Of a stretch of DNA of 64,000 bases, positions 1-64,000 are shown piece after piece (within the stretch, counting starts at the first letter, position 1; every line of letters begins with the position of its first letter). Source of the stretch: Trypanosoma brucei (Eukaryota); the NCBI GenBank assembly GCA_000002445.1, contig CP000068.1:128001-192000 (forward strand), read 5' to 3'. The translations under genes and the position numbers were made by a program. The notes beneath the pieces were generated by a model. That model did no database searches. It was not told where the DNA came from and saw nothing but the letters and a program-made list of their open reading frames with translations.

Positions 1-692
1 TGGAAAGTGTAGCATTGACATCACTGGGAAAATGGTGCAGTTTTTAAACCCACCAGAAAGTTATAACTCCTGAAACCAATATTTTCCTCAATCACACCTC
101 GATGAAAGGAAGAGGAGCGCCTTCATTTCCGCTGAACAGTCTCTGGAGTTTTCCCCTTCCCTTAATGGGGCTTCTAAGTCTTAGGAGTCGCAAATGTGCA
201 GGAGAGTGCCGGAGGGAGCTTTGCCACACAACTCAATTCAGTGCAAGGTCGGAACAAAAAAGATAACAACAATAACGGCAGACACACTCAACAACCGTCG
301 CCGATTCGCCTGTGATAACGCACCACTTCACTGTTTCAACGAAAAGGCAGCAATCAATCACACAGCTGAGTATCCATCCATCCGCCGAAAAACACGCCGG
401 CGTATATCTGCGTTTTTTTTTAAATGTACGTGCGGGATTCCCACCTACAAATGTATTGTGATGTGACGTGGTGGTGACTCTTGCACTACTAACCGATGAC
501 AAACGCACAAAGCAGGTTGTTGAAAAGGCAGTGAAAAAACACATTTAACCCGCAACCATAATCCCGGTCTATGGATCAACAGCAAGTTATGTGACGGGGA
601 ACAGTACAAGGCGTCAAATAAACATATATATATTAATGCAAGAACGAGTTAAGCAACGCAGCGAAAGTATGAGACAACCCCACACGTACACA

Positions 693-714
693 AACACACA
701 CACACACACACACA
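693..714. repeat. (CA)n microsatellite
   Basis: acacacacacacacacacacaca read directly. Confidence 0.9.
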
Positions 715-1278
715 ACTCGTGGCGGGGAAACCGTAATATTAGCGTTATTATTGCCGTTGGTGTCGATACACTCGCACGCATCCGAAGGCAAGACCGACTC
801 GGACCTCCCTCTGTTGTGTGTTTGTCTTTTTCGTTTGTTTTCCGTTTTTTGTTGTAGCTTTTTACTTTGTACCAATCGGCTTCTTAGAAAGTCCACAAAT
901 CAAGCATTCCCAATATTCCCCCTTCCCTTACACTCACCCATTAATAGCACACGGCTTACATACTGGGAAAGGAAAAGGAAGAAAAGTGCAAAACAAAAAA
1001 AAAGATTAAAAAATAATAGCAACTGTATTCCGATTGACGGAAGGGAGACGGAAGGGGGGGAGAAAAAAGCAACAAAGAGAGTGAAAAAAGTTAATCATGT
1101 CAGGTCCGTCTACCGGTTTGAAGCGGCTGGCGACCCCGACGCGGATACGAATATAGTTGATGTCGGAATATCGGTTTCATTGGCGGTGCAACATGCTTTC
1201 ACCTTTTTCTTGCATGGAGGGGGGGGAGGGATTATTTTCCTTTCCACATGTTGTGTTGTGTTGTGTTGTTGTTGTTTT

Positions 1279-2460
1279 TCACTCCCTCAGGTAACTTGGT
1301 GCCTGTTTCCCATTGGTCTCCCCTGCGGCCACATCTTCTTTTGTTCCCGGCCGCCGCTTCCGCAAGAAAAAAATTGTGACAGCGACAATAATGAGGAAAA
1401 GGGGAACGACGGCGCACACCACGTAAATGGCAATACGTGTGCCGCTGGACAACTCGGAGGTTCCTCCTTCGGAAAGTTTATCATCATCCTCAATAACTCC
1501 GTCCTCTTTTTCCGCATCATAATCCTCACCCACTTGTTCCACTTTAAAGTCCTTACCGGGACCAGCGACGGGTTTCAGCGCGGCATCCACATGTTGCACC
1601 TGATCCTTCACTCGGTCAACGGCATTCTGCACCGCCTGACAGGCATCCACGACAGGTTTCATTGCATCAATCGCTTTTTTGTAATGCTCAATCCATCCGC
1701 TCTCATCAACGGTGCATGCAGTTGATGTGAAGTATCCGTCCATTCGACACGCGGTCTCGGCGTATTCATTACGGTGGGTGGGACTCGAAGGCTTTGGTTT
1801 AACATCATTCCACTTTTCCATGGCAGCTCCCATTCCGAGATGATCCAAACCTTTCGGTTGGCCTCTGCACTCGATTTCATAAATGCCTTCACCCACAGAT
1901 TTTGTAGACACACCCCGGCAGTTGTTGTTTTCGTTGTCACTATGCGCGTTACTGGGTTTTTTGGATATGGTCTGGCAATAACTCCTCAACACTTTTCTAA
2001 TGCCGGTGTCTTCCGATTCTCCCACTGCCTTCCTGGCGGGCTCCTTGACTTTTGATATGCCACTTTGAATAACCCCAAGTTGCTTCTCAACTTCCGTCTT
2101 GGCGCTGCCGACAACCGCTAGCGCCTCGTCAAGTTCTTTCTTTGCTTTTTCTACCGCCGCCAGGTCTTTTGATCCCTTCCCGTCTGACAGTTTCTCAAGT
2201 CCCTCGCGCTCCTTCTTTATTAAATCAGTTGCGTTATCGATGTACGTAATCTTGTGTTTCGTATGATTTACGATATTTTTTTCACCCTCCCCCACTGTAT
2301 TCGCAAGAGTGTACAAACTGCATAATATTTTCGCACTATTCGCATCGAAGTGTCCGTCTGCTGGTTGCTGGTTCTCGGCAGAGGCAAATGATACCAAAGT
2401 GAACCAAAACGGCACCAGGAGTTGAAGCGACATCTTCACACGCATGAAATACATATGCAT
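1279..2460 (-). CDS. ISG-like type I transmembrane surface glycoprotein (invariant-surface-glycoprotein-related family), paralog 1
   Basis: 393-aa ORF. N-terminal hydrophobic signal peptide (LQLLVPFWFTLVSFASA). Cys-containing extracellular domain with N-glycosylation sequons. A single C-terminal TM helix (IAIYVVCAVVPLFLIIVAVTIFFL) is followed by a short basic/Lys-containing tail (RKRRPGTKEDVAAGETNGKQ...). Shares conserved blocks with the two downstream paralogs (VLRSYCQT...NNNCRG vs VLTIYCNT...NNNCDDG). The ISG65/75-like assignment comes from architecture and memory, not a search. Confidence 0.55.
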   Translation of the reverse strand: MHMYFMRVKMSLQLLVPFWFTLVSFASAENQQPADGHFDANSAKILCSLYTLANTVGEGEKNIVNHTKHKITYIDNATDLIKKEREGLEKLSDGKGSKDLAAVEKAKKELDEALAVVGSAKTEVEKQLGVIQSGISKVKEPARKAVGESEDTGIRKVLRSYCQTISKKPSNAHSDNENNNCRGVSTKSVGEGIYEIECRGQPKGLDHLGMGAAMEKWNDVKPKPSSPTHRNEYAETACRMDGYFTSTACTVDESGWIEHYKKAIDAMKPVVDACQAVQNAVDRVKDQVQHVDAALKPVAGPGKDFKVEQVGEDYDAEKEDGVIEDDDKLSEGGTSELSSGTRIAIYVVCAVVPLFLIIVAVTIFFLRKRRPGTKEDVAAGETNGKQAPSYLRE

Positions 2461-2550
2461 ATATGAATATATGAAAATATGAACTGATATACGAATATAT
2501 TACAAACGAGGAGTGTAAAATCACTTCACTCTTGCCGAATTTTTTTCTTT

Positions 2551-2568
2551 AAAAAAAAAAAAAAAAAA
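2551..2568 (-). promoter_or_regulatory. Polypyrimidine tract (A18 on + strand) upstream of ISG-like paralog 1 - putative trans-splicing signal
   Basis: Homopolymer 90 nt upstream of the start at 2460 on the coding strand. A trypanosomatid trans-splice acceptor requires an upstream polyY tract. Confidence 0.4.
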
Positions 2569-3025
2569 GAGTGCTCCCCACTGCAGACGCAAGAAGACAA
2601 TATCCGATACTGTAGCTATTGTGTCTATTTTGATTCCTGTGTGTATGCAAAGAAAACAAAAATGGACAGTGGGACAAAATAATTTTCAATCCCAGCAAGT
2701 TGCCTACAGAGAAGTTACGGAGCTAAAGCAAACAGCAGTGCCAATAATGACGATAACAACAATAAATGAATTCAAATAACCGCTGGATAAAAGCGTCGTA
2801 TTCGCTCAATAACACTCTTTACATTACTTCAACATGTTGCTGCGTTTGGACTGGAAGTGCACTGAGGAGGGGGAAAAAAAAAAAGAAAGTAACGCATGCA
2901 ACGACTGCATCTTTTCCTTTTCAGTATTGATAAAGGCGAGGAAACGGGAAGGAGGAAGAGGCGGTGTTCGTGAATCAGCGAAACCGAATTGAATATCAAA
3001 AACAAGAAAAAAAAATGGAGAAACG

Positions 3026-4147
3026 CTAACAATCCTCTTCTTCCTCAGCGACTGCGGAAACGGGAGCGTAAGCACTCTGCACCTTCAAGCTGTTCTTTAT
3101 GCAGCGAAATAGCAAGAAACCGAGAACCAAAAAGAGTAACGAAGCAGTCACCACAATTATGCACGTGACAATGTCCTTCGATATTATTCCGTCTATAGAC
3201 GATTTCAATGACTTCTTCTCATGGTGCTTTCCAGTCGGGGTAGAGGATCGCACCAATTCCTTCAACGCATTCTTGTGCTTTTTCAACTCCTCAGCAGCGT
3301 TATGAACACTTTTTGTTGCCTCCTCCAACTTCTTAAGTTCATGTAGGGAAGAATTATAATCTCCCGTCCATTCCTCCTCAGGCACCGTACACGGACCCTC
3401 TGAAGCATATCCGTGACTTATGCAACTCGCATTCCATTGCTTGCTCGTATGTTTAACAGCTGCAAGCCCCGGTTTTGCACCATCCCAAGCGTTTATTGCA
3501 TTCGACATGGCCTCATATGTGACGTTAGCAGCAGTCACATTATCAGAACCTCCAATACTCTTACAATCAATTTTGAAGGCACCGGCTCCAGCAGCCGCAG
3601 CAATGCCATCGTCGCAGTTATTATTCACATTATGACTCTTCTTACCTTCCTTTGCACCAGTAATTGTTGTATTGCAGTATATCGTCAGTACCTTATTCAT
3701 TCCTTTGCTCTCAGAATCCCCCACTGCCTTTTTTGCGTGTTCCACGGCTTTGCTGGAGGCGTTTGTAATAATTTCATGTTGCTTCTTCACTTCTTCATCA
3801 GCTTTTGCGCTGGCGTTCAACACCGCATCGAGATGCCTCTTTATCGCATCCCCCACCGTTGCGTTCTTTGCTTTTATGGAGTCAACTAACTTACCAACCT
3901 TCTGCCGTGTCCTGTTCAAAGCAGAGGATGTGTTCTGAATAAACTTAATCTTCTGTGCTGTGGTATTTAAAATACCATCCGCAACACTTTGCATGGATCC
4001 CGCAAGGCCATACATGATGCATAATGCCCTAGCTCCTTCTTTATTAAATCTCTTGAGAGCAGGGCGCTGGCCTTTCTCAGCCGCAGCAAATGCAACGGCA
4101 GTAATTACTGATGCCAAAATGTAGGAGTGACGCAATCTTGCGCCCAT
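3026..4147 (-). CDS. ISG-like type I transmembrane surface glycoprotein, paralog 2
   Basis: 373-aa ORF. The first ~60 aa and a central ~150-aa block are identical to paralog 3. Own TM (IVTCIIVVTASLLFLVLGFLLF) and an acidic tail ending ...AVAEEEEDC. An identical 150-bp upstream region is shared with paralog 3. Confidence 0.55.
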   Translation of the reverse strand: MGARLRHSYILASVITAVAFAAAEKGQRPALKRFNKEGARALCIMYGLAGSMQSVADGILNTTAQKIKFIQNTSSALNRTRQKVGKLVDSIKAKNATVGDAIKRHLDAVLNASAKADEEVKKQHEIITNASSKAVEHAKKAVGDSESKGMNKVLTIYCNTTITGAKEGKKSHNVNNNCDDGIAAAAGAGAFKIDCKSIGGSDNVTAANVTYEAMSNAINAWDGAKPGLAAVKHTSKQWNASCISHGYASEGPCTVPEEEWTGDYNSSLHELKKLEEATKSVHNAAEELKKHKNALKELVRSSTPTGKHHEKKSLKSSIDGIISKDIVTCIIVVTASLLFLVLGFLLFRCIKNSLKVQSAYAPVSAVAEEEEDC

Positions 4148-4300
4148 ACCTTTACTACTAGTTTCAACGACACACTAAGCCTGAAATGCAATAACCACAA
4201 CACATCCACATTCATTTTTTTTATACGTACAAATACGTACAAATATATAAACAAGGGGAAAACATTGTATAAAACAGTAATTAGGAGTAACAAAGATGCA
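4148..4300. repeat. Duplicated 5' flank of ISG-like paralog 2 (copy A of a ~150-bp segment shared with 6298-6450)
   Basis: Sequence ctttactactagtttcaacgacacactaagcctgaaatgcaataaccacaacacatccacattcattttttttatacgtacaaatacg...aggagtaacaaagatgcaac is present at both loci, directly upstream of the identical start regions of paralogs 2 and 3. Confidence 0.8.
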
Positions 4301-5163
4301 ACCTAATGAAAGCAATGCACGAAATCAAACGATGCACCAAATGGCACTGTTGAAACACCGCTTTAATCATAAAGTCACGAACCGTATGTTTTCAGTGCAT
4401 GGTGACATGGTGAGTAGACAGGGGAACACTAAGCCAAATGAAAATTTTATGGATTACCACGACACCAACACTGGTCGCAACGGCCACGAAATGAGGAGAG
4501 GGATGCGGGGGGGAGGGGAAAAAAAAAAAAGAAAAAAGAAAAATTAGCAAAACAAAAGATAAAGGGAAGCAACGAAATGATCGAAGCTGGTTATAAGAAG
4601 GAATCCAAAAGAAATCCAACGAAAGAAAGAAATGAAACAAACCAAAACATCTGGCGTGAGTAACATGTTGTGTGAGCATGTCTGTCAGTTTACCCACTAA
4701 TATACAGTAATAAGAAAGATAACCCTCCAAATCCGCCTCAAGAACAAAATCCCTAAAGAAAGGAACGCCTCAATTCAAGTTGCGAAGACACAAAATTGTG
4801 TGAGTGTATTCACCGCACTGTAAACCCACTCCAACAAAAACAACGTAATTCTAACGAAATGACAACGAGTGGACAAAGCGTATAAAATAGGTATGAAAAT
4901 AACAGCAACTATAATCGTAAAGCATAGCAAGACCAACGCATTACGCATTACGAACCCAAGCACACTAACGACAACCTCGTCAAAACATACACATCCAACC
5001 GCTCCACCGCATCGGAAAGGAGAAAGGAGAAAGTCGGCAGACTCATGCACAGGTGACGGAAAATCTTCCGTTGCAAAGAAAAAAAATGAGAGAGAGCGAA
5101 GTCGAGCAAACGAAACACAAAAATAAACAAAAAAAGAACACAAACATTGTAACGGCACGACGA

Positions 5164-6297
5164 CTATATCATGAGTCGAGACCCTGACCTCTTGGTCCCA
5201 AAAGCGCTACCTCTGTTAAACCCGCGACGATTCATTAGCAAAAGTAATACACTAGTTGCGGGCACTATAGCCACAAAGCAAATGGCAACGGCAACAAGAT
5301 AACCAACAATGTCCGTGCCGCGATCCGAACTGTCGGGTGCCGGGACCAATGGTTCCGTAAGAGAATCATTACGATTTAAGTTGGAGGATCGCATCAGCCG
5401 CTGCACCACATCACCCGTCTGCGTTTTCATACCCTCAGCAGCGTTATGAACACTTTTTGTTGCCTCCTCCAACTTCTTAAGTTCATGTAGGGAAGAATTA
5501 TAATCTCCCGTCCATTCCTCCTCAGGCACCGTACACGGACCCTCTGAAGCATATCCGTGACTTATGCAACTCGCATTCCATTGCTTGCTCGTATGTTTAA
5601 CAGCTGCAAGCCCCGGTTTTGCACCATCCCAAGCGTTTATTGCATTCGACATGGCCTCATATGTGACGTTAGCAGCAGTCACATTATCAGAACCTCCAAT
5701 ACTCTTACAATCAATTCTGAAGGCACCGGCTCCAGCAGCCGCAGCAATGCCATCGTCGCAGTTATTATTCACATTATGACTCTTCTTACCTTCCTTTGCA
5801 CCAGTAATTGTTGTATTGCAGTATATCGTCAGTACCTTATTCATTCCTTTGCTCTCAGAATCCCCCACTGCCTTTTTTGCGTGTTCCACGGCTTTGCGGG
5901 AAGCGCCAGCAATAATTTCATGTTGCTCCTTTAGCTTTCTTTGGCCCCAGTCGAGAACTTCAAGTGCATCCTCTAGCTCCTTCTTTGCCCTGCTAAACTT
6001 TGCCGCATCTTCTATTGTCTCACCTTCCTCACGCTCCATCTGAACAACCTCCTCATGCCTAGCTTTAATCAGAACGAATGCTTCTTCAATATAAGCGATT
6101 TTATCGTGCATACTCTTTAAAATACCATCCGCAACACTTTGCATGGATCCCGCAAGGCCATACATGATGCATAATGCCCTAGCTCCTTCTTTATTAAATC
6201 TCTTGAGAGCAGGGCGCTGGCCTTTCTCAGCCGCAGCAAATGCAACGGCAGTAATTACTGATGCCAAAATGTAGGAGTGACGCAATCTTGCGCCCAT
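5164..6297 (-). CDS. ISG-like type I transmembrane surface glycoprotein, paralog 3
   Basis: 377-aa ORF. N-terminus MGARLRHSYILASVITAVAFAAAEKGQRPALKRFNKEGARALCIMYGLAGSMQSVADGIL is identical to paralog 2. The middle segment and C-terminus diverge (TM IVGYLVAVAICFVAIVPATSVLLLL, basic tail MNRRGFNRGSAFGTKRSGSRLMI). Confidence 0.55.
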   Translation of the reverse strand: MGARLRHSYILASVITAVAFAAAEKGQRPALKRFNKEGARALCIMYGLAGSMQSVADGILKSMHDKIAYIEEAFVLIKARHEEVVQMEREEGETIEDAAKFSRAKKELEDALEVLDWGQRKLKEQHEIIAGASRKAVEHAKKAVGDSESKGMNKVLTIYCNTTITGAKEGKKSHNVNNNCDDGIAAAAGAGAFRIDCKSIGGSDNVTAANVTYEAMSNAINAWDGAKPGLAAVKHTSKQWNASCISHGYASEGPCTVPEEEWTGDYNSSLHELKKLEEATKSVHNAAEGMKTQTGDVVQRLMRSSNLNRNDSLTEPLVPAPDSSDRGTDIVGYLVAVAICFVAIVPATSVLLLLMNRRGFNRGSAFGTKRSGSRLMI

Positions 6298-6450
6298 ACC
6301 TTTACTACTAGTTTCAACGACACACTAAGCCTGAAATGCAATAACCACAACACATCCACATTCATTTTTTTTATACGTACAAATACGTACAAATATATAA
6401 ACAAGGGGAAAACATTGTATAAAACAGTAATTAGGAGTAACAAAGATGCA
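6298..6450. repeat. Duplicated 5' flank of ISG-like paralog 3 (copy B)
   Basis: Identical to 4148-4300 by direct comparison. Continues into the 216-bp repeat listed below. Confidence 0.8.
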
Positions 6451-6649
6451 ACAGGTCACAAGTTGAACAAAACAACACGAGCACTAACATAGACTATGCA
6501 TAAATATATATAGATAAATAAAGATAAATATATTTATGCCGAGTGTATGATGTCACGGTAAATAGAGCATGGCATGAAATAAAACTATTACACCATAATG
6601 CTACTGACCTCATACCACTCACGTAACGCTCAGGAACAAAAAAAAGGGG
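6433..6649. repeat. ~216-bp direct repeat, copy 1 (downstream flank of trans-sialidase-like gene / upstream of ISG paralog 3)
   Basis: aggagtaacaaagatgcaacaggtcacaagttgaacaaaacaacacgagcactaacatagactatgcataaatatatatagataaataaag...cgctcaggaacaaaaaaaaggg recurs essentially identically at 9491-9706. Confidence 0.85.
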
Positions 6650-6962
6650 TTGGAACAAAAAAAGAAAATTATATGTATCGTGTCTCACATACAACAGAAC
6701 CACCTTAGATCATGTGATAAAGAGAAAAAAAAAATATAACCGTGCTCTCAGAGTGCCGGAAGCAGTCTACTGATGTCATTAACATCAGAAGAAAACCGGT
6801 AGCACCTGATATGTTATAGTTGACATCCTATTTGTAAAAATAAAATCGTTGAAACATACTCGCTTAAATTTACCGTCTTGAGTCTACCATTAAAGTTATT
6901 AAATGAAATTCATGTCTGCTCGTATTATCCTCCTCACGCTGAAATAACATGGATTATAGACC

Positions 6963-9317
6963 TCATTTCCTTACATCCAGTGTGTCATCAGTGATATCCA
7001 CAGTGTATGGGTTATATCCCGCCGGCATCTGTGGTAATCCCGCACCCGGTCGCATGGCAGCGTTTTGGGCTGCCCTCCGCTGCCGCAATACGAAGAACCC
7101 AACCAAACCAAGCACGATAAGTAACGCTGGGACCACTACAGCCGCAATCCATGCCAGGTTGCGACCACCCGATTTACCGCCTTGACCATCCCCATGATCT
7201 CCATTATCCTCATCCTCGTCTTCCAAGACAGCATCAAATGTACTTCTGTGCTTTACTGCAAGTAGCGCCTTCACATCAGCTACGCTTAGCTCATGGCTGT
7301 ACAAAAGCATGTTGAATACGGTAACACTCAGGTCGCCAGTTGCCTCACCCTTTCCGATCACTCGCTCGTTGGCTCCAACATATATCTCGTGTATCTCTGC
7401 CGACTGCGACAACGGCACAATACTGCCCTGACCATCCCCTACACGATTCCCGTCAATGTACGTATGGGCAACGCCGCCTCGCACGGTCAAGACAACCTGG
7501 TAGGTTTTCCCCTCTTCCAGAGCGAGTGTTTTGGCGCCAGCTGTCGTACCACTCAATTGGGTCCACGCCTTTTCGTCGTACCAGATACCCACGTCTGCAA
7601 TTAAGCCGGATTTGTTCCTCACGCCCACTCCAAGAAGTGGAGTGGGGTTCTTTGGTGCCTTATGGACGGCCACGCTCATCACGACTGTCAGCCCGTTGTC
7701 AATCAAATGGTACACTTTATTCTCATTTTTGCCAGATACGGGAAATACAACATGTGCGGCGCGTGTGCCCAAAGTGAAACCGGTGGTGACCCTCTTTACA
7801 GGGCCTTGTAGCGCACCATCCATGCCAAGGTATCCGTCACGCCAATGCGTGCGGTTGGCCACTTCAGACCAAAACCCAACGAGGCCCACCGTTGGGTCAA
7901 ACTTTGGCGCTGACGTGCTCTCCTCGCCCGTAGTGCCATAAAGCGCCATCACACTCCCGTCCACCTTCCTCCACAAACCCACCACTGCCTTCAGTTCATG
8001 CACACGGTCGGTGAGGTCGGTAAAGAAAATGCTTTTCAACTGGCTGAAACCCTCCTCATGCAGGGAGTACAGCCCACTCTCAGTGTGCAGGAGGGCGCTA
8101 AAAGATAACATGGATAAATGACCAGAGGAAATCGCCCCGAGGCAATGCGTCCGCTTGCTATCCGTCACCCAAAGGAGGAGCGGCCTCAATCCCGCATTCC
8201 CTGAATTGAAGAAGGCGCGGTAAGCAAATAGGATCACATCCGACCCATCCACCTTCATGTTCACGAAGTCACCTCGGTCGTCGTCATCGGAGTGATACTG
8301 GAAATTGGACAGTGCGTGCCTTTCACCCTCCGTAGCGTCAGTCCACGTCATCCCCACGTCTACGGATCGATACATCTTGTTTTTCGTCTGGTGTGCAACT
8401 ACAAGCAGCAATTCCTTCTTCCACACAAGCAGGCTGGGCTCCGTGCAATCGTCGATGTCCAGTTTAGCCGGGGTGAAGCTCCATGACTCACTCTCGTGCT
8501 TATAACGCGCAATAACGCATGTCTTAGCCCCACTCTCAGCGGACGCGACGAGAGGGAAAAGTATGGTGTCGCCCACAACAGCACCCTTTCCACCACTCTC
8601 GAAGAATTCCTTCCATGAGTGCTCCAATAGCGGCCTCTTGAACGTATCAGTCAGCGATGAAGGCTTATTCCACTTCACAACCTTGCCATCTTCCGCACCG
8701 CGGCCGCCGATAGTGCCCACGAAAAGCTTCACCTCCAAGTCGAACGCACCCTCTTGAGGTTCTACATCCTTCGCCTTGTTGCTGCTGAGTGAAAGAAGGA
8801 AAATCTTATCCTTCAGTACTATTGCCCTGGGGCCGTATTGAGCGTAGCGATGATCGGCCACCGGCTCATTCACGAAAACATTCTCAGTCTTCCATTTTTT
8901 CTCTGACATCCAACCCGCCGCCTGTGCGCTCTGGTGAGTCTCGCCAAGTGCAATAGTCTTTAGCCACACTCCGGCGTATCCGGCAGTCCACGCGTTATAT
9001 CGTGCTTCAGCGAGGGCAACAACACTCCCACCCACCGCCACGAGTGAATTACCTTCGAATAAACCGTGTTTCACATCATGACTCGAGTCACTGTGCGACA
9101 ACAAACTTTCTCTATTCCACGGTTTGAATAATTCCACCCTCCGCTTCTCAACTCCTGCAGGTTGGGAAGATGAGCCATTACTGCACACGGGGAGCAAAAG
9201 GACTGAAGCAACCAATAGTAGTAATGGTGTGTGCATCCTTTTGTAACTTTTCTCCCGTGTAGGGAAGTCATCTTTCATCCATACTCTCATGCTGGTACCT
9301 GGCTCCTGCAAATGCAC
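6963..9317 (-). CDS. Trans-sialidase/sialidase-superfamily protein, membrane-anchored, probably non-catalytic
   Basis: 784-aa ORF. The signal peptide probably starts at the internal Met (MHTPLLLLVASVLLLPVCSNG, near 9236). N-terminal RRVELFKPW resembles the TS N-terminus. One Asp-box SxDxGxTW (YRSVDVGMTWTD). C-terminal lectin-like domain carries the family motif VTVxNxxLYxxxL (VTVFNMLLYSHEL). C-terminal TM (IAAVVVPALLIVLGLVGFFVL) plus a 40-aa cytoplasmic tail. The FRIP motif position reads FEGN, i.e. the Arg is missing. Confidence 0.7.
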   Translation of the reverse strand: MHLQEPGTSMRVWMKDDFPTREKSYKRMHTPLLLLVASVLLLPVCSNGSSSQPAGVEKRRVELFKPWNRESLLSHSDSSHDVKHGLFEGNSLVAVGGSVVALAEARYNAWTAGYAGVWLKTIALGETHQSAQAAGWMSEKKWKTENVFVNEPVADHRYAQYGPRAIVLKDKIFLLSLSSNKAKDVEPQEGAFDLEVKLFVGTIGGRGAEDGKVVKWNKPSSLTDTFKRPLLEHSWKEFFESGGKGAVVGDTILFPLVASAESGAKTCVIARYKHESESWSFTPAKLDIDDCTEPSLLVWKKELLLVVAHQTKNKMYRSVDVGMTWTDATEGERHALSNFQYHSDDDDRGDFVNMKVDGSDVILFAYRAFFNSGNAGLRPLLLWVTDSKRTHCLGAISSGHLSMLSFSALLHTESGLYSLHEEGFSQLKSIFFTDLTDRVHELKAVVGLWRKVDGSVMALYGTTGEESTSAPKFDPTVGLVGFWSEVANRTHWRDGYLGMDGALQGPVKRVTTGFTLGTRAAHVVFPVSGKNENKVYHLIDNGLTVVMSVAVHKAPKNPTPLLGVGVRNKSGLIADVGIWYDEKAWTQLSGTTAGAKTLALEEGKTYQVVLTVRGGVAHTYIDGNRVGDGQGSIVPLSQSAEIHEIYVGANERVIGKGEATGDLSVTVFNMLLYSHELSVADVKALLAVKHRSTFDAVLEDEDEDNGDHGDGQGGKSGGRNLAWIAAVVVPALLIVLGLVGFFVLRQRRAAQNAAMRPGAGLPQMPAGYNPYTVDITDDTLDVRK

Positions 9318-9490
9318 GGGTTATATTCCGATAAAATTCCCCACGTTATCTTTTCACAATAATCGTCACTTGAGTCAGGCCTTCCGTCTATGAGGCGCGT
9401 TAGGCTCTGTATTATTTCACTGTAGGCGATCACTTGCTTTTCTTGTGTGAATGTCTGAATAAAAGTTAATTAAAAGCAAATGAAAATTAT

Positions 9491-9706
9491 AGGAGTAACA
9501 AAGATGCAACAGGTCACAAGTTGAACAAAACAACACGAGCACTAACATAGACTATGCATAAATATATATAGATAAATAAAGATAAATATATTTATGCCGA
9601 GTGTATGATGTCACGGTAAATAGAGCATGGCATGAAATAAAACTATTACACCATAATGCTACTGACCTCATACCACTCACGTAACGCTCAGGAACAAAAA
9701 AAAGGG
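9491..9706. repeat. ~216-bp direct repeat, copy 2 (upstream flank of trans-sialidase-like gene)
   Basis: Identical to 6433-6649 by direct comparison. Together the two copies bracket the trans-sialidase-like ORF. Confidence 0.85.
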
Positions 9707-10372
9707 AGCTGGAATAGAAGAGGTTAAGAAACACGCGTTGCAGTGCTCATCCCAATTCGTGTTAAAGCTACATGGGGGGAAAAAATGATATAATAAATGC
9801 AAACATGAAGAATGTCACTAACACTATTCTTGAGAGCGCTGTTGATTTTACTACTGGAAATCTTCTTCAAGAGTGGCAAGTTGATTTGCATTGATGTTTT
9901 TATACCTCCAATAACAACACCTTAAAGGTAGAACCCCTATTGTTTCCCTCCTTCGCGTCGCAGCAGAGTAACAAAAATGGTTTTGTCCATCAGACATATT
10001 ACGGAAAAAAGTGAAAGCAAATACATTCCATTTTGTTTCTTTTCAAACACAAAAAAAAAACAGATGGAAAAAAAAATACCAATACCAATATGATTCCGGA
10101 CACTTTTGCAAGTTATTGAGGTTGTCAATATCCTCATCTCGCAAAAAATTCAGGCATTCCCAAGTGTTAACCTTATGAGCCGAAATCTTCACATTATTTT
10201 TAAATAAAAAAAAATAAAAATAAAAAAAACAGCACGGACAGGGGCCCCCAACACATGTGTCCCCCACCCCCGGGCCCTCCCAGCCCTCTTTCCTTCAAAT
10301 AGAAACGACAACAAACCTCTTCACACATTCGCCTCCTTCGCAATGCTATGGAACACGAGGGGAAAAAAACAG

Positions 10373-10444
10373 CATCCGTGACAGGATTCGAACCTGCAAC
10401 CCTCTGATCCGTAGTCAGATGCTCTTCCATTGAGCCACACGGAC
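10373..10444 (-). tRNA. tRNA-Arg (anticodon ACG)
   Basis: Reverse complement folds by eye into a cloverleaf: GTCCGTG-TG-GCTC-AATGGA-AGAGC-A-TCTGA-CTACGGA-TCAGA-GGGTT-GCAGG-TTCGAAT-CCTGT-CACGGAT-G. The anticodon loop CTACGGA gives anticodon ACG. Canonical GGTTCGAATCC T-arm. 72 nt, no encoded CCA. Confidence 0.8.
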
Positions 10445-11450
10445 GTGGCGGCGGGGCGGAAAGCACAATGAGTTGTGAGCGGAAAAAAATTCAAACCCAA
10501 AAAAATTCAAACCCAACAAAAACGGCAGCGAGCTGACAACCGATATGTTCCACACCGCGCCGCAATTCGTGCGAGCCAACCCGGATCCAAGATGATATGC
10601 GATGCTCCTTTTTTACAACGTGTCACACGCAAGTGGAGTAATATGAACAATAATATAAAAAAAGGGAGAGAGGAATGGCAAACACTCAACAGACATGATC
10701 CCACCCCACGTAAATGTGTAAACTTTTTCATTCGCCCCTATTGAAAGGGTCTATTTTGCTAATGGCAATGTTTTTTTTTTTTGCCCTTTCATTTTTAAAG
10801 GGCAGCAAAAGCACATAACCGCCAGCGATGATAGTGCCGGTGCGGAAGTCAGCGTTAAGTTACCGCCGCGCATTTCAAGTCGTATATCTGATCATTGGGC
10901 CCCCTTTGGCCAAAAGGCTACACACACACACACACGCACACCTCCGCGGCGCACCGTGACTGAGAAGGAAACGCCGTCAACTTGATGTGACTATTGCTGA
11001 GTGTTTTTCATGCGCCAAGGTGCGACTCAGTTAAACAAATAAAACTGGGCATGCATGTGTAGCATGATAACCCTACATCACACTTTTACCCCTTTTTTTT
11101 CCAATCCCCAGAAGAGCAACGAAAAGAAATGGTGGAGGGTGCATTCAGGATTTTTTTTTTAGAAAAGCGATGAATCAGTACATAGTCATATCCAACAGAA
11201 AAAGAAAAAGCAAAGAAAGAAAGAAAGAAAGAAAAAGAAAAACACTGTCACAGCATCTGTCATAACGATAGCACCAGCAGAATACTGGTGAAAATATGGA
11301 GAACTTGTGGCGCCCATACGATATTTTCGTCGCTACCCAACGCGGGCATGCACGCACTCTTTCCACATTCCTTTCTGCATTCCCTCTTCCACACCCCCGC
11401 ACCTCACACAGTTTTCAATACTACACCACCACCCACTCCTCACAACTGCC

Positions 11451-12941
11451 TTAGTTCCAATTCCGCACGATCTTTCCGTCCCAGTTCAACTTCTCCCCCT
11501 TCTGCATGGCGTAGTAGCGATGCGTCTTCCAGCGACGCCAAGGTGAACCCGACTTACCCCAATGCGGGTTTGCTTCCCAGTATTTCTCAATACGCTCCTG
11601 CAACAGCGGCGTGAAGTGGCGGGCCAAACCCTGCACGGGCCATGCCGCTGCGGTTGCCAACGCACAGATGGTTCGCCCCTCCAGTTGTTTAGACACATCG
11701 AGCATGGTTCCAACCTCTTCCATACGTGCGTTACCGTGGACGAAGCGTTGCATCATCTTTTCGAGCCATGGGCTTCCTTCACGGCATGGCGTACACTGGC
11801 CACATGACTCATGGGCATAAAACATAGATAAGCGATGGATAGCCGCGATAAGGTCGGTAGATTTATCCATCACTATCACCGCTGCGGTGCCGAGGCCTGT
11901 TTGCGCCTCCTTCAGCGCATCGAAATCCATGAGGACGTTATCACAAATGCTCTTTGGAATAAGAGGACAAGAAGAGCCACCAGGAATGACAGCGAGGAGA
12001 TTGTCCCATCCACCCCGCACGCCACCAGCATGACGCTCAATGAGGTCCCGCAAAGGAATACTCATCTCCTCCTCTACTGTACAGGGCCGGTTGACGTGAC
12101 CGCAAATGCAGAACAGTTTTACCCCAGCATTGTTGCGTCGACCAAATGAATTAAACCACGACGGGCCGCGCCGGAGGATTGTTGGTGACACGGACACGGT
12201 CTCCACATTTGTCACAGTGGTGGGACACCCATAAAGACCGACATTGGCCGGAAAAGGGGGTTTAAGACGTGGCTTTCCTGGTCCACCTTCAATGCTTGAA
12301 ATCATCGCAGTTTCCTCCCCACAGATGTACGCTCCCGCACCGCAGTAAGTGTATAAATCAAAATCGTAACCGCTTCCGCATGCATTGCGGCCCAAGTAAC
12401 CCCGCGCATACGCCTCTTTAATTGCCTGATCCACAGCCCTCCACTCATTGTAAAACTCGCCTCGTATGTAAATGTAACCGTAACGCGCCCGCATGGCAAA
12501 ACCTGCAATGAGAGCCCCCTCTACCAATTTGTGTGGTTCATGCCGCATAATCTCTCGATCCTTACACGTCCCTGGTTCCGATTCATCTCCATTAACGACG
12601 ATGTAACTTGGGCGGCCGTCAGGTTTGGATTTTGGCATGAAGGACCATTTGAGTCCCGATGGGAAACCGGCTCCGCCGCGGCCACGGAGTCCACTGGCCT
12701 TAATTTCATTTATAACCCAGTCGTGTCCCTTCAACAGCAAATCGCGGGTACGATACCAATCCCCTCGTCGCTCAGCACTATCAATATCTGTGCCAAAATC
12801 CTGATAAAGATTAACAAAAATGCGGTCCTGATCCTTCAATCCACCGTGTACCCGCTGCTCCTGCTGAGTTGGTGGTGGTTGAGAAGCTGCTGCCTGAAGC
12901 AAAGACCCCGTAGCGGAAAGAAAACCCACACGCCGGAGCAT
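11451..12941 (-). CDS. NDUFV1: NADH dehydrogenase (ubiquinone) flavoprotein 1, 51-kDa subunit of respiratory complex I (NuoF homolog)
   Basis: 496-aa ORF. Contains the diagnostic NAD/FMN-binding region [19 protein letters not shown], and 4Fe-4S cysteine cluster residues near [13 protein letters not shown]-terminal presequence-like region. Confidence 0.85.
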
Positions 12942-13042
12942 TAATAACTACACACAAGGTTCAATTTGATTACACAAACGCACACAACCACAAATGGTAA
13001 AGGATGTGAATGCCAAAGCGCCTGTTAAGTGAGGAACCTTTT

Positions 13043-13079
13043 AAAAAAAAAAAAACACACACAAAGAAAGAAAAACAAT
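13043..13079 (-). promoter_or_regulatory. Polypyrimidine tract upstream of NDUFV1 - putative trans-splicing signal
   Basis: The + strand reads aaaaaaaaaaaacacacacaaagaaagaaaaacaa (T/C/G-rich on the coding strand), ~100 nt upstream of the start at 12941. Confidence 0.4.
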
Positions 13080-14106
13080 CCGCGGGCTACGAGCAATAAA
13101 AATTCTGAACGATTTAGTCGCTGCTATTGTTGTTCTTGTTGCTCCCTTGATGATTATAATGATGATGATAATGATGTATATACACACGCGCCCACCTAAC
13201 AGGCACACTACAACTAATTACTACGACTATTAGAAATGATATCTTCCACTACCGCTGCGACTACTGACTGTACACGAAAAAATAAAAATAAAAATAAAAA
13301 AAGAAAATCCGCTACAACCACCACCGTCTTTCCCACACTTTATTTTTTTTTCTCCTTCTCCTTTCTCGCCCTTCGCTTCCTTCTAATAAACTCGGACAAA
13401 ATGTGGAGTCGTGACTGTCTCTTCGTTCTCTTGTGTGTTTTCCTCTATTATTGTTATTATTCTTTTTTTTTTTCTCTCTTCCTTTACTTTTCTTTACTGC
13501 CCTTTGGCGTGGTTGAATCCGCTATTTCCCTAAATGTTGGTTGGGAAGACTTAAGGGCAGGCGGGAAAGAAGGAAGGAAATAGCAGAAAAAAAAAAAAAA
13601 CTCTGCTTCGTCCCGCACAACAAAACACGCGCACGCACCTAATGTAAACCTTCCACTAGTGGACGGATGTTTTTTTTTTACAAAAAAGAAAAAAAAAGTC
13701 ACATGAATAAATGAAAGAGAAAAAGTAAAAGTAAAAAAAAAAAGAGAGAGAAATAGAAACACAGAGATATGAAGCGAGAAAGTAGAGAAAACGAAAAAAA
13801 TTCATACACCATGCAGGCAAACAGCAAACAAGAAATTACCGCAGTAACATAACGGTTGGACGCAAAATACCAATCGTACACCATTATTATTATTTGGCAC
13901 TCTCTCACCCCAAAAAAAAAAAAAACAAAGGTGCCATAAACAACTCATCAAAAATAACAGGAAAAGTAGAAAATAAATAAATAAACATGGAGTGCAATGT
14001 GAAGCCACACCGCAAAGCGCCGTACAGCACGGTTTGTAGTGGGAGCAAATGTAATCATTTGGCAACAATGCAAAATGGTGAAGGGTTGATGTTTGGCAGT
14101 GGTATT

Positions 14107-14117
<11 letters not shown>

Positions 14118-14142
<25 letters not shown>

Positions 14143-14143
14143 T
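14118..14143. repeat. (AT)n microsatellite preceded by (AC)4
   Basis: Read directly. Confidence 0.9.
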
Positions 14144-14421
14144 CAAATATGCATTTACGTACAAGAAAAATGCACACATGTCCGTGTGTGATGCTTTCCA
14201 GTGGGTGAACAATCATCAAATATGTCTACTCAAATTTTACAAGAAAAAAAATCCTGCAGATGGGCACAAATCAGGCAGCCGTGCACCTTTCCAGTAGAAT
14301 ATCATAAGGCAGCAGCAACACATGCGGTAATTAAAGATGTATTCGAAAAATAAAATAAAAATAAAATAAGCTTTATTCCCTCGCCAAACATCATCTCGCA
14401 CCATATCAAGTTGCATTTCCC

Positions 14422-14754
14422 TCATCCTCCTTCATTACCATCACTGCTATTGTTGTTGTTGTTATTATTATTATTATTAATATTATTATTGTTGTGATGA
14501 GTCCAGTTGGGGAGACACCCCGCGAGATGTTGCGCCTGGCAGCTGTGAAATTGTTCCGTAGCTTCCACACAATTTGGAGCCCAAAAACCCTCCACTTCAA
14601 TGCAACGCTGCGCAATGGCCCTCAACTCAACACATGGCGTAATTTCCTCCTGTTCTGCAAGCCGACGCTTAAAACCCTCCGGAACTTCCTCCCAAGGCAT
14701 TTGCCGGCCATTACCCACCGCATAAGTCGTACCGCCACCCTTCAATACAACCAT
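14422..14754 (-). CDS. Small twin-Cx9C (CHCH-domain) protein, putative mitochondrial intermembrane-space protein
   Basis: 110-aa ORF whose first ~85 aa are high-complexity. Two Cx9C pairs: CVELRAIAQRC and CVEATEQFHSC, separated by ~10 aa. The C-terminus runs into a poly-Asn tract encoded by an (AAT/ATT)n microsatellite. The true start may be the internal Met (MPWEEV...). Confidence 0.5.
   Translation of the reverse strand: MVVLKGGGTTYAVGNGRQMPWEEVPEGFKRRLAEQEEITPCVELRAIAQRCIEVEGFWAPNCVEATEQFHSCQAQHLAGCLPNWTHHNNNNINNNNNNNNNNSSDGNEGG
14450..14492. repeat. (TTG/TTA)n trinucleotide microsatellite (encodes poly-Asn at C-terminus of the Cx9C ORF)
   Basis: ttgttgttgttgttattattattattattaatattattatt read directly. 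Confidence 0.9.
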
Positions 14755-17421
14755 AATAACTTCTTTTATTTTTATTTTTATTTTTATTTTATTTTGCCGT
14801 TCTTCTTCTTCCTCTTCCTCCTCACAAGCACTGCCGATATGAAATTAAAAGTATCTAATTGATCAACTAATTAATTAAAATAACTAATGAACTAATGAAC
14901 TAATACGTTGGGGTTAATTGTGGTGAAATGGCCAGAATGAAACAGAGTGATGAGGGTTTAATTAATAAATAAACAAACCCAAACACCCGTACACTTCAGT
15001 TAATGAAGTTATTTCTTCCCTTCAGTCCTTTATTGGACTGAAGCCGTGTGTAACTTAATAACTTGCATATATGACACAACACACAGCAAAAAGAAAAAAA
15101 AGGAAGGAGAAAAAAAGTAAAGAAAAGTAAAGACTTGCGTTACAACACACAACAGCGCAATCATGAAGCACTCCAGCGTCAAAAAAATAAGGTGGAGTTA
15201 CAAATCTTATTTTGTAACCGTCTTTTTTTCTTTAAATAATAACAATAATAATAATTTGTTTATGTATTATTGTTGTTGTTGTTGTTTCTTTATTATTATT
15301 ATTATTTTCCTTTCCTTCATTTGACAGACCTGATACGGCCGAATTGGCTGGCCGCCGGGTGTAGAAAGTAAACCATTTTGGGACATAAACATAAAATTAA
15401 TTAATTAATTAGAAGAAGAGGAGGAGGAAAAAAAAAAAGAGGCATAACGAAAGTGACATTTACTCACTTTGCTGCTCACTCAAAATAAAACAAAACAAAA
15501 AAGAAAAGAAAAGAAAAGAGTTGGGGCACACCGCATTTCCTCATTAATAAAATATTCCTTTGGATTTGTTTTTTTTCTTTTTCTTTTCTTCTCTTCTTTT
15601 GTGTGCGCTGGCGAAGTTCCGCTGATGGGGGAGAAAAGAGAGGAAAAAAAAAAAGAGAAAAAGAAAAACAGGGATTTGTTCCCAAAGAAAAATAAATTAA
15701 ATAAACATGTGAATGGAAGGAGGGAGAAACAAAAAAAACAAATAAATAAATAATAATAATAAAAAGAAAGAAAGAGGGGCCACTGAGACAATTTGCTGCC
15801 ACAAAGAGGAATCCCTCATATCCACTCCCTTTTATTTCCTTCCATTACTAAATCTTTTTTTTTTCGCTTCGTTTCGTTTTTGTTTTTGTTTCGTTTCGTT
15901 TTTGTTGTTAAAAAAAAAAAAAAAGAGGAACGTGTCAGAAATGAGTAAATGATTTAAGGGAATCTTAAATAAATAAATGCATGGGAAATGTTGAGGATGA
16001 TTTGATACCGACGACATATCGCCCATTTATTTTTTGTTGTCGTTTGCTTTTCTTTTTCTTTTTCTTTTTTTCTTTTTTTTTTCAAGAAAAAAAAACTGCG
16101 CGCGATATTCCCTTTATTTATTCATTCATTCATTCTCACTTTAATTCGTACCTATCCGTATGATGATAATAATAATAATAATAACAACATTAATTATTAT
16201 ATTGAAATGCTATACCTTGAAATAGTAGTAGGTAATGATAATAAAATAGATTTTTTTTAAAAAATAAAAACACAACACACAACACACAACACGCCACCAA
16301 ATCATATGAAACGTAATAAAATATCAACAGCAGAAATAATAATAATGTTTGTTGCCGTTTCATATCGCATAATATATTTTACGCATGGACCTGCAGCAGG
16401 AGGTTTAAATGAGGCATTTTGGGAGATAATTCGGGCTGAAAGTCTCGAAAAAATGAAGAATAAAAAAATAGAATAAAAAAAACCGTCAAAAGGTGAGTTG
16501 TGAAGCATTGCAATGCAGCGAAGACGCAGCGATATAAATAAATATAAATATATGATAAATAAAATGATAATGATATAAACAAATCATTTTATTTTACCTT
16601 ATTTTAATATCTTCCTCTTTCCCCTCCAGTGTGCAGTTACGCATGTCCATTTTCTACCATAAACACAATAAACAACACATCTTTTATTTATTTATTTTTT
16701 TCTTTTCTTTTCTTTTCCTTTAAAATTTTTTTAAAAAAAAAAAATTATGTTTAGGCTGCAGGTCATCCCACCCACCCATTTCAAACACTAATTCGTTTTT
16801 GGTTTTGTTTTTTTTTTTAATTTTCCCTCCTCTTTATTTCCTCTGCTTGCGTTGTTAAAATCATACAACCTCTTAATTATTTTCAGCACTCTGACAAAAA
16901 CCAACAGAGGTGCGAAATAAATATTTTTCTCCCTCACGCGTCTCCTCTATTTTTTTTTTCACAAATAAAATAAAAGAAATTCATCAGGTCACTTCACCAT
17001 CTACAAATTATTAATTATTTTTCCTTTGATTTGCTTCGTTATTGACGTTACTATCACACTTTTTTTTTCTTTTTCCTTTTTGAACTACAGCCAACTGGGT
17101 TGTTCATTCTCCGAAACAAAAAAAAACAATAAAAATAAATAAAAATAAAGTGGCTAAATTATAAACAAACACTTTCACCACAATGTCACCCACTTGCAAA
17201 CTTATACTCACACACTCACAATCTCACATACACAGAAACATATAAATATATAAATATATATAATATTTCTTTTTAAAATTTCTCAGCTTCCCATTCCAGA
17301 AATGCCGGTAAACATCTCCTCCTCCTCCTCTACTTTATTCTCTTTTTTTTTCTTCTTTTTTTCTTCTTTTTTTCTTCCTTCACCACATGCACTTCTTTTT
17401 ATTATACTTTCCCCTCATCTC

Positions 17422-19164
17422 TCACATAATCTCAACAAGTTTTGTCTTCCGTGCCGCCAAAACAATACCGGACCGCTTGGAACGCCATAATGTTGCGTAA
17501 CACACAAGCGCTGATAATGTCATGGAAACACTCATCACAACACACACAAACGCATAACTCCCATTATTACGAAGTTGAATAGTTGCTTGCATGGGAGGTG
17601 CCACAAAACCACCCACCACACCTGCGAGAAATACAGCACCAAAATAAAAACCCAAATTAGGTCCATACAAATGCGTAGCGATAAGAGTTGGCATCACGGC
17701 AAACATACCCGCCATGCAGAAACCAATGATGCAAAGCAACAACGCAAAGGCAACGTAACTGCGGCCAAGGGCGAGAAGGCCACAACCGATACCACCAACA
17801 GTAGCACAGAAAACATATGCAAATTCAGCAGTAACTAATGAGGCGAGCCAACCAACAAGTACGGAACCAACAACTTGAAAGACACCATAAAAAGTGAAGA
17901 GGGTGGCGGCAACATCAGTTGGAATGGGCGGTACACCTGCATAAACAGTGCCTGGTTTACCCATAGACGAAATGTAAGGCACGGCTGCGTAAATGAGCGA
18001 GTAAAAAGCCCAACTGTATATGAACCAGCAAAGAAAGTTACCCATGAAAGGGAGAGTAAACATAGAGAGGAATAGTTCCCATGGTGTGAGCTTGTGGGTG
18101 TGGAGACTGCGTATTACCTGTGGTTCGTCTGCATCCATACTTGTATCCATATCAACATCAATAGCAGATGCAAAGGTGTTGTTCCTTTGACTTTGTTCAG
18201 TAACGTCCAAACCCTCACCATCATTCCCATTTTGCTGATTCGTGCCCACACCCCTCCCGTTAGGTGGAACCTTTGAGGTGTTGGTATGGCTGCCATTTTT
18301 CCTGCCCATTTCCCTCACGTCTTCTTTACCTTCATTGTGTCCATTATTCGCTGCTCCTTCTCCCCCCACAGTTGCCGGTTCATTACTTCTTCTGACCAAA
18401 CTTCCATTACCGGATTTATTTCCTTCCCGGGTTTCATCATCAGCGCTGCTGTCGTCTCTTTTGGGTTCACGGCGGCGAGCGGAAAGGGCGGTTGCGAGCA
18501 CTCCAATCGCACAAAATATCGACATAAGTTGAAAAGCCTTACGCCAGCCATATGCAACAACCCATTTCCCTGCTAATGGTGGAATAATGGCACTTCCAAT
18601 ACCTCCACCAGCAAAGTTAATTCCCATAGCCAGTCCCTGATAACGATTGAACCAAGAACTAGTTGCAGCAGCCCCAGGTGATAACATACATGCCGTACCA
18701 ATAGATGCAAAAAGGCAGTAAGTAAAAGTTACAACATAAATGTTCGCGGCGAGGGTTGAACTGATCCACAAACCAGTGAAGAGCAAAATGGTGGAAAGCG
18801 CCATCATGAACCGCGGCGGGAGCCGATCGACACAAAATCCTGCGAGAACACCAAAGGCAGGTGAAAGCCCCAACGAAACGGAATTTCCAAGACTAATTGC
18901 CGTTATGGAGGGAAACCCAAGTGACGGATCATTGTGCATATCCTCTGAGAAAATGGAATAACTGTTGTCAATACCATATGACATCAGTTGCATCAACAAC
19001 CCCGAAAGGGCCACGAGGTAACCGATTGGGTGGTCGGCGGGTTTACGGGTGAAACTTGGAAGCATAACTTTTTGCTTTTCTTCTTCTTTTCCGTATATAT
19101 TTAATATATATATATATATATACTTTCTGCTTATGCTCGTATTGGTATTCCGTTTCTCACCCAC
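17422..19164 (-). CDS. Major facilitator superfamily (MFS) transporter
   Basis: 580-aa ORF with ~12 predicted hydrophobic helices in two 6-helix halves. These are split by a long hydrophilic, N/G-rich central loop. The true start is likely the internal Met MLPSFTRKPADHP; the preceding residues are low-complexity. Confidence 0.7.
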   Translation of the reverse strand: MGEKRNTNTSISRKYIYIYILNIYGKEEEKQKVMLPSFTRKPADHPIGYLVALSGLLMQLMSYGIDNSYSIFSEDMHNDPSLGFPSITAISLGNSVSLGLSPAFGVLAGFCVDRLPPRFMMALSTILLFTGLWISSTLAANIYVVTFTYCLFASIGTACMLSPGAAATSSWFNRYQGLAMGINFAGGGIGSAIIPPLAGKWVVAYGWRKAFQLMSIFCAIGVLATALSARRREPKRDDSSADDETREGNKSGNGSLVRRSNEPATVGGEGAANNGHNEGKEDVREMGRKNGSHTNTSKVPPNGRGVGTNQQNGNDGEGLDVTEQSQRNNTFASAIDVDMDTSMDADEPQVIRSLHTHKLTPWELFLSMFTLPFMGNFLCWFIYSWAFYSLIYAAVPYISSMGKPGTVYAGVPPIPTDVAATLFTFYGVFQVVGSVLVGWLASLVTAEFAYVFCATVGGIGCGLLALGRSYVAFALLLCIIGFCMAGMFAVMPTLIATHLYGPNLGFYFGAVFLAGVVGGFVAPPMQATIQLRNNGSYAFVCVVMSVSMTLSALVCYATLWRSKRSGIVLAARKTKLVEIM

Positions 19165-19658
19165 ACTGCTTTTTTTTGTTTTATTTTGTTTTGTTTGTTC
19201 TGCTTGACTTTATTTTATTTTTTTTTATTATTATTATTTTTTTTTTTCCTTCACCCCCTTCAACTTACACTCCGCGCCTCTCTCCCTTAATTCAATGTGT
19301 AATGTTGTATCCCCGGGTTCCTTCTCGTCTTAATGTAAATTTGATGGGCACTTCGGTGTGATTTACAGATTTCAACTGAATATATAAGTGAACACGCCAC
19401 CACTTATTGAATAATACGAAACGGAAACGGCAGCGACTCCACAACAAATATGTTGCTGTCAGTAACACTTCAAGTTCTTTACTTCACTGTTTTACTAATA
19501 CGCTTGATTGATTTGTTTGTTTGTTTGTTTCGTTATTGTTATTGTTATTGCTATTCTTCACTTTGGTATGATTATCACTTGTGTAGCTCCCCTAATATTG
19601 TCCAGTTGTTTGCTTTAAAATAATATCTTACTATTCATTTTGTATTTATATTTGTGTG

Positions 19659-19681
19659 CATGTGTGTGTGTGTGTGTGTGT
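19659..19681. repeat. (TG)n microsatellite
   Basis: Read directly. Confidence 0.9.
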
Positions 19682-19782
19682 TTTTTAATTTTGAATTTGT
19701 GTAACCCACGTAATGTCAACGACAGTAGTGGAAATAAAGTTAATTTGTTTTGTTCAAAGAAAGTTAAGAAAAAAAAAATCCG

Positions 19783-19808
19783 AGAGGAGAGGAGAGGAGA
19801 GGAGAGGA
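19783..19808. repeat. (GGAGA)n pentanucleotide repeat
   Basis: gagaggagaggagaggagaggagagg read directly. Confidence 0.9.
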
Positions 19809-20180
19809 AATTGCATGACATGAATTACAGAACACCTACTTTTGGTTTATGTTTCTCCAAGAAAGAAAGAAAAAGAAAAAAAAAGAAAATCAATCACTTT
19901 TCCCAATGAGAAAAATATTTACAATCTCTAATTTTCTCCATACGTGTCTCTTCTCTCATAATCTTCCCAATATTTATATTTATATATGCTTTCAGACAGA
20001 AAAACGGGCATTAAAATAAATACAAAATGATAAGGTGTAATAAGGAAAGATAATGAAAACGACGAGAAAGCAAAAAAAAAAAAACTTCAAAGAAAAAAAC
20101 TTAAAGAGGATAGACAAAGATAAAGATATATGCTTCCATGCCCACGCAAAAGGAAGTTTATGTGTATGAAAGGGAGAGAG

Positions 20181-20206
20181 AGACAAGACAAGACAAGACA
20201 AGACAA
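20181..20206. repeat. (AGACA)n pentanucleotide repeat
   Basis: agacaagacaagacaagacaagacaa read directly. Confidence 0.9.
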
Positions 20207-21690
20207 AGGAAAGAAAAGAGAAGATAAAAAGAAGATAAAAAGAAAAAAAGGAATGAAAGAAAACACTGAGACTGAGGCTTCAGAGCCTAACGGTCGGAGG
20301 AGAAGTAAATATTTTTTTTTTAAAACAAAAAAAAGGTAAAGAAGGAACGCATGACGAGATGTGCAATCACTTGCATATAAATGTTGATCATAATTATTAT
20401 CGCACATGCATGCATAAATGCATATAAATATAAATATATATATATATTTATATTTATATTATTTGTGTGACCACTACACATGACGTGGGGAGGCAAAAAA
20501 AAAAAAAAGTAGCTGTTTAAAATACAACATATGACGCGAAGAGCAAAAAGAACCATCACCAAAAACTCAAGGTTCTCACAAGAACAAATTAAAAAAAGAA
20601 AAAAGAAAAAAAGAGAAACCAACAACTATCCCTAATAGGAATATAATACTTTAGAGATGAGACGTCTCTCCCTTCTGTTTCTTCTCACTTGAACCCACAT
20701 GTGGTGCGCTTCATTTCTGATGTTAAATCACGTCATTATAAATTTTTAAAACATGTACCGCCACCATCACCAGCGCGTTTCCCTCCTCCCCCCTCCTCCT
20801 CCGTTATTTTCTTTTTTTTTTAAAAATAAATACACGCGTATCCCTTAATTATTTCCCTTAACCAAATGCATTCCCCTCATTCAAAAATCACTTATCATTT
20901 CCCCATTTTTTTCATCGGCACTTTTGGCGCTTTTGGCGTTGTTTTATTCTCTGCTTTTTTTTTTCTCTTTTCAACATTGCGGTCAGTTGATTGGTTCCGT
21001 TATTTCTTCAATGAGTCACATTCATATATATATTTTTTTTATTTTATTTTATTTTTTCTCACGCCCTCACACAACCAGACACACATCCAAGTGCGTTTAT
21101 ATATATATATATATACATGTATTTATGTATTTATATGAGCGTCTTCTTTTCTTTTCTTTTTCTTTCCTCCTTTCCGAAACATTTAATCAAATATTCGCTA
21201 CACGTTTTATCATCTCTCTTTCTCTCGTTTTCTTTCCTCTTTTTTTTTCTTTTATTTTTCCATCCTCCTCGCTTCATATTGTGCCGTACACCTCTCTAAG
21301 CAGCGTTTAAAAAAAAAAAAAAAGACGAAAAACAAAACAAAACAATCACACACATTTTTTTTTTAAAAATCATTTTTTGCGCTCGCGCTGTTTTGGCGTT
21401 TCCAAACAAACGCATGGGGTTAAATGCGCACATACGCACATACGCACGTATGTAGTCATAAGAAAAAAAAAAACACACAGAACAGCAAATTATAAATAAT
21501 AAATAACGGTAAGAAGCAACAAAAACTATTATAATAATTTTGAAAAAGAAAAATAAAAAAAAGAAAAAAAAACAATCACCTGCAAATCGAAATCTCGAAG
21601 GAAAGGGGGAAAAGGAAAGAAAGAGAGAAAGAAAACAATGCGAACACAGACACATACACGCGTGCATATGCAAATACGCAACCATGTAAG

Positions 21691-21820
21691 TAAATATATA
21701 TAAATAAATAAATATTTATATTTATATATTTATATATATTTATATATATTTATATATTTATATATTTATATTTATATATTTATATATTTATATATATTTA
21801 TATTTATATATATATATACA
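21691..21820. repeat. AT-only minisatellite, unit ~TATATATTTA (8-10 bp), ~13 units
   Basis: tttatatatttatatatatttatatatatttatatatttatatattta... lies directly 3' of the RING-finger gene stop. Confidence 0.85.
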
Positions 21821-21850
21821 TACCATTACACCTTTGTAGGAAATACTAAC

Positions 21851-22804
21851 TCACCTCGTAATACTCCACATGAGTGGCCCGCGCCTGCAGAAGGGACAAT
21901 TGCCCAAAAGTTGTGCATCTCCAACGCATAAAATGTTTCCACAACACAAAAGCTCCACAAAACAACCTTCAGGTGGAGCCTCTAAACATACACCGCACAC
22001 ATCCTCCGATTCTCCAAAAGGTGCTGATGACTGCAGAAAAGCTGGTGGGACAAGTTGAACAGCGGGGGGCACCGATATAACCTTTTCTTTTCCGCCTCCT
22101 TGCGAAACTGTGGATGAAGCCAAAGTAGACAAGGAAGCATTTGCCGCATCTCTTTGCTCACCATCACCATCACCATCATCACTAGAATATCCTCGCCTAA
22201 GTTGGTTCCCTCCACCACCATAAACATTATTGTTATTATTATTATTATTATTGTCATTGTTGTTATTATGACTACTATTACCATTACTATTTCCCTCCCT
22301 CTGTAAGTTGGCAGCACCGACACGGTTAAGGCTTAGGCATCCGCTACCACTATGGCGCCCAGCCAAAAGAATATTTGCATTTGCCTCTGCAACACTACTG
22401 CTGAAGGGTTCAGATGAGGTGGCACTACGCTCTGCCATTTCTATTCCCCTCCGTGTGGGTGCCATTACATTTGATTCTGCTGCATATGTCACCGCTATGG
22501 TGCTTGCCGCTGGAGAATTCATTCCCGTTCCCGTTCCCGTTAATCTTCTTCTTTCTTCTGTTGTTGTTGATGGGGGTGTTGGGGATTGCAGTAGCCGGCG
22601 TTGTCCAGCAGCATGCATTACCTTAAGGAGTGTTGGTTGCGAGAGTTTTATTGCCCGCCTCCGCTTGTTGCTGTCGTTGATGTCCGTCACGTCCACGTGT
22701 TTGCTCTCTGTTAGCGTTGATTTCGAAGGCAAAAGGGAAAGCAAAAGAAGAAAAATAAAATAAAATACTGGAAATACAGAAAATACTAACAGCGAATACG
22801 TCAA
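21851..22804 (-). CDS. RING-finger (C3HC4-type) zinc-finger protein with poly-Asn low-complexity region
   Basis: 317-aa ORF. The C-terminus CGVCLEAPPEGCFVELLCCGNILCVGDAQLLGNCPFCRRG fits the Cx2C...CxH-like...Cx2C RING spacing. Internal NNNNDNNNNNNNNN tract. Confidence 0.55.
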   Translation of the reverse strand: MTYSLLVFSVFPVFYFIFLLLLSLLPSKSTLTESKHVDVTDINDSNKRRRAIKLSQPTLLKVMHAAGQRRLLQSPTPPSTTTEERRRLTGTGTGMNSPAASTIAVTYAAESNVMAPTRRGIEMAERSATSSEPFSSSVAEANANILLAGRHSGSGCLSLNRVGAANLQREGNSNGNSSHNNNNDNNNNNNNNNVYGGGGNQLRRGYSSDDGDGDGEQRDAANASLSTLASSTVSQGGGKEKVISVPPAVQLVPPAFLQSSAPFGESEDVCGVCLEAPPEGCFVELLCCGNILCVGDAQLLGNCPFCRRGPLMWSITR

Positions 22805-23642
22805 GTTTGTACTAGAGGCATGAAAACGGCAGAAACCGCGACTACCTTCTCCTCGGACACCTTTACACGTTTCTCATTAAGCACTGCAATTCCCTTTCCA
22901 CCACTCAACAAATAACATACAAATAACGTGACTGTTTCAATCTCACCGGATGACCTGGAAAGAAGCGCCCGCAATGGAAGTGTCTTCATGACGCCCATCA
23001 CACAACACAATCGAACTGTAAAAAAAAAAAAAGAAAAATGCGACCTAACTTTGTGTCCCTCATTTGTTCCTTTCAATATTTAATTGCATGGGGAATGTAA
23101 TTATGGGAAAGCGCGTTGCGACTGCACAAATATATATATAACAGGTTGCCGTAGCGTACCCCATTATGTAGATGTCAACGTGTCCCAATGAGCAACGCCT
23201 TAGTATTTATGTCTCCGCTACTGGCCGTCACCACCGTTGCATTTCCTCCACAACTCACCGACCGAAAGGGAAAAAAAAAAAACTGAGAACGGAAAAGACG
23301 CTTTCCGGTGCGAATAACGAAGAAAACTGTTAGGAAGGGAGCACCCACTTGGATAAAGCCAAAAAAACGATATTTGCTCTTCCCTTTCGTGCGTAACCCC
23401 TCTCCTTGAGCTATGGAACAACAATTGTGCCATGTGCCAAACGATGCTCGAAGTCACAAGTAACCGGCCATAAGTAACTGCGACGCACGGCAGCGAAAGC
23501 AATCTCCATGTGTAACTAGTAACCACAGCGCACATATATACGCATATGTGCATATATATGTTTATAAACATGTGGGCGGGTGGGTGAACCCCGTTCAAAC
23601 CATTTCACTCCCCTCCCATCAGCCTCCACTTCAGTGTAATCC

Positions 23643-26420
23643 TTATTCCTTTTCATTTTGCGGTGCTGGCTGATGTCGATTATGTTGCTGTTGTTTCTCC
23701 AAATGTTGTTTCAGCAACTTTCGTTCCCTGTTTAACACGATAAGCTCCCGCCGCTCTCGCTTCGTCATGCGATTCCGCCGTGTCTCACTCGTGCAAACCG
23801 CTGCTGAGGTTTCAGGAAAATAAAGCGAGGGTGATGACTGCACCAATGATGGAGATGCTAACGCACCTCCCGCAACCTCCAATACCCCGGGCACCGATGA
23901 GCATATTTCACCACCACCATCCTCCTTATTTTCATCCTTCCGCACATCGCACTTATTTCCTCCAGTTATTCCCCTATCCAACTGTGCTGAGTGAAACCGC
24001 TGCGACGCCACACGTTTTCGCATAAGCTTCTCTCGGTAATGCATGTACGCTTCATTATCCGGAAGTTCCGTCTGGTCCATCAACTCTCTCAAGTCAGGGA
24101 CTCCACTTGAGCCCATGCACATTTCCCGAACCGGCCTGACAGCAGGTGGGGGATGCGTCTTCACAAAGACAAGCAAACGGCGTACAATTTTTAAGGAAAC
24201 GCGCTGCGGGATATTGTATAACAACTGAAGCGAAGGGTGAGATGGAAGCTCCTCGCTGCAGTAATGTACACTACTACTTGGATACCATAACACGAGACGG
24301 CCTCCCATTACCAGAGCCTCCGCAGCAAATAACATGAGATCCAGCACAATGTCACTGACGGCGTAGGAGGTTGATGGCGTCTCAACTGCTGTGGTTTTGG
24401 CTGACCTTGCATCATCATTCATTTGATTCTCACATCCTTCATCATCGCGTCGCTCGCCACAGGTGTCTCTAGCGTTAGAAGTATTTTTCATGGAGAGTTC
24501 AGTATTCAAGTAGATTGGCGTTTCGTTCAACACCTTCCCCGTCGATTGCTGCCCACTACCATCCTCACTAATTTCACGCAGCCTGTGAGCATTTCCTCCG
24601 CTGCCTTTATTTCCCTCATCATTATGTGATGTCACCGCCACACGCCCTCGTCCCTCGTTATCACCCGTACTCATCGCCACAGTATTCGTTTGCTTCGGTG
24701 CTGCACTTTTACGTGGCTCACGTATACCGTACGGAGGATCCGTTACGATGGCGTCAAGAAACCCCTCGCACAAGCGCGCTTCACTCACGGCTGCCATGCC
24801 CAACCCGTCACTGACGTTGTTGCTTGCGTCATTGCTGCCATCACGGCTAACATCATTCGTAACATTACTGATGCATGGACCGTTGGCAGTGCTCCCAAAA
24901 CCCTCGAAATTCGCGGCAACATTTTTAAGAGAGCCGCCACGTCCCCAACCCCTCAGGCGTAGAGTCTTTTCCCATAGTGCAAAATTCATCCGCACCCGTT
25001 CTGGTGGATTCAAACCGTAAATCTTAAAATTCGTCCTAACGGTGGGACCCTCAAGTGCCTCCTCCAGTGGAACACCGGCACGTTGAAGAGCCTCCTCCCC
25101 TAAAGCTCGCACTGCTGCAGCCCGCTGTTGTCGCTGTTGTGCACTCCGCAACCCCCGTTGGGTTCCCCGCTGCATTGCCCGACCGTCAACATCACCAGCG
25201 AATGTTACGGCACCGTAGTGGGCCGCCGCCACCAAAACACCGCATGTCCCGGCGAAGGGGTCGAATACAAAACTACCACGGCGAACGCACGCAAGATGAG
25301 CCATTACAAAAGCAGGCTCAGGTGGCATAGAAGTGGTCCCAATATAAGGCCGGCACTGAAGGCTGTAGCGGGTGAGAAGACCCTGACGGGAAGATCCAAC
25401 AACAAAAGTGCCACAGAGAACCCGCTGGACGGGACCCGACGGACTCCACCCGGCCTTAGCTCCCGGTGGTGCGTTTTCCACCGCATGCTCCAAAATCAAA
25501 AAAATGTCTTCACAAGGAAGCCCGCTTTCTCTGACCTCCTCGTCCTTCTCACTTTTCTGTTTCTTACAGCCACAAGTGGCGCTAAGTGATATTCCAATAG
25601 CATCAGCCAAACGAATAGCGAGGGCGTCCTTCTCCTCAGCAGAGTAGTGGCGTCCCACCGTTTCCACACGCACAGAAACGGCATCTCTTTTGTCGGCACC
25701 ATGACCTTTGGTGTCAGCAGCGTTGATGTTGGTATCGGAGCCTCTCCTTCCCATTTCCTCCCCCTCTTTTACCTTATGCGGTATCGATACCTGACTAACT
25801 TGATACAACTGCTTCAGTAACGGGGGCCCTACCAACGAGTCGCGATTATACACACAGCGGCTACATTCCCCTACACCGTTGCACCCAGCACGTGTAGAAT
25901 AACAACTCAAAACAGTCTTATCGGTGAAGGCAATGGCGCTATCACTACCATCGTTGCCGCTCATATTGGAAGCAGGGTTGTTATCGCATTTGGCTCCACC
26001 CGAACCATGTGCAACTTTGCTGCCACCAGCACGACCATCGGCAGCGTCAGCGGCACCGCATACCCCATGAACACAGTTCTTGTGAATGTTCAACTGATCA
26101 GAAGTGTGCTCGAAAGCAGTGATGGAAACATTACGGCAGTGACTCTCACAGACGAGTAACAACCCTTCCATTGTGGCAGCCGCCGCGATGAGTTGATAAA
26201 TTGCTCTCACCAGCATGCAGCGAGCGGCTACGCCACGGACAACATCCACCGATGCGGCCTCAAAAACACAAAATAGTGAAAGTGTTGAATCTGCGTGGAG
26301 CCATGGAGGACGGTGGAGAAGTTCAATGGTCTCCCCAAGCGCTGAAGCCGCGGACTGAAGTTCAGCTACACAAAACGGTGTAAGAGTTGGGGAACAAGCA
26401 AACCAACAAAAAAATAACAT
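23643..26420 (-). CDS. Trm11-like RNA (guanine-N2) methyltransferase with large insertions (DPPY-motif class I MTase)
   Basis: 925-aa ORF. SAM-binding motif I FDPFAGTCGVLVAAAHYGA and catalytic motif IV DAIVTDPPYG are separated by an unusually long, S/N-rich insert. The N-terminal region could be THUMP-like. Confidence 0.55.
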   Translation of the reverse strand: MLFFCWFACSPTLTPFCVAELQSAASALGETIELLHRPPWLHADSTLSLFCVFEAASVDVVRGVAARCMLVRAIYQLIAAAATMEGLLLVCESHCRNVSITAFEHTSDQLNIHKNCVHGVCGAADAADGRAGGSKVAHGSGGAKCDNNPASNMSGNDGSDSAIAFTDKTVLSCYSTRAGCNGVGECSRCVYNRDSLVGPPLLKQLYQVSQVSIPHKVKEGEEMGRRGSDTNINAADTKGHGADKRDAVSVRVETVGRHYSAEEKDALAIRLADAIGISLSATCGCKKQKSEKDEEVRESGLPCEDIFLILEHAVENAPPGAKAGWSPSGPVQRVLCGTFVVGSSRQGLLTRYSLQCRPYIGTTSMPPEPAFVMAHLACVRRGSFVFDPFAGTCGVLVAAAHYGAVTFAGDVDGRAMQRGTQRGLRSAQQRQQRAAAVRALGEEALQRAGVPLEEALEGPTVRTNFKIYGLNPPERVRMNFALWEKTLRLRGWGRGGSLKNVAANFEGFGSTANGPCISNVTNDVSRDGSNDASNNVSDGLGMAAVSEARLCEGFLDAIVTDPPYGIREPRKSAAPKQTNTVAMSTGDNEGRGRVAVTSHNDEGNKGSGGNAHRLREISEDGSGQQSTGKVLNETPIYLNTELSMKNTSNARDTCGERRDDEGCENQMNDDARSAKTTAVETPSTSYAVSDIVLDLMLFAAEALVMGGRLVLWYPSSSVHYCSEELPSHPSLQLLYNIPQRVSLKIVRRLLVFVKTHPPPAVRPVREMCMGSSGVPDLRELMDQTELPDNEAYMHYREKLMRKRVASQRFHSAQLDRGITGGNKCDVRKDENKEDGGGEICSSVPGVLEVAGGALASPSLVQSSPSLYFPETSAAVCTSETRRNRMTKRERRELIVLNRERKLLKQHLEKQQQHNRHQPAPQNEKE

Positions 26421-27823
26421 TGTATGTCACCGTCATGTGATGAGCGATTGCGTATCCGCGGCTTTCCTGGTGAACACACGCTCGAGAGTTAGCGCGCGCC
26501 TCCAACTCGCTGTAGGTCGTCGGTGCCTCAGCACAGTGCAGCTCGTCTTTCTTTTTTTTTTATGAAATCCACGATACCTCCCCACAGTTCGTTTGTAAAC
26601 GATAACTTTTCTCTTTTATGTGGTTTCGCTTCACTTCCTGCTATTTCTCCTCCGCTTACACGTTTCTGCTAAGTATCACAACACTGAAACATAGAAGCAC
26701 AGTATTACAGGCAGTGTGGAAAAAAATAAGAAGCAAAGGGCTCTGTCTGAAACGACAAGTAACGCGGGGTTGGGAAGGGAATATTAAAGGGTAAACGTAT
26801 ACACCGGTATGAGTGTGTTTTGGTGTTGTGTGTTTGGACGCGGAGACAATAGCAGTGGCGAGAAGAGAAAAAAAAAAGCGATGGAAGGGGGTTTTGATAA
26901 AGTATACGCCATTCCAACACACATGCACAAAAAAGAAAAAAAATGGCGGCGCCACAGGGAAGGATGCCTGTGTGAATCTGCCTGTCTATTTGTTGCTAGT
27001 GTTTTAAGAGGATAAATAAAGGCGTCACCACTCCACGGATGGGCGTAGAAAACACGAAATAGTTTCTCCCCTCATCATTTACATGAACTTGTACATATAT
27101 CACACCAGATGCACAACAACGCAGACAAATATCTTCCCCTTTCATCCCGCACATGCTTCACACTCCCAACTCCAAAAGACTACCAATACAAGTTTTTAAC
27201 CATATCTTTCCTCTTATGCAGCTTCCCCAACACAGGCGGCAACGTACATACGTGTGCAAAATGAAGATTTAATAAAACTATCACCCTTGACTTTATTGTA
27301 CATTTGATTTTCGGACTTTCTGTCCTCTTTCGGTCTCTCCATCTTTACATTTGCCATCCCCATTGTGTTACGGACGCGCTTACCCAGCTTAGCACATCCG
27401 AGGTGTTCGGTTGATCCATGTGTAGCCATGGCCATACATCCCCTTCTGATATACCCTCAAATTTGAAAAAAAAAAAAAACCTGCTCTCCCTCTCTCCTTC
27501 TTCTCCCTATCATCAACATTTATCTTAAACAAATCATTGCCTCTAATGAATCTCTACTACTCACCACGGGTGCGTGCAGGAGGAAAATAAAAAATGGAGG
27601 TCATGATTGTTACTAGCATATCATGGAACTGCAGTTCAGCACCTTTGAAGGGATTTTCGTAGCTGCCCTTCTCACCGCGCACCGTCCAGCAGCGCAGTTA
27701 ATCTTACGGAAGCAAAGCGCAAAAAGGCCCGTCACCCAGACGCCCGCTCCAGTTGCCTCTAATCCCTTTTGTTCCTTTTCTCCATCTTTGGATGCTGCAT
27801 TGTTCTCTCTCTTCATAATTCTT

Positions 27824-30800
27824 CTATAGCTGAACTGAATACTTGTCGGTCTGCGGAGTTGGGTTGTTCTTGTACAACGCCGAAAGCCTTGGATCGTCCG
27901 CGAGCTTCTGCGCTAACTTGGCGTACCTCTCGCTTGCACGATCAATATGCTTCACGAGTAGCTCGTCTAGTGTTTTCATGCGCCATGTGGCCTCCTTGCA
28001 GTATTGGGCAAACTCCTTCGCATCCCGTGCAACTTCACCACTGGTGGTTACAGCAACTGCAGCACTTGTGCTTGCAAGGGCATTCGCAGTGATTGTGCAG
28101 GATGCACCCATGACGCTTGGTATCCCTGTAACTGCCTCCCCTAATGCACCGCCACCTGTAGCAGCAAGGGCCACAGAATCTGACATGTCCTTCTGCTCTG
28201 CAGCTCCAAGTACTCCCTGGATGCTGCACGTCTCCACCCCTGAAGCCTTCACGGTGGACTCCACACCCGCCACAGCCGCATCAACGTTGCTCTGATAGTT
28301 GGCCTGACGACGAGTGAGCTCCTCCCTTTCCTCATCCATCTGTTTTTGTATAATACGACCGCGATGGATAAGGCGCTCCTTCAACTCACGTAGGGCCTCA
28401 TCTCGTACTCGGCGGGCTTGGTCCATGGTGAGGGCAACATTCATGTAGTCACCACTGAATGTGGTGGGGAGGTCAAGCTTCGCGATGTATGGCGCAAGGT
28501 AATCGCAGCGTGCCTCCTCACGCAGAGCCTCTTCAGCAAGTCGGCGTCTACGCTCCGCTTCAGTCTCACGAGGACGGTTGCGAAGCGTGTCAAAGACGGA
28601 CACAACAGCGGGAACGCGGCGCTGTTTTTCGTTTGCCAGAGCGACACGCTTTGAGGGACAAAGTCCGGGCAGCAAATACTCTTGATTCTGCGCCTGCGAT
28701 TTCTGCTCGGCGACGGGTGTCAGTTGAGCACCAGCGAGGCCTCCCAGTTCGACCGATGACCGCTTAGCAGCTTCCGCTTCGTCAGGACCTGCAACCGGAC
28801 CCGATGGCTCACGTGTGGACTCCACAATGGCATTGCATTCCGCCAACGAGGCCCGTACACGCCCTTGACACATCGTGACCCACCACCGCAGTCGGTTGCG
28901 CTCATTACACTGTTCCATATCCGATGGGGGTGTCGCGTTTGGCATCATAACGATGATAGATGGCAACGTACCTGAAATGCTCCCTTTCGGCCCCGCCACG
29001 GCGCTGAGAAGGCATTCCTCACCAGGGTCAGTTTTGGGGTACATGCGATAGGGACGGATGATACTCCCCGGCCGGTAATGGAAATAAACCCACATTTCAC
29101 CACCCTCAGACAGCGACCCCACACTGCCAGTAGACGGACCTGCGCACACCGGTGACAATGCAGCCGACGCGACAAGCTGTGGATGCATTGTGCCTGTAGC
29201 GGCACGTGCAGCGGCTACCGCAGCAGGGCGCACAAAGACGTATTTGGCCACATCGTCGTCAGGGGGGATGGTCTCATTGCGATGATACTTCTCACTCATT
29301 CGGATGGGTTCCGCACGTTGCGTGTCATCCGCACCCCGCACGCTCCCCTTAGTAGAGGGGGAACTTCCAACTTGTTGCGAATTGGTGTGGGACAAGTTGT
29401 ATCCCATGTTGAGTGCAGCCACATTATCGAAGGTGGCACTTCGGTACCATAACCGGTCATCGCGCCCTCTGTAAAACTCCTTCACCTTGCGAAGGGCGCG
29501 ACTCTCGTAGAAAAACTCCTGTCTCCGCCACAAGCCATCGTTACGGGCATCCCAGTAAAAGGTCATAGTTCGCTGCACACCTGGCTCGTACGTAAGTAAC
29601 CGCAGCCCCCCTACTGAAGTCTGCAACATTCTGCCACGTTCGAACCACTCTTGCATCAGGCGGAAGTTACCACTTTGTACCACAACATCAACCAACGGGA
29701 TGAGCTGGCTATTGGAATTCGACACGGTCCGTTCCCTCATAAAGGCACCACTGCTAAAGCTCCGGTGCCGCACAAAACTCCGACGCTTACCCACATTCGT
29801 CTCCCGAAATTCGTCGTCTAATGCGCTCGTCACTATATTTCTCCTCAAACCCGCCCTTTGCTGAGCCCCGCTCGAGTAATCGTAATCCGTGTCGTACGGT
29901 TCTTTTCCCTCTCCCTCCGCTGCCGGAAGTGCAACTAAACCTTCACCTCCAGACGCAGCGGCAGCACCACTCCTAAAGTCACTCACACTGTTCGTCCGCC
30001 TCATGAATGCGGATGCCGTGGGGTACACCGACCGGCGGCGCAGTTTATCCGCACGATGCTCAAAAAGCAGATGTATTTGTGCCTGACTGGGATATTGCGT
30101 ATCCGGCAAATAGACCTCAAGCACACGATGGTCAGGCATTAGATACGCGGCGTAGCGAAACACATCTGCATTGACATAGCGAGTGAATTTCATACCACCT
30201 GGATAACGACTTTCATACTGGGCCCGGTTCAATGTTAATTCTTCCACCCACGAAGCACAACAAAAGTGGACCGCACGGTCTCGCGTAGTTTGCATGAGAT
30301 GCGTCAGTCCTCCTGCCAAAGTGGAAAATCCCCCGCTAAATGTGCTACCGGGATGCTGTGCTGGAGATCCCTCATCATTGTAGCGCCGCCTCATGCCTGC
30401 CGAGTTACCCAACCCTCGGCTTCCATATACTGCTGATGGGCTAGCGCTTAAAACGCCGCCTCCGCTTCCAGGAGTGGCCCCCAAGTGCACTTGGCCCCCA
30501 AGTGTACTGAGGGGAGTGCCAACGAAATTATGCGAAATGTTGCGCTCGTCCTCAACGTCCAGTTCAAAGAGAACCGCTTCCCATTGAGATGCATCCTGAA
30601 GATCAGGCACCAGTGAACTGACAGCGGCGTCGGGGGTGAGGTTGACGAAATAGTTGTCACCATTGAAAACACCCTCAACACCCGTGTAAAAGCTATCGGC
30701 GTCACCCGGCGCGATGAGGTCGCCCCGGGAAGGTTCGACGAATACGGGCTCACGTACGCTCTTGCGCCCACCAGGGAGAACAAGTACCCAACTGTGAAGC

Positions 30801-32044
30801 CGTCGAACAGGTGGGAAGTTGACTGACTCGCCTTTTGCAGGTCCCTTAACGGCGTCATCCCCCCCTATTACAGATGCGGCATCAGCATTTCCACACCTTG
30901 CCGGGTTGTTGAAAGCATTGAAGCTGGTGTTAGGACCACAAAGGGGGCTCGTAGCACCCACCACATTATTAGCCAAGGGGCTACAGAGGCTAACGCTGTT
31001 CGCGTAGCTCTCGCTGGCCCCCTGAACCCTTGATCCCGCAAAGGATGTGTTACTTCTCGTGTCTTTGTCGTCGTCCTGCTGATGGTGGTACTGGGAGTAC
31101 ATATCAATCTCATCAGCAGGGCGGAGCACCAGGCGGTCCTTTACAAGTGCTGCATACTCCGCATCAACCATGTCGCTGCCATCATCATCGGCATCAGAGT
31201 CCACATAACAGCAGTAGTCATCCGTCACGGGAGCCTTTGTATTGGCATTTTCCTCCCTTCCACCGGTGGTGCCAACCACGTTGCTGCAATACGTACTGTC
31301 TTTGTTGCTGGTCCTGCGCTTGCTTTTGCTCTTTCCGCTAGTCGAAAGCTCCCCATATTCATCTGTCCATTCCCGTTGTGAACTGTCATTCTCGCACACG
31401 GCGCGTTCAGCGTAGCCCACCACCACGTAGGCGTTGTACCCCACTCCCACAAGCAACGAAGTGAGAAGTATGCTCAACTCGAAGCAATTGCCAATCTGCC
31501 ACTGTAGCGTCGTGGCTGGGGAAACCACCACTTCAGGAAGCCTTTCCGTGTCTTCAAGTATCTCATACCGCATATACCCCGCAAGGAACCTCGCACACGA
31601 ACCCACATCAAACAATTCATCAAAGGGAAAAATGGTGGGCCGAATGAAGGTGCATATCATCTTTCGGGTGCGACACTCATTCAACGGGGCAAGAAGCTGC
31701 GGCGCACGCTTAGGAAAATACTCATGAAAGTGAGATTGGAACCTCCTAGTAGCTTTGAAGATGCTCTCCTCTGCCGGACTAATCTCCGTGTAGGAGGGGG
31801 GAAAACCCTCCTTGCGAAGCCAGTGGGTGAGACGCTCCGCTCTCGTGGCCTCATAAGGAGCTGGTGACAAGGTTGCGGGCCCGGGTACCTTCTCTTCTCC
31901 TCCTTCTTCAGCATCAGTGGGAGTCGCAGTTCCCAAACCAACCTTTGCTGTGTTGGCGACGGCGCCGCCTCTTCCTGGTGAAGTCCCGGGGACGCTTGCG
32001 GTCTTTCCGCCGATGCGGCGTATTGGTGGTAACATCAACTTCAA
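27824..32044 (-). CDS. Large hypothetical protein (1406 aa) with transglutaminase-like (TGc) core and C-terminal coiled coil; possibly flagellar/axonemal (DRC7/CCDC135-like)
   Basis: The segment QIGNCFELSILLTSLLVGVGYNAYVVVGYA matches the TGc consensus G-x-C-x-E/D-x-A-x-L...G-x-x-A-R/Y-x-V-x-G-Y. Long low-complexity stretches. A C-terminal charged heptad-like region (RRRLAEEALREEAR..., RELKERLIHRGRIIQKQMDEEREELTRRQ). The DRC7 link is inference only. Confidence 0.45.
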   Translation of the reverse strand: MKLMLPPIRRIGGKTASVPGTSPGRGGAVANTAKVGLGTATPTDAEEGGEEKVPGPATLSPAPYEATRAERLTHWLRKEGFPPSYTEISPAEESIFKATRRFQSHFHEYFPKRAPQLLAPLNECRTRKMICTFIRPTIFPFDELFDVGSCARFLAGYMRYEILEDTERLPEVVVSPATTLQWQIGNCFELSILLTSLLVGVGYNAYVVVGYAERAVCENDSSQREWTDEYGELSTSGKSKSKRRTSNKDSTYCSNVVGTTGGREENANTKAPVTDDYCCYVDSDADDDGSDMVDAEYAALVKDRLVLRPADEIDMYSQYHHQQDDDKDTRSNTSFAGSRVQGASESYANSVSLCSPLANNVVGATSPLCGPNTSFNAFNNPARCGNADAASVIGGDDAVKGPAKGESVNFPPVRRLHSWVLVLPGGRKSVREPVFVEPSRGDLIAPGDADSFYTGVEGVFNGDNYFVNLTPDAAVSSLVPDLQDASQWEAVLFELDVEDERNISHNFVGTPLSTLGGQVHLGATPGSGGGVLSASPSAVYGSRGLGNSAGMRRRYNDEGSPAQHPGSTFSGGFSTLAGGLTHLMQTTRDRAVHFCCASWVEELTLNRAQYESRYPGGMKFTRYVNADVFRYAAYLMPDHRVLEVYLPDTQYPSQAQIHLLFEHRADKLRRRSVYPTASAFMRRTNSVSDFRSGAAAASGGEGLVALPAAEGEGKEPYDTDYDYSSGAQQRAGLRRNIVTSALDDEFRETNVGKRRSFVRHRSFSSGAFMRERTVSNSNSQLIPLVDVVVQSGNFRLMQEWFERGRMLQTSVGGLRLLTYEPGVQRTMTFYWDARNDGLWRRQEFFYESRALRKVKEFYRGRDDRLWYRSATFDNVAALNMGYNLSHTNSQQVGSSPSTKGSVRGADDTQRAEPIRMSEKYHRNETIPPDDDVAKYVFVRPAAVAAARAATGTMHPQLVASAALSPVCAGPSTGSVGSLSEGGEMWVYFHYRPGSIIRPYRMYPKTDPGEECLLSAVAGPKGSISGTLPSIIVMMPNATPPSDMEQCNERNRLRWWVTMCQGRVRASLAECNAIVESTREPSGPVAGPDEAEAAKRSSVELGGLAGAQLTPVAEQKSQAQNQEYLLPGLCPSKRVALANEKQRRVPAVVSVFDTLRNRPRETEAERRRRLAEEALREEARCDYLAPYIAKLDLPTTFSGDYMNVALTMDQARRVRDEALRELKERLIHRGRIIQKQMDEEREELTRRQANYQSNVDAAVAGVESTVKASGVETCSIQGVLGAAEQKDMSDSVALAATGGGALGEAVTGIPSVMGASCTITANALASTSAAVAVTTSGEVARDAKEFAQYCKEATWRMKTLDELLVKHIDRASERYAKLAQKLADDPRLSALYKNNPTPQTDKYSVQL

Positions 32045-32133
32045 ACACCCCGCACTACCACCGCAGTGTAACGGATTGTATACACTACTGGCGTATGATA
32101 AACAAAGTGAAGTTATCTACAAACTCGCGTACG

Positions 32134-32151
32134 TATATATATATATATATT
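32134..32151. repeat. (TA)n microsatellite
   Basis: Read directly. Confidence 0.85.
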
Positions 32152-34089
32152 TATTTATTTTTGTATATAAGTTCACTCGTCTGACGTCCCTGCAAATGTG
32201 AATTTAGAGACTGGAAGGGGTGAAGGTAACCGCTCTATTTGGTTACACACTACCTATTTATTGTCAGTGGTGTTGGCGCTATTTTGCTCTCTTCCTTTTC
32301 TCCCTCTAATTATATTTCTACTCCCCGTACTTATTTATCTATTTGTGTTAATGCACACGGATTCCAGGGTAAAGTGCAGTGAAGGCACTAGCAACTGCTG
32401 CCACCATTATCATCACAAAGAAGAAAAAGAGGTCAAAAAAACAAAAAAAAACATCAAAAAGAATAGAGGAGGAAAGAAAGAAAAAGTGAAGTGCGTATTA
32501 AAAAAAAAGTTTTGCGCCGCACACGTGGAGGAGCCAATTAAGGTGTGATGAATATTTCGATTACAGTCCGTACTGAACAGCGGCAACGGACACAACATAA
32601 CGTTTTCAACCGCAGCCTATTGGCGGGAGTAGAGGTATACGGGACAAAAATAAGTGGAAAGGGGGAAAAGGGAAACAGAACGAGAATTCATGCTAACAAC
32701 TGACTACAAAGATATGGTACACGCATGTGTTACAAAAGGGGAGGCTAACAAACAGTAACCACCCGTACCACATACAACTTACACTACACGAATGGAAACA
32801 CAAAATGAAGTAAAAGAAAGTGAAAGCGACAATGAGGAGCCTCCCCACCCTCATGCGCATACACACCTATCTCCCCTGAATCACTTTGCTCCCAATTACG
32901 CGGCTGAACCACATCTCTTTGAAACACCTTCTGAGCACAACCTTCCATCCATGAGAACATACAAATTATATGCATATGTGCTCATCATCGGAAGCTGCAT
33001 TGCATCGGAAGGAGGAAATAGAAATAATAAAAATATCACCACCTATAATCATCATCTCTTTCCCCCTCCCTCAAACTCTTTCTCTGATCACGCAGTCAAC
33101 TGAGCAACTGACTCACGGGTACTTCAACTCACTACATGCTTTCACTTGTCCATATTTCCCTCATGCGAAACATTTCAACTTCGATATTCAATTCCCTTCG
33201 AAACGAAACGGCCACAGGAACAGAAACAGGAAAAAAAACGATAATGGTAACAATTATAATACCTCGTAATTTCACTCGCCTTCCTTGCATTTGATAAGCT
33301 CTACTTGACGTTTTTTTTTCCTTTTTTCCTTTTTTCCTCTTCTTTCTTGTTCCACAAACACACATACCCGTCCCCCACCCCTTAAGTTATTTTTTCATCT
33401 GTTCACACAGAGCCCCTTCACTTAACCGTGAACTAGTGAAAGGATGAGGAGAAGAATGAGGAAATACAACAGGAAAAAAAAAAAGAAAATAGATTTTGTG
33501 GCCGATAACACTCCACTCGTTTTAAGTCACCTAACGCCCAAACAAAAAACATATGCACGTGATTTCAAAAAGTGAAAATTTTTCTTGTTTTTTTTTGTGT
33601 GGGGAGGGGGGGAGGGGCCTCTCCCAACTCCAATCATTCCTTCAAACCGTCACCTTCAAAACTGTTTGAATGCGCCGTTTCGAAGCACCGGTGGTAATCG
33701 CGGTAGTAATAACAGAAGTGAAGAAACCCGAGTGATGAATCAGGGAAAAAAACAACAAAGGGACGAAAGTTTTTTTAAAAAAGAAAAAAAAACAAGAAGA
33801 AATGGCATCACACAAACATATGCGTATATTAACAAATATGCAAATGCGAAAAGCAATGCTGCTCTGTCTCCCTTTTTTGACTTAAAATATTCGCTAATAT
33901 TGCAACAATGATCCCCTCCCCTCCTCTTCATGTCGTACGTCAAATACTTCTCATTTCGGAACAAATACGCACCACACGACTGAAATTATCCCCTCACCAC
34001 CTGTGGTTACAATTCAATAACCATTCACCAATTATAAATGCTACCGTCCGCAAGTAACACCAAACCATCTGTACATTTTACCCTTCACA

Positions 34090-34473
34090 TCACTTCAATG
34101 CTTCAGGCCTTGCAATAAGCACCGTTTCGTAATGGCTGCGGCAATACAAATCCCAATAGAAAAGTCCCCACGTCCAACATCCCACCGCCAATGCTGCACA
34201 ATACAACGGCGTAATGGTCAACAAATTCACAAAATGTGGAATGGCAAATAACCCGCCGAGGTCGAGCTTGCGGACGAGTTCATAATTCATGAAAGCGGCT
34301 TCATTTCTTGCGCCCACTTCTGCGCCTTTAGCACTGGCCTCATATGCATGAGAAGAGCGAACATGCGCATGCATCGGTTGCATGGATGTTTTTGGTTCCG
34401 TCACTGCCGCAGATGAGAGACGTACCCGAGACGGAGCAGTTGCAGTGGCAAGTCGAATGATTGAGCGCCGCAT
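34090..34473 (-). CDS. Small hypothetical protein with mitochondrial-presequence-like N-terminus and one/two TM segments
   Basis: 127-aa ORF. Arg/Ser/Thr/Ala-rich N-terminus (MRRSIIRLATATAPSRVRLSSAAV). C-terminal hydrophobic stretch (LGGLFAIPHFVNLLTITPLYCAALAVGCWTWGLFYW). Isolated in a ~4.8-kb region that otherwise lacks ORFs. Confidence 0.4.
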   Translation of the reverse strand: MRRSIIRLATATAPSRVRLSSAAVTEPKTSMQPMHAHVRSSHAYEASAKGAEVGARNEAAFMNYELVRKLDLGGLFAIPHFVNLLTITPLYCAALAVGCWTWGLFYWDLYCRSHYETVLIARPEALK

Positions 34474-36932
34474 AATTTTGAAATGGGGCTTTTTGGTTAT
34501 TATATTTGATTTCTAAAACAAAAAAGTAAAAAAAATAAGAAAATAAATGAGTTTTCTGAGCTGATTTATAAGCTGTGATTTTACCAACTACTGCTTTCTT
34601 TGAAAGTTACTTCCTATGTATTCGACCTCCTTCCTGTTGAGGAAATGATACAGTAAGATTGATTTGACGTTGTTTTTCTTCTTTTAAAAATAAAAAAAAT
34701 AAAAACCAAAGCAAAGCGAAGAAGGAGGGGGAAAAAAAAAGCAACATAAACAAGGAATAAATAACAAAACAAAGAGGGAAAACAGGAAGAGAAAAGGATC
34801 AATGAAAGGAAGTTAAGAAATAATATAATATGTTAACTGTTGTGTGCACAGACGAGAATGGGAAAATACAAACAAACACTTCTATTTAAAAAATACACGC
34901 ATTGATATGCCCAATTTTGAACGTCATTCGGCGCACTGCAAATGAAATGAATAAATATACGCGCGACTGCATATAGAAACGCTCAAAGTGCTGCGCATAC
35001 CACACAAAAAAAACAAAATAAAATAAATTTACACGTTTGCGCTTCCCCTACAGAAGATATCGCACACGCCGCAAGAAAATGGAAGAGAGGTGCTTTTATA
35101 AAGTAACACGTAACTGCACTCTACGAGCGTAGTTGCTTGCTTATCATCCTAATCAATAAATAAATAAATGTATAAAATATATTTATGCTCATGTGGACAT
35201 ATATATATATATATATGTGTGTGTGTGAGAGAGAGTTTGCTTATGTTTTCTACTTTTCCATCTTTAAAGGGAAAAAAAAACTTTGCAATAGGGAACAGGA
35301 AGAACTTCAACTAACGCACCATAAACTTTCAAAAAAAAAGTGATAGAGAAAGAGAAAGAGGGAGAACAAAACGGAGAGGAGTGGGGGAGAAAAAAGAAAA
35401 CTAATAAAACTAACTATACGGGAATGAAAAAGAAAAAGAGGGAAGGAGGCACAAAAATTATACGAAATGAAGCAATAAATACAAAGCAAACATATGCGAG
35501 ACGTGATGAATCCCCAACATGTCATTCGCAATTGTGCAAATCACCAAAACAGAATAAGTGAATGGACGCAAGAAGAAAAAAGAAATGGAAGAGGAAATAG
35601 GTGCGCACTACGTTACATACGCTTCCGGCTGTGTGGTGTTTCTTTTTGCTTACCGACAGTACTGTAATCCATCGCATTATTCGGCTCTTTCATAAATTCT
35701 TCTCTCTTTATTTCTTTCTATTTCAATATATTTATTCATATACGTACATGTGTGCATGTGACTTGTTTTGGTTTGATTAGGTTTGGTTTGCATCACTCCC
35801 TTCATTATTTAATCATATTTTTATTATTTCCTCTCACATTGCATCCAAGAAGAAACACACACATACATTCCCCAACATCCATCTCTCTTTTTGATTCCTT
35901 TTCCATTCCCTCCTCTCATCCAAGTTAATTATTCGAAACGACCATTTTTTCGGTGTTAAATTTATCATCATCAATTTATATATATATATTTATATAAATA
36001 TAATTACCGGCAATCCGTCAACTCTAAACATAGCCTTATGTTACAAAAAAAGAAAAAAAAACACAAATTCTTCTTCTGCATTCCCCTGCCGTTTTGTTCG
36101 GTATCACTTGCCGCCTCTCCGTCTCTAACGGCACCGCACGCATTACACCTCAGTGAATATCAATATGCAAAACAGAGCTGCATGTTGGGCTTTATTTTCT
36201 TTTACGGAGGGACGGAAGATTTAAAAAAAACAAAAGAAAAAAAATGCAGGCACAGACACAAGCGCACATATTGTGCAAAAAAAAAAAAAAAGGACAAATT
36301 CCCACGCTGCTCAGCACCGTTCACACACGCGCATCACACGGTAACCCACAATCGTTGTAACTAGCAAAAATGATGATGATGATAATAATAATAATAATAC
36401 AGTGGCAATTGTACTGCCCATTACGACATGCTGCCGCTCGTCATTACTATTTCAAAGGTTTACATCCGCAACATTTTTTCCGTCAACAAAAGTAAAGAAA
36501 GGGACAGAAAGCATCAAGCGTGGTCTGCATCAACCCAACAGCACAATCTGAAGAAAGAAAAACAAAAAGACAGTCCGCCCAAAGAAAACGAAACACACTC
36601 GCATACGTGAAGACATGTACATACCTTCCAAACGGCGCAAATACGGACTAATTGATATAACAAAAATAATAATAATAATAACAATAATAATAATAAAAGG
36701 AAATTCGAGCCATTTAATCGCACAAAAGAAATTTGGAATTAGGTAACGAAACGTTGAAAACAGAACCTGCCGAGTCTTTGCCTAAACTTCCATGAAATAA
36801 TGAGAGCGCGGGAAGGGACCGAGATTAGAAGAACATGACAGGAAAAGAGGGCCGCTAAAAAAAAAAAAAGACTCCCGCATCCGCCTATGCAAAATCATGG
36901 TCCCCTCCCGCCGCGCACTACCTCCACTAATG

Positions 36933-38528
36933 CTACCTAAATCCGCTACTATTATTATTATTATCATCAGAGGTACTATCACTACTGCTATTGTTGTCAA
37001 CGCTATTGCTATCAACGGTACCACCAACACCTGAGCCCAAACTGCTATTCATAATGTTCGGGTCTGCGCCGACTGCTGGCACCTTCGCATCACCAACATT
37101 ACCACCACAACTATCGCTGACGGCACGGAATACAGAAAGTGCCTGAGCTGTAAATGCAGCGGGGTCACTAACCGGCAGCCCTGAACCTCCACCACCAAGC
37201 ACCACAGTATTGGACCGCCGCGCAAGCTCCCCAAACTTCTCAATATATTCCTCCGCCACCCGTAGCGCCACCGCGTCACGGAAACTTTGGGGATTTGGTG
37301 ATGCATTAAATGCATTGGCAACCGTCCCAACACTGCGACCGACCGCATCCGCCTTTAATGCCATCGCCGCCGCCTCCGCCTCTGCGCGAAGAACCGTGGC
37401 ATATTTTTGTGCCCGTGCAGCAAGTCGCTGCGCTCGCCGGAGTCCTCCCGCCCGATTAATCCCCGCCTGCGCCTCACCTTCACTCTGCAATATCAGTTGT
37501 CGCTTACGTCGTTCCGCATCGGCCTGCAGGTCCATAGAGCGCCGAACCAACTCACTGACAGTGATGTCGCGTATCTCATAGCGTTTGCATTCGATTCCCC
37601 AATCTGCTGCTTCACTCCGAAGCACCTCAACGATGTTCTTGTTGAGTGACGCCCTCTCGCGAAACAGAGTGTCAAGGTCAAGTCGTCCAATCTCGCTCCG
37701 CATTGTTGTCTGTGCTAGATTGAGCAAATTGTAAATGGGATTCTCAATGTTGTAGCTGGCCTTGCACGTGTCCACGATGCGAAGGAAGAGCACACCATCA
37801 ATCTCAACCATAACATTGTCACATGTGATGGCTGATTGGTTTGGTATCTCGATACCTTGCTCTTTTACGCTGTACGCGTACCGTATCTTATCCACAAACG
37901 GGATCACAAACCACCAACCGGGGTCTAATGTGCGGTGGTACCGCCCGAGACGCTCCACAACATATTGACGACCCTGTGGGACAATGTTCAAAATAGTGTT
38001 ACGCGGCACTCGCTCAATGAAAGAGGAGGGATGAACAGGGGAACGGAAGGGGCGGGACACAAACGGCAGTCGACCCGAACCAACAGGACCGCCACCACCA
38101 GCGCCACCACCAGCGTTCCCACCGCTACCTGCAGCAACGGCGTTGCTGTTATTGTCGATAGAATAGTTGGGATCACCACTTCCAGCATAATATCCGCCTC
38201 CCATGTAATTCGAGGCAGCACCGCCGTATGGAGACGGAGGCTGGGAGTAGTTGTAACCGCCTGCACCGGCACTACCGGAGTGGTACATTCTGAAGGTGCC
38301 ACCCAACGAAGTGGCACTAACCCCGCACCCGCTTGACACCGACACGCCACATCTGCGAAGTCCGCTACCGACGAGGCTGATGGCTCTCACACCAGCGGCG
38401 GTACAATCAAATGAAGCGGTGGTGCCTCGGGGAAGAGTAGGCGGTGGAGTGTAAACAATACATGTTGGGGCAACATGCGTGCCGGGGAGGGAAAGCGTTC
38501 GAGACGAGTGCACCAAACTACGTAACAT
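36933..38528 (-). CDS. Stomatin-like protein (SPFH/band-7 domain), probably mitochondrial SLP-2-type
   Basis: 531-aa ORF. The central SPFH domain (VPQGRQYVVERLGRYHRTLDPGWWFVIPFVDKIRYAYSVKEQ...DNVMVEIDGVLFLRIVD...WGIECKRYEIRDI) is followed by a coiled coil (AERRKRQLILQSEGEAQAGINRA). Long G/S/N-rich N- and C-terminal extensions. Confidence 0.75.
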   Translation of the reverse strand: MLRSLVHSSRTLSLPGTHVAPTCIVYTPPPTLPRGTTASFDCTAAGVRAISLVGSGLRRCGVSVSSGCGVSATSLGGTFRMYHSGSAGAGGYNYSQPPSPYGGAASNYMGGGYYAGSGDPNYSIDNNSNAVAAGSGGNAGGGAGGGGPVGSGRLPFVSRPFRSPVHPSSFIERVPRNTILNIVPQGRQYVVERLGRYHRTLDPGWWFVIPFVDKIRYAYSVKEQGIEIPNQSAITCDNVMVEIDGVLFLRIVDTCKASYNIENPIYNLLNLAQTTMRSEIGRLDLDTLFRERASLNKNIVEVLRSEAADWGIECKRYEIRDITVSELVRRSMDLQADAERRKRQLILQSEGEAQAGINRAGGLRRAQRLAARAQKYATVLRAEAEAAAMALKADAVGRSVGTVANAFNASPNPQSFRDAVALRVAEEYIEKFGELARRSNTVVLGGGGSGLPVSDPAAFTAQALSVFRAVSDSCGGNVGDAKVPAVGADPNIMNSSLGSGVGGTVDSNSVDNNSSSDSTSDDNNNNSSGFR

Positions 38529-39252
38529 AAATGAAAGGATAACGGTGCGATACGTATATCTCTTTTACAAAGAGAAAAAAAAAAGAAACAAATAAAACAA
38601 AACAAAGGAGAGCACTATGGGGAGAAGGGTGATGAGGAAAGGAACAGTATGATATATGCATAGCAACAATAGCACCAACAACCGGAAATTATTTGAGGGA
38701 AAAGGGACGAGGCGTATGCACGCAATTATGTCGGGGGTTTTACCAAGATTTACTCCCAATGTTTGTTTTAATCCCGTTGTGAGGTGTGAGCGTAGATATC
38801 CGTCTATACGAATAGGTAAAAAAAAAAGTGGAAAGAAGGTGAAAATAGGGGGAAACGCTAGTAGATCAACATTAGGGAGAACTTAGAGGAAATAAGCAGA
38901 CCCGTTTGGCGACAACACCAGCATCAGAGTCCCTGCAAATTCATGACAGTAGTTGTCGTGACAACAGGTATAAAATATTTAACAATGTGTCCAAGCAAAG
39001 ACTGAACAGAACGGTTATGGAAGGAAAACAAAAAAGCAAATACAAAAACAAATAGCACGAAAGAGGTCACAGATGTATCAGTCGAGTTGAAAGTATGCCG
39101 TGGCCTCCAGTTATGTGGAAGAAACTCTCCAAGGGGTGACATAATAGGGCGTAACAAGAGTTTGCATACTTTCTTTTCAAATAAACACACACGCATACGT
39201 GCATGTATGCACTATACAAGCGCTGTTGACGACGCTAACATTACAAATTACA

Positions 39253-41238
39253 TCAGACGCTAGTTTTGTTGTTGTTGCTGCCCCCGTCACCGTCGCCGTT
39301 ATTTCCGCCTGCGCTGTTCCCGCTGCTACCGGTGTCGTTATTGTTAGCTCCCTTACCTGAGAGAACGGACTCGTAACCGCGACCCACAATCAGCAGCTCC
39401 CTCAATCGCGTGACAGCAACCGCCCGCTCTCGATCCGTTAAAACATGTTCATAATGCGCGGGATGCACTGGCACACCCGAATCACCACATCCCCCCATGT
39501 CCCCATTGCCCTCACATGCAGATGCGGCTGCGGCCAGACTCTGTTCCTTATGTAGTTCCCGTATGGTTGAAGCCACCGTGCCGTCAGCAATTTCCCTCTC
39601 CCGTACCTCGTGGAGCATTACTAAATGATGTAGTAGCATAGATCTCCCAACGGCATCCAGCACGTAATTAGGAGTGAGACCCAACCGTTCCGCTTCCTCG
39701 TTGCGTCCTGACGGGGGTATGGGCGGCATGCACAAGAGCCGGAAGAAGTGCTCCCAGAAAGCACCACCAACGTAGAACCTGTAGTACCGTAGTGCGAATG
39801 GAAGGCAGAGACTCCGCATAGGATCCTCAGTAAGGTCTCCATGTTGTTGCGCCGCTTGAGCCCGCGAAACAGTTGCCGTCACCTCCTTTGCGAAAACGGT
39901 ATGTGCTATACACTCCGTGATGTATGCAACAGTTTCTGCATCCGCAACACTGCTATAACTACAACTGCCGCTGTTGACGCCATTAGGACAGTTAAGAGAA
40001 CCACCATTGTCGCAGCGGCATGCCTCCACTACACGTTTTAACAGTAACGGCCTGTCATGGGCAAACGTCTCAGCCAGCGGGAAGGGTTCATACCGCTTGA
40101 GTAGTGAACGGTAGTAAATCACCTCCATATCATTTAGTGCTGCCCAGGAGGCAGCAGAGGTGTACAGTCGAAGTCGATCCTGCTGGAGCTGCCGGAACTG
40201 TTCTTCCTTCTGTCCTTCATCTCGATTTGGCTGCTGTTTCGTATCGTCGCTGTTATGGTTGGTACGCGTGTTGCTCTTTGGTGCCAGCAGAGCAGCTAAG
40301 TTCAACAGTGAAGACACCGCCCGCTCATCCTCCCGCATGTTTACCAGCAATGACGCCCTCCATAAGTACAACGACACGATCTCCTCCCGCAGTGCAGCCT
40401 CTTCTAACAGAGGATTCACTCCACCTCCTCCCACAGCGCTTTCACTACCGTACTTCAATGCGGCGGGGCTCACCTCGCAAGCTTCACCACCTGCACTATA
40501 AGAGTAATAGCCACTATCACCACCTCCTCCTCCATTGAAACCAACATGACAGCCAATGCTCGTGGCGCTAGCATCACTGTACTGATGTTGAAGTTGAAAA
40601 GCGCTGCTCAATACGCGACCACCTGCCGCCAAACGAATCTCTGCATCAACTAACTGCTGAATTCCGTGAACAGCCGCCGCCAACCTCTCCTCGCGAGCTA
40701 GTTTAATCAACCCCCGAATTTTCGGTGTAGGGGCATCATCGACTTCATAAGCGAGACGTACTGCAAGCACCTCCGCGCCTTTGGTTATCGGCCGCATGGC
40801 AAAGCAACGGGGGAAACGGCACACGCTACTACCCTTTATAGTCATGCTGAGCATGGAAGCCGCATCACTGGTGCCGGATGTTGTGGTGGAAGTGGGGCCC
40901 ATCTTAGAATTATCAGATACATGGCCGCCGCTTGTGGCCATGTGCGGTCCATCACTCGGCTCAATCCTTTCACAGCAACAGCAGCGCCCGCTGGCACCAC
41001 ACCGATACTGCAGATCAAAAACGGTGTGGCGAATGCCCATCTCCCGATGCAGTGCTTCCGCCTCACTGCTCGCGGGACCGACCGAACCGAACAAACGCCG
41101 ATGCACCACCTGCCGCAACTCTGCTGTAGTTGGAGCCTGTGGGAAGCTTTTGATTAAATCACTGCAGTCGACCTCGGCACGGGGTAATTGCCGCTTCGAC
41201 TTCCATGCGCCCATGACGTGCGAAAAGAACGTCCTCAT
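39253..41238 (-). CDS. Hypothetical protein (661 aa)
   Basis: Long uninterrupted ORF on the cluster strand with complex, non-repetitive composition. No family recognised by eye. Confidence 0.5.
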   Translation of the reverse strand: MRTFFSHVMGAWKSKRQLPRAEVDCSDLIKSFPQAPTTAELRQVVHRRLFGSVGPASSEAEALHREMGIRHTVFDLQYRCGASGRCCCCERIEPSDGPHMATSGGHVSDNSKMGPTSTTTSGTSDAASMLSMTIKGSSVCRFPRCFAMRPITKGAEVLAVRLAYEVDDAPTPKIRGLIKLAREERLAAAVHGIQQLVDAEIRLAAGGRVLSSAFQLQHQYSDASATSIGCHVGFNGGGGGDSGYYSYSAGGEACEVSPAALKYGSESAVGGGGVNPLLEEAALREEIVSLYLWRASLLVNMREDERAVSSLLNLAALLAPKSNTRTNHNSDDTKQQPNRDEGQKEEQFRQLQQDRLRLYTSAASWAALNDMEVIYYRSLLKRYEPFPLAETFAHDRPLLLKRVVEACRCDNGGSLNCPNGVNSGSCSYSSVADAETVAYITECIAHTVFAKEVTATVSRAQAAQQHGDLTEDPMRSLCLPFALRYYRFYVGGAFWEHFFRLLCMPPIPPSGRNEEAERLGLTPNYVLDAVGRSMLLHHLVMLHEVREREIADGTVASTIRELHKEQSLAAAASACEGNGDMGGCGDSGVPVHPAHYEHVLTDRERAVAVTRLRELLIVGRGYESVLSGKGANNNDTGSSGNSAGGNNGDGDGGSNNNKTSV

Positions 41239-42898
41239 TTCCTCCGGTTGAATTTGCGGGACAAGTCACTTACAGCCGTGCGCTGCGGTGTTATCCCTTG
41301 CGTTTTGTGTCCCTTCCCCTCGCTGGAGGTGCAGTACGCACTATTTTTCTTTTTTTCCTTAGACTTCTTCTTCCCTTTATCGTCAGCACACTTCCGCTTG
41401 GCCCTGTCAGGTAACGACTCCCTTCCCCTTATTTTGTTTTCTCCGTTTGGGTGGAAAATGAGTGGGGATGTTTCTTTCGTTGTATGTTTAGAGAGAAAGG
41501 CCCGAATGTTTCCGTCGGGGCACAAAAAGAGATATAACAGTAGACGAGGCAGATGCAAGTGATAGTACAGGCCTCTGGTATGCAAACAAAAATGGCTAAG
41601 CATATGCATCTGTGTAGCTTTAAATACACAATGATGTGTTTACGCACAACAGTAGCAGCCATCCTTCTTGTGTGGATAGTAGCGCGGCAAATCCGAAAGC
41701 GGAGCAAATCACAAACGGAAGGGACTGGTGACAAGTACCAAAATAAAAAGGTAGCACGTGCGTTATTTGCACCGTAAGAGGATGACAAGAAAGCGGAGGG
41801 AAGGACATCCTGTGCGTGTGAAGTTGCACCCAATAGCGAATAGAAGCGAAGCAAAAAGGAAGGAAGAGGAAGAAAAAAAAAAGTCAAATGTGTGACACAA
41901 AACGGAACATCTCCCGGTGAGTTCAAATTCCATCGGGCCTTCCCTGCGCCCTCAGGAATAAGCAGGGGCATTTGAGCCATTATCCTAAATATCTCTTGGT
42001 GTCGAGGCACATCATCTCCCTCTGAACCCTTCAATTCCTTCATCTTGTTTTATCAGACGTGGCGCAAGGGAGGAAAAACACCACAGAATCAGTTCGGAGA
42101 TAGTTTGACTCATGAAGGTAAACAAATGATTCCCAACAAAATGGGTTTCACTCCCAACCCCGACCTGTTACACATGTAAAGGAGGTTTAAAAAATAAATC
42201 TCTCGTCCTCTCCCCCCCCCCTGAGGATACGACGGCTCATGCGACCCCACCTCGTGAAAGCACACGTTACCTTGTTTTTACTTTCTGATTTCCCGTTCTC
42301 TCTCTTCGTTTGTTTGAGCTTTCCCCCCCCCTCCGCTTGCCCTGTTACTCCTCAACCCACTCTTCAAATCCCAATGGAACCTTTTCTCTCTTCACACTTG
42401 AAATTGATGCAGCTAATTGACGGCAGGCCACATATCCTCCTCATTTCAGTTAAGCTCCCCAAACTCCCAACTTAAGTCTTCCTTCCTTCCTTCCTTTTCT
42501 CCTTTCTGCTGCCCCCCTCCCGCTACACCTCCCGTGCGAACATATGAACCCCCACTTCAAACACCGTTAACACGGACAGACACTCAGCAACGGCGATCAT
42601 CATAGTAAAGATGGTAATGAAGAAGAACCTTTAAAAGTGACACCAAACCGATACAAAAGAGCAAGAAAAAAAACAGGCACTCACCAAGAATTCAAAGCAC
42701 GTTGGAGTGGGGTCACAACACCAAACTAATTCAACGCTCACACAACAGTTTGCCTCATGCATTTAGGGAGTCATTTAACCTCAAAGGAAAAGAAGGAAAT
42801 CACAGCAACCCCCCTGCAGATGACACAAGTGTTTAGTTTGGCATTTCACTCATCCATCAGTCACCACCACGTCTTTTCTCACAGTCCCACAACATTTA

Positions 42899-42920
42899 CA
42901 TATATATATATATATATATA
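42899..42920. repeat. (TA)n microsatellite
   Basis: Read directly. Confidence 0.85.
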
Positions 42921-43220
42921 CCGGCACACCGCAGACATTATCGGCAGGGCCAATAAACGAGATAATGCAGATGTGCAACAATAACAATAACAGCACGAAT
43001 GAATGAATGAATGAAGCGGAAGGGAACGAAAGTAAAGCTAAAGGCCAAGCAAGAAGGCAAGGAAACAGCGCTGGTGTGGATGATGCTCAGAAGCCGTGGG
43101 AGCCTCAACCTCAACAATAATAGTGCGAAAGAAATTATGCACGCACGTATGTGCACATAAGCGCAACCGCACGGAGGAAAGATCAAAAAAAAAAAAAGGA
43201 GATTCGTCTCCGCGGCCTGC

Positions 43221-44372
43221 TTAAAATATGCTCACGTACTCATCTACGCGGTGCATCATCCCCTGTGCGATGCAGTCGGCAATCCAGTGCAAATTACTAA
43301 CCTCAAGCTCCTTCAGTTTGGCCCACGCGTAGAAAACACCATATTGAAACTGTCGACTGAGAGCATCTCTATACAAGGCCACAGTCACCTCCACAAACCG
43401 CCGTTCCAACGAAGAGGCACCTGCCGCAGAAGCTCCAGTTTGGCCAGATGCAGCGCCACTAACGGCATTATTGCCCCTGTTGTTGTTACCCCCCTTAGCA
43501 GAAGAAGAGGAAGTAGAGTTGTACCGGCTGTCATCAAGCAGTTCATGCATGAGTCCAAAACGCCGGACTCGCTCGCGAAGCTGCTCCACGCTCTCAGCCT
43601 CCGCGATATCGTCGTGGATGTCGACCAGTGACCCAAAACTCGGGAACAGCCGCCGCCTGTCAGTTGCATGGATGTCGGGAACGCCCATTGTGTTCACAGT
43701 ACTCCTTAGCACTGTCAGGTCTGCTTCAAGCTCCAGTAGTGGACACATTACTTCCGCAGTTGCGCCACCCAGTTCACAACAGAGATCGTAGAACTGTTCA
43801 TAGTAGTTCTTCATTAGCATGCCCTGGATGTACTCCACAGACAGCTCATCCAGATCACTCTCCAGGCCACCGTTGGCGTTGAAGAAACGACCGACTGGAC
43901 TGTCAATCAGAACCACCTCAAACATTTCACGCACGTCAGCCGCAGCGGTTAAACTGGCAAGTTCAGGGAACCAGCCGAGAGGATGGCAGCGGGTCAACAA
44001 CTGCATGCCGTCACGCCCACTGCGCTTTGCGATGATGAGCTTCAGCACGTTTGCGATCATGTGTTCGTACGTGATGAAATCGAGGAAGTGGGATAGCGGT
44101 GGCGCCGCCCAAGACCTTAGCTCACGCAACTGTTTCGCATAATGTTCCTGTGCACGCTCGACAATAACTCGGGCGCTCAACTGTGCCTGCCCATCATGCT
44201 GCAGGAAATTACCATAATCTGTGACCTGCAACTGTGACTTCATGTCACCCAGTGAGTCACACTGGACCAAACTGGCGTATTCTTCTGGACGGAGAAACCC
44301 GTCCTTGTAGCCGTGGACAATGGCCTCGAGGGAACCATCATACACGTTGAAGTTCAGAATTCCTCGCCCCAT
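43221..44372 (-). CDS. Vacuolar ATP synthase V0 subunit d (AC39/Vma6 homolog) with low-complexity insertion
   Basis: 383-aa ORF. N-terminus MGRGILNFNVYDGSLEAIVHGYKDGFLRPEEY matches the subunit-d start (FNxDxGYLEgxvRG...). Conserved C-terminal region ...YGVFYAWAKLKELEVSNLHWIADCIAQ. A ~35-aa S/N/G/A-rich insert (STSSSSAKGGNNNRGNNAVSGAASGQTGASAAGASS) is atypical for this protein. Confidence 0.75.
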   Translation of the reverse strand: MGRGILNFNVYDGSLEAIVHGYKDGFLRPEEYASLVQCDSLGDMKSQLQVTDYGNFLQHDGQAQLSARVIVERAQEHYAKQLRELRSWAAPPLSHFLDFITYEHMIANVLKLIIAKRSGRDGMQLLTRCHPLGWFPELASLTAAADVREMFEVVLIDSPVGRFFNANGGLESDLDELSVEYIQGMLMKNYYEQFYDLCCELGGATAEVMCPLLELEADLTVLRSTVNTMGVPDIHATDRRRLFPSFGSLVDIHDDIAEAESVEQLRERVRRFGLMHELLDDSRYNSTSSSSAKGGNNNRGNNAVSGAASGQTGASAAGASSLERRFVEVTVALYRDALSRQFQYGVFYAWAKLKELEVSNLHWIADCIAQGMMHRVDEYVSIF

Positions 44373-44914
44373 TATAATAATATAGTGTAGCTACTGACGT
44401 ACCTGCCTCTTTTCGCTAGTTTTCCTCCAGGGGCACTGACACAGTATTAAAGAAGAAAGCAGCTACAAACAGAACGCTCAGATCGATGTCGTTTCCAACT
44501 CCTACCAGCCTTCTTCGAACCTCCTTTCCCGTACCTGTCTAGAGTGTTAACGGAACCTTCTCCACCCACGTCACCCAATACTAAATAAAAGCAACTCTGT
44601 CTGTGTATCACCTGTTCTCTACCCTTTATTTGCGTATTCCTTCCCTTTAACAGCAACACAAGCGAACAAGTCAAGCGATGGGGGGAAAAAGCAACAATAA
44701 CAACAATAAGCGAAAGTAGGAAAGCAAATGCATAAGTGCGTGCGCCCGTTGCTTCGTTATGAGAGGTATGTCATTTGTCGCTGTTGTGACGGTGGTGATT
44801 AAATAAAGAGCTCCCTTACCGGGCGAATTTAAATACGAACGCGTTAAGGTGTGTGCACACACTCTCGCAAGCCGCACCCGCACAAGAACAGTGCACGTTT
44901 AATTAAGCAAGCAT

Positions 44915-46432
44915 TTACCATTTATTCCCCGCACCCGTTCCCCACGCCTCCTCCCAGCACTTGGGCCTCCATCGCGTTGAGACGGGTGGAGGCTGAAATG
45001 GCTCCCGGGCGCCGTCCTTGTCAATGGGATTGCGACCTTCCCTAATGTCACCTAAGTCCGTCAAACCCAACTCCTTCCGAATCGCCAGCCGCTCGTCTTC
45101 TAACTGATCAGCCTCAATTCGGAGCCGCTCCAGCTCCGGAGTGGTGAGGTCCGGAACGGCATCATGGTATGGAATACCCAGGTCTGTCCTCTCCCAGTAG
45201 TGAGCAAATGGCTCACCATCTGGGTCATTTGGATCATCTGACGTGGGCTTGCGTACAGGGTGCTGCTTCTTATTCATCCGCACTTGACGTTTGTACTCAA
45301 GCTCTTGCCACGCCATGTTACGGAAAACGTGGCCCAACTCAGTCCGCATCACTTCAACTTCCTCTTCATTGTAAAAAAGATCCCCACGAACAAAGCCAAG
45401 GGTCCACGTAGCACCGCTCTTCGCCTTTTGAGTGTACTCGGTTTGTGGGTTGTGCTCAGTTTGTCGCAATGGTTTCGTGGCCCTGTGGGCATCCCCGTAA
45501 ACCTGATCATCATCAAGCTCCTGAAAGGTTTGTTGCGAGCGGTTCATGTGGGCCATTATGCGCATGAGTGCGTCTTCCACCTCCTCATCATCTAAGATCA
45601 TGGGACCGAAGTACGACTTCTTGTAGCTGCGACTATGCTCCTCCTCTGCCACACTGGGTGGGTCTCCGCGGTGACCGCGCATCCACCGCTCCCATAACCT
45701 ATCGTCTGTGGCCAGTGTCCCATACGGGAGGTGCTTCTTGTTGCTATCTTTGCGATACATGCGACGCTGTTCCTCCCGCCCCTTTTGGAACTGCCATGTG
45801 ACGGTAAACTTATTACCAAATCGGTCCTTCGCGATGAGGCGTTCCTGCGTGAAAAAGAAGCGGATGTAATTCCAGTAGAGCAGCTCCCACCACATAATGA
45901 TGCGGTTGTCAGCTAGCCCCGAAAAGGAATGCTGTAACTTTACACTTTTGTCACCAAATGCGTCAACAGAACGAGTATATGGCACACTAGTGTCCGACTC
46001 TTCACGGATGCGCTGCCGCGCAGCAGCGGCAACCTCAGGGCCGGAAGTTTGCTCCAACTCCGTTGTGTATGCCTCCAGCTTGCGCTCCTCCCGCTGCTGC
46101 AACGCTTCCTCCTCCAACTGACGCTTGGCTTTGGCGGCTAATAGCTCCTTCTCCTTAATTGCCCACGCTACTGCGTCCTCCTGCCTGCGTTGAGCATAAA
46201 CCAGCTTTGATGTGATATCACTTGTCTCGTCTGCCATGCCTCGGATATTCGAAAGAACGGTTGCTATTGTCAAGCGGTGCCTGCGGCTGACACAGTAGCA
46301 ACCACTCAAAGGCAGCGCAGGATGGCTTACAGCCGTCAACTCTGACGGATGCACAGTGGTCGCCCACACCAATGGGGATAGATGATATTTCCTCATTTGT
46401 GGCCGTTGCGCGTGCTTCTCACTCACCCCCAA
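44915..46432 (-). CDS. Hypothetical protein (505 aa), weak NDUFA12-like motif (DRFGNKF) - function uncertain
   Basis: Long ORF. The segment ERLIAKDRFGNKFTVTWQF is faintly reminiscent of the NDUFA12/NDUFAF2 signature (GxxxVGxDxxGNKYYE). The rest is charged and coiled-coil-rich. Starts are ambiguous (MRKYHL... or MADETSD...). Confidence 0.3.
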   Translation of the reverse strand: MGVSEKHAQRPQMRKYHLSPLVWATTVHPSELTAVSHPALPLSGCYCVSRRHRLTIATVLSNIRGMADETSDITSKLVYAQRRQEDAVAWAIKEKELLAAKAKRQLEEEALQQREERKLEAYTTELEQTSGPEVAAAARQRIREESDTSVPYTRSVDAFGDKSVKLQHSFSGLADNRIIMWWELLYWNYIRFFFTQERLIAKDRFGNKFTVTWQFQKGREEQRRMYRKDSNKKHLPYGTLATDDRLWERWMRGHRGDPPSVAEEEHSRSYKKSYFGPMILDDEEVEDALMRIMAHMNRSQQTFQELDDDQVYGDAHRATKPLRQTEHNPQTEYTQKAKSGATWTLGFVRGDLFYNEEEVEVMRTELGHVFRNMAWQELEYKRQVRMNKKQHPVRKPTSDDPNDPDGEPFAHYWERTDLGIPYHDAVPDLTTPELERLRIEADQLEDERLAIRKELGLTDLGDIREGRNPIDKDGAREPFQPPPVSTRWRPKCWEEAWGTGAGNKW

Positions 46433-47654
46433 AAAAAAAAAAAAACTGCTACCGCCCCCGCCGATACGTGCCCTTCTTCTATTTACGTACTTGTTTACGC
46501 CTTTACCGCTCTACTACCGTTGTGAATGTCCCGTTCTCACGCTACGCACCTTAGCAGCTCAAACTACACCCCAGCTGTACTATGTGGGACTATTGTGCAT
46601 GAATTCAGAAAAATGTGTGGGAGTTGTAAACAACAGCACTACTTCACTCGCACCAGAAAGTACCAACTGCAACTCTCTACACACGCACACGTCTGACAGT
46701 TGTTCGAGCTGACCGTCGAATTGGAAAGGAAGGGACGCATTTATATGCATAAATGGGGGACGATGAGGGGAGTGAGCAAAGCACGGAGCACAATAAAAAC
46801 GTCTAACGCACGGAGGTGATCACTTCCAATTGTAAAAGAGGGGGAGATAACCGCACACAAACGTACGTGGCGTGTTGTGCTCACTTCAACTTTCTCAGCA
46901 ACTCCTTTTGCCTGCTCACCTCCCTTGGCCTGACGCCCAAGCAGCCGAGAAACTGTTTGGGCCACGTGCACTTCACTCGTTGGAGAAAAACAGCAGCGAT
47001 AGCTTTTAAAAAGAAAATAATTTGGGGGCTCTATGGATCCTTTTGACAACAGCAGCACAAACAAGAATAAGCAATGGAAAAGAGGGACAGGAAAAAGTAA
47101 GAATGTGAAACGTTCAAACGGTACGAGTCACATTAATACAGTTTCGTTTGTGCTTTTACCATTATGGGGGCAACGAACTCTTATGGTCATCCGTTCACTC
47201 AAAACTGCACAATATGTACCCGTGGAGTTTTGTCTTGCATTGGCCCTTTACACGCACCATATACGAACACCTTCAGGACCTTTTGCGTTTCTTCGTGTCA
47301 AATGCCCGGCATATCTATGTTGCATTCCATAGGAATGCGATGCAAATACGTATCTATTTCACCGTCATGTAACCTCTCACGCAAACGTACGTGCTGCAAC
47401 GCCATGCCCCACCCTACCCGACGATCTGCACAACCCTATCGATATCTCACTTTTTTTCTTTATGGGTACTGCTTGACCCATCCTCTTTTAAAGGAAAAAA
47501 GACAGCAGAACAACACTGCCCGCGCAGAGCCCAGACGAACAGCCACCACAGCGGCACAAAGGTAGACTAAAAGAAGAGCAGCATACTTCATAGCGCCGCC
47601 ACCCTCTCGACTTTAGTTCTTCGTCCGCCTCAGGGGGGTAAACGAAGGGGAACG

Positions 47655-50600
47655 TCAGAACTCATCCCGTTTCCCCACCTTTGTCCGAGCTACAACATCT
47701 AGCAGCTGTTTTGAATTAGCACCATGGGCGTAGTCGTTAACACCGTACCCTAACGAGCTCACCCTGCGGGTGGGCGTCACTGTTGATTGCCTTTGGTGGT
47801 GCTGTTGCTTCAATATCCCCCTCAATCCTCCGCCATCGCGTGCACGCGATGGCGATCGAGTGCCAGAGATAACTGGTCTCGCGGGGCCGCGCAGCGACTC
47901 TTCACGTTCTAATCCACGAAAAAAGAGCCCTTGCGCCTCATTGCCGATCTGGCGCCGGTCGCGGCCGCGGCGCGAAGCGTCTGTATCCCCAACATCGGGG
48001 TACGCGGCGGTACTGTCCGGTGAAATAACGATGGAACTACCGGTGTTATGCAAGGAACTCATATGCAGGGTGTAGTCTTCTTCATTACTGCTACGAGGCC
48101 GGGCTTGTCCACCGCCAGCTGCATACGACTTTCCTGACACGGTGGTGCGAACAGACAGCGAGCCACCGGGGGACCGCTTGACGTTTTCACAGTAACGATC
48201 TCCAGTGGTGCCGGGCTTCCGGTTTCGGGCGCGCTGTCTACTGGCTACCACCGCAGCTGGCCGGTTCGTGGATTTCAAGACCCCAGATCCATGGTGTCCC
48301 TTTGGCTGGTTTCCACAAACGCAGTCATGGTATGCGTGATAATTGGCGTAAAGGCCATCCATCAACTCTTCCATCCCGTCCCGATACTTCCGGGAGTGTG
48401 GCGAAGAACGACGAATTGGTGCTGCTGCCGTTGGCGCTGCAGCATTTGCCGATGACAGTGAGGACGGTGACGCAGCCACCCTGACTGGTGTTCGAGGGTT
48501 TGCTTGGGGCGACTGACCACGTAAAGCCGCTGACAGCGATGGAGGTGTCCGGGTTACAGGGGCCCGAGTCGCGGATGTCGTCCTCCTGCCGTCTGACTTG
48601 GTTTGCAGGCCACCAACCATATCGCTGACAGCGCCTCCTCGGGAGCGACCGGCATGCCGCTGCCTGGTGGACACATCACGCTCGTGGGCATTCACACCTT
48701 CACTGTGTGATCTGTAGTGTTGGGTAGATGGAGCGCGGGTTGTGTACTTCGTCCCCCCAGAAGCTAAGACAACTGTGTCTCTTGCTGCTGGTGAGTGTCT
48801 TCCTTCGTCGTAGGATTGAATGATGCCCTGAGGTCGCTGCTGTATCTGCAGACCTTGTGATGGTGGTTGGAAGGACGGGGGCGATGCACTCATCTCACCC
48901 ATGGGGGACAGCTCCTTATTACCTGAACGTGGTGGAGTGGTGGGAGGAGCGAAAGATGGAGAACTCTTGCCATATTGCATGGCATTTCCTTTTTGCTCCC
49001 TCACCAAGGGCGCCCCTGCCGTAGATCCCCTTGTTGCAAGACCCCGTTGAAATGCGGCAGTGGAAACAGAGGCTCCACTATAAAAATCACTCTCAGTATC
49101 CATCATAACCCTTCGCCTTGAGCCTTCCGACGCCGTTAGCGTTTTCGATGTAGAGTCCAGAACTGTTGCCACGGGAGGGTAAGATATGTCCGAGCCACGG
49201 CGCCCACAAACACCACGCAGCTCGTCAGTCAATTCCTTCATTACCTCTGCAACGTGCAAAAGAGCGTCGTCCCTACCAGGAGCAACAGCACTCGGCGGAG
49301 GAGCCCGGCCCACGCCGGGGTGAATGCCTTCATCATCTATGGTGATGGTTGTGACTGGAGACGGTGACACCGGTCTTTCTAACCCGCTCGGCCTCTTCTC
49401 CTGTTGATGTTGTTGAACTATGGGCAGCGGGGGCGGTGGTTGAAGCTGATCATCTGGCACATGGTGTTGCCTCCTCCACCGTCGGAGCTCAGCGCGTGAC
49501 ACTGCAGCTTCGGATAAAGCCTTGTCCCTTCCCTGTTCCGCAACAGCGACACTCTCGCGTAGAAGTTGTAGCTGCTCTTCTAGTTGCTGTGTTCTCTCAC
49601 TGTTGCTACCACTGAGAGAAAGAACCTCTTGTGCCACTTGAAACATATGGGCGATTACTTTAAGCACGATGTCATCCTTCTTGAAATGAGACACTTTTGG
49701 GCGGGAATGGCCAGGTGGAAGCGGTGGTTTCGGCACCTCCTCCCCTGAATCACGAACATCTTCAACCTCAAGTTCATCCCGTGCATCGCTGCACCTATCG
49801 CAACTCTGGTTACCATGTGGCTGCAACTGATTTCCCTCAACTACAGACATCACCTCCTCTTCTGCAACAACATCCTGGCGAATGCAAGCAGTCAAAACAT
49901 CTTCTGGTAAGGGATGAAGGGAAGTGATAGTAGCTCCAGTTGTATCCACCCAATTAACATACATAGCACAAATATCCACCACGTCATCAACTAATTCACG
50001 CAGTTCTGCAGCTGTTTCAGTGCGTTTGTGAAGCTTTTCCAGGATGCCGATGAAGCCACTACTTAACTGCTCAAGGGCAGCTGACCAAACGCAAGGTCCC
50101 TCGCCACCCACGCGACTGAAGAAGTAGCACCCGCGTTGCCGCTTAGCACGTTCATGGATAAGTATGTAAAGTTCACGAAGCATTTCGGGGTCCTGACCAA
50201 AGCCTCGCTTCACATCGAGTTCAATGTAATACTTGAGCATTTCAGCGATGAAATGCTGCATCGATTCCGTGTCCTTTTGCAATAAGATGGCGGCGAGCTT
50301 GTAATCGGTACTAAACTTCGCCAAAGCCTGGTAAACAGCGGTCACGTTTGACTCCACTATGCGGAGAAGCTTTTCGTCAGACACATAGGTTGCACCATCA
50401 CTTCCCTTCGACTCTATGTTAGCCGCAGCCCCTGAGCCGCTGTTATGATCGCCTTCAATTCCAGCAGTACCCTCCTTGCTACCTTTCCCACCAACGGCCC
50501 GCAGCGTATTGAGATCTAGTTCAATATAGTCATCGTCACCGAACCCATCAGCGAAGACCAATTCATCACTGTTTCCACCGCTGCCCCGGTTTCCGACCGC

Positions 50601-53600
50601 AACAGGGATGGCTAAGTAGCGTACACTTAACAGACCGGAGACCATTGTGCGCAACTTTCCCACCATTTCGTACAGTCGTGTAATTCGGTGGTCTGCGGGA
50701 AGAATACGATCAGCGGGCGCATTCTGAAGCAACAGCGACATCACCTCATTTCGCGCATCCGCATCATCCTTCTCACCGGTAACTGTTCTACATGCTTCAC
50801 TATCACCGGTATCAGCGCTGCTTTTTCCGCTGTTAAGAATGTTCAGTAGCGCTTTATTACCACAACTGGTAACTCCGGTCCTCTTTTTTCTCTTGGACTG
50901 GGCGGCGTCGATGGCACGATCGAGAACCGGTAATATCCCATCAGCGAAGTGCATGAGTGTTGTGTCGATGTCCAGAAGCGCTTCGGTGCATGAATCTAAA
51001 TTTGGGGGAGCCACATTTGCGTTGCAAAAGAACCGGTGAACAGCAGCGAAGTATTTCACCAACTTTTTCTGAGTGTGCAGATGATCCTCAGTCGTCTCAT
51101 GCAGCCGAGTAGCCCATCTACCAAACTTCCGAAGCAGCACAGCCAGCGCCTCCTCATTCACCTCCTGTTGCTTCTGTAGACGCTCTTCGTCGGCTCCGTT
51201 CCATTCACTGTCTGGGTCACCGCCATCGCCTTCGTCTTGCCGTTGCTTTAATCGGCTTTTATCATCGTCACGGCATTCCTGCTCCCGCAGCACCGTCTCC
51301 ACCACATCGTCCTCTGCACACTCATCTGTACCCAAGAGATAAAGTGACCGCTTGATCCGCTGCCCCGCTTCTGCCAGCCGCTGCAAAATTACCTGAATAG
51401 CCTGACGGAAGGTCACCACTTCCTCGCGCCACTGCTTGCGCTCCTCCTGCAACAAGAGTAGTCGTGACTGCTGACTTACACGATCACAGAGAGCTGTATT
51501 ATCTTTGAGCCGCGATTCAACGAGCTTCAGTGCCTCAAGCAACTCCCCGTCAGTAACCGACTGCCCCGCATCCGATTTGGTAAGGTCAGCCCGGAGTGTT
51601 TGCTTGAATGCCGAAGCCACAGCAGCAGGTGAAGTAGTATTAGATGCGGATGCGGTGGGAGCAGAGGGTGATTGCAGGGACTCTGGTCGGCCATCATGCT
51701 CAAGGCGAAAAGCGAGCTCTTCAACACCCACGGCACGGCAAAGCGCCCCCACTGTATTGCATATGCGCGCCCAACGCTTCCCACGAGGGATATTGGACTG
51801 AATTAGATTATCGAGCCGCACCTTGTTTGCTTCGTAGGCATGCTGCAGCCGGTGGTATCGCGTTTTGATGAGTTTCATGCGCTCGTCCAGGTCCCGAAAT
51901 ACGGTAGTCGCCAAAGTTATCGAATGGGCTCCAGTACTCCCCTGGTTATTACCTGGTGCTGCATCGACTGCGCAGTCTTTCACGGCGGGGACGTCATCCG
52001 TGAGCTCGTCAGAAAGGGCATTGATAACGGCCTCAGCCTCCACAGAGTTAGCTGAAATGAGTAGTATCTCCTTGCACCGCTTAACGAGCTGTTTCCCACC
52101 CTCCCGCACGATTTCCTCCAAGCGGGCCTTCTCCATTCGGCTATTTGCACCTGAAGCCTGATGTTTGTGTTGTTCTTGAACCCACTGTTCCTGTCGCCTT
52201 TTCAGCAGCTGCACCATTTCCAGTAAGTTATTCACAGGGGGCTCAATTTCAACAGCTCCTTCACACGAACTGGGCGACGTTCCCGTAGGAAGTAGCTGGG
52301 CCAACTCGCACAAACACTGCTGAATCAGCGCGTTGTCCGCAGAGGAACGGGTGTCACAACGCTCCCCCAGTACCCATCGCCGCAGTTGGTCCACTGTGCT
52401 GAGGAGTGTTGTCATCGTTGAGTCGTCAATGCACTGAACATTTCCACATGCAAGACTGTCAGCTAGCTGAGAAACATTGGTACACAACTCCCTTATATGG
52501 GGTACAAGGGTGTCTGGAACATTTGACTGCGCGGCGAAGCGCTGCACAACAGATTCCACATATCCCGCTAATGCGTCCTCATCCTGCGGCGCTTTGGTCG
52601 GTGACAAACACGTTGGGTCAGTATCCCCCTGCGACGAACCATCACCATCAGGCAGCCAGCGGAGAATTCGCATCAGTATCTCCCTCATTTTCTTTCTGTA
52701 ACCCTGCAAAGACTCCTGGTTTACATTCTCCTCTTTCTTGAGCTGGTGATCTACCAACAAACCCAAATGCTGAGCCATCTCGATAGCAGTGCTGTGCCCA
52801 CTTACGACGGTGTCATCTGACAGCTTCCTCGAGAATCTATCGTCACTGCACTCGCTCGCACTGCGGTCGTCACTGTGCCTTAGTTTTCGTGTTATTTCGG
52901 CCAGCTTTGACCGAACCTCCTGCTCCCTCTCCGCTAGCGCAGCTATCATATCCCTAGCAGACTCGAGAGACGTGCGCATATGGTCGAAAACAACCTCGGC
53001 TGAAGAGCTCGTTGGCCACCCCCTAAGATGATTTGGGACGATGTTTAAATGAAAACGTTGATTTACTTGTGTCATAATGGATATCACATCTTTGAATTCC
53101 CTTTCGATCCACTGATCGTTAGAAGAAACGCTTACATTAGGTCTGTCCGACAGCAATATTGCCCGTTCCTGCTCCACTGTAGGCGGCGACACAACGCCGC
53201 ACGAGCTAAATCGGGACATTGCAGCCTTCTCATATTGGTGAAGAAGAGCAGAACAGGTATGAACGTCCCTTCTAGCAAATTCTAAGTCCTTCGTCAGCTT
53301 TAGCGTCAGGGAAGGTGCTTGGCCTACTGGGACCCCTGGGGATGCCCCAAGTATGTCCATAACTTGTCGTAACGTCTCCTTGTTATCCTCATCTATGGTT
53401 CGTTCCACAGCACAGGGTCTGCAAGAGCTCATCATATCAAGTATTTCCCCCAACGATGACTCGCTATCATAACTTTTGCATATCCCATTCCTCTCCGCAA
53501 GTTTCCGCGCGGTCTTCTTACATTTCTCAACCTGCATGAGAACTTTGAGGAAAGGGCTCTCATTGACGTCATCAAAGTCTTTGCCCGTACTAGCACCCTC

Positions 53601-54038
53601 ATTCACATGGCCAGATACTTTCCTTCCGGTTAGGTGATACAGAGTTTCGCCAACTATGTCAGCTACTCTAGAACTTGTGATCGCAACCTCGCCACCTCTC
53701 ATCTCTATCCGCTTCTTCAAATGCATAATCGCCCCCAACAAATCGCGCATGGGAGAATCCACTCCCTCATTTTCCAACAGCCAAACGATGCGGGCTTCTA
53801 GCTCTTCGGTAAATACAGGTTCATCAGCTTTTCCACGTCCCATTGCCTCTGCTAGAACTGCCGTTGTGATATCACGAACAGCAGCAGAGTTTCTTAGATG
53901 AACAGAAGGAGCTGTCGGTGAAGAGTGCATGCGGATATCCCCCCTGGCAGTGGGTGTATCGTTGCTCTCTTGTGACTTCTTAAATGAAGTCCATAACCGG
54001 GCATGCGCATTCGCCCAGTCGTACTTTTGCCCTTCCAT
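47655..54038 (-). CDS. Very large hypothetical protein (2127 aa) with Ser/Pro/Arg-rich C-terminal third
   Basis: 6.4-kb uninterrupted ORF on the cluster strand. The N-terminal two-thirds are complex and helical. The C-terminal ~700 aa are low-complexity (PPSAVAPGRDD..., RSPSRARDGGG...). No family recognised. Confidence 0.55.
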   Translation of the reverse strand: MEGQKYDWANAHARLWTSFKKSQESNDTPTARGDIRMHSSPTAPSVHLRNSAAVRDITTAVLAEAMGRGKADEPVFTEELEARIVWLLENEGVDSPMRDLLGAIMHLKKRIEMRGGEVAITSSRVADIVGETLYHLTGRKVSGHVNEGASTGKDFDDVNESPFLKVLMQVEKCKKTARKLAERNGICKSYDSESSLGEILDMMSSCRPCAVERTIDEDNKETLRQVMDILGASPGVPVGQAPSLTLKLTKDLEFARRDVHTCSALLHQYEKAAMSRFSSCGVVSPPTVEQERAILLSDRPNVSVSSNDQWIEREFKDVISIMTQVNQRFHLNIVPNHLRGWPTSSSAEVVFDHMRTSLESARDMIAALAEREQEVRSKLAEITRKLRHSDDRSASECSDDRFSRKLSDDTVVSGHSTAIEMAQHLGLLVDHQLKKEENVNQESLQGYRKKMREILMRILRWLPDGDGSSQGDTDPTCLSPTKAPQDEDALAGYVESVVQRFAAQSNVPDTLVPHIRELCTNVSQLADSLACGNVQCIDDSTMTTLLSTVDQLRRWVLGERCDTRSSADNALIQQCLCELAQLLPTGTSPSSCEGAVEIEPPVNNLLEMVQLLKRRQEQWVQEQHKHQASGANSRMEKARLEEIVREGGKQLVKRCKEILLISANSVEAEAVINALSDELTDDVPAVKDCAVDAAPGNNQGSTGAHSITLATTVFRDLDERMKLIKTRYHRLQHAYEANKVRLDNLIQSNIPRGKRWARICNTVGALCRAVGVEELAFRLEHDGRPESLQSPSAPTASASNTTSPAAVASAFKQTLRADLTKSDAGQSVTDGELLEALKLVESRLKDNTALCDRVSQQSRLLLLQEERKQWREEVVTFRQAIQVILQRLAEAGQRIKRSLYLLGTDECAEDDVVETVLREQECRDDDKSRLKQRQDEGDGGDPDSEWNGADEERLQKQQEVNEEALAVLLRKFGRWATRLHETTEDHLHTQKKLVKYFAAVHRFFCNANVAPPNLDSCTEALLDIDTTLMHFADGILPVLDRAIDAAQSKRKKRTGVTSCGNKALLNILNSGKSSADTGDSEACRTVTGEKDDADARNEVMSLLLQNAPADRILPADHRITRLYEMVGKLRTMVSGLLSVRYLAIPVAVGNRGSGGNSDELVFADGFGDDDYIELDLNTLRAVGGKGSKEGTAGIEGDHNSGSGAAANIESKGSDGATYVSDEKLLRIVESNVTAVYQALAKFSTDYKLAAILLQKDTESMQHFIAEMLKYYIELDVKRGFGQDPEMLRELYILIHERAKRQRGCYFFSRVGGEGPCVWSAALEQLSSGFIGILEKLHKRTETAAELRELVDDVVDICAMYVNWVDTTGATITSLHPLPEDVLTACIRQDVVAEEEVMSVVEGNQLQPHGNQSCDRCSDARDELEVEDVRDSGEEVPKPPLPPGHSRPKVSHFKKDDIVLKVIAHMFQVAQEVLSLSGSNSERTQQLEEQLQLLRESVAVAEQGRDKALSEAAVSRAELRRWRRQHHVPDDQLQPPPPLPIVQQHQQEKRPSGLERPVSPSPVTTITIDDEGIHPGVGRAPPPSAVAPGRDDALLHVAEVMKELTDELRGVCGRRGSDISYPPVATVLDSTSKTLTASEGSRRRVMMDTESDFYSGASVSTAAFQRGLATRGSTAGAPLVREQKGNAMQYGKSSPSFAPPTTPPRSGNKELSPMGEMSASPPSFQPPSQGLQIQQRPQGIIQSYDEGRHSPAARDTVVLASGGTKYTTRAPSTQHYRSHSEGVNAHERDVSTRQRHAGRSRGGAVSDMVGGLQTKSDGRRTTSATRAPVTRTPPSLSAALRGQSPQANPRTPVRVAASPSSLSSANAAAPTAAAPIRRSSPHSRKYRDGMEELMDGLYANYHAYHDCVCGNQPKGHHGSGVLKSTNRPAAVVASRQRARNRKPGTTGDRYCENVKRSPGGSLSVRTTVSGKSYAAGGGQARPRSSNEEDYTLHMSSLHNTGSSIVISPDSTAAYPDVGDTDASRRGRDRRQIGNEAQGLFFRGLEREESLRGPARPVISGTRSPSRARDGGGLRGILKQQHHQRQSTVTPTRRVSSLGYGVNDYAHGANSKQLLDVVARTKVGKRDEF

Positions 54039-54290
54039 CAGATTAACCGAAGATAACGTTCAATAAGGGGATAAAAACGACGACCTTCCCACTAAATGCT
54101 ATCGTTGATTAAAAAAATGCATAAAGAGTGGAACGTGAAGGTTGTGGAAGAGCACCGCTTTTCCCTTGTGAATAAACACACAGTACAACTAGACAGCAGC
54201 ATTGGGGCCAACCAAATGAAAATAGTGCATAATAACTGAGTTAAAAAGACATAAACGCGGACGTTAAATTTTCTTAACCTTTGCCATCCA

Positions 54291-54698
54291 TTAAGATTGC
54301 TGCTGACGTCTTTGGATTTGTGAGTGCTTCGCCTGCATCTTCCGGAATAGTTCCTCAGACTTTTGTTGCCCGCTGCGTTGCTTGTTCTCTAGGTCAGCAA
54401 TAGCGGCGTCCGTCCTTTTGAGCTCCCCATTGATGTACTCAAGACGATTCTGTACAATTGCCTTAGCATCGCTCTGGTCCTGTGGAATTAGTGCCGGTCC
54501 GATAAGCTTGTATACCTTGGAATCTGGTTCTAGTCGGTTGATTTCATCCCTTACTATTTCGTTTTCAGACTTTTGAGCACCAAGTCGTTGGCGCGCATCA
54601 ATTAGCTTCGCCTTCTTTTCTCCGAGCTCCTGGTTTTCCTTGAGAAGCATTTGAAGCTGATCGCTCATTGCCTTAATCTCGGGTGGAACCTGCTGCAT
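54291..54698 (-). CDS. Prefoldin beta-type subunit
   Basis: 135-aa ORF, coiled-coil / beta-hairpin / coiled-coil. Central KVYKLIGPALIPQDQSDAKAIVQNRLEYINGEL is typical of prefoldin beta subunits (PFD1/PFD6 class). Confidence 0.7.
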   Translation of the reverse strand: MQQVPPEIKAMSDQLQMLLKENQELGEKKAKLIDARQRLGAQKSENEIVRDEINRLEPDSKVYKLIGPALIPQDQSDAKAIVQNRLEYINGELKRTDAAIADLENKQRSGQQKSEELFRKMQAKHSQIQRRQQQS

Positions 54699-55104
54699 GC
54701 CCTCTCAGCGCGTACAGATGTAGGTGAGTTTGGTCGCGGTGGCGCAGTTCACGTGGTATAAGATCCTTCCTTCTATTTACTACAAGCTATATAATATAAC
54801 GCTATAGCTAAAGCCGCTCACTTCTGAGTGCATACAGATGTGAAAAGAAAGGCGTTAAGGATAAATCAAAGGTAAGAAACGCTTCATCCGGGTAAGCCAC
54901 AGGGAGTCGTAAGTATGACACGACAGTGCCGAAAAGACGTAGTTAGATGGAAACAACCACTGCGTATGCCGCCGTATGCGTCACTAGTACGCATGTCTGA
55001 CTTCCGTTGATCTCCACTATGTGGTGTCGCGGGAATGCACCTCAAACAGTGCTGAAGAAACCTCGTAAATACATATCCAAGTATGTCGACGGTATTCATA
55101 AACA

Positions 55105-56508
55105 TCAAGCTTTTCGCTTACGATCAGCTTCAAGATTTCCCTTATTCACAATTGGCCATGAATCAATCTGTACCAAGAAGGGCAGGTACATGTATACCTT
55201 GTCGCGGTACCTCTTATCTTCTTCAATTGGGTTACGCTCAAGATACACGGTCTTCAAAGTGCTTGTGAAGCCACTTAACTTTCCTACCTCTTCCCAATCT
55301 GCTATATTTCCATCAGTGAGCCAAAACTCCTCAAGTTTGGGCATGGTTTGCGGATTGATCTCTTCAGCGTCGATTGAACATATCGAGTTGAAACTAAAAT
55401 CGATAATTTTGATTGTTGATAGGTGTCGCACGTTCCCAACAGAAGTAAGGCCGTTCTCGGACAAGTATACTTCCCTCAAATTAGGATTGGCCTTTGCTCC
55501 CAAGAAGTTTTCCGCATCAACAGAGGTAATTCGGTTTGCCTGCAAACTAAGGATCTCTAGCGAAACCAATTTGTGAAGCGCGGTACCAATGGAACTTATC
55601 TTATTCTTGCCGAGCCACAACTGTTTCAACTTCGTCAACTTCTCCAACCCGGAACCGATGGCACGTAAACGGTTGCCCCCTAATTCAAGTAACTCAAGGT
55701 TCACCAGAGAATCAAGATTTTTAACCTCTTTAATTTTATTTTCGACCAGATAAAGCTCTCTCAGCGTACCCCCGATGGAATCGAGTCCACCGATTTCACG
55801 AATCTGATTGTAACTTAGGTCCAATTTCGTGAGACATTTGTATGCGTTGGGGAGTGTTTTCGTCGTGGGCGGGTCACCAGGGACTGTTACTGTCTCGAAA
55901 AAATCGTTCAGCTTACGAATTTTGTTGTCGAAAAGATCCAACTCATCAAGGCGATCGGCGAGGTCCTCAGGAAACGGAATAAGATCATGCAAGAGATTCT
56001 TGCGCAAGGAAAGGGATGTGCATTCAGTCAACTTGTCAAGCTCAATTTCAGCCACTGAAAACAGGCGAATATTATTTATCTCTATGATTTTGCTCTTCGT
56101 ATCAATCCTAAGAATAGCCTCCGCCACCTGACGGTATCTATCTTCATCTCGAGTAATGCTTGGAGGCACTTCCTCGCCGTCACTTTCAATGTCCGTGCGT
56201 TTCTCAGAAGGTATCTCTTGAGCACAGAACATGGCCTCAAGGCCTAGCCTTAATTTTTGGTTCCGTTGCTCTTTTTCGTTGGCGTCCGGTTCTGATTTCC
56301 CACCCTCCTGTGACATAGTTGCGACTTTTTTTTTTAGAAGAGTACAAAAAGATGGTATAGATGTCAGCAGAACCAAGACGACGGTGATAAGCAGCAGATG
56401 TAAATGCAACAAGGACGGGAAGAAGTACAATTTATTATTGTAGATCACAAGCCTCTTGACCTCCCGTTCATACAACCAATAGCGCGTCTCGAACGTCCTC
56501 GAGCGCAC
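55105..56508 (-). CDS. Leucine-rich-repeat protein (SDS22/LRR-22-residue type)
   Basis: At least 10 tandem ~22-aa LRRs (LDLSYNQIREIGGLDSIGGTLRELYLVENKIKEVKNLDSLVNLELLELGGNRLRAIG...). The probable true start is the internal Met MSQEGGKSEPD (~56316); the longer ORF N-terminus is hydrophobic low-complexity. Confidence 0.7.
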   Translation of the reverse strand: MRSRTFETRYWLYEREVKRLVIYNNKLYFFPSLLHLHLLLITVVLVLLTSIPSFCTLLKKKVATMSQEGGKSEPDANEKEQRNQKLRLGLEAMFCAQEIPSEKRTDIESDGEEVPPSITRDEDRYRQVAEAILRIDTKSKIIEINNIRLFSVAEIELDKLTECTSLSLRKNLLHDLIPFPEDLADRLDELDLFDNKIRKLNDFFETVTVPGDPPTTKTLPNAYKCLTKLDLSYNQIREIGGLDSIGGTLRELYLVENKIKEVKNLDSLVNLELLELGGNRLRAIGSGLEKLTKLKQLWLGKNKISSIGTALHKLVSLEILSLQANRITSVDAENFLGAKANPNLREVYLSENGLTSVGNVRHLSTIKIIDFSFNSICSIDAEEINPQTMPKLEEFWLTDGNIADWEEVGKLSGFTSTLKTVYLERNPIEEDKRYRDKVYMYLPFLVQIDSWPIVNKGNLEADRKRKA

Positions 56509-56981
56509 TATGAACTCGCATGTCCCCGGGTAGGGTCGGAATTCCCCGCCTGTTTCCTCTTCCTTTCGGCGTGTCTTCGCCGAATGCTCTTAACTCCGTG
56601 AATGATTTGTTTGCGCAGCTGTTTGAATCCCTTCTGTCTCTTATTGATCACATGCGGGAACTGAACAGCTGCAATTTGTTGTGCTAATGGTTTCTCAGCG
56701 ACGCGTTTAGTAACGGGCCCTAGTCCCATAGACTCCTCCAGCTTCAGCTGGTCGTCGTGCTTCTGCTGGAACCTCTTGCGTTTTATTTGGCGCGACCCCC
56801 GAAGACCCCGTGGGGTTTTCTTGCCTGTATTTTTACCCTGTGCGTGTGTCACGATGGCAACCCTCAGTCCTCTCCCGAATCCACGGCCCATTGAACCCGG
56901 ATTTCGTGTAGATGAATTAATACGTTCAGGTTCCCTCCAGTCCAAAAAAAAAAACAGTGTCGAGAAAGAGACAAAAGTCAA
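56508..56981 (-). CDS. Possible small, highly basic (Arg/Lys-rich) protein
   Basis: 157-aa ORF. The internal Met MGRGFGRGLRVAIVTHAQGKNTGKK... is followed by a K/R-rich sequence. No family recognised. Shares a boundary nucleotide with the LRR ORF, and both cannot be full length. Confidence 0.25.
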   Translation of the reverse strand: MTFVSFSTLFFFLDWREPERINSSTRNPGSMGRGFGRGLRVAIVTHAQGKNTGKKTPRGLRGSRQIKRKRFQQKHDDQLKLEESMGLGPVTKRVAEKPLAQQIAAVQFPHVINKRQKGFKQLRKQIIHGVKSIRRRHAERKRKQAGNSDPTRGHASS

Positions 56982-59900
56982 TATGCAAACGCAGACGCAA
57001 AAGAAAGTTCAAGCGGACAAATTAGATCGGAACAAAATCTGCTAAAGCGTAATCCATTATAATCATGTGAAAAGGAGTGACCTTTCATCCAAAGGGGAAC
57101 TCTTAGAAATGAAAAAAAATATGTAAATGTTGCTTAAAATGGTGACCACGCGTGGCCGGTGGGCGTATTTCACCCCATTTGGGTGCCGAGATAATATGAT
57201 TCAAATTGCGATAAAGCGAATATGTGCAACTGATACTAGTGGATGTTCGTTGCTGCATCATCAGTGAGCACAGACAGATGCAAAGCGTACCAGACTTATA
57301 ACCCTTTCAAACAAAAAGATATCTCACAGCCGTGGAGAAATAAATAAATACCTCAAACGCAACACAAAATGAAACATAGGTTCATAACGAAAAACTTTTT
57401 TTTAATCCTTGTAAAAGAGCTTATTCATTCTGCAGGTCACAGAAGTAGAAGAAGTGCGGGTAGGGGAATAGGTCGAAACTGACGGCTGTCCCACAGTAGC
57501 TCTCCTGCATTAACAGTGGAGCTGTTGCTCAAATTCAAAAACTATTTGATGGTACAAACGAGCAGGAAGAACGATGAAGAGCCACGGATTCAGCCTATAA
57601 TACCATCTTCTTGCACGTCAAGCGCCTAACACAAAGCTACAGCACGACAACCCATTGAGCAGGATGTGGTCCAGTGCGAAACAAACGGTCGTTGAATTGT
57701 GGCACCAGCGCTTTGAGCTGTAGACAACGGAATTCTTCATCGCAAACACACCTGCAGTGAGAAGGGCAGTAAGAGACAGAGTTGCAGCCAGGTGAAGAGG
57801 GAATCACAACGTTCAAAGAGACAGAGCAGTTAATCCATACCGAATAACTCATCGCCGGTCTCACCGCCTCGCAGTACCGTGCATCAGACAAGACAGTTGA
57901 CAGTTGAAACAAAAAAGGAAGACAGGCACGAGAAACCACTTGACTGCCACCAGTCCGTCATTCCGAACACGTAGAAGGAACGCCGTTGAACTGAAAACGG
58001 CACCAGGTCATTTGATTTAACTTGCAAGCATCCACAGCTCAAGGGTATCAAAGACTTTTCGCGAAGATAACACAGCTCATTCCTTCATCGGGCCCTCCTG
58101 AACAATTGGAACACACAAAAATACCTCCTCAGAAGGGCTTTCAGGAAAACATCAGCACCGAATCAACATGGAAACACAAAAATAATTTCGGGCCATCTAG
58201 TTTAATCTCACGAGTTCGCCCCATTCACGGTGTCATGAGCAACCCTCACGGATTATCAAAAGATTAAAGTGCATATCGAATAAAATCGAGAAACGCTTTA
58301 GATGTAAGGCACCCCTGCTACACATAATAAACACAGTGCGAAAACCTCTCCCGGCCAAATCCCCTCCCTTCGTGTACGTGCCGCACCTCTGGAATACAAA
58401 GAACGATCGCGGCAAATATAAAAAAAACCGCTTCGGAATGCTGTACATAACCATGGACCACACAAACACACAAAAAACACGACAAAAAGCGAACACCCAT
58501 CGGGGCGGAACAGAAATGATCAATCCGGGAAACGCAAACCACCACGAAATGATCCGTAAAGCAAAAAAGAAAAAAATGGCGCTACACGGCAAACCCTCCG
58601 CCACCACTGCCCCTCCGGTAGCACACCACACGCGACCAAACACCCACCATCGTTTCGGCGTGTACCCCGTCAACATGGCTCCACCGCCCAGCACTTCACC
58701 CGGGGGGGACTGGGCAGCTGTATGCATCCAACCCCTTAGTGACCGGGGCTGTCGGTCGGCTGCTGGTTGCTGGAGCAATGGGGGGAAGTGGCAAATTGGC
58801 TCCCCGGTGTGGGAAGTGATATCCTTACGGCCCTCCCCACGCTCTTGCACGTTCCCGTGGGCGCGTAGGGGCAACTTCTGCCATGGGAACGCACCATAGA
58901 TAGCGGTACTCCACTCATCGCTGCATCGTAAGGGACCATCTCACCGAAGTGTCCTTGTATTAAAGGGAGTTTGCTTCCGCATTTTGAGGGAGACACATCC
59001 ACGCGACGAAGAAATGAAATGCAAAATGATACCCGTATTTCCGGAGCACTGGAAGAGCAAACCCCTTCAGGAGTTGATGAGTGTTAAAGCCGGAACAGGG
59101 CGGGATGGCCACAGTGCGGGGTTCTACAAAGGTAAGAAAGCGCGGGAGAGTGAAAATTTGGCCAACAGCCGAAAAGGGGCCGCGGGTAGTACCCGCGTCG
59201 ATACATTTACGAGGGTTAGAGGCAAAAACAAAACTGGAACTCAGCAAATTGCGCCCAGCGAAAGTCGCGCCGCGCGTACATGTGAGTATAAATTGGCGTG
59301 GCTTAGGTTAGTGTCCACGCACCCGGCTACACAGCGGAGGATACTGTGTTGTAAAACGGCGCTTGGAAGAACTCTTGATTAGAAAAAAAAAGCAAAAAAG
59401 GGAGCTCCACGGGAAAATCTCCAGACTGCAAGCGAGCTCCAGCACCAGGCCTAGCCATCCACGGGGAGTGTGGTGTCAAGCTAGATCCCGACATTGAATC
59501 CAACCGGAAGGCACGATTAGAATACGATAGAAACAGGCGTCGACGTGGATGCTGCTCAAATTAGTTCTTACAGCCATCACCACACACTACTCGAATGGAA
59601 TAGAGCCGATTGAGCGGCTTACCAATGAACTTGCGTGCCTTGGCTGGGAAATTCTTTACGAGGATATGTCAAGAAACGTCAGGAGCTTCGAAGAGGGAAT
59701 TACCAGAAGTGAGGGCCTATGAACCCAAATTACTGACCATGGGAGCGCCGGAATTACCAACAGCTAAATTCTGCACAGGAACCGCGCCTGTGGGAGATAT
59801 TGTATGCTGAGAAGGAGTGAAGAGGCTCTGTAGGAAGAAGAGGCACCGCTTACTGGGGTTATATTTCACCACATGGAACACACTGTGACGCCGAAACTGC

Positions 59901-60899
59901 AGAGAAAGGGTGTTTTAATATCAGCCTTGAAGGCACACGAGCCTGTAATAAAGGTGGCATCACTCCTGCAATTTACAGTACGAATACTTTCTACAAGTCG
60001 ATGGAAAGAATGGTTGTCAGGATCCCGAAAGATCAACTGCGTAGCCTACTTCACCCACAACTGCCAAGGACTCATGCCCTCAACTGCAAGGGTTAAAGCA
60101 CGTTTGTTTAGTGTAATAATTGAGGCAGAATAGTCTGCACCTTACCTACTCCTACATATAGAAGAGATTTATGATAAAAGATATAATTAATTAAATGACC
60201 AATCTTAGGGTATCCCGGTAAGCTTTTTCAATGTAGATAAAACTCCCAATATTAAGACAATGAAAGAAACAAAACACTTACGATAAGGAATTGGTGAAAG
60301 CGTTCTCATCCCGCCTCCCGCGCTCCCTATCACAAGTTCCACCCTTTCGCTAAGTCCGATGGAAAAACTGCCCTCCTCCGTGAGATACCATCAGCGAAAT
60401 TCGCTAATGAAACAACATAGTCTCAAAGAGCCTCGATGCCTTCCTCCAGATAAGCATGATCTATTAAACTTACTTCTTGAACCGAAGCATCGGAGTGTGT
60501 GTTACCTTTTTTCGTGACATGCATAACTGTAGTATTATCCACACATACGTGAATATTATTAAGCAGGCTGCCCTGAAAAGCTCTCAATGCCAATGTCACT
60601 GCTCTCGCCTTGGTATGAGAGATACAATGTGGAGGTTGTTCTCACTGGCCTCCTGAAGCCCATACTTTCCCGCTGTCCTTAAAAAGTAAGGCTCCCCAAC
60701 CGTGTATAGAAGCATCGGTAACCGATGTTGCAGAAGTCAGTAATTACCTTGACGGCTTAACGGGTTCTTTTTCGATCAACCCGCTTAGTCACTCCTGCCC
60801 CATGCGGATTGCCTGGAGGGAAAGCCGTGCCATGTCGTTCTGCGCCAAGACACACCTGTTGAGCTCCGACAAGCGCCGTCTTACCATCTTTAAGAAAAA

Positions 60900-61806
60900 A
60901 TAATGTCGGAACAGAGAATCTCCCCGCACCCCCGCCGCATACATCATTCGGGATACTATGCTCTCCAAATTGTCAACAGTAACCCTCTCAGTGGGATAGC
61001 CTCCCTGAGCTTCCGCACCGTTTTTTTGCTCAATGGCACCATCTTTGAACCATGACCAAAGTGGACTCCAATGAAATCATATAGTGCGGTGATGGACTTG
61101 CTTTTCCATGAAGTTGCGCCGCGCTGTAACATGTTTCTTCTAATCACCTTGTTCCATCAGTTTACAACTTCCCGTGGACTGCTAATACGAATATTATCAA
61201 TCCACACATGTACTTTTAGCTACGAAGGCGCTGCATATTCAGCTTTCACTACTGCAGAGTCCCCGGCCAATACACACGGGGCCGTGTGTAAGACTCCCGG
61301 GCCACACTTGTAACCCATAGGAAGTCGGGCAAGTTCCACGAGCTTTCCACCTGCCGTCCGGCATAAGAAACCTGATCGGGTGTCCATCAGCAAGCCCGCT
61401 TTTAAGAAAACGAAGCTTTTAAATCACAAAGCGCTGCACCCTCATCATGGACAGCATCCAGGTAGCGTGGCACGTGTCCCAGAGGAACAATAGCTTCATA
61501 ATCGTCCTGTGCATTCTTAGACTTTGGCCATGTAATGATTCGCCCTCGACAACCCGTTGGCTTCTCTTCCAGCACCGTGAAGGGCACCACCCAACCCGTG
61601 GTAGGGTTGTTGGACACTTTCTGAATTGTACCCTCTCTTTCCACGGTGATAGTATTCTGGTCTGAAATCGTCAATTTTGGCTCGTATTCCCGACCTTCTT
61701 TCCTGGCCGGTCTGCGCATGGTCTCCCAAACATCATTGAAGAGCTGTAAATATTGACTATTCAGTCGTTGCTTGATCCATTTTAGCGATAAAGTCTCCAC
61801 ATTCAT
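60900..61806 (-). pseudogene. Reverse-transcriptase fragment, catalytically degenerate
   Basis: RT motifs read on the minus strand: GWVVPFTVLEEKPTGCRGRIITWPKSKN, LPMGYKCGPGV (resembles F-x-x-LPFGL-x-x-AP) and WIDNI in place of the catalytic Y-I/V-DD, interrupted by in-frame stops. Confidence 0.55.
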
Positions 61807-63039
61807 CTGTTGTTACGGTAACTCCTGTTGCTCAGTATCCGAGGCGACCTTGGTTTGATGGGTGCGTCGGAGAATGTTGTGTCTCTGAAATAAAGGTCCT
61901 GTCCTATTATTTTTATCGTTGGATTCTGAACCTTCCACAGTAACGTGGCCCACTCACCCTCCGTTTCTACATGAGCGCTGTTAGATTTACTGACTTGTTT
62001 AGCACAGCCACCCATGGCCCTAAATACCTAGTGGTGCTCCGACGAAATTCCATGGGGTCCGCGTGTTTTCCCATCTTGGCCAGAATGCGTGAGTCGAGGT
62101 CGTTTTCTATCACCGCTACGGTCGCATGAGGTAGAGACCCTCTTTTTTATAGAATGCATCGTCATTCCGTAAGGTTTCAGAATGTTTTCCATGTCCCTTC
62201 TGCTGATGGTGGTTAGTTTTTCTTCATCCGCCCTCCACCTTACGACTTTCTTCAACTTTTTGGCGTCCTCGCCCGCGATGACGACATTTCACGCTGCTCT
62301 GTGGGGATCTAACTTGGATGTCTTTGGGATGCCCCCCAGTCGACGATTAGTGCCTCCTCGTCCTGAGGATGAGCGACAAAATTTTCCTTTTGCGGCGACG
62401 CAATCTCTCCCCAACGACTGGCAGTGACCCAAGCCAGACGCATGGCCACTCGCTCCCTTTCCTGTTCCATTGTGTCGCTTATCATGTCCAGTTCCCACAT
62501 CTCCATGGGGCAGGCCTGCTTTATTGGTGGTTCTGCCACTTTTCTCTGCAAACCTTTCAAAAGGATTCTTGTTGGTGCCTTTTCCGCTGTCAGCATCACA
62601 AAAGAGTTCTTGTATACTGCACAGCGTTGCTTTTGGCCAGCTGCAAGCTCACAATGAAGACGGGAACATTCCCCTCGCTTGGCTCCACGTTGTGCTTTGC
62701 CACAGACTCGCAGAATCTCCTGAGAATCGACCCCAACTGCTCCCATATTGACTGTGTCCAAATTCTTTTTGCGATGTGATTCGCTTTTGAAGCCCACGCC
62801 ACCATAATCGTATCGTGGGTGGTTTTATAATGATAACTTCCTTTGCCGGTGTTTTCGTAGGGCGCAAAACTGGGGATGCCGTTTCTCTTGCTGGCTCTCT
62901 TCCCTCTGTGTCCTCCTCTACCATGAGACCTTTCCCCGGCAAGTTTTCCGTGGCATTTCTCCATTCGCTATTACCCACTTGTGGGTCCTTGGCCCCGTAA
63001 CCATGGACACGGATTCCAATATTTTCTCGGCCCCGAAGC

Positions 63040-63429
63040 TTACTGTTTCCGGGGCCGACATTCGCTTTTTGGCTTCCACGGAACCTTGGCATCCTTAACG
63101 AAGCATGACGTACTGTAGTGCCACAACTTCCCACATCGGAAGCATCGTATTCTGCTAACTTGGGAAGTCGGTTTTTGAACTTTGGGGTATGCTTGATGGT
63201 ATGGATCCTCGTCCCTCCTTGAGTCATGTACTGCCTTTGCAAACGCTTCCACTCGCACCCCCGAGTGGGCTCTCTCTGTTTGCAAGACTCGAAGATAAGT
63301 GTGAATCGACCTCCCGACTGTTATCCCACCTTCTGAGAGGCCTTCCAATCCTACTGCATTTATCCACGCCGCAAATTGCTCCCAGACGCATTGTAACCCG
63401 TGATCCGATTTTTGTGGTAATGGGAACAA
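63040..63429 (-). pseudogene. Gag-like fragment with CCHC zinc knuckle
   Basis: C-x2-C-x4-H-x4-C (CFRCGKLWHYSTSC) in the 129-aa ORF. Overlapping alternative-frame ORFs (62649-63242, 63224-63574) indicate frameshift decay. Confidence 0.55.
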
Positions 63430-64000
63430 TTCTTTGTACGCAGTTAAAAAACTGTTCCGGTGATGTCTCTGTCATGTATTCGATTTCCCCTTCAAACGTC
63501 CGCATATTTTCTTCAGGGCGAAAACCCTTGTCCACAAAGTTATTTTTTAACCGCTGAATGCCTCTGATTCCCACCTTGGGGTTCCTTACATATTTACCGC
63601 TTGATTTCTGAGTAAACTGTGATTTGTATGACTCAAAAGTGAACTTTATTTCTATTCTACCTTTTCCTTTCGATCTGATTCATTCTTCACTCTCTCTCTT
63701 GTTCGACAACTGGATCCGTTTTATGTGTGGCGTCCGTATTTGCTAATATATTTCAGTGGTGTAATCCAGCTGTTATCGATTCAATGACAGCTTCCAACCC
63801 ATTGATATGGAAGAGCACCTGTTCCATTTCCCCTCTCAAAGCACAATTTTCTTGCATGAACCTTTCAACTTGCCCATTCAGTTCCATCGACTGGTTTTGC
63901 ATTCTCCAGTGCTCATCATTCATCTGTGCTCTTGTCATTTCGTACTGTTGGTATAAATTAGACTTATTTGCCTCTAGTGCTAGACATTCGTTACGAAACA

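Follow-up and report, generated by a model that had tools for sequence, protein, structure and literature searches.

A degenerate VIPER retrotransposon at a transcription-unit boundary near the centromere of Trypanosoma brucei chromosome 5

The feature at 60121 to 64000 (minus strand) on chromosome 5 of Trypanosoma brucei brucei TREU927 is very probably a degenerate, non-autonomous VIPER (vestigial interposed retroelement), a trypanosomatid tyrosine-recombinase retrotransposon of the DIRS order. It was mapped chiefly by tblastn homology in the 64-kb window, which is the whole stretch of DNA analysed. The copy is recognizable from its relatives, keeps the VIPER domain order, is decayed, and has orthologues in three T. 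brucei subspecies. It is pericentromeric retroelement debris at a transcription-unit boundary. VIPER is already a known family, and the relic, correctly spotted in an earlier note made from the sequence, is an ordinary one.

Identity and domain order

The RT/RNase H (RT/RH) translation stitched from the window copy matches a T. grayi VIPER protein named TcC31.12 (E 4.6e-159, 54% identity, 100% coverage). Further relatives are proteins of T. theileri, T. melophagium, T. vivax, and Diplonema. Relatives named TcC31.12 also occur in Angomonas and belong to the same family. The stitched tyrosine recombinase (YR) matches the T. theileri YR (P0046, 319 aa) with an E value of 1.5e-96 and 57% identity. 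Given these two matches, chance does not account for the ORF pieces. The intact T. theileri Gag, P0046 (YR), and T. grayi P0001 (RT/RH) were used as tblastn queries against the whole window. Their collinear matches were confined to 60285-63580, and no second VIPER fragment was found with them elsewhere in the window.

Pfam scores for the YR (Phage_integrase, E 0.069) and the RT (RVT_1, E 0.0013) were below the curated thresholds, so the domains are identified from homologues, motifs, the modelled fold, and published descriptions. The raw ORF fragments of the element, which are too short, gave no significant Pfam match, and Rfam gave no match over 54-64 kb. A phage DNA search was empty and is irrelevant to the feature. 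A scan for bacterial promoters and terminators scored below shuffled sequences and is inapplicable to a trypanosome.

The Gag-like ORF1 remnant lies at 63043-64000 (minus strand). It contains a coiled coil at 63753-64000 (frame 3), followed by segments at 63580-63392 and 63456-63043 in two other frames. It encodes a CCHC zinc knuckle, CFRCGKLWHYSTSC, at 63103-63144 (minus strand). The knuckle is in register with CYRCGRIGHYSSTC of the T. theileri Gag, which matches Pfam zf-CCHC at 2.9e-4. Its pattern, CX2CX4HX4C, occurs once in the six frames of the window, and the mean in shuffled sequence was 0.13. In tblastn, the T. theileri Gag-like protein (421 aa) gives alignments of 6e-8 and 1.9e-21 in the window, and one over its residues 1-421 at the collinear locus of T. 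b. gambiense (L002:2013-3264). A Gag-like ORF1 with this box is a feature shared with Trypanosoma copies of VIPER.

The YR ORF2 remnant lies at 61970-62820 (minus strand). It is split into four frame pieces, has one in-frame stop, and encodes four segments conserved with the T. theileri YR, all on the minus strand. These are the Arg box VTASRWGEI (62428-62402), DWGAS (62341-62327, aligned to IIVDWGA), HSIKK (62156-62142, conserved as HSIK(K)RG), and TTRYLG (62035-62018). The best PDB matches of P0046 are the integrases 5c6k and 5dor, which are weak (E 0.1) and aligned at the Arg box. The YR ORF stands in for a DDE integrase, as in VIPER. The earlier note had offered DWGAS as a possible retropepsin. 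The segment lies inside the YR, where it is a conserved part of the recombinase, and VIPER has no protease.

A single strand carries Gag, YR, and RT/RH in this order, the last two overlapping, as has been described for VIPER (PMC12278014, PMC6681497). TATE, the kinetoplastid sister YR retrotransposon, has an identical layout (PMC6681497), and T. theileri, the source of several of the best matches, has both families. However, the best matches bear the VIPER name TcC31.12, and TATE Gags lack the CH-box (PMC6681497) that the window Gag contains. T. brucei is reported to have 0 copies of TATE versus 76 of VIPER (PMC12278014, Table 1). It is very improbable that the element is a TATE.

It is slightly more improbable still that the CCHC and RT pieces come from two unrelated adjacent insertions, as the earlier note had allowed. 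The region is heavily decayed and has a mosaic identity profile against other subspecies, as two insertions might. Yet the pieces have the order, orientation, and spacing found within one intact T. theileri element. About 115 nt separate the Gag stop from the YR start here, against 133 nt in T. theileri, the YR and RT overlap, and there is no other VIPER fragment in the window.

The closest known system is VIPER itself, which is known from T. cruzi, T. brucei, and T. vivax and belongs to the VIPER-like DIRS subgroup. It has the same Gag with a CH-box, YR, RT/RNase H, and YR/RT overlap. The window copy is degenerate, like all T. brucei VIPER copies reported. The T. theileri VIPER on NBCO01000001.1 (locus L004) encodes a Gag of 421 aa (coiled coil and CCHC), a YR of 319 aa, and an RT in the same order and spacing. 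Its Gag and YR ORFs are open, whereas every ORF of the window copy is broken. DIRS-1 (Dictyostelium) and other DIRS, Ngaro, and PAT elements resemble VIPER in that a YR replaces the DDE integrase and there is no protease. These elements are distant from VIPER in sequence and differ in terminal-repeat architecture. VIPER-like elements have been proposed as one of four DIRS subgroups (Ribeiro et al. 2019).

Reverse transcriptase and motif C

The RT part of ORF3 lies at 60989-62193 (minus strand), and its start overlaps the 3' end of the YR. It encodes motif A, CDLKASF (61428-61408), and motif B, LPMGYKCGPGV (61324-61292), both aligned to the HIV-1 and CaMV RTs. Motif C is WIDNI (61204-61190). 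The connection and RNase H part of ORF3 lies at 60309-60995 (minus strand). It corresponds to P0001 residues 421-649 with 57.6% identity and contains six in-frame stops. It encodes TDASIHGWGA (60719-60690), VDNTTV (60542-60525), and NFADGISR (60401-60378). All of these motifs are on the minus strand. The RNase H acidic residues are invariant or nearly so in the family.

With 11 sequences as input, the predicted RT structure had a poorly resolved palm (pLDDT 53.9), and the prediction was repeated with 75. The RT/RH model then had a pLDDT of 93.6, and in it strands 182-186 and 189-194 form a hairpin that turns at I187-D188. This high-confidence model places motif C at the catalytic beta-hairpin of the palm. 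An hhalign comparison of the family profile with the HIV-1 RT aligned motifs A and B and gave QYAAP as motif C. This was a misregistration, and QYAAP is not conserved. WIDN is preferred as motif C because D188 is invariant in 75 diverse family members and because of its position in the model hairpin.

WIDN is not a lesion, since RTs of this family natively have it as motif C with almost no variation. About 90% of 150 diverse relatives, intact ORFs included, have W/Y/F-I/V-D-N/G at this position. The earlier note had counted WIDN, where YxDD should be, as decay, and the relatives contradict this. DIRS-1 and the other DIRS, Ngaro, and PAT families probably keep YxDD, whereas the family of the window copy has W-I-D-N/G. 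A full-text literature search, which did not cover the original VIPER-family paper (Lorenzi et al. 2006), found no earlier mention of WIDN, or of YXDD with VIPER.

The best fold matches of the modelled RT/RH are the CaMV, MMLV, HIV, foamy-virus, and Ty3 RTs, and no LINE-type RT was among the top 50. An RT of the LTR/pararetrovirus type with a fused RNase H, closest to the named VIPER RTs, is a further feature that ties the copy to VIPER. These results bear on the alternative of a non-LTR relic. Reports of elements at T. brucei centromeres usually concern this class (ingi/DIRE). Such relics are described in a passage of Obado et al., and reviews name just ingi and DIRE for T. brucei (PMC13508446, Table 1). 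This reading has already been refuted by the YR ORF, which lies between Gag and RT, and by the RT/RH fold, which is of the retroviral, LTR, and caulimovirus type. The 3' end of the element has no A-run on inspection of the sequence, and a Pfam scan of its (short) ORFs found no endonuclease domain. The probability left to ingi/DIRE is minimal. The DIRS/VIPER-like affinity given in the earlier note held, since the best relatives are VIPER proteins, the ORFs are collinear with T. theileri, and LINE RTs are absent from those 50 folds. A relic of the LTR-retrotransposon or retrovirus type, in which DWGAS would belong to an aspartic protease encoded alongside Gag and RT, would account for the CCHC Gag, the LTR-type RT/RNase H, and the D-x-G-A-S string, but DWGAS lies within the YR, flanking LTRs or direct repeats were not found, and Pfam gave no protease or DDE integrase match for the short ORF fragments, which leaves this origin next to no probability.

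Decay and ends of the VIPER copy

The four motifs named in the earlier note (CFRCGKLWHYSTSC, DWGAS, LPMGYKCGPGV, and WIDNI) were all found in minus-strand frames where it had placed them. Its description of frames broken by stops and frameshifts was also accurate. Besides the broken YR, the RT/RH at 62193-60309 is in five frame pieces with 10 in-frame stops (tblastn). The window copy contains at least nine frameshifts and about 11 in-frame stops in total. All three ORFs are broken by frameshifts and stop codons, and the copy is dead, as first proposed. In the literature view, an intact VIPER would be transcribed, and its Gag-like protein would bind the RNA via the CCHC knuckle. The RT/RNase H would turn the RNA into a DNA copy, and the tyrosine recombinase would insert the DNA without target-site duplication. 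With its three broken ORFs, the window copy is incapable of any of these steps.

The 3' untranslated tail of the copy lies at 60121-60308 (minus strand), which puts its 3' end near 60121-60137. One T. equiperdum scaffold begins with the 3' end of a second VIPER, which is 94.6% identical to window positions 60212-60121 and diverges beyond 60121. The dense T. b. equiperdum differences (mosaic tract) end at 60138. The 5' part runs off the window end. At the collinear locus of T. b. gambiense, Gag aligns from a start some 292 nt past position 64000 (tblastn), so that the 5' part of the element extends about 290 nt or more beyond the window. The extent of 60100-63700 given earlier was thus right at its 3' side and too short at its 5' side.

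The split direct repeats of VIPER are arranged as A1 at the 5' end and B1-A2-B2 at the 3' end. Searches of 56500-64000, of L002:1-10000, and of the 5' flank against the 3' flank found no split direct repeats, LTRs, or other terminal repeats, in a copy that is decayed and whose 5' end falls outside the window. The element ends are therefore defined only indirectly. One study identified split direct repeats of this arrangement only in T. cruzi and C. fasciculata, and atypical or incomplete ones in B. saltans and T. theileri (PMC6681497).

Because the 3' end is near 60121-60137, the 57-60 kb region is outside the element. It belongs to a single-copy spacer at 56892-60120, between the relic and the first gene. 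Over the spacer, three T. brucei subspecies share about 99% identity, and there is no mosaic tract. The spacer has no VIPER homology (tblastn), no repeats in common with the element, and no Pfam domains in its ORFs. Repeat searches found no terminal repeat in 57-60 kb, where the earlier note had proposed to look for one.

Pericentromeric setting and subspecies divergence

Exact protein look-ups assign the window to TREU927 chromosome 5. The relic sits head-to-tail with a minus-strand polycistronic unit, upstream of its first gene and within the stretch without genes that separates this gene from a 147/148-bp centromeric array. The first gene (56508-56891, minus strand) encodes a 127-aa conserved hypothetical protein (XP_844734). 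It is probably Tb927.5.600, by accession arithmetic from XP_844716 (Tb927.5.420). By exact protein look-up, its T. b. gambiense orthologue shares a protein cluster with TREU927 XP_844734.1. At the collinear locus of T. b. gambiense, about 5.7 kb separate the element from a 147-bp array of 14.9 copies upstream (L005:3388-5573); the TREU927 array itself is past the window end. The chromosome 5 array has been placed between Tb927.5.600 and Tb927.5.610 (Obado et al. 2007, PMC1868937, Table 1). Because of the T. b. gambiense array, the relic is regarded as pericentromeric debris. Its position at a transcription-unit boundary, with XP_844734 next downstream, agrees with the earlier note. A T. brucei centromeric domain is defined by a gap between directional gene clusters, degenerate retroelements, and an AT-rich array with repeats of some 147 bp (Obado et al. 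2007). The locus agrees with this definition, the 147-bp array having been seen in T. b. gambiense. Pericentromeric ingi/DIRE by 147-bp AT-rich arrays in T. brucei occupy the same niche, the gap from gene cluster to array. They are non-LTR elements, whereas the window element is a YR retrotransposon.

Both T. b. gambiense and T. b. equiperdum have the VIPER locus in collinear form. The internal VIPER sequence has a mosaic pattern of divergence between the subspecies, with tracts of 87-93% identity. Continued gene conversion with other VIPER copies is the likeliest cause; the relic would still swap sequence with them in this way. The pattern could be partly an assembly artefact of a repeated element.

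Alone, the relic is of little weight. The reference genome has about 76 degenerate VIPER copies, of which it is one, and dead retroelements were already known to collect in such a niche. VIPER is known in T. brucei from degenerate copies only (PMC6681497). Novelty is low because the family is known and 76 T. brucei copies have been reported. The mosaic subspecies divergence and the presence of VIPER adjoining a T. brucei centromere are of minor interest. The relic can be used to mark the pericentromere of chromosome 5. It is also useful for annotation, as T. b. gambiense ORFs inside it are labelled 'hypothetical protein, unlikely'. A T. theileri VIPER recombinase is misnamed 'trans-sialidase'. 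The relic also carries a caution. The absence of the second YxDD aspartate must not be read as inactivation, because the VIPER-clade RT naturally lacks it.

The relic may have a role in centromere or boundary chromatin. Pericentromeric placement has been stressed for T. cruzi VIPER and not for T. brucei. KKT2/3 peaks in T. cruzi reportedly have a 6-fold VIPER enrichment. DIRS-1 is also enriched at centromeres (PMC7192593). We consider it rather unlikely that VIPER relics are a shared, non-random component of trypanosome centromeres beyond T. cruzi. If this were true in T. brucei, YR retrotransposons would either target centromeric chromatin, like DIRS-1 in Dictyostelium, or have persisted there since before the split of T. 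brucei and T. cruzi. Continuing exchange between copies would then tie the pericentromeres to dispersed VIPER copies.

Family identity and layout of the element

Every motif listed in the earlier note is present on the minus strand at window 60.1-64.0 kb. The minus-strand frames contain a CCHC knuckle (CFRCGKLWHYSTSC, 63144-63103), DWGAS (62341-62327), LPMGYKCGPGV (61324-61292) and WIDNI (61204-61190). CX2CX4HX4C occurs once in the six frames of the 64-kb window (shuffle mean, 0.13).

A stitched translation of the reverse transcriptase/RNase H (RT/RH) remnant (489 aa) retrieved 14 homologous proteins. The top match was "TcC31.12" of Trypanosoma grayi (E 4.6e-159, 54% identity, full coverage), followed by proteins of T. 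theileri, T. melophagium, and T. vivax and then by Diplonema papillatum proteins at ~30% identity. In Angomonas and elsewhere, VIPER RT ORFs go by the name TcC31.12. A stitched Gag and tyrosine recombinase (YR) query gave a single match, a 319-aa YR of T. theileri (P0046; 57% identity, E 1.5e-96). It is encoded in a VIPER copy (locus L004) that carries, all on one strand, a 421-aa Gag-like ORF, the 319-aa YR, and an RT ORF. In the Gag-like ORF, a coiled-coil middle is accompanied by a CCHC knuckle with a Pfam zf-CCHC match (2.9e-4). In the source annotation this YR (L004:8001-8960) bears the misnomer "trans-sialidase," and "Target of rapamycin (TOR)" is the name given to some VIPER RT fragments of T. 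theileri.

Matches of the intact relatives to the whole window (tblastn) were confined to 60285-63580 and followed the order in L004. All were on the minus strand, with Gag at 63580-63043, YR at 62820-61970, and RT/RH at 62193-60309, the last overlapping the YR end. This order and overlap are the described VIPER layout (PMC6681497; PMC12278014), so the pieces are parts of a single element. The same collinearity rules out two separate insertions, and the CCHC and RT pieces stand together as the earlier note had proposed.

DWGAS had been taken for a possible retropepsin. It is a segment of the YR, aligning with "IIVDWGA" of the intact T. theileri protein, and this alignment rules out the retropepsin reading. 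Within the YR it falls after the Arg box (VTASRWGEI) and before the boxes HSIKRG and RYLG. P0046 matched Pfam Phage_integrase weakly (E 0.069). Its best PDB matches, also weak (E 0.1), were integrases whose alignment falls exactly on the Arg box.

Motif C and type of the reverse transcriptase

WIDN in place of YxDD had been read as decay. Across all homologues, open ORFs and diplonemid proteins included, it hardly varies. A profile search of 1.84 billion representatives retrieved 9380 relatives with E no higher than 0.001. Among ~160 aligned sequences (the best 150 of the 9380 plus the remaining homologues of the 489-aa query), motif C was xxDN in 93, xxDG in 52, and xxDD in 13. For the best 150 of 9380, ~90% had W/Y/F-I/V-D-N or -G and ~8% had canonical xxDD. 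A 75-member alignment shows no change at the motif A Asp (D113) or at the first Asp of motif C (D188), and position 189 is variable. An AlphaFold model on this alignment (pLDDT 93.6, pTM 0.86) puts I187-D188 in the turn that joins strands 182-186 and 189-194, the predicted catalytic hairpin of the palm. Family-wide conservation, the invariant D188, and the hairpin position in the model rule out a lesion. DN or DG is the usual motif C of this VIPER-clade family, which ranges across kinetoplastids and diplonemids.

The closest structures to the model were the CaMV, MMLV, HIV-1, foamy-virus, and Ty3 RTs. The window RT is therefore of the LTR/pararetrovirus type, which counts against the ingi-like (non-LTR) placement that the earlier note gave as its refutation.

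Decay, ends, and divergence between subspecies

The ORFs of the element are short, and the frame shifts from one to the next. Relative to intact relatives, the Gag remnant has at least two frame changes, the YR remnant has four frame pieces and one in-frame stop, and the RT/RH remnant has five frame pieces and ten in-frame stops, three of them at tryptophan positions. The stops and frameshifts reported before thus disrupt all three proteins, and the copy can encode none of them.

The coiled-coil segment of Gag accounts for the frame that stays open at the window end (63753-64000). Against the collinear locus of T. b. gambiense (L002), the T. theileri Gag alignment starts at L002:2013, ~292 nt past window position 64000. 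ORFs within or just upstream of the relic there (L002:4598-5020 and L002:728-1114) are annotated as "hypothetical protein, unlikely."

Two independent observations indicate a 3' end near 60121-60137. A T. equiperdum scaffold (L001, CZPT02000067.1) begins with the 3' end of a second VIPER copy, which matches window 60212-60121 at 94.6% and diverges past that, and the dense T. b. equiperdum differences end at 60138. A search for direct, split, or inverted terminal repeats of the element found none. L001:1-349 contains 92 nt of the different VIPER 3' end, then unrelated sequence and an N run, after which the scaffold joins the orthologous locus at window 60180. This head looks like an assembly join at a repeat.

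Subspecies share ~99% identity over the interval at 56.9-60.1 kb. This interval lacks VIPER homology and Rfam matches, and its ORFs contain no Pfam domains. By sequence it appears to be a single-copy spacer and not the terminal repeat considered earlier for 57-60 kb. Plus-strand AT skew in this spacer (57000-60000) is strong (+0.22 to +0.25), so the minus (coding) strand is T-rich. A T-rich coding strand is expected in trypanosome intergenic and 5' regions with polypyrimidine tracts.

The flanks of the element are ~99% identical among TREU927, T. b. gambiense, and T. b. equiperdum. Inside it (window 60138-63750 versus L002 and the T. b. equiperdum locus, L003), pairwise differences reach 13% per 250 nt. 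The mosaic divergence is restricted to the element, the flanks differing by less than 1%, and its tracts differ for each subspecies pair. Ectopic gene conversion with other VIPER copies, apparently still ongoing, is the likeliest source of this pattern. Assembly mixing of repeats is the alternative.

Chromosomal setting and significance

Exact protein look-ups place the window on chromosome 5 of T. brucei brucei TREU927. They identified the PP1 regulatory subunit XP_844733 (55105-56316) and the invariant surface glycoprotein gene Tb927.5.420 (3026-4147, minus strand). The latter and its neighbor (5164-6297, minus strand) are tandem invariant surface glycoprotein-like paralogues with an identical N-terminal stretch of ~60 aa. 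The gene nearest the element encodes XP_844734, a conserved hypothetical protein of 127 aa (56508-56891). It is Tb927.5.600 by accession arithmetic. The relic lies just upstream of the first gene of the minus-strand cluster and shares its orientation.

The chromosome 5 centromeric array is AT-rich, has a 148-bp unit, and lies between Tb927.5.600 and Tb927.5.610 (Obado et al. 2007, PMC1868937, Table 1). The array actually spans 50-75 kb (PMC3292466). T. b. gambiense FN554968.1 contains a 147-bp tandem array (L005:3388-5573; 14.9 copies, 99% match) with an assembly gap inside. It lies ~5.7 kb upstream of the element's Gag start, roughly 6-8 kb past the window end, and is the chromosome 5 centromeric repeat. 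It contains long spurious ORFs on both strands (849 and 889 aa). The ~5.7 kb from array to relic, outside the window (L005:5574-11286), has only small ORFs, which are "hypothetical protein, unlikely" where looked up and contain no Pfam domains. From the literature, DIRE or ingi debris would be expected in this interval. With Tb927.5.600 as its neighbor and this array upstream, the relic therefore lies in a pericentromeric, gene-free zone. The transcription-unit boundary proposed earlier is supported and sharpened to this zone.

The presence of VIPER in T. brucei has been on record since 2006 (cited in PMC6681497). The family is considered degenerate in this species, with a count of 76 copies (PMC12278014, Table 1). 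Centromeres of T. brucei were also known to carry degenerate retroelements, the named ones being ingi and DIRE (PMC13508446). The feature is therefore an ordinary, already-known kind of element, correctly identified. Centromeric enrichment of VIPER has been shown in T. cruzi (PMC13508446). The mildly new points are limited to a VIPER relic adjoining a T. brucei centromeric array, the mosaic divergence of a VIPER copy among T. brucei subspecies, and perhaps the family-wide D-N/G motif C, of which we found no mention in the open-access literature.
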